Assembly: GCA_947594595.1 (NCBI GenBank)
Contig: CANQEE010000002.1
Location: forward strand, 1 to 45,539
From: an uncultured Bacilli bacterium
GTDB taxonomy: Bacteria > Bacillota_I > Bacilli_A > RF39 > UBA660
Length of the DNA: 45,539 nucleotides
Direction: 5' to 3'
Part shown: one piece after another, positions 1 to 45,539 of the stretch
How positions within the stretch are numbered: the stretch's first letter is position 1
How the letters are laid out: every line of letters starts with the position of its first letter
Position numbers and translations under genes: made by a program
The notes under the pieces: generated by a model
Told to the model about the DNA's origin: nothing
Seen by the model: the letters and a program-made list of their open reading frames with translations, nothing else
The model's database searches: none

Positions 1-492
1 CTTGATTTATCCAAATCAGAATATTTAAAATCCGAAAATTTTAGTAATAATAATCTTTCTATGATTGTAGAAAAAAGAGTATTAACATTTGAAAGTTTAG
101 CCTATGAAAAAAATATAACAATTGAAACAAATATAATGGAAAAAATAAATTTTTCTTGTCATAAAGAAAGTCTAGATGAGCTTGTTTCTATTTTGGTAGA
201 TAATGCGATTAGCCATGGTAGAGAAAATAGTAAAATTAAGATTGAATTATCTAGTAATAAAAATGAAATAAATTTAAAGGTAATAAATAAAGGGGATCCA
301 ATTCCTGATACAGAATGTGAAAAAATCTTTGAAAGATTTTATCGAAATGATAAAAGTCATAATCGTAAAAGTGGAAGATATGGATTAGGTTTATCAATTG
401 CTAAAAATATTGTAGTAGCTCATCATGGTAATATTAGAGCTTATTCAAAAGATGGATATACTACTTTTGAGGTTAAATTTAAAAAAAAATGA
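1..492 (+). CDS. sensor histidine kinase, C-terminal ATPase domain (5' end outside window)
   Basis: The frame is open from nt 1 with no stop upstream of the listed ATG at 61, so the CDS is truncated by the window edge. HATPase_c motifs present: N-box LVDNAISHG, G1 VINKGDPIP, F-box IFERFYR, G2 GRYGLGLSIAKNIV. Confidence 0.9.
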   Translation, partial: LDLSKSEYLKSENFSNNNLSMIVEKRVLTFESLAYEKNITIETNIMEKINFSCHKESLDELVSILVDNAISHGRENSKIKIELSSNKNEINLKVINKGDPIPDTECEKIFERFYRNDKSHNRKSGRYGLGLSIAKNIVVAHHGNIRAYSKDGYTTFEVKFKKK

Positions 493-523
493 ACATTAAC
501 GAAAAAAAAGTTAATGTTTTTTA
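493..523 (+). terminator. intrinsic terminator after the kinase gene
   Basis: Stem aacattaac / gttaatgtt with an A-rich loop, followed by a T run, immediately after the stop codon. Confidence 0.7.
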
Positions 524-536
524 ATGTTTCTTTAAT
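511..536 (+). promoter_or_regulatory. TTAAT direct-repeat box (candidate response-regulator site), copy 1
   Basis: TTAAT at 511, 521 and 532 (10/11-nt spacing). The 17-mer tttaatgtttctttaat at 520-536 is identical to 2238-2254. Confidence 0.45.
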
Positions 537-637
537 CTTCATAGATTACGATTACGTCATAAAGAAGGTGATATATGATTCAAAAGTAATTAAAATAATT
601 TAGTAATTTTCATTTTTTATAGAAAGGAGATGCATAA

Positions 638-877
638 ATGGAAATCAAAATCATTGGAAAAAATTCTAGTAATAGAATGAAATTATTAAAAAATGTTGAA
701 AAAGTGTTAGAAACAAAAGAAAATGTTTGTAATCTTCAAATTTTAGAAGATGATAAATATAAACAAATTTATCATGTAGTAAATACTCCTGCTCTTTTAA
801 TAGATGGGAAGGTAATGAGTCAAGGAAAAATCTTAACGGAAAGAGAAATAAAAAGATTTCTTCTTGCTAATAACTAA
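638..877 (+). CDS. small thioredoxin-fold protein (MTH895/ArsE-like) lacking the CxxC motif
   Basis: 79 aa, SD AAAGGAG 8 nt upstream. Pattern IKIIGKN..N..KLLKNVEKVL...NTPALLIDGKV fits the small glutaredoxin-like family, but the usual GxGCxxC position reads GKNSSNR. Confidence 0.6.
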   Translation: MEIKIIGKNSSNRMKLLKNVEKVLETKENVCNLQILEDDKYKQIYHVVNTPALLIDGKVMSQGKILTEREIKRFLLANN

Positions 878-903
878 ATAGATTTAAAATGAGGTGATAA
901 TAA

Positions 904-2163
904 GTGTCTAAAGATATAGAAGAACAAGATGAAAAAACGGAAGACAAAGAAACATCGTTAAGCGAAAAGATGACTTTGGAGGAGAATAAAAAAGAAAAGA
1001 TAAATAAGTTAAAAAGAAATCAAAAAATTTTGATTTTGATAGGCATATTTGTTTGCATTTTTGTTTTCTCAGTTAAGCTATTTTATCCAAAACTAAACGC
1101 TTATTTAGAAAATAAAACAAAAGAAAAGATCGAATTAAAATATACGGAAACGAAGAGCACAAAAAATGATGGTATATATATTACTGATGTTTCAGAAGTT
1201 GTTGAAAATGTAATGCCCTCTATTGTTGCAATTACAAGTAAAACTTTAATTTCATCTGGAAGATTTGGACCAAACTTTTTTGGAGAAGAACAATATGCAG
1301 AAGGTGCAGGTTCTGGAATTGTTATTAGTAAATCAGATGATGAACTCATGATTTTAACAAATAATCATGTGGTTGAAGGAGCTAATGAATTATCTGTTCA
1401 ATTTATAAATGAAAAAAGTTTTGATGCTAAAATTGTTGGTACATCTGAAAGAAAAGATATAGCAGTTATATCTGTATCATTAAATGATATTGATCGTGAA
1501 ACATTAGAAGCAATAAAAATAGCTACAATGGGTGATTCAACTAAATTAAAAGTGGGAAATGGAATTATTGCCATTGGTAATGCTTTAGGATATGGACAAT
1601 CTGTTACTACAGGAGTAGTCAGTGCTTTAGATAGAGAAGTATCAATTGATAATTATACCAATAAAATGATTCAATTAGATGCTGCGATCAATGGTGGAAA
1701 TAGTGGAGGAGCTTTATTAAATAGTAATGGTGAAGTAGTTGGAATAAACTCTGCTAAATATTCATCAAATGCAATGGATTCTTCTGCAAGTATAGAAGGA
1801 ATGGGATTTGCTATTCCAATATCAGATGTTAGCAATCTTATAACTACACTTATGAATGGAGAAAATGATGAAGGCGTAACATTAGGCGTAGAAGGATATA
1901 TCATAAGTGATAATAATAGTCACTCTTATAATATGCCATCTGGATTTTATATTTCTAAAATCACTTCGGGAAGTAGTGCTTCCAAATCAGAACTAGAAAT
2001 AGGCAATATTATCACCAAAATAGAAGGAAATGAAGTTGCCAATCTAAGTGACATACAGAATGTTTTAAATGAATTAAACAAAGGGGATAAGGTAGGTTTA
2101 ACGATTTGTTATATAAGTGGTCGTGAATATAAAGAAAAAGATATTACAGTTACCTTATCTTAA
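904..2163 (+). CDS. htrA: HtrA/DegP-family serine protease with N-terminal membrane anchor and C-terminal PDZ
   Basis: GTG start 6 nt after GAGGTGA. One TM (ILILIGIFVCIFVFSV). Triad contexts TNNHVV (His), RKDIAVI (Asp), GNSGGALLN (Ser). PDZ-like C-terminal ~100 aa. Confidence 0.93.
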   Translation: MSKDIEEQDEKTEDKETSLSEKMTLEENKKEKINKLKRNQKILILIGIFVCIFVFSVKLFYPKLNAYLENKTKEKIELKYTETKSTKNDGIYITDVSEVVENVMPSIVAITSKTLISSGRFGPNFFGEEQYAEGAGSGIVISKSDDELMILTNNHVVEGANELSVQFINEKSFDAKIVGTSERKDIAVISVSLNDIDRETLEAIKIATMGDSTKLKVGNGIIAIGNALGYGQSVTTGVVSALDREVSIDNYTNKMIQLDAAINGGNSGGALLNSNGEVVGINSAKYSSNAMDSSASIEGMGFAIPISDVSNLITTLMNGENDEGVTLGVEGYIISDNNSHSYNMPSGFYISKITSGSSASKSELEIGNIITKIEGNEVANLSDIQNVLNELNKGDKVGLTICYISGREYKEKDITVTLS

Positions 2164-2185
2164 AAAATACTCTTTTACTTACTTA

Positions 2186-2220
2186 AAGAAAATGGAATAC
2201 CTCACCATTTTCTTTTTTTC
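2186..2220 (+). terminator. intrinsic terminator after htrA
   Basis: Stem aagaaaatgg / ccattttctt with a 9-nt loop, followed by a T run. Confidence 0.75.
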
Positions 2221-2230
2221 TTTAAAAAAT

Positions 2231-2254
2231 TTAAATCTTTAATGTTTCTTTAAT
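2231..2254 (+). promoter_or_regulatory. TTAAT direct-repeat box, copy 2
   Basis: TTAAAT at 2231, TTAAT at 2239 and 2250 (11-nt spacing). The 17-mer at 2238-2254 is identical to 520-536. A TAAAAT -10-like hexamer lies 10 nt downstream. Confidence 0.45.
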
Positions 2255-2296
2255 ATTTACATCATAAAATGATATTGTTTTAAAGGAGGAATAAGT

Positions 2297-3745
2297 ATGT
2301 TTATACTAAAAAACGCATGGATTTCAATTAAAAGAAATAAAGGAAGGAATATTTTAATAGGAATCATTATTTTAATTATTGCTTGTGCTTGTACGATAAC
2401 ACTTGCAATTAAAAATACAGCATCAGATCTAATAGATTCCTATAAAAGTGCTTATGACAAGGAAGTAACCATTGGCTTTAATAGAGAAAACATGATGAAA
2501 GATTTTGATCCATCACAGGAAGAGGGAAGAGAAAGCGCAAGAGAGAAGTTTGATAATGTTGCAAGTTATACGATTAGTGATGTTGAAAAATTTGCAGATA
2601 GTGATTATATTGAAAGTTATTATTATACCTATGGTGTTGGACTAAATGGAAATAGTATAGAAAAAGCAGAAATTGAATCAAATAGCGATATGCCAAATGG
2701 ATTTGGTCATGGAAAAGAGACTAATATGTCATCTACTGATTTTACTTTAACGGGTTATAGTTCAAAGGATGCAATGAGTGAGTTTATTAGTGGTACTTAT
2801 ACAATGAGTGAGATAACTGATAATGCTTGGGACATTGCCTTTCATGGAAATTATGTATTTATCAATCAAGAACTTGCAGAATATAATGATTTAAAATTAA
2901 ATGACAAAATAAAATTAGAGGATGAAGATGGAAATACTTATGAATTTGAAATTATTGGTATTTTTAAAGAAAATGAAGAAGAGAATCAAGAACCAATGTC
3001 TATGTTTTCTAAATCTGTAAATACAATCATAACCAATAGTGATGCAGTTGTTGCTCTTACAAATGAAAATGAAAACTTAAAAGCTTCCATTTATCCTACT
3101 TTTATTATAGATTCTTATGATCATGTAGAGAAGCTTCAAGATGAATTTTATAAAAAAGGTTTAGATGAAAATTTCTTATTACAAACGAATGAAGAACTAG
3201 CTGAAAGTGGAGTTTCCAGTGTAAAAAACATTTCATCATTTTCAACAACTTTCTTAGTGATTACTCTTATTATTGGTGGAATTGTCTTATTTTTAATCAA
3301 TATGATCAATATTCGTGAAAGAAAATATGAAATTGGTGTTTTAAGAACCATTGGTATTAGTAAATTGAAATTAACAATGCAATTTGTATCAGAACTTGTT
3401 ATTGTATCTGTTGTTGCCCTTACACTTGGTGCAGGAATTGGAGCAATAAGTTCTAAAGGAGTCAGTAATTCATTACTTGCAAATGAAATAAATAGCAGCA
3501 ATGAAAAAACTGAAGAAATCAATAAAAACTTTGGTGGAATGAATCATGGTGGTGATAGAGGAGGTATGCATGGTAAAGGTATGCCTGTTGTAGAAGCTTA
3601 TGATTCGATTGATGCAGTAGTCGATATAAAAGTTTTACTAGAATTACTTAGCATTGGACTTTCGCTAGTTTTAGTAAGTTCAATTGCCTCAATGGTTAGT
3701 ATTCAAAGATTTTCACCACTTACAATATTGAAAGAGAGGTCTTAG
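2297..3745 (+). CDS. ABC transporter permease, FtsX/MacB-type (4 TM, large extracytoplasmic domain)
   Basis: SD AAAGGAGG. N-terminal TM, ~270-aa soluble domain, then 3 TM. FtsX-type segment IRERKYEIGVLRTIGISKLKL. Gly/Met/His-rich loop GGMNHGGDRGGMHGKGMP before the last TM. Confidence 0.88.
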   Translation: MFILKNAWISIKRNKGRNILIGIIILIIACACTITLAIKNTASDLIDSYKSAYDKEVTIGFNRENMMKDFDPSQEEGRESAREKFDNVASYTISDVEKFADSDYIESYYYTYGVGLNGNSIEKAEIESNSDMPNGFGHGKETNMSSTDFTLTGYSSKDAMSEFISGTYTMSEITDNAWDIAFHGNYVFINQELAEYNDLKLNDKIKLEDEDGNTYEFEIIGIFKENEEENQEPMSMFSKSVNTIITNSDAVVALTNENENLKASIYPTFIIDSYDHVEKLQDEFYKKGLDENFLLQTNEELAESGVSSVKNISSFSTTFLVITLIIGGIVLFLINMINIRERKYEIGVLRTIGISKLKLTMQFVSELVIVSVVALTLGAGIGAISSKGVSNSLLANEINSSNEKTEEINKNFGGMNHGGDRGGMHGKGMPVVEAYDSIDAVVDIKVLLELLSIGLSLVLVSSIASMVSIQRFSPLTILKERS

Positions 3746-3747
3746 AA

Positions 3748-4536
3748 ATGGAAAATAAGAAAAAGAATAATGGTGTTTCAAATGATCATCTTGGAAAGGA
3801 TGTTTCTAAAAAAGAGAGAAAGATAAAAAATAAAGAATCGAAAGAAGTAAAAGAAAGCAATCCTTTTCCCAAAGACATTATTTTAAGTATTAAAAATGCG
3901 AGTTACCGATATAGCGATGCAGAAGAAGATGACTATGCTTTAAAAAATGTTAGCTTTGATTTTGAAAGTGGAAAGTTATATGCTATAAGAGGTCGAAGTG
4001 GAACAGGAAAGACAACACTTTTGTCATTGATAAGTGGACTTGAAAAATGTAGTGAAGGTGAAATTATATTTGATGGGAAAAGTCTAAAAGAGATGAATTT
4101 AGATAAATATCGTAATAGTGATATAGGTATTGTTTTTCAAAGTTATAATTTGCTCCCCTTTATGACAGCAGTTGAAAATATAATTCTTTCTATGGATGCA
4201 AATGGATTAAAAATAAAAAATAAAAAAGAAAAAGCAATTGAACTTATGAAAAAAGTAGGATTAAAAGCAAGTTATGCTAATCGTAAAGTATTAAGATTAT
4301 CAGGAGGAGAACAGCAAAGAGTTGCAATTGCACGAAGTTTATCTTATAATCCTAAAATGATAATCGCAGATGAACCAACAGGAAATCTTGATAAGCAAAC
4401 AGAAACTGAAATTTTAGAGATATTTAAAAAATTAGCTCATGAAGAAAACAAATGTGTTATTATTGTAACTCATTCGCAAAATGTTTGTGATACTGTTGAT
4501 AAAATATATAACTTGAAAAAAGTTCAAGAAAAATAA
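3748..4536 (+). CDS. ABC transporter ATP-binding protein
   Basis: Starts 3 nt after the permease stop. Walker A GRSGTGKTT, signature LSGGEQQRVAIAR, Walker B MIIADEPTGNLD, H-loop VTHS. Has a ~45-aa K/E-rich N-terminal extension. Confidence 0.95.
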   Translation: MENKKKNNGVSNDHLGKDVSKKERKIKNKESKEVKESNPFPKDIILSIKNASYRYSDAEEDDYALKNVSFDFESGKLYAIRGRSGTGKTTLLSLISGLEKCSEGEIIFDGKSLKEMNLDKYRNSDIGIVFQSYNLLPFMTAVENIILSMDANGLKIKNKKEKAIELMKKVGLKASYANRKVLRLSGGEQQRVAIARSLSYNPKMIIADEPTGNLDKQTETEILEIFKKLAHEENKCVIIVTHSQNVCDTVDKIYNLKKVQEK

Positions 4537-4673
4537 ATGGATGCAAAATTAAAAAATGAGCGAATCCATATTGAACTTATCAATTTAAACCGTTATAATA
4601 TAGCTTATCCAATGTGATGAATTAGACTATAAGACGTAAGAGTTTTTTGCAAATGTACTAAAAAGAAATCAAA

Positions 4674-4699
4674 CTCGAACTTTTCAATGTTCGGGTTTT
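4674..4699 (+). terminator. possible weak terminator of the ABC operon
   Basis: Stem ctcgaac / gttcggg (one G-U pair) with an 8-nt loop, then TTTT. Confidence 0.35.
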
Positions 4700-4752
4700 C
4701 ATATATGAAATTTTTAATTTTAGATCAAAAATCTTTAAGAGGGTAAAAGAAG

Positions 4753-5469
4753 ATGAAAAAAAATTTATGGACAAAAGAAAAATATCAGAATTTATGGAAA
4801 CAAATTCAAGAACAAAAAGAAGAAAAATATCGAATTTTTTCAGAAAAACTTATTTTTACAAAATATCCCATTCTAGGAGTTCGAATTCCTTTCTTGCGAA
4901 AAATGTCTTCTTTTATTGCCAAACAGGATATAGATTCTTATTTAAAAATTGCTCAATCAAACTATCATGAAGAAATTTTAATGAAAGGGTTTGTAATTGG
5001 AAAAATTAAAGATAAGGATAAATTAAAACAAGCCTTTTTAGATTTTCTTCCCTTAATTGATAATTGGGCAACTTGTGATATGGTTATCTCTAGTCTTAAA
5101 ACAATAAAGAAAAATCAAAAATATTTTCTTTCTTTGATGGATAGTCTTTTTGAAAAAAAAGAAACTTATTATCTTCGAGCAGGATTTGTTTTGCTTCTCA
5201 ATTACTATGTAGAAGATTCCTTTTTTTCTATGATTGAAGAAAAAATAAAGAAAGTAAATTCAGATGAGTACTATGTTGAAATGGCACAAGCATGGCTTCT
5301 TTGTGAGTGCTTTATTAAAAATCAAGAAGTCTTTTTTCCATTTTTAAAAGAAGGAAATATTTCCTTTTCTCTTCTTTCTAAGACAATTCAAAAAATTTGT
5401 GATTCTAATCGAGTGGATCGAAAAACAAAAGAGAAAGTTAAAAAATTAAAAAAAGAACTTTATTCGTGA
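4753..5469 (+). CDS. DNA alkylation repair protein (AlkC/AlkD-like HEAT-repeat family)
   Basis: 238 aa. Family-like pattern: N-terminal KYRIFSEKLI..YPILGVRIPFLRK and IDNWATCDMV. Helical repeat composition. Confidence 0.7.
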   Translation: MKKNLWTKEKYQNLWKQIQEQKEEKYRIFSEKLIFTKYPILGVRIPFLRKMSSFIAKQDIDSYLKIAQSNYHEEILMKGFVIGKIKDKDKLKQAFLDFLPLIDNWATCDMVISSLKTIKKNQKYFLSLMDSLFEKKETYYLRAGFVLLLNYYVEDSFFSMIEEKIKKVNSDEYYVEMAQAWLLCECFIKNQEVFFPFLKEGNISFSLLSKTIQKICDSNRVDRKTKEKVKKLKKELYS

Positions 5470-6347
5470 TAAAGCTCTTCGTTTAAAACATCTAAATTTT
5501 TTTCTAAAAGAGATAAATAATCTTCTCCTGCTTTTCGCTCTTCATCTGTTAATATTTTCATAGAATGTATATTTTTTGTTTCTAATGAATTTGAATTGAT
5601 ATCTAAAATTTTTTGACTTGCCTCATTATTTTCTTCTTCTTCAAACTTAAATAGTTTTGTAATTTCTTTTTGATTGATTAAAGATTGAATCTCACTTCTT
5701 TCTTTTTCTGCTGTTTTTTCATTGATTACATAAACTTTCAAACCATATTTTTCTAAAAATTTAAGACTTTCTGTAGAAGATAAAATGCATTTGTGTTTTG
5801 CATTTTCAATGGATAAGCGAATTTTTGCATCTAATTCAGAAATAGAAACTTTTAATGCTTCATACTTTTCATCGATTTCTTTCTTTAAATATGCATTTTC
5901 AATGTATTCTTTTAAACTTAATCTGACATTTTGGGCCATCATTAACATAAAAGAAGGATCTAGCCAAACAGCATCTGTTTCATAACTTGTTTCTAATACA
6001 TAAGAACTATCAATAATTTTTAAAGCACTGTTATAATCTAAAAGTTCAATTGCTAAGTTTCTTTCTCGTTCTACCAATCCTGTATAAATAAACAAATCTT
6101 TTTGAGCATCTTCTTGCTTTGTTTTTTTTGTTGGCCTATATTTTTCAACATTCACTCCATCTGGATAAATAGAAGTAATTGTTGAATGATCTTTATAAAG
6201 ATTTTCAATAATATATGAATTTGGATAATTGGTTGTTACAATTTCAATCTCTTCCATATCATCTCTTTTACAACCACAAAGGCAAGTGATTGCAAGGACT
6301 ATGATAAATAATTGAACCCCTAATTTTCTTCGTTTCAAATCTCTCAT
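5460..6347 (-). CDS. ZnuA/AdcA-fold (cluster A-I) solute-binding lipoprotein with degenerate metal site
   Basis: Lipobox LCGC after a signal peptide. IVTTNYP, DAVWLDP and [10 protein letters not shown] align with the family blocks IVTTxYP, DPHxWLxP and HxAFxYLxxxYGL, but the His positions are substituted. No adjacent ABC permease or ATPase. Confidence 0.7.
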
Positions 6348-6577
6348 CCTTTCTTTCTAGGAACTGGATCATATCCATAAGAACCCAATGGATTACATTT
6401 TAAAATACGTTTGATTGCAAGGATACTTCCTTTACATGCACCATGAATTTCAATAGCTTCCATCGCATAATTAGAACATGTTGGAATGTGCCTACAAGCT
6501 TTATGCCATGGGCCTGGAATCTTTTGATAAATATGAATCAGTCCAATCAAAATTTTCTTCATTCTTTCATCATCCAT
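6344..6577 (-). CDS. yidD: membrane protein insertion efficiency factor YidD
   Basis: LIHIYQK...[39 protein letters not shown] is the YidD signature. 4-nt overlap with the downstream lipoprotein gene. The start may instead be the internal Met at 6562. Confidence 0.9.
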
Positions 6578-6684
6578 ACTTATTTTACTATATTTTTTTA
6601 CGCTTTACAATTGTGAGTTTTGTTTTTCATAAATTTATAAAAAATTTAAAAGATTACAAAAATATAGAAATTTATAAAAATCTA

Positions 6685-6693
6685 TGTTATAAT
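6685..6693 (+). promoter_or_regulatory. extended -10 element upstream of typA
   Basis: TGtTATAAT about 30 nt upstream of the typA ATG. No convincing -35. Confidence 0.4.
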
Positions 6694-6722
6694 CAGGTGC
6701 GTGATTGAAAGAAGTGAAAAAA

Positions 6723-8540
6723 ATGAAAAAAAGAAATATTGCGATCATCGCTCATGTAGATCATGGAAAGACAACTCTTGTCGATGAGATTTTAAAAACG
6801 AGTGGGATGTTTCGCGAAAATGAAGATGTTGCCAATATTTCAATGGATTCAAATGCGCTTGAAAAAGAACGTGGGATTACCATTTTAGCAAAAACTACAG
6901 CACTTGATTATAAAGGTTATCGCATCAATATTTTAGACACACCAGGGCATGCTGATTTTGGTGGTGAAGTTGAGAGAATTATGAACTTAGTCGATGGAGT
7001 TCTTTTGGTGGTAGACGCATATGAAGGAACAATGCCTCAGACTCGATTTGTTTTAAAAAAAGCTCTTGCTTCGGGTGTTAAACCAATTGTAGTAATCAAT
7101 AAGGTAGATAAACCAAGTGCAAGATGTAGCCAGGTACTTGATGAAGTTCTTGATTTATTTATTGAATTAGGAGCAGATGAAGAACAGCTTGATTTTCCAG
7201 TTGTGTATGCAAGTGCTTTAAATGGAACTTGTAGCCTGGAAGAAAGTCTAGCAAGTCAAACTCCTGGATTTACAGAACTTTTAGATTTGATTATCTCTTC
7301 TATTCCAGCTCCACAAGGTGAAGAAAATGCTCCTTTACAATTTCAACCAGCTCTTTTAGATTACAATGAATTTGTAGGGCGTATTGGAATTGGAAAAGTT
7401 CACAATGGAACTATGAAAGTAGGGCAGACAGTTACTTGTATTCGTCTAGATGGAAAAGAGAAAACATTTAGAATTCAAAAATTGTTTGGATATTATGGAT
7501 ATAATCGAATTGAAGTAGAAAGTGCGACAGCTGGGGATATTGTAGCCATTGCAGGACTTCCTGATATTTCCGTAGGGGAAACTATTTGTGAACAAGGAAA
7601 TTTGCATCCACTTCCCATTTTGCATATTGATGAGCCTACTTTACAAATGACTTTTGGTGCTAACACTTCTCCGTTTGTTGGAAAAGATGGAAAGATTGTA
7701 ACTGCAAGAAAAATTGAAGAACGTCTTTATAAGGAAACTCAAAAAGATGTTAGTTTACGAGTAGAACCTTATACCAATGAATCTTTTATTGTTTCTGGTC
7801 GTGGAGAACTTCATTTAAGTATTTTAATTGAAAATATGAGAAGAGAAGGGTTTGAATTAGAAGTATCTAAACCTCAAGTAATCATTAAAGAAGAAAATGG
7901 AGTAAAGATGGAACCATGGGAAGATTTGCAAATAGAAGTTCCAGAAGAGGTTATGGGGACTGTGATTGAACAGTTAGGTCTTCGTGGAGCTATTATGGAT
8001 AATATGACGAACTTTGAAGGACAAGTAAGACTTAATTATACCATCCCATCTCGTGGTTTAATTGGATTTTCAACAGATTTTATGACTATGACAAAAGGAT
8101 ATGGTATTATCAACCATACATTTAAAGAGTATCGTCCTTATGAAAAAGTAGAAATTGGAGAAAGAAAATTAGGAGTTTTAGTTTCTATGGAAAATGGATC
8201 AGCGACAGCTTATTCTATTGGAAACTTAGAAGATCGTGGGATTATGTTTATAGAGCCTGGGTGTGAAGTTTATGAAGGAATGATTCTTGGGGAATGTAAT
8301 CGTGAAAATGATTTGGCCGTCAATGTTGTTAAAGGAAAGAATTTAACCAATGTTCGTGCAGCAGGAAGTGATCATACAGTTGTGTTAAAAAGGCCTCGTC
8401 CTATTACATTAGAGTATGCTCTTGATTATATTAACTCTGATGAATTAGTAGAAGTAACCCCTAATTTTATTCGTCTTAGAAAAAAAATTCTTAATACAGA
8501 AGAACGAAAAAAAGCAGATGCTAAAAAAAATAAAGCCTAG
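6723..8540 (+). CDS. typA: translational GTPase TypA/BipA
   Basis: [18 protein letters not shown] (G1), DTPGHADF (G3), NKVD (G4), EF-G-like domains. ATG at 6723 is preferred over the track's TTG at 6705 because family N-termini start just before [15 protein letters not shown]. Confidence 0.95.
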
Positions 8541-8552
8541 AGGGCTTTTTTT
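8532..8552. terminator. short hairpin plus T run between convergent typA and tetR-like gene
   Basis: aaagcc / ggcttt stem overlapping the typA stop, followed by TTTTTT. Confidence 0.5.
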
Positions 8553-9102
8553 AGTGAAATATCTTTGTAAAGAAAAGTTTTATATTTTCCAATAATTCAT
8601 CAAGGGAATAGGGACTTTCTTTTCTAAAATATTTTATAATTTCCATTAAAGTTCCATTCATAAAGAAGGAAATAGCAAGATCTAGATAGGGAGTTTTATA
8701 ATTATTTTTTAAAGCTTCATAGATTTTTTGACTTGCAAATTCTTTTAGTTTATTCAAAAATAAGAGAGATTCATCTGCTGCTAATAACAAGCAATAAGTA
8801 TTTTCATTTTCTTTTAAACAAGAGAAAATATTATCAAAGTAGTCTAATACATCTGATTTGGAATAGAGCCTTAATTCCTTATTACAAAGAAGTTCAATGG
8901 TTTGTAATTGATATTCTTGTGCAACCTGATAAAGATTATCATAATGCGTGTAAAAAGTACTTCTCGTAATTTGTGCTCGCTGAACTAATTCTGTAACAGT
9001 GATTTTTTCTAATTGTTTTTTTTCATGGATTAAAGTTGCAAAAGTTTTCTTAATCAAATCTCTTGTTTTGAGGGAAGAAGAATTTAGACATTGTACTTTC
9101 AT
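8551..9102 (-). CDS. TetR/AcrR-family transcriptional regulator
   Basis: HTH segment ITVTELVQRAQITRSTFYTHYDNLYQV. Start set to the Met at 9102 (SD AAAGGAG 6 nt upstream). The track's longer 9192 start would read through the palindromic operator. Confidence 0.88.
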   Translation of the reverse strand: MKVQCLNSSSLKTRDLIKKTFATLIHEKKQLEKITVTELVQRAQITRSTFYTHYDNLYQVAQEYQLQTIELLCNKELRLYSKSDVLDYFDNIFSCLKENENTYCLLLAADESLLFLNKLKEFASQKIYEALKNNYKTPYLDLAISFFMNGTLMEIIKYFRKESPYSLDELLENIKLFFTKIFH

Positions 9103-9169
9103 TTTGCGCTCCTTTCTTAAATATATAATAATATAACATAAATATATGAATGGTTTAATACGTTTTTTA

Positions 9170-9197
9170 AAAAAGTGTCTAAATTTAGACACTTTTT
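9170..9197. promoter_or_regulatory. 28-bp perfect palindrome, candidate TetR operator
   Basis: AAAAAGTGTCTAAA|TTTAGACACTTTTT is perfectly self-complementary. It lies in the divergent tetR/MMPL intergenic region, ~35 nt upstream of a TATAAT at 9232-9237. Confidence 0.6.
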
Positions 9198-9267
9198 ATA
9201 TATTTATACTTTCTGAATCAAAAAAATGGAATATAATATACTGTGGTTTTAGAAAGGACTGTGATTT

Positions 9268-12200
9268 ATGAGAAAATTAACAGACTTTATGATTGATAAA
9301 AGATATCCTATTTTAATTGTCTTTCTTTTTTTGACCATTGTTTTTGCATTTTTATCCAATCAAGTCAATATTAACTATGATATGGCAAAATATTTACCAG
9401 ATCATTCACAAACAAGAATTGGAATGAATATAATGGAACAGGAATTTTCTAAGAAACAGACAAGTACTTTAAATATAATGTTTGAAAATTTAAAAGACAA
9501 AGAGAAAATTAAAATTCAAAAAGAACTTGAATCTATTTCTTATGTAGAAGATGTAGCTTATGAAAACACTTCTCATTATAATCAAGGAAAATATACACTT
9601 TTTGTGCTTACGGTTCAAGGAAAATCTGATGGAGAACCTGCAAAAAAAGTTTATCAAGAAATCCATGAAAAGTATAAGGATAAAAGTTTTTATACCAGTG
9701 GGGAAATCTCTGAAACCAATAAATCAGTTTTACCTTTTTGGATTCTTGCTTTAGCTGTTTTCTGTGCTCTTTTAATTCTTTTAATAATGTGTGAATCTTA
9801 TGTAGAACCATTTTTGTTTTTAGCAACAATTTTAATGGCTGTTGTTTTGAATAAGGGGACAAATATAATTTTTCCAAGTGTTTCTCATATTACTGATTCC
9901 ATTGTAGCAATCTTACAGATGGCTTTGTCTATGGATTACTCTATTATGTTAATGAATCGATATGATCAGGAAAAAAGAAGAGAAAGTGACAAAATAAAAG
10001 CAATGAAAAATGCTTTACATAAGGCTTTTCAATCTATATCAAGTAGTTCTGTTACTACGATAGTAGGTCTTTTAGCCTTGGTTTTTATGAGTTTTAAAAT
10101 TGGAAAAGATTTAGGACTTATTTTAGCCAAAGGAGTCTTGTTTAGTTTGATTTGTATTTTCTTTGTTCTTCCTTCTTTGATTTTATTGTTTGATTCTTGG
10201 ATTGTAAAAACAAAAAAGAAAAAGCCTTCTATTCATCTAGAAAAATTAGGAAAAATAAGTGATCGATTCAAAGGAATTGCTTTTCCAATTTTCTTGCTTT
10301 TATTTTTGATTAGTTTCTTATTAAAAGGAAATTTAGCAATTGCTTATACGGATCAACAAGAAGATCAAATTTCCAAAGTATTTAAAGAAAAGAATCAAAT
10401 AGCAATTCTATATCCAAATCAAGAGGAAGGAAAAATTGCAAAATATTTAAAAGAGTTAGAAAAAGAAAAGAAGAGCGGGGAAGTCTTGGGATACGGTAAT
10501 ACCATTCATGAAAAATTAACTTATCAAAATTTAAATAAGAGACTTCAAGAATTAGGAGGACAATCTGTTCCTATTGATGAATATCTTCTTAAAATTATTT
10601 ACTATGATTTCTATAATTTAGATGAGAATGACCAAATTACATTAAATGAATTCATCAAGTTTATTGAACAGGAAGTCTATCAAAATCCTTTTGTTCAACA
10701 AAAAATAAGTACCACCATCAAAGAAGATATAACAAGATTAAAAAATTTCATATCTGAAGAGGAAATTCATAGAAAAAGGACTCCTACTGAGATAGCTTCT
10801 ATTTTAGAAATAGAGGAAAATTCTTTCCAAGATCTTTTCATTTTATATCTTTCATTGCATTCAAATCAAAAAATGAGTTTGGATGAATTTGTGACTTTTA
10901 TGAATCAAGAAGTTCTACAAAATAAAAAATATGAAAATCAACTGGATCAAAAAAGCAAAGAGAAACTCCTTCTTTTAAACAAACTTACACAGGAAGAATT
11001 TCTATCTACTCCTATGAAAGCTTCTTCTCTAGCATCTATTTTAGAAATAGAGGAAAGTAAAGTTACTGCTTGCTATCAATATTTCCTTTTAAAAAACAAT
11101 TGGAATTATTTAATGACTTTTTCAGATTTTTTTCACTTTGTAATCAATGATTTAGGAAAAGATCCTCATTATGCAGATCTTTTTGACCTTAGTACTCTTT
11201 CTAAACTAGAACAACTTTCTAATTTTAGTGATTTGAATCAAATTAACAAAAAAATGAATTCACAAGAATTAGCAAGCTTTTTTGGAATGAAGGAAGATTT
11301 AGTGAAACAACTCCTTTTTCTTCAAGCTTCAACAAAAGAGACTCAACTAACCTACACCCTACAAGATTTTATCAATCAAGTGATTCAACTCAATGAAACA
11401 ACTTCCTATCTAGAAGATTTGGATCTAACTCCTTTTTATACTTTAAAGGAAAATAAAGAATTGGAAAAAGATACAAAAGCATATACAAGTAGTGAAATGG
11501 CATCCTTTTTGAATCAAGAGGTAGAGGAAGTTGATAAACTTTATCATTTGATTGATTTCTTTCAAAACACTTCTCTTATCACAGAAACTCCTTTAGAATT
11601 TAATACTTTTCTTTTAGAAAATGCTGAAAGAGAAGAAATTCAAGAAAATCTCTCTTCTAAGACCATTGAATCTTTAAAATTGTTGAAAGTAATAATGGAA
11701 AAGAGTCTTGAAAATAATTTGTTGGATGCAAAAGAGATTGCTAGGTTGCTTGGACTTGATGAAGATTTGGTTCAAAAAATATATCTTCTTTCCTTCACCA
11801 GTCAAAATGAAGTTAGTTTAACTCCCAAAGAATTGATTGAATTTTTAAATCAAAAAGATCCATTTTTAGAAAGTCAATTTTCCAAAGAAGAACAAAGTGA
11901 ATTGCAATTTTTACAAAATATGATAGAGAGTGTTTTAGCTAAAAAAACATATACGAAAGAAGAATTAGCCTCTTTTCTTACGATAGATCAAGAACATATG
12001 GATTTATTATTTGGACTTCATAAGTTTTATTCTTCACAAGATACAATGCTTTCTTTCGATGAATTTTTCTCCTTTTTATTAGAGAATGTTCTTTCAAATT
12101 CAAAGTATGAAAATCAAATTTCCTCTTCGAAAGTTCAAAAATTAAATACTGTTCATACACTTATGAAAAATAGTTCTCCACCAGTAAGATATACATCAAA

Positions 12201-13122
12201 AGAACTCTTTGGTCTACTTGCTTCTTTATCTAATGAAGTTGAAGAAAACACCATCCAAATGCTCTATACTTATTATGGAAGTTGTAAGGCTTATCAAAAT
12301 ACATGGAAAATGACTGTAGAAGAATTTGTTGATGATGTAGTTGAAAAAATCGAAAAGGATGATAAATTTAAGGGCTTGATTGAAGAGAAGATGAAAAGGA
12401 AAATTCTTGATGCAAAAGAAATGGTTTTGGATGCTAAAAATTTGTTGGTAGGGAAAAAATATTCTAGAATTGTTTTAAATACAGAGCTAAATCTAGAAGG
12501 AAAAGAGACCTTTCAATGGATTCAAAAAATCCAAAAACAATTGAAAGAAAATCTTGATGAAAGCTATGTAATAGGAGATTCTCCTATGGCTTATGAAATG
12601 AGTAAAACCTTTCAAGAGGAACTTCAGTGTATTACGATTTTAACAATGGTTGCTATTTTTATTGTAGTTGCAATCACCTTTAAATCTATAATAATTCCGA
12701 TTCTTTTGGTTCTTACAATTCAGTGCGCAGTTTACTTAACGATGGGAATTTTAACGATTACAGGAGAAAATGTTTATTTTATTTCTATTTTGATTGTACA
12801 AAGTATTTTAATGGGAGCTACCATTGATTATGCAATTTTATATACTTCTTATTATCTTGAATATCGAAAAAAATTAAACATTAGAAACTCCCTTATTGAA
12901 GCTTATAATCAATCTATTTCTACCATTTTAACTTCTAGTTCTATCTTAATTATTGTTACCTTAATCATTGCTTGCTTTGCTTCTTTAATTGCCTCTAAAA
13001 TTTGTAAAACAATCTCTCAAGGAACTCTTTGTTCCACGCTCTTAATTTTATTTTTACTTCCTTCACTTCTTGCATTTTTTGATCGATGGATTAGTAAAAA
13101 TAAAGATCAAAAAGAAAAATAG
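9268..13122 (+). CDS. MMPL/RND-superfamily membrane transporter with very large inter-domain insert
   Basis: Two MMPL-type TM bundles (LSMDYSIMLMNRYDQEKRR and GATIDYAILYTSYYLEYRKK) are separated by ~740 aa of soluble helical repeats. Confidence 0.88.
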   Translation: MRKLTDFMIDKRYPILIVFLFLTIVFAFLSNQVNINYDMAKYLPDHSQTRIGMNIMEQEFSKKQTSTLNIMFENLKDKEKIKIQKELESISYVEDVAYENTSHYNQGKYTLFVLTVQGKSDGEPAKKVYQEIHEKYKDKSFYTSGEISETNKSVLPFWILALAVFCALLILLIMCESYVEPFLFLATILMAVVLNKGTNIIFPSVSHITDSIVAILQMALSMDYSIMLMNRYDQEKRRESDKIKAMKNALHKAFQSISSSSVTTIVGLLALVFMSFKIGKDLGLILAKGVLFSLICIFFVLPSLILLFDSWIVKTKKKKPSIHLEKLGKISDRFKGIAFPIFLLLFLISFLLKGNLAIAYTDQQEDQISKVFKEKNQIAILYPNQEEGKIAKYLKELEKEKKSGEVLGYGNTIHEKLTYQNLNKRLQELGGQSVPIDEYLLKIIYYDFYNLDENDQITLNEFIKFIEQEVYQNPFVQQKISTTIKEDITRLKNFISEEEIHRKRTPTEIASILEIEENSFQDLFILYLSLHSNQKMSLDEFVTFMNQEVLQNKKYENQLDQKSKEKLLLLNKLTQEEFLSTPMKASSLASILEIEESKVTACYQYFLLKNNWNYLMTFSDFFHFVINDLGKDPHYADLFDLSTLSKLEQLSNFSDLNQINKKMNSQELASFFGMKEDLVKQLLFLQASTKETQLTYTLQDFINQVIQLNETTSYLEDLDLTPFYTLKENKELEKDTKAYTSSEMASFLNQEVEEVDKLYHLIDFFQNTSLITETPLEFNTFLLENAEREEIQENLSSKTIESLKLLKVIMEKSLENNLLDAKEIARLLGLDEDLVQKIYLLSFTSQNEVSLTPKELIEFLNQKDPFLESQFSKEEQSELQFLQNMIESVLAKKTYTKEELASFLTIDQEHMDLLFGLHKFYSSQDTMLSFDEFFSFLLENVLSNSKYENQISSSKVQKLNTVHTLMKNSSPPVRYTSKELFGLLASLSNEVEENTIQMLYTYYGSCKAYQNTWKMTVEEFVDDVVEKIEKDDKFKGLIEEKMKRKILDAKEMVLDAKNLLVGKKYSRIVLNTELNLEGKETFQWIQKIQKQLKENLDESYVIGDSPMAYEMSKTFQEELQCITILTMVAIFIVVAITFKSIIIPILLVLTIQCAVYLTMGILTITGENVYFISILIVQSILMGATIDYAILYTSYYLEYRKKLNIRNSLIEAYNQSISTILTSSSILIIVTLIIACFASLIASKICKTISQGTLCSTLLILFLLPSLLAFFDRWISKNKDQKEK
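10630..12350 (+). repeat. array of at least 7 degenerate ~75-80-aa protein repeats inside the MMPL gene
   Basis: Recurring pairs of motifs: xxE(I/L/M)AS(I/F)L..(E/D)E......L followed by (L/M)(S/T).xEF..F(L/M/I). A 22-nt exact DNA repeat tctattttagaaatagaggaaa occurs at 10798-10819 and 11035-11056 (237 nt apart). Confidence 0.75.
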
Positions 13123-13131
13123 AACCTAAAA

Positions 13132-13158
13132 AACTCCATTTATTTATGGAGCTTTTTT
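13132..13158 (+). terminator. terminator of the MMPL gene
   Basis: ctccat / atggag stem with a 6-nt loop, followed by TTTTTT. Confidence 0.6.
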
Positions 13159-13160
13159 AA

Positions 13161-13185
13161 GTAAAAAAACACTTTTACAAGTGTT
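13161..13185 (-). terminator. terminator of rpmB
   Basis: On the minus strand, aacactt gtaa aagtgtt is followed by TTTTTTT immediately after the rpmB stop. Confidence 0.6.
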
Positions 13186-13390
13186 ATGCTGTTTCTTCTA
13201 GATTTTCTACGTCTTTGCTTTCTTGTCCTTTTCTAATAGTTCTAGCTTCTCTTGTAGAAAGTCTTACTTTGGTACCATCTTCAAGTCTTACAACTTGCAA
13301 ATTTGGTTTTTGTTGCATTTTTGTTGCATTTAATGCATGACTTCTTTTATTTCCTGTTAAGGGTTTCTTATTTGTTACTTTAATAGCCAT
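13184..13390 (-). CDS. rpmB: 50S ribosomal protein L28
   Basis: MAIKVTNKKPLTGNKRSHALNATKMQQKPNLQVV matches the L28 core. Start moved to the Met at 13390, 5 nt after AAGGAGGAG. Short acidic C-terminal tail. Confidence 0.93.
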   Translation of the reverse strand: MAIKVTNKKPLTGNKRSHALNATKMQQKPNLQVVRLEDGTKVRLSTREARTIRKGQESKDVENLEETA

Positions 13391-13432
13391 ACAGTCTCCT
13401 CCTTTGTACATATTTACGTGTTTCGCTTTTTA

Positions 13433-13461
13433 ACTTTATCATAAAAGGGAAGGAAAGTCAA
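13433..13461 (-). promoter_or_regulatory. sigma-A-type promoter for rpmB
   Basis: Minus strand: TTGACT - 17 nt - TGaTAAAGT. Confidence 0.55.
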
Positions 13462-13504
13462 ACAAAATCCCAAGTTTTTCCTGCTTGAAAAGGAAAGCAA
13501 ACTC

Positions 13505-13533
13505 TTGTTTGTTATCTTCTTTTTTGTTAAGAT
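13505..13533 (+). promoter_or_regulatory. sigma-A-type promoter for dnaE
   Basis: TTGTTT - 17 nt - TGtTAAGAT. Confidence 0.45.
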
Positions 13534-13554
13534 AAGTAAAAAGGAAGTGAGTTT

Positions 13555-16509
13555 ATGTATATACCATTTTATACCAAAAGCTATTACTCCCTTCTTTCAA
13601 GTTGCCTTTCAATTGACCAGATTATTTCTTATGCCAAAGAAAATCATCAAGACTGTTGTGTTTTATGTGATAATACAATGTATGGTGCTATGGAATTTAT
13701 TGAAAAGTGTAAGAAAAATAATTTAGAACCCATTCTTGGACTTGAAATAGAGATGGATTATCTTCTTCTTTGTTATGCAAAGGATTATCAAGGATACCAG
13801 GCACTGATGCATTTTTTTACTGTTTCAAATGATCGGAAACTCTCTCTTGCAGATCTAGAAGTATATAAAGAGCATTTGTTTTTTATTCTTCCTTATCGTT
13901 TCCGAAAATTTTATCAAGAACTTTCTTACTCTTTGGATCTTTATTTGGGATATCAGAATTTAGAACAAGAAGAAGTTGCAAAACAAATGAGTAAAAAAAT
14001 TGTTTTCTTACGAGAAAATTTATATGAAAAACAAGAACAAAGTGAATTGTTGTCTTATCTTTATATGATTCGAGATGGAAAAACCATTGCAAATTTAGAA
14101 AATACAAATTACGATTTATACAATCATAGCCTTTTTATTAAAGATGTGATTTCTCTTTCTCATAATGAAGGACTACTCCAAACACTAGCTTTGAGAGAAA
14201 AGTGCCATCTTGTCTTTCCTAAACAGGAGTTAGAACTGGCTCTTTATCCTTTAAAAGAAGGAGAAACAGCAGAAGATTTCTTAGTAAATCTTTCCAAAAA
14301 GGGATTATATAAACGTCTTCAAGGTAAGATTTCAAAAGTGTATCAAGATCGTCTTTTCTATGAACTTTCTGTCATTCAAAAAATGGGATTTTCAAATTAT
14401 TTTTTAGTCGTTTATGATTTTATTCGTTATGCAAAAAAAGAAGGAATATTAGTAGGACCCGGAAGGGGAAGTGCAGCAGGAAGTTTAGTAGCTTATGCCT
14501 TAGGAATTACAGAAATTGATCCCATTCAATATCATTTGCTTTTTGAAAGATTTTTAAATCCAGAAAGAATTACAATGCCTGATATTGATACAGACTTTCC
14601 AGATCAATATCGAGAGCAAATGATTCAATATGTGAAGGAAAAATATGGTCAAGATAAAGTAGCAGGAATTGTTACTTTTGGAACTCTTGGAGCGAAACAA
14701 GTTTTAAGAGATGTTGCAAGAGTGATGCAAATTCCATCTTATAAAATAGATACTCTTTCTCATTATATTCCTTCTTTTACTAAAGAAAAGTTACCTGATT
14801 TTTATAAAAATCATCCAGCATTTAGAGCCATGATTGATCAAGATTCATCTTTACAGAAACTTTATGAAATAGCAATTCAAATAGAAGGGTTTCCAAGACA
14901 TACTTCAAGTCATGCAGCAGGAATTGTGATGGCAAGAAGACCTTTAGAAGAAATCATTCCTCTAACGAAAAGTGATGGACTTTATTTAACGGCATATCCA
15001 ATGGAATACCTTGAATCTTTAGGCCTTTTAAAAATGGATTTTTTAGGGCTTCGAAACTTAACACTGATTATGCATATTTTAGAAGATATTGAAAAAAATA
15101 GGAAAGAAAAGATTGATTTTTCAAAAATTCCATTAGATGATCAAGAAGCTATTGATGTCTTTAAAAAAGCAGATACAACAGGAATTTTTCAATTTGAATC
15201 TACTGGAATGCGCCAATTTCTAAAAAATTTAGCACCTACTTCTTTTGAAGATATTTTCGCAGCCATTGCTCTTTTTAGACCAGGACCTGCTGCTAATATT
15301 CCTACTTATATTCGAAGAAAACATAAAGAAGAAGAAGTAACTTATTTAGATGAGAGTCTCATTCCAATTTTAAAAAACACCTATGGAATTCTAATATATC
15401 AGGAGCAAATTATGCAAGTTGCAAGTGTTTATTCTGGATATTCTTTAGGGGAAGCAGATATTTTAAGACGAGCAATGAGTAAGAAAAAAATGGAGGTATT
15501 AAAAGGCGAAGAGAAACGTTTTTTAAAAGGAGCTTTGAAAAATGGGCATTCTCTAGAAAATGCAAAGAAGATTTTTGATTTAATTTTGAAATTTGCAGGC
15601 TATGGTTTTAATCGATCTCATTCAGTTGCTTATGCTCTAATTGCCTATAAAATGGCTTATTTAAAATGTCATTATCCAACTGAATTTTATTGTCATATCT
15701 TGTCAAATGTTATTGGAAGTGATACGAAATTAAAAGAGTATATGATGGAAGCGAAAGCAAATGAATTGGAAATTGTAAAGCCACATCTCAATTACAGTGG
15801 ATCTTTATTTACCTTGGTTGATGGAAAAATCTACTTTCCATTTGCATCTATTAAAGGAATTGGAGTTGTTGTCTGTAAACAAATCTTAGAAGCAAGAAAT
15901 CAAAAACCTTTTCAAGATATTTTTGATGCGATCTCTCGTCTTGTCTTAAATAAAGTTACAAGAAAGCAAATTGAAACACTTGTTTATGCTGGAGCTTTTG
16001 ATTTTTTTGGATATACAAGAAGAACTTTAATAGAAGAGATGGATGCTTTAATAAACTATGCAGAACTTACAAAAGATTTAGATCCATCCCTTGTTTTATT
16101 ACCAGAATTAAAAGAACAAAAAGAATATTCATCTAGTGAACTTTTAGAAAAAGAAAGAGATTTGTTTGGGTTTTATTTAACAAGTCATCCTACTTTAAAG
16201 TATCTTCAAGAAGAAGAGAAAATAATCCCTTTAAATGAATTAGAAAAACATTTTAATGAACAGATCAAAACTCTTGTTCTGATAGAAAAAATAAAAGTGA
16301 TCAAAACAAAAAAAGGAGAGAAAATGGCATTTCTTTTAGGAAGTGATGAAACAAAAATGGTAGATTTTACCTGCTTTCCACGTGTATTTGAAAAGTATTC
16401 CAATTTAAAAAAGGGAGATATTGTTGTTTTGACGGGAGTGGTAGAAAAGAGATATAATCAACTACAAATGATTGTGAATAAAATTGAAATGAAAGAAGGC
16501 CTTTTATGA
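13555..16509 (+). CDS. dnaE: DNA polymerase III alpha subunit, DnaE type
   Basis: PHP-like N-terminus, palm motif MPDIDTDFPD, GLLKMDFLGLRNL, FRPGP, YGFNRSHSVAYA, and a C-terminal OB-like region. Confidence 0.95.
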   Translation: MYIPFYTKSYYSLLSSCLSIDQIISYAKENHQDCCVLCDNTMYGAMEFIEKCKKNNLEPILGLEIEMDYLLLCYAKDYQGYQALMHFFTVSNDRKLSLADLEVYKEHLFFILPYRFRKFYQELSYSLDLYLGYQNLEQEEVAKQMSKKIVFLRENLYEKQEQSELLSYLYMIRDGKTIANLENTNYDLYNHSLFIKDVISLSHNEGLLQTLALREKCHLVFPKQELELALYPLKEGETAEDFLVNLSKKGLYKRLQGKISKVYQDRLFYELSVIQKMGFSNYFLVVYDFIRYAKKEGILVGPGRGSAAGSLVAYALGITEIDPIQYHLLFERFLNPERITMPDIDTDFPDQYREQMIQYVKEKYGQDKVAGIVTFGTLGAKQVLRDVARVMQIPSYKIDTLSHYIPSFTKEKLPDFYKNHPAFRAMIDQDSSLQKLYEIAIQIEGFPRHTSSHAAGIVMARRPLEEIIPLTKSDGLYLTAYPMEYLESLGLLKMDFLGLRNLTLIMHILEDIEKNRKEKIDFSKIPLDDQEAIDVFKKADTTGIFQFESTGMRQFLKNLAPTSFEDIFAAIALFRPGPAANIPTYIRRKHKEEEVTYLDESLIPILKNTYGILIYQEQIMQVASVYSGYSLGEADILRRAMSKKKMEVLKGEEKRFLKGALKNGHSLENAKKIFDLILKFAGYGFNRSHSVAYALIAYKMAYLKCHYPTEFYCHILSNVIGSDTKLKEYMMEAKANELEIVKPHLNYSGSLFTLVDGKIYFPFASIKGIGVVVCKQILEARNQKPFQDIFDAISRLVLNKVTRKQIETLVYAGAFDFFGYTRRTLIEEMDALINYAELTKDLDPSLVLLPELKEQKEYSSSELLEKERDLFGFYLTSHPTLKYLQEEEKIIPLNELEKHFNEQIKTLVLIEKIKVIKTKKGEKMAFLLGSDETKMVDFTCFPRVFEKYSNLKKGDIVVLTGVVEKRYNQLQMIVNKIEMKEGLL

Positions 16510-16988
16510 AAGAAAAAAAATGGATCTGGTTTACTCTTTTCTTTACTTTTTTAGATCAAGCAGTCAAAGTGATTGTTAGAAATTTTCTTTCCTATCAAAA
16601 AAAAATTTCCATCATTCCCTCTTTTTTTTCTTTGCAATATGTAGAAAATAGGGGAGGTGCTTTTAGTATTTTAGAAGAAGTTCCCTTTCTTTTCCTTTTC
16701 TTTTCCATTGCTGTTATTCTATTCTTCTCTTATTATGCAAGTAAGAATAAACTTTCTAATATAGAACAACTTTCAATTTCTTTATTATTGGGAGGTGCCA
16801 TTGGAAATTTTTTGGATAGGGTGCTTTATCAAAAAGTAACGGATTATCTTTCTTTTACGTTTGGTACGTATCAGTTCCCAATTTTTAATATTGCAGATGT
16901 TTGTATTGTATTCGGTGTTTGTTTATGGATTTTTATAGAAGGGAGAAAAAAAGATGGAATGGATTGTAACAGAAAAGATGAGATTTGA
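16506..16988 (+). CDS. lspA: lipoprotein signal peptidase II
   Basis: 4 TM. NRGGAFS and FPIFNIADVCIVFG motifs. 4-nt overlap with dnaE. Confidence 0.92.
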   Translation: MKEKKWIWFTLFFTFLDQAVKVIVRNFLSYQKKISIIPSFFSLQYVENRGGAFSILEEVPFLFLFFSIAVILFFSYYASKNKLSNIEQLSISLLLGGAIGNFLDRVLYQKVTDYLSFTFGTYQFPIFNIADVCIVFGVCLWIFIEGRKKDGMDCNRKDEI

Positions 16989-17859
16989 TCAAGCTGTTCG
17001 AATTGGTTTTTCTATTTCAAGAGGAAAAGCTCAAAAATATATTGAAGAAGGAAAGGCTCTTGTAAATGGAGAAAGAAAACCAAATTCTTATTGTGTTAAA
17101 GAAGGAGATCTTATCTCTTTATCAGAAATAGAAGAAGAAACAGTTGAAATTGTCAAAGAAAATATTCCTCTTGATATTGTATATGAAGAAGATTCTTTTT
17201 TAGTTCTCAATAAAGCAAGTGGCATGGTTGTTCATCCTGCTCCAGGACATACAAAAGGAACTCTTGTGAATGCACTTTCTTATCATTTTTCTCTTTCTCA
17301 TGAAGGAAGTATTCGCCCAGGAATTGTACATCGCTTAGATAAAGATACAAGTGGACTAATGTTGGTTGCAAAAAACGATTTAATGCATGATATTTTATCT
17401 CAAATGATTTCCAAAAAAGAAGTAGAAAGAATTTATCTTGCAATTGTAAAAGGAGTAATTCCTCATGAGACTGGAACAATCAATGCTCCTATTGGAAGAG
17501 ATCCAAAAGATCGGGAAAAGATGATGGTCACTTCAAAAAATTCAAAGAGTGCGATTACTCATTTTAAAGTCCTTGAACGTTTTTCTAATCATACTTTGGT
17601 TGCTTGTAAATTAGAAACAGGAAGAACTCATCAAATTCGAGTTCATTTCTCATATATTGGTTATCCCATTTTAAATGATCCTTTTTATGGAAAAGAGAAG
17701 AAAACAACTTCTTTTGGACAAATGCTACATTCTTATCAACTTTCCTTTTCTCATCCTATTACAAAAAAGTCTCTTCATTTTAAGGTGGATCCTCCAAAAG
17801 AATTTTTGGATCAACTAAAGATTTTAAGAGATTCTTTAGAAAAAGATAGTTATAAATAA
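16954..17859 (+). CDS. rluD: RluA/RluD-family 23S rRNA pseudouridine synthase
   Basis: S4-like N-terminus and catalytic HRLDKDTSGLMLVAK, then GRTHQIRVH. Confidence 0.9.
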   Translation: MEWIVTEKMRFDQAVRIGFSISRGKAQKYIEEGKALVNGERKPNSYCVKEGDLISLSEIEEETVEIVKENIPLDIVYEEDSFLVLNKASGMVVHPAPGHTKGTLVNALSYHFSLSHEGSIRPGIVHRLDKDTSGLMLVAKNDLMHDILSQMISKKEVERIYLAIVKGVIPHETGTINAPIGRDPKDREKMMVTSKNSKSAITHFKVLERFSNHTLVACKLETGRTHQIRVHFSYIGYPILNDPFYGKEKKTTSFGQMLHSYQLSFSHPITKKSLHFKVDPPKEFLDQLKILRDSLEKDSYK

Positions 17860-17934
17860 GAAATCCTCCTTCTTTTCCTCTTTTCAAAAAAAGAATCTTT
17901 TTGTATAATAAGTGTATTTAAAGGAGAGAAATTT

Positions 17935-19083
17935 ATGACAGAAGAAATTGGAATGATGGATGAAAAAAATATGATGGTAATGAAATTGCTTCATTATTTT
18001 ATTACTGAAAAAAGTTATACTCCAATTATTTTACAAGGAGCTGAAAATGAGATTTGGCTTGAAAATTTGGAAGAAGATTATAAAATTGTCAGAATTGTCT
18101 CTTCCTATATTCATAATGAAGAACAATATCGTTTTGATGTGTTTCGAACCAAAAGAATCTTAAAAAAAATTAAAGCAAAAACACTTTCTTTTCGGTTAAA
18201 TACATTGAGTATTTTTTTAGATTTGTCAAGCAATGTAGAACTTTCTACTCCCAAAGATTTGGCAGCGATTCGTGTGGAGGAAGATAAAGACTTGAAAAAA
18301 AGCGAAATTATTCAAAGTGCTTTTCCAGATTTGCCAAAAAAATTAAAATTTACAGAAAAAGGAATGCAATTGTTTGTCAAAATAACAAATGATATCAATG
18401 CACATAATCAAGAAGACCAGAAAAAAGCAGAAGATGTTTTTCAACCAAAACTTCCTGTTATTACGTATGGATTGATTCTTATCAATATCTTTCTTTTTCT
18501 CTTTCCAAAAATCTTTGGAATTGATGCATGGTTTCTAAATACCTTTTGTACATATGGTCCTCTCATTCGAATCGGACAGTGGTATCGACTAATCACAGGA
18601 GCCTTTCTTCATGGAAATTTATTTCATCTTTTATTTAATATGTATGCACTCTATATTTTAGGAAGTCAGTTGGAAAGCTTTATGGGAAGGTGGCGTTACT
18701 TTGTAATTTACTTTTTTTCTATTTTAACAGCAAGTCTTCTTTCTATAACCTTTAGTGGAAATGGTGCATCTATTGGTGCATCTGGTGCAATTTTTGGATT
18801 GATGGGAGCTTTGCTCTACTTTGGATATCATTACCGAGTTTATTTAGGAAATGTTATTCGAAGTCAAATCATTCCACTGATTCTATTAAACCTTGCTTTT
18901 GGATTTTTTATGCAAGGAATTGATAATGCTGCACACATTGGTGGTTTAATCGGCGGTCTTCTTGCATCTATTAGTGTAGGAGTAAAATATAAAAGCAGCC
19001 GATTTGAACAAATCAATGGATTTATTGTAACCGTTCTCTTTTTAGGATTTTTATTTTATATGGCGTTTTGCTATGCTGCTTAA
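17935..19083 (+). CDS. rhomboid intramembrane serine protease (GluP/YqgP-like, with cytoplasmic N-domain)
   Basis: WYRLITGAFLHGNLFHLLFNMYAL, catalytic GASGAIFGLMGA, and AHIGGLIGG. Confidence 0.9.
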   Translation: MTEEIGMMDEKNMMVMKLLHYFITEKSYTPIILQGAENEIWLENLEEDYKIVRIVSSYIHNEEQYRFDVFRTKRILKKIKAKTLSFRLNTLSIFLDLSSNVELSTPKDLAAIRVEEDKDLKKSEIIQSAFPDLPKKLKFTEKGMQLFVKITNDINAHNQEDQKKAEDVFQPKLPVITYGLILINIFLFLFPKIFGIDAWFLNTFCTYGPLIRIGQWYRLITGAFLHGNLFHLLFNMYALYILGSQLESFMGRWRYFVIYFFSILTASLLSITFSGNGASIGASGAIFGLMGALLYFGYHYRVYLGNVIRSQIIPLILLNLAFGFFMQGIDNAAHIGGLIGGLLASISVGVKYKSSRFEQINGFIVTVLFLGFLFYMAFCYAA

Positions 19084-28423: not shown

Positions 28424-28851
28424 AATATTTAGGACTTGATCTTGGAACTAAAACGTTAGGAGTGTCTATAAGTGATCCAACAGGACTTCTTGCAAAAAGT
28501 TATACAGTAATACGACATCAAGATGAGCCAGATTACTTGGTGAAAGAAGTTCAAAAAATCGTTTCTCAGGAAAAAATTGAAGCAATTGTTTTGGGATATC
28601 CGAAAAATATGAACAACACTATTGGACCTCGTGCAGAAGCATCTCTTGCTTTTCAAAAAAAATTAGAGAAAGCCCTTCAAATTCCTGTTTTTCTTATGGA
28701 TGAGAGACTTTCTACAAAAGAAGCAGAAAAAGTTTTAATTCAAGGAAATATGAGAAGAGAAAAAAGAAAAAAAATCATTGATGCTATTGCTGCTGTCATT
28801 ATATTACAAGAATTTATGGATAAAAGGAGAATGGAAGATGGAAAAAAATAA
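28420..28851 (+). CDS. ruvX: Holliday-junction resolvase-like nuclease RuvX/YqgF
   Basis: YLGLDLGTKTLGVSISD, IVLGYPKNMNNT.GPR, and DERLSTKEAE. Confidence 0.92.
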   Translation: MKYLGLDLGTKTLGVSISDPTGLLAKSYTVIRHQDEPDYLVKEVQKIVSQEKIEAIVLGYPKNMNNTIGPRAEASLAFQKKLEKALQIPVFLMDERLSTKEAEKVLIQGNMRREKRKKIIDAIAAVIILQEFMDKRRMEDGKK

Positions 28852-29158
28852 ATTTGTATTAACAGATGAAGCTGGAAATGAAACAGTTTATGATGTATTG
28901 TTTACATTTGATAGTGAAGAAACAGGAAAAAGTTATATTGCTTATACGGATAATAGTAAAGATGAAAAAGGAAATGTGCAAGTTTTTGCTTCTATTTATC
29001 ATCCAGAAAGTGAAAATTCTAAATTAGAACCAATTACAACTGAAAAAGAATGGAAAGTGATTGAGACAATTTTAGAGACCATTCAAGAAGAAATTAAGAA
29101 ACAAATTCAAGAAGGAAAGGTTAATTTGGATGAAATCGGGGAAGGAACAGTAGAATAA
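28838..29158 (+). CDS. DUF1292-family protein
   Basis: Start moved to the ATG at 28838, 7 nt after AAGGAGA. LTDEAGNE..YDVLFTFDSEETGKSYIAYTD is typical. Completes the conserved ireB-ruvX-DUF1292 trio. Confidence 0.85.
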   Translation: MEKNKFVLTDEAGNETVYDVLFTFDSEETGKSYIAYTDNSKDEKGNVQVFASIYHPESENSKLEPITTEKEWKVIETILETIQEEIKKQIQEGKVNLDEIGEGTVE

Positions 29159-29335
29159 TTGATAAAAATCTAAAAAACTACAAAAATTAAAAAAGAAGAG
29201 AAGAAAAAGCTTTCAGAAAGAAGAAGAGATGAAAAAATCTTCTTTTTTTTGATGGAAAAGAGAAAAGAAATTGAAAATGCTTCCTTTGCAATCTAACTCT
29301 ATCTTTGATAAAACAAAAAAACAAAGGAGGAAATT

Positions 29336-30181
29336 ATGAAAAAATATTATACAGCTAAATATGACCGGGTCTTTAAAACAATATTTTGTAATGAAGATGA
29401 TACATATTTGATGAGAGAGTTTTTAACAAGAATCTTAGAAAGAAAAGTAGAGGAAGTTCAATTTTTAAGGAATGAAATAGGAATAGAGAATGTAGAAGAA
29501 CAAGTAAAGACAGTAGATGTTTTTGCACTCGTAGATGGAGTCTATTTACATATAGAGATGAATACAGGAAGAGGAGAAATTATTCATGCAAGGAACTTCA
29601 CTTATTTTACGTCTTTGTATAATAAGAAGACAGTACGAGGGGAGAAGATTGATTTAAAGAGTGAATTTATTCATATAGATTTTACATATGGACTAGGAAG
29701 GGGAAGGAAAGTAAAAGAAGAATATAAGGTGATGACAAAAGAGGGGAAGGAGTATGTGAAGAACATAAAAATGATCGAATATAACATGGACAGGGTAAAG
29801 GAATTCTGGTATGATAAAGACGAAGAGAAAATAAAGAAATATAAACATTTAATTATGTTAGATTTAGAGAAAGAGGAACTAAGGAAGATAGGAAGAGGAG
29901 AAGAATTTATGGAGAGATTTGAGAAGAAAATAAATCAATTAAATGAAGATGAAACGTTTCAGAGTTGGATGAGTCGAGAAGAAGATATGAGGATTGTAGC
30001 GAATACAGAGAAAGCGATGGCATATGAAGAGGGGGAAAAGCAAGGAATTCAACAAGGATCTATTTCAAAAATGGAAGAAATTGCCAAAAATATGTTAAAA
30101 AAGAAAACAGATCTTTCTTTTATAGCAGAAGTAACAGGCCTTACAGTACAAGAAATTAAGAAACTTTCTAAAATATCATAA
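29336..30181 (+). CDS. Rpn-family recombination-promoting nuclease / putative transposase (PD-(D/E)XK)
   Basis: N-terminal YDRVFKTIF, then VDVFA...YLHIEMN (D...E-x-N/Q nuclease core). C-terminal HTH-like tail FIAEVTGLTVQEIKKL. Confidence 0.75.
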   Translation: MKKYYTAKYDRVFKTIFCNEDDTYLMREFLTRILERKVEEVQFLRNEIGIENVEEQVKTVDVFALVDGVYLHIEMNTGRGEIIHARNFTYFTSLYNKKTVRGEKIDLKSEFIHIDFTYGLGRGRKVKEEYKVMTKEGKEYVKNIKMIEYNMDRVKEFWYDKDEEKIKKYKHLIMLDLEKEELRKIGRGEEFMERFEKKINQLNEDETFQSWMSREEDMRIVANTEKAMAYEEGEKQGIQQGSISKMEEIAKNMLKKKTDLSFIAEVTGLTVQEIKKLSKIS

Positions 30182-30187
30182 AAAAGA

Positions 30188-30216
30188 TTGACATTTTTAA
30201 AAAATTTGCATATATT
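30188..30216 (+). promoter_or_regulatory. sigma-A-type promoter of the infC-rpmI-rplT operon
   Basis: TTGACA - 17 nt - TATATT. Confidence 0.65.
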
Positions 30217-30351
30217 ATTAGCAGTGATGAAAAGGAAAGCGATTGATATCCACCTGATTGCGAAAAGCAGTAGGTAAAAAGCCAATAAAAGAAAAAAAGA
30301 AAAGTTTAATGGTTTTTAAGTGGATATTCGCATATCCACTTTTCATATGTT
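30217..30351 (+). promoter_or_regulatory. 5' leader with terminator-like hairpin and alternative pairing (L20-leader-type attenuator candidate)
   Basis: 9-bp hairpin agtggatat-tcgc-atatccact (30319-30340) followed by TTT. A second copy of atatccac at 30246-30253 can pair with the same 5' arm. Confidence 0.45.
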
Positions 30352-30366
30352 TTGGAGGTGTTTTGT

Positions 30367-30900
30367 ATCGCAAATAGTAAGGGAAATAATTTACTAGTTA
30401 ATGACCAAATTCAAGCAAAAGAAGTTTTGGTAATTGGTCCTAACGGGGAACAAGTTGGGATTAAATCAATAGAAGATGCCAAAACGTTAGCATCTTATGC
30501 TGCTTTAGATCTTGTTTTAATGAATCCGAATGGGAATCCTCCTGTTTGTAAAGTGATGGATTATAACAAATATCGATATGAGAAAAATAAGAAAGAAAAA
30601 GAAGCTTTAAAAAAACAAAGAGCCAATCAACAGGAATTAAAAGAATATCGTTTATCTCCTGTGATTGATGTGGGAGATTTTGAAACAAAGCTAAAAAATG
30701 CATCCAAATATTTACACAAAGGAGATAAGGTAAAACTTACCATTCGTTTTAAAGGAAGACAAATGGCCCATACAGAATTAGGTCGAGAAGTATTAGAAAA
30801 ATTTGCAAGTCGTTGTAGTGAATTTGCAGAAGTACAAGATAAACCAAAACTAGATGGAAGAGTTATGAGTATGCTCTTAGTACCAAAAAAAGAAAAATAG
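30367..30900 (+). CDS. infC: translation initiation factor IF-3
   Basis: VNDQIQAKEVLVIGPNGEQVGI...PPVCKVMDYNKYRYE...KEYRLSPVIDVGDFETKL. The track's TTG at 30352 overlaps the SD GGAGGTG (30354-30360). The first in-frame codon at proper spacing is ATC at 30367. Confidence 0.9.
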   Translation: MANSKGNNLLVNDQIQAKEVLVIGPNGEQVGIKSIEDAKTLASYAALDLVLMNPNGNPPVCKVMDYNKYRYEKNKKEKEALKKQRANQQELKEYRLSPVIDVGDFETKLKNASKYLHKGDKVKLTIRFKGRQMAHTELGREVLEKFASRCSEFAEVQDKPKLDGRVMSMLLVPKKEK

Positions 30901-30913
30901 AAGGAGTGAGATT

Positions 30914-31102
30914 ATGCCAAAATTAAAAACACATAAAGGATCAAAAAAGGTATTCAAAGTACGAAAAGGTGGAAGCATCAAAATAGGACATCCAGGAAGT
31001 AGACATAATACAGGATATAAAGCAAGAAAAATCAATCGAAAGAAAAGAAGCAGCTCTACGTTAAGTAAAGCAGATCAAAGTCGTTTGAAAAATATCATTT
31101 AA
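30914..31102 (+). CDS. rpmI: 50S ribosomal protein L35
   Basis: MPKLKTHKGSKKVFKVRKGG pattern, in operon position after infC. Confidence 0.93.
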   Translation: MPKLKTHKGSKKVFKVRKGGSIKIGHPGSRHNTGYKARKINRKKRSSSTLSKADQSRLKNII

Positions 31103-31120
31103 TAAAAGGAGGTAAGAAAA

Positions 31121-31708
31121 ATGACAAGAGTAAAAAACAGTGTAACAACAAAAGCACGTCATAAAAAGGTATTAAAACAAGCCAAAGGATACTTTGGAAG
31201 TAAACATAGACTTTATAAAACAGCAAAGGAACAATTGATGCATTCTGGACAATATGCATTTAGAGATCGTAAACAAAAGAAAAGAGATTTTCGAAAATTA
31301 TGGATTACAAGAATCAATGCAGCTTGTCGTGAAGAAGGGATCAGTTATTCTAGATTTATAGAAGGACTTACAAAGGCAGGAGTTGAAATCAATCGTAAGA
31401 TGTTAGCAGAAATTGCAATTCGTGATAAAGAAGCCTTTAAAGATTTAGTTCGTATCTCAAAGGAAGGAAGAGAAGGAAAAGTATCTCCAACTAAGCAAGA
31501 AGGAAAGCAAGAAGTTACGATTGCTTCTTCTTCTAAGAAAGTGGATGAGAAAAAAGAAATTTCACCAAAGAAAAAAGAAGAAAAGAAGGAAGAAACAACA
31601 GATCTTAGCACAATGACGGTTGCTGCATTAAAAGAACTTGCCAAAGAAAAAGGAATTAAAGGTGCAAGTACGATGAAAAAAGCAGATTTATTGGAAGCTT
31701 TAAAATAA
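31121..31708 (+). CDS. rplT: 50S ribosomal protein L20 with ~75-aa C-terminal extension ending in a HeH (Rho_N/SAP-like) module
   Basis: L20 core [26 protein letters not shown]...[11 protein letters not shown] is complete by about aa 118. It is followed by a K/E-rich linker and [35 protein letters not shown]. Confidence 0.93.
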
Positions 31709-31800
31709 AAAACATATTTGTGAATGGAAGGACCGAGTGCTCTAAAAGAGTGGAACTTCTTCGAAACAAATAGAAGAAAAAACGAAAAGGAGATAAAAAT

Positions 31801-32745
31801 ATGACAGTAGTATCAATGAGTTATTTATTAGAAGCAGGAGTACATTTTGGACATCAAAAAAGAAGATGGAATCCAAAAATGAAAGAATACATTTATACAA
31901 CAAGAGATGACATTTATATTATTGATTTACAAAAAACAGCTAAAAAAATGGAAGAGGCCTATGAAGCTATTCGAGAAATTGCAGAAGCAGGAGGAAAATT
32001 CCTATTTGTAGGAACAAAAAAACAAGCACAAGAAGCCGCAGAAGAAAATGCAGTTCGTACAAATATGTATTTTGTTAACGAACGTTGGTTAGGGGGAACT
32101 CTTACAAATTTTAAGACAATTCGTTCTAGAATTCGTAGAATGGAACAAATTGAAAAAATGGAAGAGGATGGAACTTTTGATTTACTTCCTAAGAAAGAAG
32201 TAATTCAAATTCGTAAAGAGTATGATAAATTAAATAAGAATTTACGTGGAATTCGTGAGATGAAGAAAACTCCACAAGCATTGATTCTTGTAGATCCAAA
32301 AAAGGAAGAAATTGCAATTAAAGAAGCAAGAATTCTTGGGATTCCTGTATTTGGTATTGTAGATACAAATTGTGATCCAGATATGGTAGATTATGTAATT
32401 CCAGGAAATGATGATGCCGTTCGTGCTGTAAAACTTATGATAGGGGCTCTTACAAATGCTATTGCAGAAGTAAATGGAAATGAAATTATAGATTATATAA
32501 CAGAAGAAGATAAAACAAAGGAACCAAAAAAAGAAAAAGTTGAAAAAACAAAAACAGAAGAGAAAGAAGTGCAAGAAGTTCCTGTTGAAGTAGTAGAAGA
32601 GAAAAAAGAGAAAAACTCTTCTAAAAAAGAGAGTGTAGATCTTACAACGCTTTCTCTAACAGAATTGAAGGAAAAAGCAAAAGAAGTAGGAATTAAGGGA
32701 TACTCTAAAATGAAGAAAGCAGAACTAATTGAAGCATTAAAGTAA
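31801..32745 (+). CDS. rpsB: 30S ribosomal protein S2 with ~70-aa C-terminal extension ending in a HeH (Rho_N/SAP-like) module
   Basis: [19 protein letters not shown]..., [20 protein letters not shown]. Then a K/E-rich linker and [35 protein letters not shown]. Confidence 0.93.
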
Positions 32746-32805
32746 AAAGGAAGGAGGAGGGGTTTCTCCTTTTTCTTTGAAAAATAAAAAAGAAAGGTGA
32801 TAAAA

Positions 32806-33681
32806 ATGAAAGCAAGTGATATAAAAGAGTTAAGAGATCGAACAGGCGCAGGAATGCTCGATTGTAAAAAGGCATTAGAGGAAACCAATGGAGAGATGGA
32901 AAAAGCCATTGATTGGTTACGTGAGAAAGGAATCAGTAAAGCAGCTAAGAAAGAATCTAGAATTGCAGCAGAAGGAATTTGCGAAATTCAAGTCGATGGA
33001 AATGTTGCAGTGATGGTAGAAGTAAATTCAGAAACAGATTTTGTTGCCAAAAATAAAGAATTTACAGATTTTGTAGATCATTTAACTACAGAAATTTTAA
33101 AAAATGAAGTAGAAACAGTAGAGGATGCACTCAAAATTGAGGAAGAAGGAGAAACGATTTCTTCTAAACTAGTTGCTTTAGTAGCTAAAATAGGAGAAAA
33201 AATTTCTTTCCGCCGTTTTGTTCGAATTCAAAAACAAGAAAATGAATTTTTCGGAGCTTACACTCATATGGGTGGAAAAATAGGAACCCTTGTCGTCTTA
33301 GAAGGAGGAAACGAAGAAGTTGCCAAAGATGTTGCTATGCATGCAGCTGCAATGAATCCAACTTGTATTGATCGTGCTTCTGTACCAGAAGAGCTTGTAG
33401 AAAGAGAAAGTGCTGTAATCAAAGAACAAGTGATGAATGAAGGAAAACCAAAAGAAATTGCAGAAAAAATGGTAGTCGGACGTCTTAATAAATTTTATAA
33501 AGAAATTTGTTTAGAGGAACAAGAATTTATAAAAGATTCTAGTATGAATGTAGGAACTTACGTAAAAAATAATCATGGAAAAATAAAAGCAATGTACCGA
33601 TATCAAGTAGGTGAAGGAATTGAGAAAAAAGAAGAAGACTTTGCTAGTGAGGTCATGAGCCAAATCCATGGAGCCAATTAA
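32806..33681 (+). CDS. tsf: elongation factor Ts
   Basis: IKELRDRTGAGMLDCKKALEE (UBA-like N-terminus). ATG at 32806 preferred, because the track's GTG at 32797 sits within the SD AAAGGTGA. Confidence 0.94.
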   Translation: MKASDIKELRDRTGAGMLDCKKALEETNGEMEKAIDWLREKGISKAAKKESRIAAEGICEIQVDGNVAVMVEVNSETDFVAKNKEFTDFVDHLTTEILKNEVETVEDALKIEEEGETISSKLVALVAKIGEKISFRRFVRIQKQENEFFGAYTHMGGKIGTLVVLEGGNEEVAKDVAMHAAAMNPTCIDRASVPEELVERESAVIKEQVMNEGKPKEIAEKMVVGRLNKFYKEICLEEQEFIKDSSMNVGTYVKNNHGKIKAMYRYQVGEGIEKKEEDFASEVMSQIHGAN

Positions 33682-33686
33682 GAAAA

Positions 33687-34253
33687 ATGAGGAAGTACGT
33701 TCTTTTTTCTCTTCTGTTTTTTCTTCTTTTAACAGCTTGTTCTGTTAAAAAAGTAGAAGAAGTAACAGATGGAGAAAAATTTGCAATGGAATATGATATT
33801 CAAAAAGAAAATCCGTTTGTCTATTTAAATACAAAAGAAATGCTTGAATTTGTTCAAACAGGAAGTGGAATTCTCTATTTTGGATTTCCTGAATGTCCTT
33901 GGTGTAAAGAAGCAATTTCTATATTCAATGAAGTGTTGGATGAGAAAAACGTAGAGAAAGTTTACTATTATAATCCTAAAAAAATTCGAGAAGAAAATAC
34001 AAAATCTTATCAAAAGTTGATTCAATTATTAGAAGAAGAACTCATTGAAGATGAAGAAAAGCACCCAAGATTATATGTTCCTGATATTTATGTATTTAAA
34101 GATGGAAAAGTAATAGATCATAACAATCGTCTTTCTGTTGTCTCTGGAAATATGGAAGAATATTTAACTTTAGAAAAAAGAAAAACAATTAAAAAAGAGT
34201 TTACAAATTTAGTTGCAAAATATACGGTAAAAGAATGTGAGACTTGTAATTAA
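33687..34253 (+). CDS. thioredoxin-fold lipoprotein (CPWC active site)
   Basis: Signal peptide with lipobox LLTAC. FGFPECPWCKEA (CxxC at 33894-33905). Confidence 0.75.
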   Translation: MRKYVLFSLLFFLLLTACSVKKVEEVTDGEKFAMEYDIQKENPFVYLNTKEMLEFVQTGSGILYFGFPECPWCKEAISIFNEVLDEKNVEKVYYYNPKKIREENTKSYQKLIQLLEEELIEDEEKHPRLYVPDIYVFKDGKVIDHNNRLSVVSGNMEEYLTLEKRKTIKKEFTNLVAKYTVKECETCN

Positions 34254-34286
34254 CATTCTTTTTCTATCTATAGGAGGAAAAAGTGT

Positions 34287-35093
34287 ATGAAAAGAATTCC
34301 AAACATTCAAATTACGGATGCCATGTTAAGAAAATACTTTAATCGACATTTTTTAAAAATTGATGGTGGAGAATCAAGAGTTTTCTTTTCTTTTTCTTTA
34401 AAAAGGAAAGGTGTTGTAAGAAAAATATTTTCTCGAGGTGGAAGTTATGCGAGTAAGACGAAGGAAGAATTTTCTCAAATTTGTGAAAATAAATATGAAA
34501 AAATTCAAAGAATTTCACAAAAAAACCTTCCTTTAAATGAAGTAGAAATACTTTCTACAATCAGTGACCAAAACGGCTGCTTTATAGGATATGATATGGT
34601 ATGGGATCCTTTTACAAAATCTCTTTTTGATAGAAACAATGAAGAAAAACAGTTCAAAAATAGAGAAAAAATATTTTATTTTGATCAAATTCCTGCTCTT
34701 TTAGAAGAATGTCATGAACAAGGAATCGTTTATGGAGATCTTCGAACTCGTAACATTTTAATCAATAAAAAAACAGGAAAAGTGAGTCTTTGTGATTGGG
34801 ATAATACACAAGTAGATGATTGTATTGTAGATTTAATAGAACATCACCTACATCCATTTCAAAAGAAAGATTATACTTTTCCTAAATCAGTAGATGCATA
34901 TATGTATAATTTGCTTTTGATTGAAGAGTTAACTGGTTTTTCTAGTGAAGATGAGTTGCTTTTAAAATTAAAAGAGAAAGATACATCCTTTTTTCAAGAA
35001 GAAGCCATTCCATTGTTAGAAAAGATGAAATTTGGAAGAAATAAAGGAGAATATGATGGAACATATATGCAACCTTATATAAAGAGAAAGTAA
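34287..35093 (+). CDS. atypical protein-kinase-like / APH-ChoK-like phosphotransferase-fold protein
   Basis: Catalytic-loop-like IVYGDLRTRNILI (34725-34763) and metal-binding-like CDWDN (DWD 34794-34802). Possible G-loop DGGESRVF and Lys in VVRKIF. Confidence 0.55.
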   Translation: MKRIPNIQITDAMLRKYFNRHFLKIDGGESRVFFSFSLKRKGVVRKIFSRGGSYASKTKEEFSQICENKYEKIQRISQKNLPLNEVEILSTISDQNGCFIGYDMVWDPFTKSLFDRNNEEKQFKNREKIFYFDQIPALLEECHEQGIVYGDLRTRNILINKKTGKVSLCDWDNTQVDDCIVDLIEHHLHPFQKKDYTFPKSVDAYMYNLLLIEELTGFSSEDELLLKLKEKDTSFFQEEAIPLLEKMKFGRNKGEYDGTYMQPYIKRK

Positions 35094-35142
35094 TTTTTTT
35101 CATATTTTTAATGAAAAGTTTCTAAGAAAACAGATATATTTG

Positions 35143-35171
35143 TTGAAATAAAAGAAAAAAGTAGGTATAAT
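35143..35171 (+). promoter_or_regulatory. sigma-A-type promoter for tig
   Basis: TTGAAA - 17 nt - TATAAT. Confidence 0.65.
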
Positions 35172-35192
35172 ATAACGTATTGGAGGAATATT

Positions 35193-36461
35193 ATGGCAAA
35201 GAAAAAGAATAATTCTACCCATCAAGTAGAAATTAAAATTGATGGAAAAGAATGGAAAGATGCATTGGATGAAGTTTTTGAAGAAAAAGTAAAAACGATC
35301 ACAGTAGATGGATTTCGTAAGGGAAAATGTCCAAGAAGTGTCTATGAGAAAAAATTTGGAAAAGAAAGTTTATACATGGATGCAGCGGATAAAAAATTAC
35401 AAAGTGCTTATGAAAAAGCTATCGAAGAAAGTAAATTGATTCCAGTTGTACAACCTAATGTAGATTTAAAATCTATCGACGAGAAAGGTGTAACTTTTGT
35501 GTTTACTATTACAACCAAACCAGAAGTTATCGTTGAAAAATATAAAGGATTAGGAGTAAAACCAACAAAGGTGCAAGTAACCAAAGAAGAAATTGAACAT
35601 GAAATTGAACATCTTTTAGAGCGTTATACAGAAATGGTTAATAAAGAAGATGGAAAAGTGGAAGAAGGAAATCTTGCAATTATTGATTTTGAAGGATTTC
35701 ATAAAGGAAAGGCTTTTGATGGAGGAAAAGGAGAAAATTATTCTTTAGAAATTGGAAGTCATACTTTTATTCCAGGATTTGAAGAACAATTAGTTGGAAT
35801 GAAAAAAGGAGAAGAAAAAGAAATTCAAGTCACTTTTCCAGAAGAATATCCAAGTGAAGAGCTAAAAGGAGAAGAAGTCACTTTCAAAGTTAAAGTGAAT
35901 GAAATTAAAGAAAAACTTGCTCGTGAACTAGATCAAGACTTTTTTTCAGATCTTGCAATGGAAGGAATCAATGATCGAAAAAGTTTAGAAGAAGAAATCA
36001 AGAAAAATATAAAAGCACAAAAAGAGATGGATGCTGAAAATCAATATATTGATCATTTATTAGAAACAGTTTCTAAAAATGTTAAGGTTGATATTCCAGA
36101 AGCAATGGTAGAAGAAGAAGTAGAAAGATTGCTGCATCGAATGGAAGAAAACTTGAAGATGCAAGGAATTAGTTTAGAGCTTTTCTATCAATATACTCAT
36201 TCTGATGAGAAAGCATTAAAAGAGCAATTAGAAAAAGAAGCTTTTCAAAATGTATTGTATCGTTTAATGTTAGAGGAGATTATGAATCAAGAAAAGATAG
36301 AAGTTGGTCAAGAAGAAGCAGAAAAGGAAGCAGAACGCCTTTCTGAACAATATCAAATGAAGAAAGAAGAATTGATTCAGAGCTTTGGTGGACTTGATAT
36401 GATTGCATATGATCTTGAGATGAGAAAAACAATCGAATTATTAAAAGAAGCAAATAAATAA
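35193..36461 (+). CDS. tig: trigger factor
   Basis: N-terminal ribosome-binding motif GFRKGKCPRSV, central FKBP-like FIPGFEEQLVGMKKGE, and a helical C-domain. Confidence 0.94.
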   Translation: MAKKKNNSTHQVEIKIDGKEWKDALDEVFEEKVKTITVDGFRKGKCPRSVYEKKFGKESLYMDAADKKLQSAYEKAIEESKLIPVVQPNVDLKSIDEKGVTFVFTITTKPEVIVEKYKGLGVKPTKVQVTKEEIEHEIEHLLERYTEMVNKEDGKVEEGNLAIIDFEGFHKGKAFDGGKGENYSLEIGSHTFIPGFEEQLVGMKKGEEKEIQVTFPEEYPSEELKGEEVTFKVKVNEIKEKLARELDQDFFSDLAMEGINDRKSLEEEIKKNIKAQKEMDAENQYIDHLLETVSKNVKVDIPEAMVEEEVERLLHRMEENLKMQGISLELFYQYTHSDEKALKEQLEKEAFQNVLYRLMLEEIMNQEKIEVGQEEAEKEAERLSEQYQMKKEELIQSFGGLDMIAYDLEMRKTIELLKEANK

Positions 36462-36522
36462 GGAACCTTGCGAAAAGAAAAGGAACTTGATATACTTGTA
36501 AAGAGCAAAGAGGAGGGATAAT

Positions 36523-36687
36523 ATGGCAAAAGTAGGAAATCGACAAAAAAAGACTTTAGTCTGTACAGAGTGTAATGAAGAAAACTATCGTGTAGAAAAA
36601 AATGTAAAGAATACAACCGATCGTTTAGAACTTAGTAAATACTGTCCAAAATGTGGAAAGCATACTACACATAAGGAAAAGAAATAG
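36523..36687 (+). CDS. rpmG: 50S ribosomal protein L33 (absent from the ORF track, 54 aa)
   Basis: [65 protein letters not shown] 5 nt upstream. CxxC...CxxC zinc-ribbon form. Confidence 0.9.
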
Positions 36688-36870
36688 GAGCGTAAAAGTT
36701 AATGATAAAAAAAAGTAGGTATGACAATCCTTTTTTACCAAATTCATTTTATACAGATTTAATTGAACAACAGGCTAATATGCCATGTAACTTTGTAAAA
36801 CAACCAAAACAAAAAGGAAAGGTCATGACAAAGGAATATAAAGTACAAAGAAGAAAAGGGGGAAAAAGGC

Positions 36871-37428
36871 ATGACTAATTCCAATGATTTTAAACCAGGT
36901 TTAACGATTCAATTTGAAGGTGGTATTTACATGATTTTAGAAAGCCAACATGTAAAGCCAGGAAAAGGGGCAGCTATTGTCAAAGCAAAAATGAAGAATT
37001 TGAGAACAGGATCTATCATTGAAAAAACTTTTAATGCTGGTGTAAAAGTAGAAACAGCTCATATTTCTAAAAAGACAATGCAATTTTTATACAATATGGG
37101 AGATACCTATTATTTTATGAATATGCAAGATTATGAGCAAATTGAATTAGACAAAAGTGTTCTTTCAGAAGATGCTAAATTTTTGAAAGAAAATCTAGAG
37201 GTAGAAATCATCTTTTTTGAAGGAGAAATGCTAGGCATGAATTTACCTGATAAGATTGTGATGAAAGTGATTCGTACAGAAGGAGCCGTAAAAGGAAATA
37301 CTACTTCTTCTGCAATGAAAGATGCTGAACTTGAAACAGGAATGGTAATCAAGGTACCACTTTTTATTGAACAAGGAGAAGAAATTCTTGTAGGAACAAA
37401 AGATGGTAAATATGTATCAAGAGCATAA
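36871..37428 (+). CDS. efp: elongation factor P
   Basis: FKPGLTIQFEGGIYMILESQHVKPGKGAAIVKAKMKNLRTG, with the modification-loop Lys in KPGKG. Confidence 0.94.
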   Translation: MTNSNDFKPGLTIQFEGGIYMILESQHVKPGKGAAIVKAKMKNLRTGSIIEKTFNAGVKVETAHISKKTMQFLYNMGDTYYFMNMQDYEQIELDKSVLSEDAKFLKENLEVEIIFFEGEMLGMNLPDKIVMKVIRTEGAVKGNTTSSAMKDAELETGMVIKVPLFIEQGEEILVGTKDGKYVSRA

Positions 37429-37443
37429 GTTTGCTCTTTTTTT
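37419..37443 (+). terminator. terminator of efp
   Basis: aagagc / gctctt stem overlapping the stop codon, followed by TTTTTTT. Confidence 0.6.
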
Positions 37444-37474
37444 ATCAAAGAAAAAGAAAAAAGTAAAAAATAAT

Positions 37475-37503
37475 TTGACGAAGTAAAAGGATTATGGTAA
37501 AAT
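37475..37503 (+). promoter_or_regulatory. sigma-A-type promoter for rplU-prp-rpmA
   Basis: TTGACG - 17 nt - TGgTAAAAT. Confidence 0.7.
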
Positions 37504-37606
37504 CATAAATGTTTGTAGCCTCATGCTGTAAACCGCATTGAAAAGGTAAAAACAGAAATGTACCTTAAAAGCGAGTCTTTAGTTATTTAAAAGGAGGTAT
37601 GAAAAA
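37504..37606 (+). promoter_or_regulatory. ~100-nt 5' leader of rplU (possible L21-leader-type element)
   Basis: Long untranslated leader with local hairpins (for example aaggta...tacctt at about 37544-37567). Position matches the known Firmicutes L21 leader. I could not verify the consensus by eye. Confidence 0.3.
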
Positions 37607-37909
37607 ATGAAAGCAGTCATTAAAGTAGGTGGAAAACAATACTATGTTCAAGAAGGAAGCGAAATCTACGTTGAAAAACTAAATGCAGAAGTAGGAGATG
37701 AAGTAGTATTTGATCAAGTCCTTATGTTGGATGCGAAAATTGGAAATCCTTATCTTTCAAATGTTACTGTAGTAGGAAAAGTTTTGAAGAATGGAAAGAA
37801 CAAAAAAATTCGAATTTTTAAATACAAAAATAAGAACCGTTCAAACCGAAAAACACAAGGGCATCGTCAACCTTATACAAAAATTGAAATTACAAAAATT
37901 CATGGATAA
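37607..37909 (+). CDS. rplU: 50S ribosomal protein L21
   Basis: MKAVIKVGGKQYYVQEGSEIYVEKL and HRQPYTKIEI. Confidence 0.94.
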   Translation: MKAVIKVGGKQYYVQEGSEIYVEKLNAEVGDEVVFDQVLMLDAKIGNPYLSNVTVVGKVLKNGKNKKIRIFKYKNKNRSNRKTQGHRQPYTKIEITKIHG

Positions 37910-37914
37910 AAATT

Positions 37915-38217
37915 ATGATTACTGTCAAGGTTGAAAAGAAAAATCAAATTTTTACAAGTGTACAAATATTAGGACATGCGATGTATGATGAATATGGAAA
38001 AGATATTGTTTGTAGCGCTGTTTCTAGTATTGTAATTACAACGGTCAATGCTATTTTATCGTTTGATAATAAAAGTATTTCTTATTTGTCAAGTCAAAAA
38101 GGTCTTTCTATTAAAATTCAAAAAGAAGATCGAATTACACAAACTTTAATTCGAAATATGATTCGAATGTTAAAGGAGTTAGAAACAAAATATAAAGATT
38201 ATATTCTTGTAAAGTAA
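37915..38217 (+). CDS. prp: ribosomal-processing cysteine protease Prp
   Basis: [20 protein letters not shown] (His/Cys dyad context). Located between rplU and rpmA. Confidence 0.9.
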
Positions 38218-38230
38218 GGAGGAAGAGAAA

Positions 38231-38521
38231 ATGAAATTTTTAAAATTAGAAATTCAGTTCTTCGCACATAAAAAAGGACAAAGTTCTACTTCCAATGGAC
38301 GTGATTCTGCAGGACGTAGATTAGGTGCGAAAGCAAGTGATGGAGAATTTGTAACTGCTGGAAGTATTCTTTATCGTCAAAGAGGAACGAAAATATATCC
38401 TGGAAACAATGCCAAACGTGGAAATGATGATACTATTTATGCAACTGTAGATGGTATTGTAAAATTTGAGCGTGTTGGTAAAGATAAAAAATGTGCCTCT
38501 GTCTATCCAGTCGCTGAATAA
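38231..38521 (+). CDS. rpmA: 50S ribosomal protein L27 with cleavable N-terminal propeptide
   Basis: [11 protein letters not shown]|[15 protein letters not shown]. The FF/A junction matches the Prp cleavage motif, and mature L27 starts at AHKKG (nt 38264). Confidence 0.94.
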
Positions 38522-38551
38522 AGAATCTAGCAATAGATTCTTTTTACTTTT
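38521..38551 (+). terminator. terminator of the rplU operon
   Basis: aagaatcta-gcaa-tagattctt, a 9-bp perfect stem, followed by a T-rich tail. Confidence 0.75.
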
Positions 38552-38567
38552 TTAAAAGGGGGATTTT

Positions 38568-39407
38568 ATGGAATCTTTGAAAAAATTAGAATTATGTACT
38601 CGGTTAAAAATAGCAAAGTATCGTTTGTTGAATCGAGAGCAAAATGAGGATTCTCTTTTTGAAGCATTTATACAGATTAAAGAGAAGGAACTTTTCAAAC
38701 AAAAGGATATTCAACAATTGAGACATCTTTATATTTTGTATTTAGAAAAAATGCGTGATCTATATCTTTTTCATGAAATTTCAAATCCACTTGCCATTGC
38801 AACTCTTTTTTCAACAACTCTAGAATTTTTTTCTAAAACAGGAGAATTTAAAAAATTAAAATATTTTTCTACTCCCAATTCATATCTTAGTTTATTAGGA
38901 CCTAGAATAATGCAAGGAAGTGGAGTTTGTCGACATGTTGCCTCTTTATTTTATGATTTTGGAAAACTTTTTCCTCTTTCTGTGTCTCTTTTTTCTTGTA
39001 CAGAAGGATCCCTAGAAGAAACAAAGGAAGAAGAAATTAAAAATAGTCCTCCCAATCATTTGGCAAATTTAATACTAGTGAATGGAAAAAAGATGGTCGT
39101 AGATTGTTTTAATGGAACAAATTATCTGTTTCAGACAAAAGAAAAATTGGTAGATGCATTTGATCCTTCGCAAATCTTATGGATTCAAGAAAATAAAATT
39201 TTTCCACAAGATAAAGATTTACTTTTGAATCCTTCTCTATCCAAAGAAGAATTTCAAGAAGAAATTGAAAACTTAAAAAACTCTCTTCCCATAGTAAGAG
39301 CTGTTTTCAATATGTTTCATTTACATCAAAGTTTTAAAAATGAACTGGAAAAGATCAGTCAAATTGAAGAAAACTATTCCAACTATGTCTATAAAAAAAG
39401 AAAGTAG
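38568..39407 (+). CDS. transglutaminase-like (papain-fold) cysteine peptidase candidate
   Basis: Ordered Cys-His-Asp contexts typical of the transglutaminase-like core: GSGVCRHVASLF (Cys 38928-38930), PPNHLANLILV (His 39057-39059), KKMVVDCFNG (Asp 39102-39104). Confidence 0.5.
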   Translation: MESLKKLELCTRLKIAKYRLLNREQNEDSLFEAFIQIKEKELFKQKDIQQLRHLYILYLEKMRDLYLFHEISNPLAIATLFSTTLEFFSKTGEFKKLKYFSTPNSYLSLLGPRIMQGSGVCRHVASLFYDFGKLFPLSVSLFSCTEGSLEETKEEEIKNSPPNHLANLILVNGKKMVVDCFNGTNYLFQTKEKLVDAFDPSQILWIQENKIFPQDKDLLLNPSLSKEEFQEEIENLKNSLPIVRAVFNMFHLHQSFKNELEKISQIEENYSNYVYKKRK

Positions 39408-39464
39408 AAGAACTAAAACAGTTTTAAATTCTATAACTAGATTAAAGGAAGAAAGGGGGATGAT

Positions 39465-40546
39465 ATGTATTATTGTTTTTGTGCAAAGAAAATTTCAAAA
39501 GAACGTGTTCAAAGAGAAATTGATCGTGCAATTCAAGAAAATTCTTTTCTTTATTATGATTCGAAAAAACAAGAATTTTTAGATGAGAAGGACCAAGTGA
39601 TAGACATTACTAATTGTGAAGTGATGCCAATTAGTAATGTTTTACAATTAAAAGAAATGATTGTTGCTTTAGAAAAGAAAGGGGCAAAAATTCCGAATAC
39701 ATGGGAAGATTTGAAAAAAATAGAAATGTGGTACCAGTATATAGAACCTAAAAGGAAAATGGTTGCCTTTCAAGGTGCTATGCTAGAAGATGTAGCTTTT
39801 AAAACTTATTTACTAGAACTTTTTTTGGAGGAAGAAGAACTTTTCCTAAAGACTGTCAAAAAAGATTTTAGTGGCACCGTTACTTTAAAAGATTTATTGG
39901 ACCAAGAAAGTGATTTAAGAAAAGCTTTTTCTTACCATGCAGAAGATGAGTTTCTGCTTTCCAAAAAAGTAAAGTTAGATCAGGATGAGTTAGGGAAAAA
40001 AGAATATCGTATTTTTGTAAAAGAAGGGGAAATTTTGAATATTTCTAGGTATTTAGATAGACCTATCATCAAATTCCAAAAGCTGTCTTAGACTATGCAA
40101 ATTCTATTTTAGAAACACTTCCAGAAGAATTTCCAAAGACATTTACATTCGATGTTTTCTCGTATGAAAATATTCTAGATATTGTGGAGTTCAATCCATT
40201 AGAAGGTTCTGGGAAATATTTATATAATAGTGTTTTTGAAAAAAGTAGTGATTTGCTTCATGAAGAAATAACAAAGGTTCCATTAGAGAGAAAAACAGAG
40301 GCTTTAAGTTTTGAAAGAAAAGAACAAGACCTTACTGCTTCTACTTTAGAACATGTTAAGAATACCTTTGCGAAAGACCTTAGAGATATTTCTATGTTTG
40401 GAGAAAGACAAACGGGTTACTACCATGTATTTGGCTTACCTAAACCGAAAGGAGCACATATTTCTCTAACAGAGCTTCTTAAAGATTGGGAAAAAGTAAA
40501 AGAAGATGAGAATTTCTGTAAAAAATTATCCAAAAAGAAGGAATGA
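39465..40546 (+). pseudogene. ATP-grasp-fold ligase (DUF4343/R2K-like) interrupted by a single -1 frame change
   Basis: Frame 0 (39465-40091) carries LFLKTVKKDFSG and KEYRIFVKEGEILNISRY. The frame open from 40061 continues HQIPKAVLDYANSILETLPEEFPKTFTFDVFSYENILDIVEFNPLEGSG, the end of the ATP-grasp core. The track splits this into 39465..40091 and 40184..40546. Confidence 0.6.
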
Positions 40547-40584
40547 TATATTATAATTTTATATGAGAATTGAGGTGAAAAGAT

Positions 40585-41859
40585 ATGTTTGTCGATGAAG
40601 TAAATTTAAAAGTAATAGCAGGAAGTGGGGGCGATGGCTGTACTGCTTTTCGACGGGAAAAATATGTGGCTTTAGGAGGACCTTATGGAGGAAATGGTGG
40701 ACGAGGTTCTGATATTTATTTCGTAGTTGATACAGGTCTTCATACACTTCTTGATTTACGTTATCAAAAGTTAATTCAAGGAAAAAAAGGAGAAAATGGA
40801 AAAGGTAAGAATCAACATGGGAAAAGTGCAGAAGATCTTTTTATTAAAGTTCCCCAAGGAACTGTTGTGACTGATTTAGATACAGGATTGATTTTGGCTG
40901 ATTTAAAAGAAAAAAATTCTAAAGCACTGATTGCTAAAGGAGGACGAGGTGGAAGAGGAAATACTGCTTTTAAAACGCATGAGAATACAGCACCCAATTT
41001 TTCAGAGAATGGAGAACCAGGAGAAGAAAGAAATTTAAAAATAGAATTAAAACTTTTGGCAGATGTAGGATTGGTAGGATTTCCAAGTGTAGGAAAAAGT
41101 ACGATTCTCTCGAAAGTTTCTCAAGCAAAACCTAAAATTGCCGCTTATCCTTTTACAACATTAACTCCTAATCTTGGAGTTGTCAAAGCAACGAATGGAA
41201 ATAGTTTTGTTCTAGCAGATTTACCAGGACTTATTGAAGGAGCTAGTCAAGGACAAGGAGTAGGAGATCAATTTTTAAGACATATAGAAAGAACTAAAAT
41301 TCTTCTTCATGTCATTGATATGTCAGGAAGTGATGGAAGAGATCCAATAGAAGATTATCAAAAAATCAATCATGAATTAGAAACTTTTAACCCAAAACTT
41401 ATGAAAAGAAAGCAAGTCATTCTTGCCAATAAAATGGATCTTCCAAAAGCCAAAGAAAATTTAAAAGTTTTTCAAAAAAAATATCCAGATCTAAAGGTGT
41501 TTTCTATTTCAGCAATTACGGGAAAAGGATTGCAAGAAGTAATCGATTATTTGGACCTTCTTCTTCAAACAACGCAAGAGGAAGAACTTTTTGAAAAATC
41601 CTCTTTTGAGAGTCATGTACTTTATACTTTTCAAGAAGAAAAACCATATACCATTCTTAAGGAAGATGGCGGATATGCAATTTTAGGAGAGAAAATTGAA
41701 AAATTATTTAAAATGACAAAATTTTCAAGTGAGGAAGCAATTTATCGATTTGCAAATAAACTTAGAAAAATGGGAATTGATGAAGAATTAGAAAAAATGG
41801 GAATTCAAGACGGAGATATGGTTCGTATTTTGGATTATTATTTTGAATATCATAAATAA
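40585..41859 (+). CDS. obg: GTPase Obg/CgtA
   Basis: MFVDEVNLKVIAGSGGDGC..FRREKY (Obg fold), GFPSVGKST (G1), DLPGLIEGA (G3), NKMD (G4), and a C-terminal OCT-like domain. Confidence 0.95.
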   Translation: MFVDEVNLKVIAGSGGDGCTAFRREKYVALGGPYGGNGGRGSDIYFVVDTGLHTLLDLRYQKLIQGKKGENGKGKNQHGKSAEDLFIKVPQGTVVTDLDTGLILADLKEKNSKALIAKGGRGGRGNTAFKTHENTAPNFSENGEPGEERNLKIELKLLADVGLVGFPSVGKSTILSKVSQAKPKIAAYPFTTLTPNLGVVKATNGNSFVLADLPGLIEGASQGQGVGDQFLRHIERTKILLHVIDMSGSDGRDPIEDYQKINHELETFNPKLMKRKQVILANKMDLPKAKENLKVFQKKYPDLKVFSISAITGKGLQEVIDYLDLLLQTTQEEELFEKSSFESHVLYTFQEEKPYTILKEDGGYAILGEKIEKLFKMTKFSSEEAIYRFANKLRKMGIDEELEKMGIQDGDMVRILDYYFEYHK

Positions 41860-41887
41860 AAAGAGGTTAGCTTGCCTCTTCTTTTTC
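41857..41887. terminator. hairpin flanked by A and T runs between convergent obg and the DUF192 gene
   Basis: aagagg / cctctt stem with aaataaaa upstream and cttttt downstream. Overlaps the last codons of the minus-strand gene. Confidence 0.45.
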
Positions 41888-42217
41888 AAATAAAACATTT
41901 AATTTTTTTCCTACTTTTAATTTTTCACAACAACCAAGAGGAAGTTCAAAAGTATAGTAGACCTTTTTTTTAGGAAAAATAATTTTTTCACTACGGAAAT
42001 GAGAATAAAGATATAAAATAGTATAATTTTTATCTGTCATAACAATATCGATAGGTTGACACATCATATAGGTATGAATACTTCTGCAATGGGGGTAACA
42101 AAGTCCTGTTTCAATAGGTTCTAATACAAATAGAAAACCTTTTAAACGGCGCCAAAAAGTATTAGCTACTTCAATTTCAATTTTCTTGTTTCCAATTTTT
42201 AAATACATTTTCTTCAC
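41867..42217 (-). CDS. DUF192-family protein
   Basis: VANTFWRRLKGFLF.......GLCYPHCRSIHTYMMCQPIDIVMTD matches the DUF192 pattern (A.t...r..GLm...Gm.f..c.siHt.gM.fp.Dvvf.d). Confidence 0.8.
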   Translation of the reverse strand: MKKMYLKIGNKKIEIEVANTFWRRLKGFLFVLEPIETGLCYPHCRSIHTYMMCQPIDIVMTDKNYTILYLYSHFRSEKIIFPKKKVYYTFELPLGCCEKLKVGKKLNVLFEKEEAS

Positions 42218-42225
42218 CTAATAAA

Positions 42226-42254
42226 ACTATACCAAAAAATAGAGGAAATGACAA
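42226..42254 (-). promoter_or_regulatory. sigma-A-type promoter for the DUF192 gene
   Basis: Minus strand: TTGTCA - 17 nt - TGgTATAGT. Confidence 0.55.
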
Positions 42255-42277
42255 AATGTAGGAAAAAGATGATTGGT

Positions 42278-42306
42278 TTGTTTTTTCTACTTTTCCATGA
42301 TAGAAT
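42278..42306 (+). promoter_or_regulatory. sigma-A-type promoter for rnc
   Basis: TTGTTT - 17 nt - TGaTAGAAT. Confidence 0.5.
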
Positions 42307-42402
42307 GATATTGGCTCAATTAGAAAAGATAAATGATAGAAAATCGATCCATGTATTTTGTAAAAGGGAGGTGTAATTTGAGTTTTTTTACTCAACGTTA
42401 AA

Positions 42403-43074
42403 ATGAAAGAATTGTTTCAAAAATTAAAAATAAAACCAAAAAATATGGAACTTTATGAAACAGCCTTTTCTCATTCATCTTACGCAAATGAACATAAAAA
42501 GAAAAAAGATTATGAGCGACTTGAATTTTTAGGAGATGCTGTTTTAGATTTGGTAGTAGGAGAATATCTATATCATCAAAATACAGAAGATGAAGGAAAA
42601 CTTACAAAAATAAGGGCAAGCTATGTATGCGAAAATGCTTTATTTGTTTATGCAAGTGATTTAGGATTACAAAAATATATACGAGTAGGACATGGAGAAG
42701 AAAACCATGGTGGAAAGTATAAAAAGGCAATTGTTGCAGATATTTTTGAAGCACTAACAGGTGCAATTTACTTAGATTTAGGATTTGCAACTGCAAGAAA
42801 ATTTTTACTTTCTACTATTGTTCCTTATATAAAAGATGAAAAAATTTGTTTTTTCTTAGATTATAAGTCTGCATTACAAGAAGCAGTTCAGACAAAAAGT
42901 AAGAGTTTAGAATATCAAGTGATTCAAGAAGAAGGACCTAGTCATAATAAGACATTTACAGTAGAAGTAGAAGTAGATGGAATTGTTTTAGGAACAGGAA
43001 CAGGATCAAGTAAAAAAGAAGCTGAGCAGGAAGCTGCCAAATCTGCGCTTTCAAAAAATCCAAATTTCATTTGA
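42403..43074 (+). CDS. rnc: ribonuclease III
   Basis: AFSHSSYANE, signature ERLEFLGDAVLDLVV, and a C-terminal dsRBD (GPSHNKTFTVEV...GSSKKEAEQEAAK). Confidence 0.95.
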   Translation: MKELFQKLKIKPKNMELYETAFSHSSYANEHKKKKDYERLEFLGDAVLDLVVGEYLYHQNTEDEGKLTKIRASYVCENALFVYASDLGLQKYIRVGHGEENHGGKYKKAIVADIFEALTGAIYLDLGFATARKFLLSTIVPYIKDEKICFFLDYKSALQEAVQTKSKSLEYQVIQEEGPSHNKTFTVEVEVDGIVLGTGTGSSKKEAEQEAAKSALSKNPNFI

Positions 43075-43099
43075 AAAAAAGAGTGAATTATGCTATAAT
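43071..43099 (+). promoter_or_regulatory. sigma-A-type promoter for rnj
   Basis: TTGAAA (overlapping the rnc stop) - 17 nt - TGcTATAAT. Confidence 0.6.
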
Positions 43100-43145
43100 G
43101 AATACACTTTTAAAACGAATAGAAAATTAAAAGAAAGGAGTCTTT

Positions 43146-44801
43146 ATGAGTAAAATTAACATATTTAGTTTAGGCGGTCTCAATGAAAATGGGAAAAATA
43201 TGTATATTGTCGAAGTAGACAAAGATATTTTTGTTTTCGATGCTGGATTAAAATATGATAATGATCGACCTCTTGGAATTGATTATATTATTCCGAATTT
43301 CGATTATTTAATTAAAAATCAAAAACGAATTAAAGGTATCTTTTTAACACATGGACATGAAGGAAATATGGGAGCCGTTCCTGATTTATTAGAAAGTTTG
43401 CCTAATTTACATATATATGGAACAAAATTAACTCTTTCTCTTTTAAAACAGGATTTAAAAGGAGAAAGAGACTATACAAAAAATTTAAAAGAAATTCGAC
43501 CTCATTCTAAAATTTCATTTGGGAAAAATATGGTTTTTCCAATTCAAGTCACTCATTCTATTCCAGATGCTGTTTGCTATGTTTTATATACCAAAGATGG
43601 AGCGATTGTATATACAGGGGATTTTGTATTTGATCATACCATGATGGGAGCTTATCATACTGATATTGGAAAATTAGCCTATGTTGGGAAACAAGGAGTT
43701 CTCTGTCTTCTTTGTGAATCTATGTATGCAGAAAGAAGAGGACATACAAGTCCTAATAATCGAGTATCTTCTTTTATTCGAGAAATCTTATCAAAGAATC
43801 CAAATCGAATTATTGCAACCGTTTTTCCCGCTCATTTTTATAGAATTCAAGAAATTTTTAACGAAGTATCTAAAACTCATAGAAAGATTGTTATTATGGG
43901 GAAAGGATTACAAACTACCCTTTTAAATGCGATTGAGCAAGGATATTTACAAATTGATAAAAATGTGATTGGGGATTTGGTTAATTTAAATGATAAAAAT
44001 GCTGTTGTTTTGATTTCAGATGAAAAAGAAAAACCTTTTGCAAACTTAGAAAGAATTATTAAAGGCTTTGATAAATTTATTAAATTAAAAGAAACAGATA
44101 CTATTTTTATTACAGAACCTGCTTATGAAGGAATTGAGAGAAGACTTGCTCTTGTGATGGATGAAATTGCTATGTTAGGAGTTAATGCAATTAGTCTTTC
44201 TAGTAAAAAACATCTTCTTCATCATGCGTCAAGAGAAGATTTAATGTTAATGTTAAATTTAATGCAGCCTAAATATTTCTTTCCTGTAAAAGGAGAATAT
44301 AGACAACAATACGCCAATGCAACCATTGCAGAAGAGCTTGGAATTCCAAAAGAAAATATCTTGCTAAAACAAAACGGAGATATTGCTACTTTTGTAAATG
44401 GTGAATTGGTTCCAAATTCAAATGCACATATTGATGTAGATGAAATTTTAATTGATGGAAATTCTAGTGGAGACATTGGAAATTTGGTATTAAAAGACCG
44501 CGAAATGCTTGGTGAAAATGGAATTGTAATTATTTCTTGTACACTTTCAAAAGAAACGAAAGAAATTATAGCAGGTCCTGAAATTTTAACGCGAGGATTC
44601 ATTTATGTAAAAGAACATCAAGATGTATTAGAAGAGACAAAAAATTTAGCAACCGAAGTTATTTTAGAAAATGTTTCAAAAGAAGAAAAACGAATTGATT
44701 ATTCAAAAATAAAAAATGAAGTTCGCGAAATACTTGGAAAATACTATTATAAAATGACAGAATCTAAACCTATGATTATTACAGTGATTCAAGAAATTTA
44801 A
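43146..44801 (+). CDS. ribonuclease J family protein with degenerate metallo-beta-lactamase motifs (J2-like)
   Basis: Full-length beta-CASP RNase J architecture (FSLGGLNENGKNMY, VTHSIPDA, YTGDF). However, motif II reads THGHEGNMG instead of HxHxDH, HHASR replaces H.SGH, and PVKGEY replaces P.HGE. Confidence 0.88.
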   Translation: MSKINIFSLGGLNENGKNMYIVEVDKDIFVFDAGLKYDNDRPLGIDYIIPNFDYLIKNQKRIKGIFLTHGHEGNMGAVPDLLESLPNLHIYGTKLTLSLLKQDLKGERDYTKNLKEIRPHSKISFGKNMVFPIQVTHSIPDAVCYVLYTKDGAIVYTGDFVFDHTMMGAYHTDIGKLAYVGKQGVLCLLCESMYAERRGHTSPNNRVSSFIREILSKNPNRIIATVFPAHFYRIQEIFNEVSKTHRKIVIMGKGLQTTLLNAIEQGYLQIDKNVIGDLVNLNDKNAVVLISDEKEKPFANLERIIKGFDKFIKLKETDTIFITEPAYEGIERRLALVMDEIAMLGVNAISLSSKKHLLHHASREDLMLMLNLMQPKYFFPVKGEYRQQYANATIAEELGIPKENILLKQNGDIATFVNGELVPNSNAHIDVDEILIDGNSSGDIGNLVLKDREMLGENGIVIISCTLSKETKEIIAGPEILTRGFIYVKEHQDVLEETKNLATEVILENVSKEEKRIDYSKIKNEVREILGKYYYKMTESKPMIITVIQEI

Positions 44802-44827
44802 AATGTAGACTGAATCTACATTTTTTG
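44802..44827 (+). terminator. terminator of rnj
   Basis: atgtaga-ctgaa-tctacat followed by TTTTT. Confidence 0.7.
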
Positions 44828-44890
44828 ATTGAAAAATTACTAGAATTTTTTCATAAATTATAGTATAATAAGCCAAAAAGGAGAAAGACT

Positions 44891-45457
44891 ATGCTAAAGA
44901 CCAAAGATATTTTAGATGAAAAAGATAAACGATTAAGATTAGTAAGCAAAGAAGTTGTTTTTCCTTTATCAAAAGAAGATAAGAAACAAATTAAATTGAT
45001 GGTTGAATACTTAAGAAATAGTCAAATTGAAGAGAAAGCAGAGAAGTATGATTTAAGACCAGGGATGGGAATGGCAGCGATTCAATTAGGTATTGCAAAA
45101 CGATATATTACGATTGTAAATGAAGTGGATTATGAAGAAGAGACTGGAAAAAGAACTTTTGAAACTTATGTTGTAATTAACCCTAAAATAATAAGTAATT
45201 CAGAAGAAATAATTTATGTAGAGATGGGTGAAGGCTGTTTAAGTGTCAATAGAGAAGTTGAGGGAATTGTTCCACGATATGCAAGATGTACTATAGAAGG
45301 ATATGACGTAGATGGAAATAAGATTCGTATTCGTGCAAGAGAAGAAGTATCTATTGCTTTTCAGCATGAAATTGATCATTTGGATGGAATCTTATTTGTT
45401 GATAAAATTGATAAAAAAAATCCTTATAAAAATAAAGATAAATATCGAGCTATTTAA
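44891..45457 (+). CDS. def: peptide deformylase
   Basis: GMGMAAIQLG, EGCLS, and QHEIDHLDG motifs. Confidence 0.95.
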   Translation: MLKTKDILDEKDKRLRLVSKEVVFPLSKEDKKQIKLMVEYLRNSQIEEKAEKYDLRPGMGMAAIQLGIAKRYITIVNEVDYEEETGKRTFETYVVINPKIISNSEEIIYVEMGEGCLSVNREVEGIVPRYARCTIEGYDVDGNKIRIRAREEVSIAFQHEIDHLDGILFVDKIDKKNPYKNKDKYRAI

Positions 45458-45461
45458 AATC

Positions 45462-45487
45462 AGAGGCACAAAAGCCTCTTTTTTTTG
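45462..45487 (+). terminator. terminator of def
   Basis: agaggc-acaaaa-gcctct followed by TTTTTTTT. Confidence 0.8.
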
Positions 45488-45539
45488 TGTTTTCAAGGGA
45501 TAATATGCGAAGTTGGAATAAAGGCCTGGGGGGGGTAAA

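Follow-up and report, generated by a model that had tools for sequence, protein, structure and literature searches.

The interval between rpmA and obg in the DNA analyzed here is probably a permissive, variable slot, and the two genes in it are passengers that came to lie there independently of each other rather than parts of a two-component system. The window, the whole 45,539-nt stretch under analysis, comes from a low-GC gut bacterium of the class Bacilli, near Candidatus Onthousia. Its slot contains gene A (38568-39407), an intact gene for a 279-residue protein of an undescribed Cys-His-Asp family, followed by gene B (39465-40546), a frameshifted gene that is open in two frames (39465-40091 and 40184-40546). 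A preliminary description had read the two as a cassette of a transglutaminase-like peptidase and an ATP-grasp ligase that might act on the ribosome. We regard the pair as a cautionary case: the two domain types have a published joint precedent, yet here they appear to be chance neighbors, and one of the genes is broken.

Layout of the Interval

All features described here lie on the + strand of the window. Upstream, the slot is flanked by rplU-prp-rpmA (37607-38521), with open reading frames for L21 (rplU, 37607-37909), the Prp protease (prp, 37915-38217), and L27 (rpmA, 38231-38521); downstream, it is flanked by the gene for the GTPase Obg (obg, 40585-41859). In two relatives (L013 and L098), the orthologs of the three upstream genes match Pfam Ribosomal_L21p, Peptidase_Prp, and Ribosomal_L27, and the window's L21, Prp, and L27 are 80-92% identical to them. 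The window's Obg shares 80% identity with Obg of the same two genomes and 59-77% with that of 80 GTDB relatives. The window flanks that were scanned consist of housekeeping genes, and an Rfam search of the entire window returned no matches. As the list of open reading frames confirmed, genes A and B lie between rpmA and obg. They share one strand, are followed by gaps of 57 and 38 nt, have strong ribosome-binding sites, and resemble the adjoining genes in GC and GC3.

A hairpin at 38520-38553, with a 10-bp AT-rich stem, a GCAA loop, and a U-rich tail, forms an intrinsic-terminator-like element at the end of rpmA (about -9.7 to -10 kcal/mol, z = -2 by RNA folding). A comparable hairpin and U-run lies 3′ of rpmA in several relatives (e.g., L013, L098, and L015). 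The terminator noted beforehand is thus there in kind, but not in the strength ascribed to it: a consensus terminator scan did not pick it up (fewer than three G-C pairs), and for this reason we grade it as moderate. With a gap of 47 nt, there is no room for a separate promoter between the rpmA hairpin and gene A, whose transcription thus probably comes from read-through out of the ribosomal operon.

Gene A Encodes a Predicted Thiol Enzyme of an Undescribed Family

The gene A protein matched no Pfam model (E <= 1) and no NCBIfam model, and no transmembrane segment was predicted in it. Its family is rare, with 38 cluster representatives in the 1.84 billion proteins searched; a k-mer-indexed search returned only gene A itself when gene A was the query and only three proteins when the family profile was used. 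The family is undescribed, fast diverging, and absent from Pfam and NCBIfam. Only five columns are invariant in an alignment of 37 family sequences: Y55, G117, C121, H164, and D179. Because Cys121, His164, and Asp179 make up three of these five columns, they are not chance matches, and the Cys/His/Asp motifs picked out in the preliminary description are borne out. These residues would form the catalytic core, predicted at 38928-39104 (Cys121 codon 38928-38930, His164 39057-39059, and Asp179 39102-39104).

Profile and structure searches both placed gene A in the transglutaminase-like fold class. Among the 37 family members, Acetyltransf_2 matched two (best E = 1.5e-5), Transglut_core (PF01841) matched three (best E = 0.011), and DUF553 matched one (8e-4); we take these three models to belong to one Pfam clan. 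The family profile aligned with a Bacillus anthracis arylamine N-acetyltransferase (NAT; 3lnb) on the Cys, His, and Asp positions (E = 0.003). In hhalign, C121, H164, and D179 of gene A fell on the Cys (GGYC), His (RTH), and Asp (IADVGFG) of Escherichia coli NhoA, and the alignment with the E. coli transglutaminase-like protein YchA covered only 17 columns around the Asp. The AlphaFold model of gene A has a pLDDT of 93. Its best Foldseek matches in the PDB and BFVD are NATs (probability 0.98-1.0, E = 1.5e-3 or weaker, TM 0.25-0.32 over ∼140-180 columns), followed by 3isr (a putative cysteine protease), PNGase, TglA, and PeiP, with XPC also among the matches of this fold class; in absolute terms, these structural matches are weak (E about 1e-3, TM about 0.3). 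Sequence profiles and the predicted structure together suggest that an assignment of gene A to the transglutaminase/papain-like superfamily, nearest to the arylamine N-acetyltransferases, is essentially right. Of the earlier reading as a transglutaminase-like peptidase, the triad and the fold class hold, but the peptidase activity is not established: the nearest known relatives of gene A are acyl transferases, namely arylamine N-acetyltransferases.

Gene A shares several features with NATs (PF00797; E. coli NhoA and B. anthracis NAT C, 3lnb). Like them, it has a helical N-terminal part, followed by a predicted catalytic Cys at a helix N terminus and then β-strands bearing the His and Asp, and its invariant C121/H164/D179 reproduces the NAT triad in order and spacing. 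His164 and Asp179 are 15 residues apart, and both this and the Cys-His spacing presumably resemble those of NhoA. However, the window protein does not match PF00797, and the similarity is limited to ∼140-180 residues with a TM of about 0.3. The motif around the Cys is G-x-G-V-C-R-H in gene A, where NhoA has R-G-G-Y-C. The C-terminal third of NATs forms an α/β lid, whereas that of the gene A model is all helical. Likeness to the transglutaminase-like proteins (PF01841 Transglut_core, DUF553; PNGase, 3isr, PeiP, and TglA) extends to the order of the triad and to a Cys-His-Asp triad on a papain-like fold. The gene-A family consensus, G-V-C-R-H ... N-H ... D-x-T-N, presumably resembles the transglutaminase-core motifs G-x-C-x-x-F-A ... 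H ... D-P-T. Nevertheless, no model of this group matches the window protein, its structures rank lower in Foldseek, and its matches to gene A are weaker than those of NATs.

Gene A would then be the slot's resident in this lineage, an intact and probably cytoplasmic thiol enzyme. Its chemistry may involve an acyl-thioester at Cys121 and a charge relay made up of His164 and Asp179, and lead either to acyl transfer onto an amine, as in NATs, or to cleavage of an amide or isopeptide bond, as in transglutaminase-like peptidases. One modest gain here is an unannotated family that combines a confidently predicted structure with an invariant Cys-His-Asp triad and whose nearest known enzymes are arylamine N-acetyltransferases.

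Gene B Is a Predicted R2K.2 ATP-Grasp Interrupted by a Deletion

We compared gene B with ATP-grasp profiles both as sequenced and after a provisional join of its two frames. The 208-residue fragment matched Pfam R2K_2 (PF18299) at 28.4 bits (gathering cutoff 26.2), and the repaired translation matched it at 39.2 bits (E = 8e-10, residues 122-252). Gene B scored 24.0 against R2K_3 (PF14243), below the cutoff of that model. The R2K-type ATP-grasp proposed beforehand is supported by this above-cutoff match, with R2K_2 scoring better than R2K_3. The best solved sequence relative of the gene-B family profile is Cdc123 (E = 0.002). Eighteen homologs of 349-392 residues cover gene B over its full length without interruption. 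We used the model of a homolog, P0003 (51% identical, pLDDT 71), in place of gene B itself. Foldseek matched it to Ddl, RimK, LysX, PsnB, and Cdc123 (E = 7.5e-8 to 1e-5, probability 1.0), and its C-terminal region, the equivalent of an extension in gene B, is predicted at low confidence. R2K_2, Cdc123, and the fold of P0003 thus agree on an ATP-grasp, and as judged from its sequence, gene B is a member of the R2K.2 family.

The R2K clade was named for two conserved lysines in a strand of the RAGNYA domain, and R2K.2 enzymes carry the standard E-x-N metal-binding motif, where R2K.3 enzymes have E-x-G-D (Burroughs, Zhang and Aravind 2015, PMC4431377). Gene B resembles R2K.2 (PF18299; of the clade that includes eukaryotic CDC123) in its two invariant lysines, in its E-x-N motif, and in a rapidly diverging pre-ATP-grasp region. 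The 5′ part (39465-40058, frame 0, residues 1-198) encodes this region, followed by the first half of the ATP-grasp domain. It includes E180-Y-R182 as well as K129 and K133 (39849-39851 and 39861-39863; F-L-K-T-V-K-K-D-F), aligned with the 18 intact homologs, in which both lysines are invariant. The 3′ part (40061-40546, frame 2) encodes the second half of the ATP-grasp domain and a conserved C-terminal extension of ∼100 residues. It retains the family-invariant D230 (40151-40153) and E242-F-N244 (40187-40195), the E-x-N motif (V-E242-F-N244-P), which is invariant in the family and lies 3′ of the frameshift. Unlike R2K.2 enzymes, gene B has a broken reading frame. Its subfamily adds the C-terminal extension and lacks the links to R2K.3, GNAT, or ADP-ribosylglycohydrolase genes that are among the contexts described in PMC4431377. 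As a member of this family, gene B would be an amide-bond ligase. It is found at other chromosomal sites in relatives and in the slot in this genome only. To our knowledge, a substrate is known for no R2K.2 enzyme.

The interruption can be located precisely. Frame 0 reads ...NISRYLD to 40058 and matches the family to D198, and frame 2 reads TYHQIP from 40061, which fits the family motif D-x-T-Y-H-x-I-P. Between them, the "AG" at 40059-40060 is the two-base remnant of a single codon, a 1-nt deletion outside any homopolymer. Frame 0 ends at a stop codon at 40089-40091, leaving the metal-binding half out of frame. The deletion thereby parts the ATP-binding half, which bears the lysines, from the one with the ExN metal site. 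All 18 homologs are uninterrupted at this position. We considered a programmed frameshift and rejected it: the sequence TAT TTA GAT AGA CCT offers no slippery heptamer, and no homolog (0 of 18) is interrupted. Read as sequenced, gene B is inactivated by this deletion, which we infer to be biological and not an assembly error. Aside from the deletion, gene B retains essentially all of its family-invariant residues. The frameshift could instead have arisen in assembly; gene B would then be intact and, given the short gaps, share a transcript with gene A.

Genes A and B Are Not Paired in the Neighborhoods Sampled

To judge whether the two genes belong together, we examined 12 ATP-grasp loci (nine distinct proteins) and 13 loci of gene-A relatives (seven distinct proteins from five species, a small sample relative to the 38 family representatives). 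No gene-A relative lay beside an ATP-grasp homolog at any of the 12 loci, no ATP-grasp gene lay beside a gene-A relative at any of the 13, and neither rpmA nor obg adjoined an ATP-grasp homolog (0 of 12). HMM scans of all loci found genes A and B together in the window only. The proposed peptidase/ATP-grasp cassette therefore does not recur in this sample: homologs of the two genes never co-occurred outside the window. The ATP-grasp homologs keep other company. They lie 3′ of a PHP-domain gene at five loci (L002 and L006-L009), 3′ of a Peptidase_S51 gene with a gap of 4 nt at three (L003-L005), and 3′ of an ABC transporter gene at one (L001), and they lie upstream of Lactamase_B/DUF3006/M23 genes at three (L001, L003, and L005). 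A metagenome scan for the ATP-grasp added only three loci, on short contigs (1.3-4.5 kb). Three genes for proteins of 304-325 residues 5′ of one gene-A relative (L101) were considered as hidden paralogs and rejected, having no HMM or BLAST relation to it.

These neighborhoods bear on the idea that A and B are a writer and an eraser acting on a ribosomal or other protein, the ATP-grasp adding amino acids and the Cys-His-Asp peptidase trimming them, with the frameshift either an artefact of sequencing or a loss that happened very recently. The genes are neighbors on one strand, the gaps are short, the ribosome-binding sites are strong, and gene B keeps essentially all of its family-invariant residues apart from the deletion, as this idea would have it. 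R2K enzymes have moreover been predicted to modify proteins (PMC4431377), the Anbu operon combines an ATP-grasp with a transglutaminase-like gene (Iyer et al. 2009, as described in PMC6376114), and in one lineage the ATP-grasp gene is coupled to a gene for an S51 peptidase. However, the pair co-occurs nowhere outside the window at any locus in the sample, and gene A occurs without an ATP-grasp in the slot of three related species. Gene B is also broken as sequenced, by a deletion that is not in a homopolymer, and gene A has its nearest relatives among acyl transferases rather than among peptidases. We consider a joint function of this kind quite unlikely. Given the S51 coupling (L003-L005), there may be a ligase/peptidase partnership in which the peptidases are interchangeable.

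The comparison with Anbu-type operons (ATP-grasp/alpha-E/transglutaminase-like/Anbu) is instructive. As there, an ATP-grasp gene here adjoins a gene of the transglutaminase-like fold class. However, the alpha-E and Anbu (proteasome-like) genes are missing, with no gene other than A and B in the slot and housekeeping genes in the scanned flanks; the ATP-grasp is glutathione-synthetase-like there and of the R2K clade here; and the conserved gene order of those operons contrasts with an A/B adjacency that is unique to this genome.

The Cargo of the Slot Varies Among Relatives

We fetched the slot from 80 related species with the window's Obg as the query. Outside this set, gene-A relatives occupy it in three other closely related species, in one to three copies and without an ATP-grasp gene: one genome (L013) has rpmA, three tandem gene-A copies, and then obg; another (L010) has a gene-A copy followed by obg; and the third (L098) has rpmA, a gene for a 205-residue lipoprotein-like protein, a gene-A copy, and then obg. 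The 205-residue reading frame is not an ATP-grasp remnant; it is signal-peptide/lipoprotein-like and has no HMM match. Another 44 relatives have rpmA upstream of obg; 20 of them have an empty slot, and in the remaining 24 it is filled by unrelated genes. A gap of less than 200 bp in 20 of the 44 confirms the non-backbone status proposed for genes A and B, and the differing cargo among these relatives upholds the proposal of a variable slot. Most of the other cargo is housekeeping-like, such as methyltransferases and HAD hydrolases. These comparisons document a hot spot for cargo genes in the rpmA-obg interval of uncultured gut Bacilli.

Gene A by itself might be tied to large-subunit assembly through L21-Prp-L27 and Obg, for instance by acylating or trimming L27 or another substrate. 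Four species-level genomes (the window, L013, L010, and L098) keep between one and three copies of gene A in precisely this slot, which favors such a tie, as does the probable expression of gene A by read-through from the ribosomal operon. However, these genomes are closely related, with Obg proteins 80-93% identical, and because of this, the shared position can be simple inheritance. The slot copies of gene A are only 30-38% identical, in contrast to 74-93% for the adjoining housekeeping proteins, unlike what would be expected of a conserved assembly partner. More distant members of the family are found at other sites, beside uvrB and also between recD2 and a gene for an AI-2E transporter, and a gene-A-family gene is absent within ∼6 kb of obg in all 80 of the other relatives. 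We hold this tie to be improbable: gene A is linked to rpmA and obg in a narrow clade only, and inherited synteny accounts for the linkage as well as function does. A ribosome-directed role, as raised in the preliminary description, is not supported; for a ligase that modifies a ribosomal protein in the manner of RimK, the proximity to rpmA is the only support, and it is unique to this genome, and no evidence ties either gene to the ribosome. There is only a very slight chance that the placement of gene A in the slot reflects a functional tie to L27/Prp/Obg maturation, with the R2K.2 ligase as an occasional, now decayed partner that wrote marks. If gene A did act on the ribosome or Obg, thiol enzymes of a new type would join those associated with the ribosome.

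Unusually fast divergence and tandem duplication within an otherwise conserved ribosomal-gene neighborhood also raise the question of genetic conflict. Gene A could belong to a diversifying, conflict-related family (toxin/effector, immunity, or antiphage) that expands and turns over in a hot spot, with the ATP-grasp, from a family present in phages as well, as another cargo gene. Its extreme divergence relative to the flanks, its triplication in L013, and the differing cargo between species fit this picture, as does a hydrophobic N-terminal segment in about a dozen gene-A relatives, a segment that gene A itself lacks. Gene B matches the phage family phrog_7313 (E = 8e-13), and a part in conflicts between phage and host has been proposed for the R2K.2 and R2K.3 families (PMC4431377). 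Set against this, neither protein matches PADLOC, which led us to reject a known defense system; gene A had no tblastn match in phage and plasmid collections; and the ATP-grasp subfamily had no match in IMG/VR. No mobile-element genes flank the pair, its composition is native, and the other slot cargo is mostly of the housekeeping-like kind. We judge a conflict role unlikely. On the same grounds (native GC and GC3, the negative phage, plasmid, and IMG/VR searches, and the lack of adjacent mobile-element genes), a recent foreign origin of the pair was rejected.

In Bacillus subtilis, the order around the same interval is rplU-prp(ysxB)-rpmA-spo0B-obg. There too, the interval holds lineage-specific cargo 3′ of a partial terminator, but the cargo of the window is unrelated to the Spo0B phosphotransferase. 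A closer analog of Spo0B than either window gene is an Hpt + response-regulator protein encoded in the slot of two related species (L051 and L085).

Two genes occupy the rpmA–obg interval

The window is housekeeping chromosome (45.5 kb, 29.8% GC), with the gene order infC, rplT, rpsB, tsf, tig, rpmG, efp, rplU, prp, rpmA, gene A, gene B, obg, a DUF192 gene, rnc, rnj, and def. Here, rpmA ends at 38521, gene A (279 aa) spans 38568–39407, gene B runs from 39465 in frame 0 to a stop at 40089–40091 and then in frame 2 to 40546, and obg starts at 40585. All four are + strand genes, have good ribosome-binding sites, and are spaced by 47, 57, and 38 nt; gene A and gene B resemble the adjoining genes in GC and GC3. 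A hairpin with a 10-bp AT-rich stem and a U-rich tail (38520–38553, about −9.7 kcal/mol) follows rpmA and was not picked up by a consensus terminator scan. Checking the ORFs of the window confirmed the coordinates and motifs that the preliminary description had quoted for both genes.

Gene A belongs to an undescribed family that appears closest to arylamine N-acetyltransferases

For gene A, Pfam gave no match and NCBIfam nothing significant; the protein has no hydrophobic segment, and a word-indexed search retrieved only itself. Scanned exhaustively with HMMER, 1.84 billion cluster representatives yielded 38 proteins at E ≤ 1e-3, 7 of them at E ≤ 1e-10, and the family is undescribed; about 12 relatives carry a moderately hydrophobic segment ahead of the conserved region. 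Only five columns (Y55, G117, C121, H164, and D179) are invariant in the 37-sequence alignment, with G111, R122, D130, and S89 near-invariant, and the Cys, His, and Asp singled out earlier are exactly the conserved triad. With every member scanned against Pfam, the weak matches were to Acetyltransf_2 (2 members, best 1.5e-5), Transglut_core (3 members, best 0.011), DUF553 (8e-4), and Tox-PLDMTX, which we take to form one papain-like clan.

The best solved match of the family profile is Bacillus anthracis NAT C (3lnb; E = 0.003), with Cys, His, and Asp aligned. A weak hhalign match to E. coli NhoA (E = 0.038) places C121, H164, and D179 on the Cys of GGYC, the His of RTH, and the Asp of IADVGFG; alignment with the transglutaminase-like E. 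coli YchA is confined to the Asp region. The AlphaFold model derived from this family's alignment is confident (pLDDT 93, pTM 0.90). It has four helices at the N terminus and four at the C terminus, Cys121 begins a helix, and a set of six β-strands carries His164 and Asp179. Searched against the PDB with Foldseek, it ranked arylamine N-acetyltransferases (NATs) and the NAT-type amide synthase GdmF top, followed by 3isr (a putative cysteine protease), PNGase, XPC, TglA, and PeiP, with probabilities of 0.9–1.0 but E values of ∼1e-3 to 1e-2 and TM scores of ∼0.3. NAT-type acetyltransferases again came top among viral structures. Together, these profile, hhalign, and model-based matches support the superfamily proposed from the sequence but not the designation as a peptidase. 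Profile and model suggest that the family is closest to arylamine N-acetyltransferases, and an acyl-transfer activity is no less likely than hydrolysis of an amide. By family resemblance, gene A would perform thiol-based acyl chemistry through Cys121 with His164 and Asp179 as partners, and the reaction could be either NAT-like acyl transfer or amide/isopeptide hydrolysis.

Gene B encodes an R2K.2 ATP-grasp protein and carries an apparent single-base deletion

Against Pfam R2K_2 (PF18299; cut-off 26.2 bits), the 208-aa fragment of gene B scores 28.4 bits, and the repaired translation, with a provisional join, scores 39.2 bits. Repaired gene B retrieved 18 intact proteins of 349–392 aa (41–51% identity, 94–100% query coverage). 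Alignment with homologues gives the family motif N-I-S-R-x-x-D-x-T-Y-H-x-I-P at the lesion, where the window reads NISRYLD in frame 0 to 40058, leaves AG at 40059–40060, and continues with TYHQIP in frame 2 from 40061; one codon is short of 1 base, and the site is not in a homopolymer. Exact repair keeps all but 6 of ∼95 invariant or near-invariant family positions (the departures are I83L, M191L, V228T, P292A, Y306L, and K332H), and K129, K133, E180-Y-R182, D230, D239, and E242-x-N244 are all retained. The two lysines (K129 and K133 in gene B) give the R2K clade its name, and E242-x-N244 is the metal motif; these definitions follow Burroughs et al. 2015 (PMC4431377). The closest solved relative of the family profile is Cdc123 (E = 0.002). 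For P0003, a homologue 51% identical to gene B, an AlphaFold model (pLDDT 71) gave hits to D-Ala-D-Ala ligase, RimK, LysX, PsnB, and Cdc123 with E values from 1e-7 to 1e-5. The gene B protein also matches phage family phrog_7313 (E = 8e-13) and none of the PADLOC models.

Judged from its sequence, gene B is thus an R2K.2 ATP-grasp gene carrying a single-base deletion. Because family-invariant residues are otherwise retained and 18 homologues are intact, the lesion is either a very recent event or an assembly error; if the latter, the two genes would be transcribed together.

Relatives of gene A and of gene B lie in separate neighbourhoods in the loci examined

The nearest gene-A relatives occupy the rpmA–obg slot, as in the window. 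Locus L013 (and L011 and L012, of the same species) has three tandem copies of 295, 308, and 302 aa (6001–8755 in L013) between rpmA and obg; L010 has a copy immediately before obg; and L098 (with L099 and L100) has a 205-aa lipoprotein-like gene and then a 262-aa copy between rpmA and obg. None of these slots holds an ATP-grasp gene. Distant members lie elsewhere, between recD2 and an AI-2E transporter gene (L094–L097) or adjoining uvrB (L101). Flanking housekeeping proteins of the window are 74–93% identical to those of L013 and L098 (full-length Obg 80%, L27 88–92%, EF-P 93%, DUF192 74%), and for the Obg fragment of L010 the figure is 88%; by these identities, the slot-bearing genomes are close relatives of the window genome. 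Gene-A copies share just 30–38% identity within and between genomes. The triple paralogues of L013 share 30–33%, while the rpmA and obg around them are 80–92% identical to those of the window.

Homologues of gene B were followed in 12 loci, 9 contigs from look-ups of six proteins and 3 from a metagenome scan. In five (L002 and L006–L009), a PHP-domain gene precedes the ATP-grasp gene and a 509–510-aa protein without a recorded Pfam family follows it. In three (L003 5283–7119, L004 4548–6384, and L005 1330–3166), ATP-grasp starts 4 nt after a Peptidase_S51 gene (cyanophycinase/dipeptidase E family). An ABC transporter lies upstream in L001, and Lactamase_B, DUF3006, and M23 genes lie downstream in L001, L003, and L005; the metagenome contigs added no new neighbourhood type. 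HMM scans found no gene-A relative in any of the 12 loci, nor was rpmA or obg nearby. The tight coupling of one ATP-grasp lineage to S51 is of some interest, and L003–L005 may represent ligase/peptidase coupling with a peptidase different from the window's.

The rpmA–obg slot is variable

Using the window Obg as query, we retrieved the corresponding locus of 80 species representatives in GTDB (Obg 59–77% identical), the nearest named relative being Candidatus Onthousia, class Bacilli. Upstream of obg, rpmA was present in 44 of the 80; the gap was shorter than 200 bp in 20 of these and longer in 24, most of which contain between one and five genes with no relation to either gene A or gene B. 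Cargo includes TrmB-like methyltransferases (8), HAD hydrolases, Hpt plus response-regulator proteins, an ABC ATPase, and an Rce1-like protease, among others. Several relatives, such as L013, L098, and L015, have a similar hairpin and U-run after rpmA.

The simplest account is a resident gene A and a disabled gene B in a variable slot: gene A would reside, as a lineage-specific gene, in a permissive interval 3′ of the rpmA attenuator, and gene B would be an R2K.2 ligase gene that occupies this position in the window genome alone. The preliminary description had instead proposed a paired, possibly ribosome-directed system, and the precedents it drew on do exist: in the Anbu operon an ATP-grasp is joined by a transglutaminase-like protein (PMC6376114), and R2K enzymes are predicted protein-modifying ligases (PMC4431377). 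What defines those systems is an adjacency that is conserved, whereas the window pair did not recur together in the small sample of neighbourhoods examined; slot, neighbourhood, and family data gave no support for a ribosome-directed role. The gene-A family is of interest as a confidently foldable one, with unusually fast divergence and duplication beside highly conserved genes.

Other features of the slot and window

Two related species carry a 646–671-aa ORF in the slot (L051 3944–5959 and L085 4046–5986). An alignment-level scan, which leaves members unnamed, assigned Hpt and response-regulator receiver domains to two slot proteins, probably these ORFs. In Bacillus subtilis, spo0B occupies the rpmA–obg position; if the domain assignment is right, a phosphorelay-type protein would take that place in L051 and L085.

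An Rfam scan of the whole window (1–45539) returned 0 families at gathering score, with no ribosomal leader (L20, L21, or other) or riboswitch detected, though several ribosomal-protein operons are present. A 2127-aa L/E/K/S-rich ORF (21630–28013, +), between a YfhO-like membrane protein gene and ruvX, gave nothing in Pfam at E ≤ 1e-5. Between ruvX and infC, a PD-(D/E)XK nuclease family transposase-like gene (29336–30181, +; PDDEXK_2, E = 1e-11) is the sole mobile-element-like gene among the ORFs scanned (9268–36461 and 41867–45457). The tsf–tig interval (33687–35093, +) holds a 188-aa ORF with no Pfam match and a 268-aa ORF whose sole match is a partial one to protein kinases (E = 2e-10); L013 and L098 have a Pkinase-annotated gene directly upstream of tig. 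L20 (195 aa, 31121–31708) and S2 (314 aa, 31801–32745) each end in a Rho_N (SAP-like) domain after a K/E-rich linker (E = 2e-9 and 4e-10, respectively), and their tail ends are nearly identical (LKE.AKE.GIKG.S.MKKA.L.EALK).
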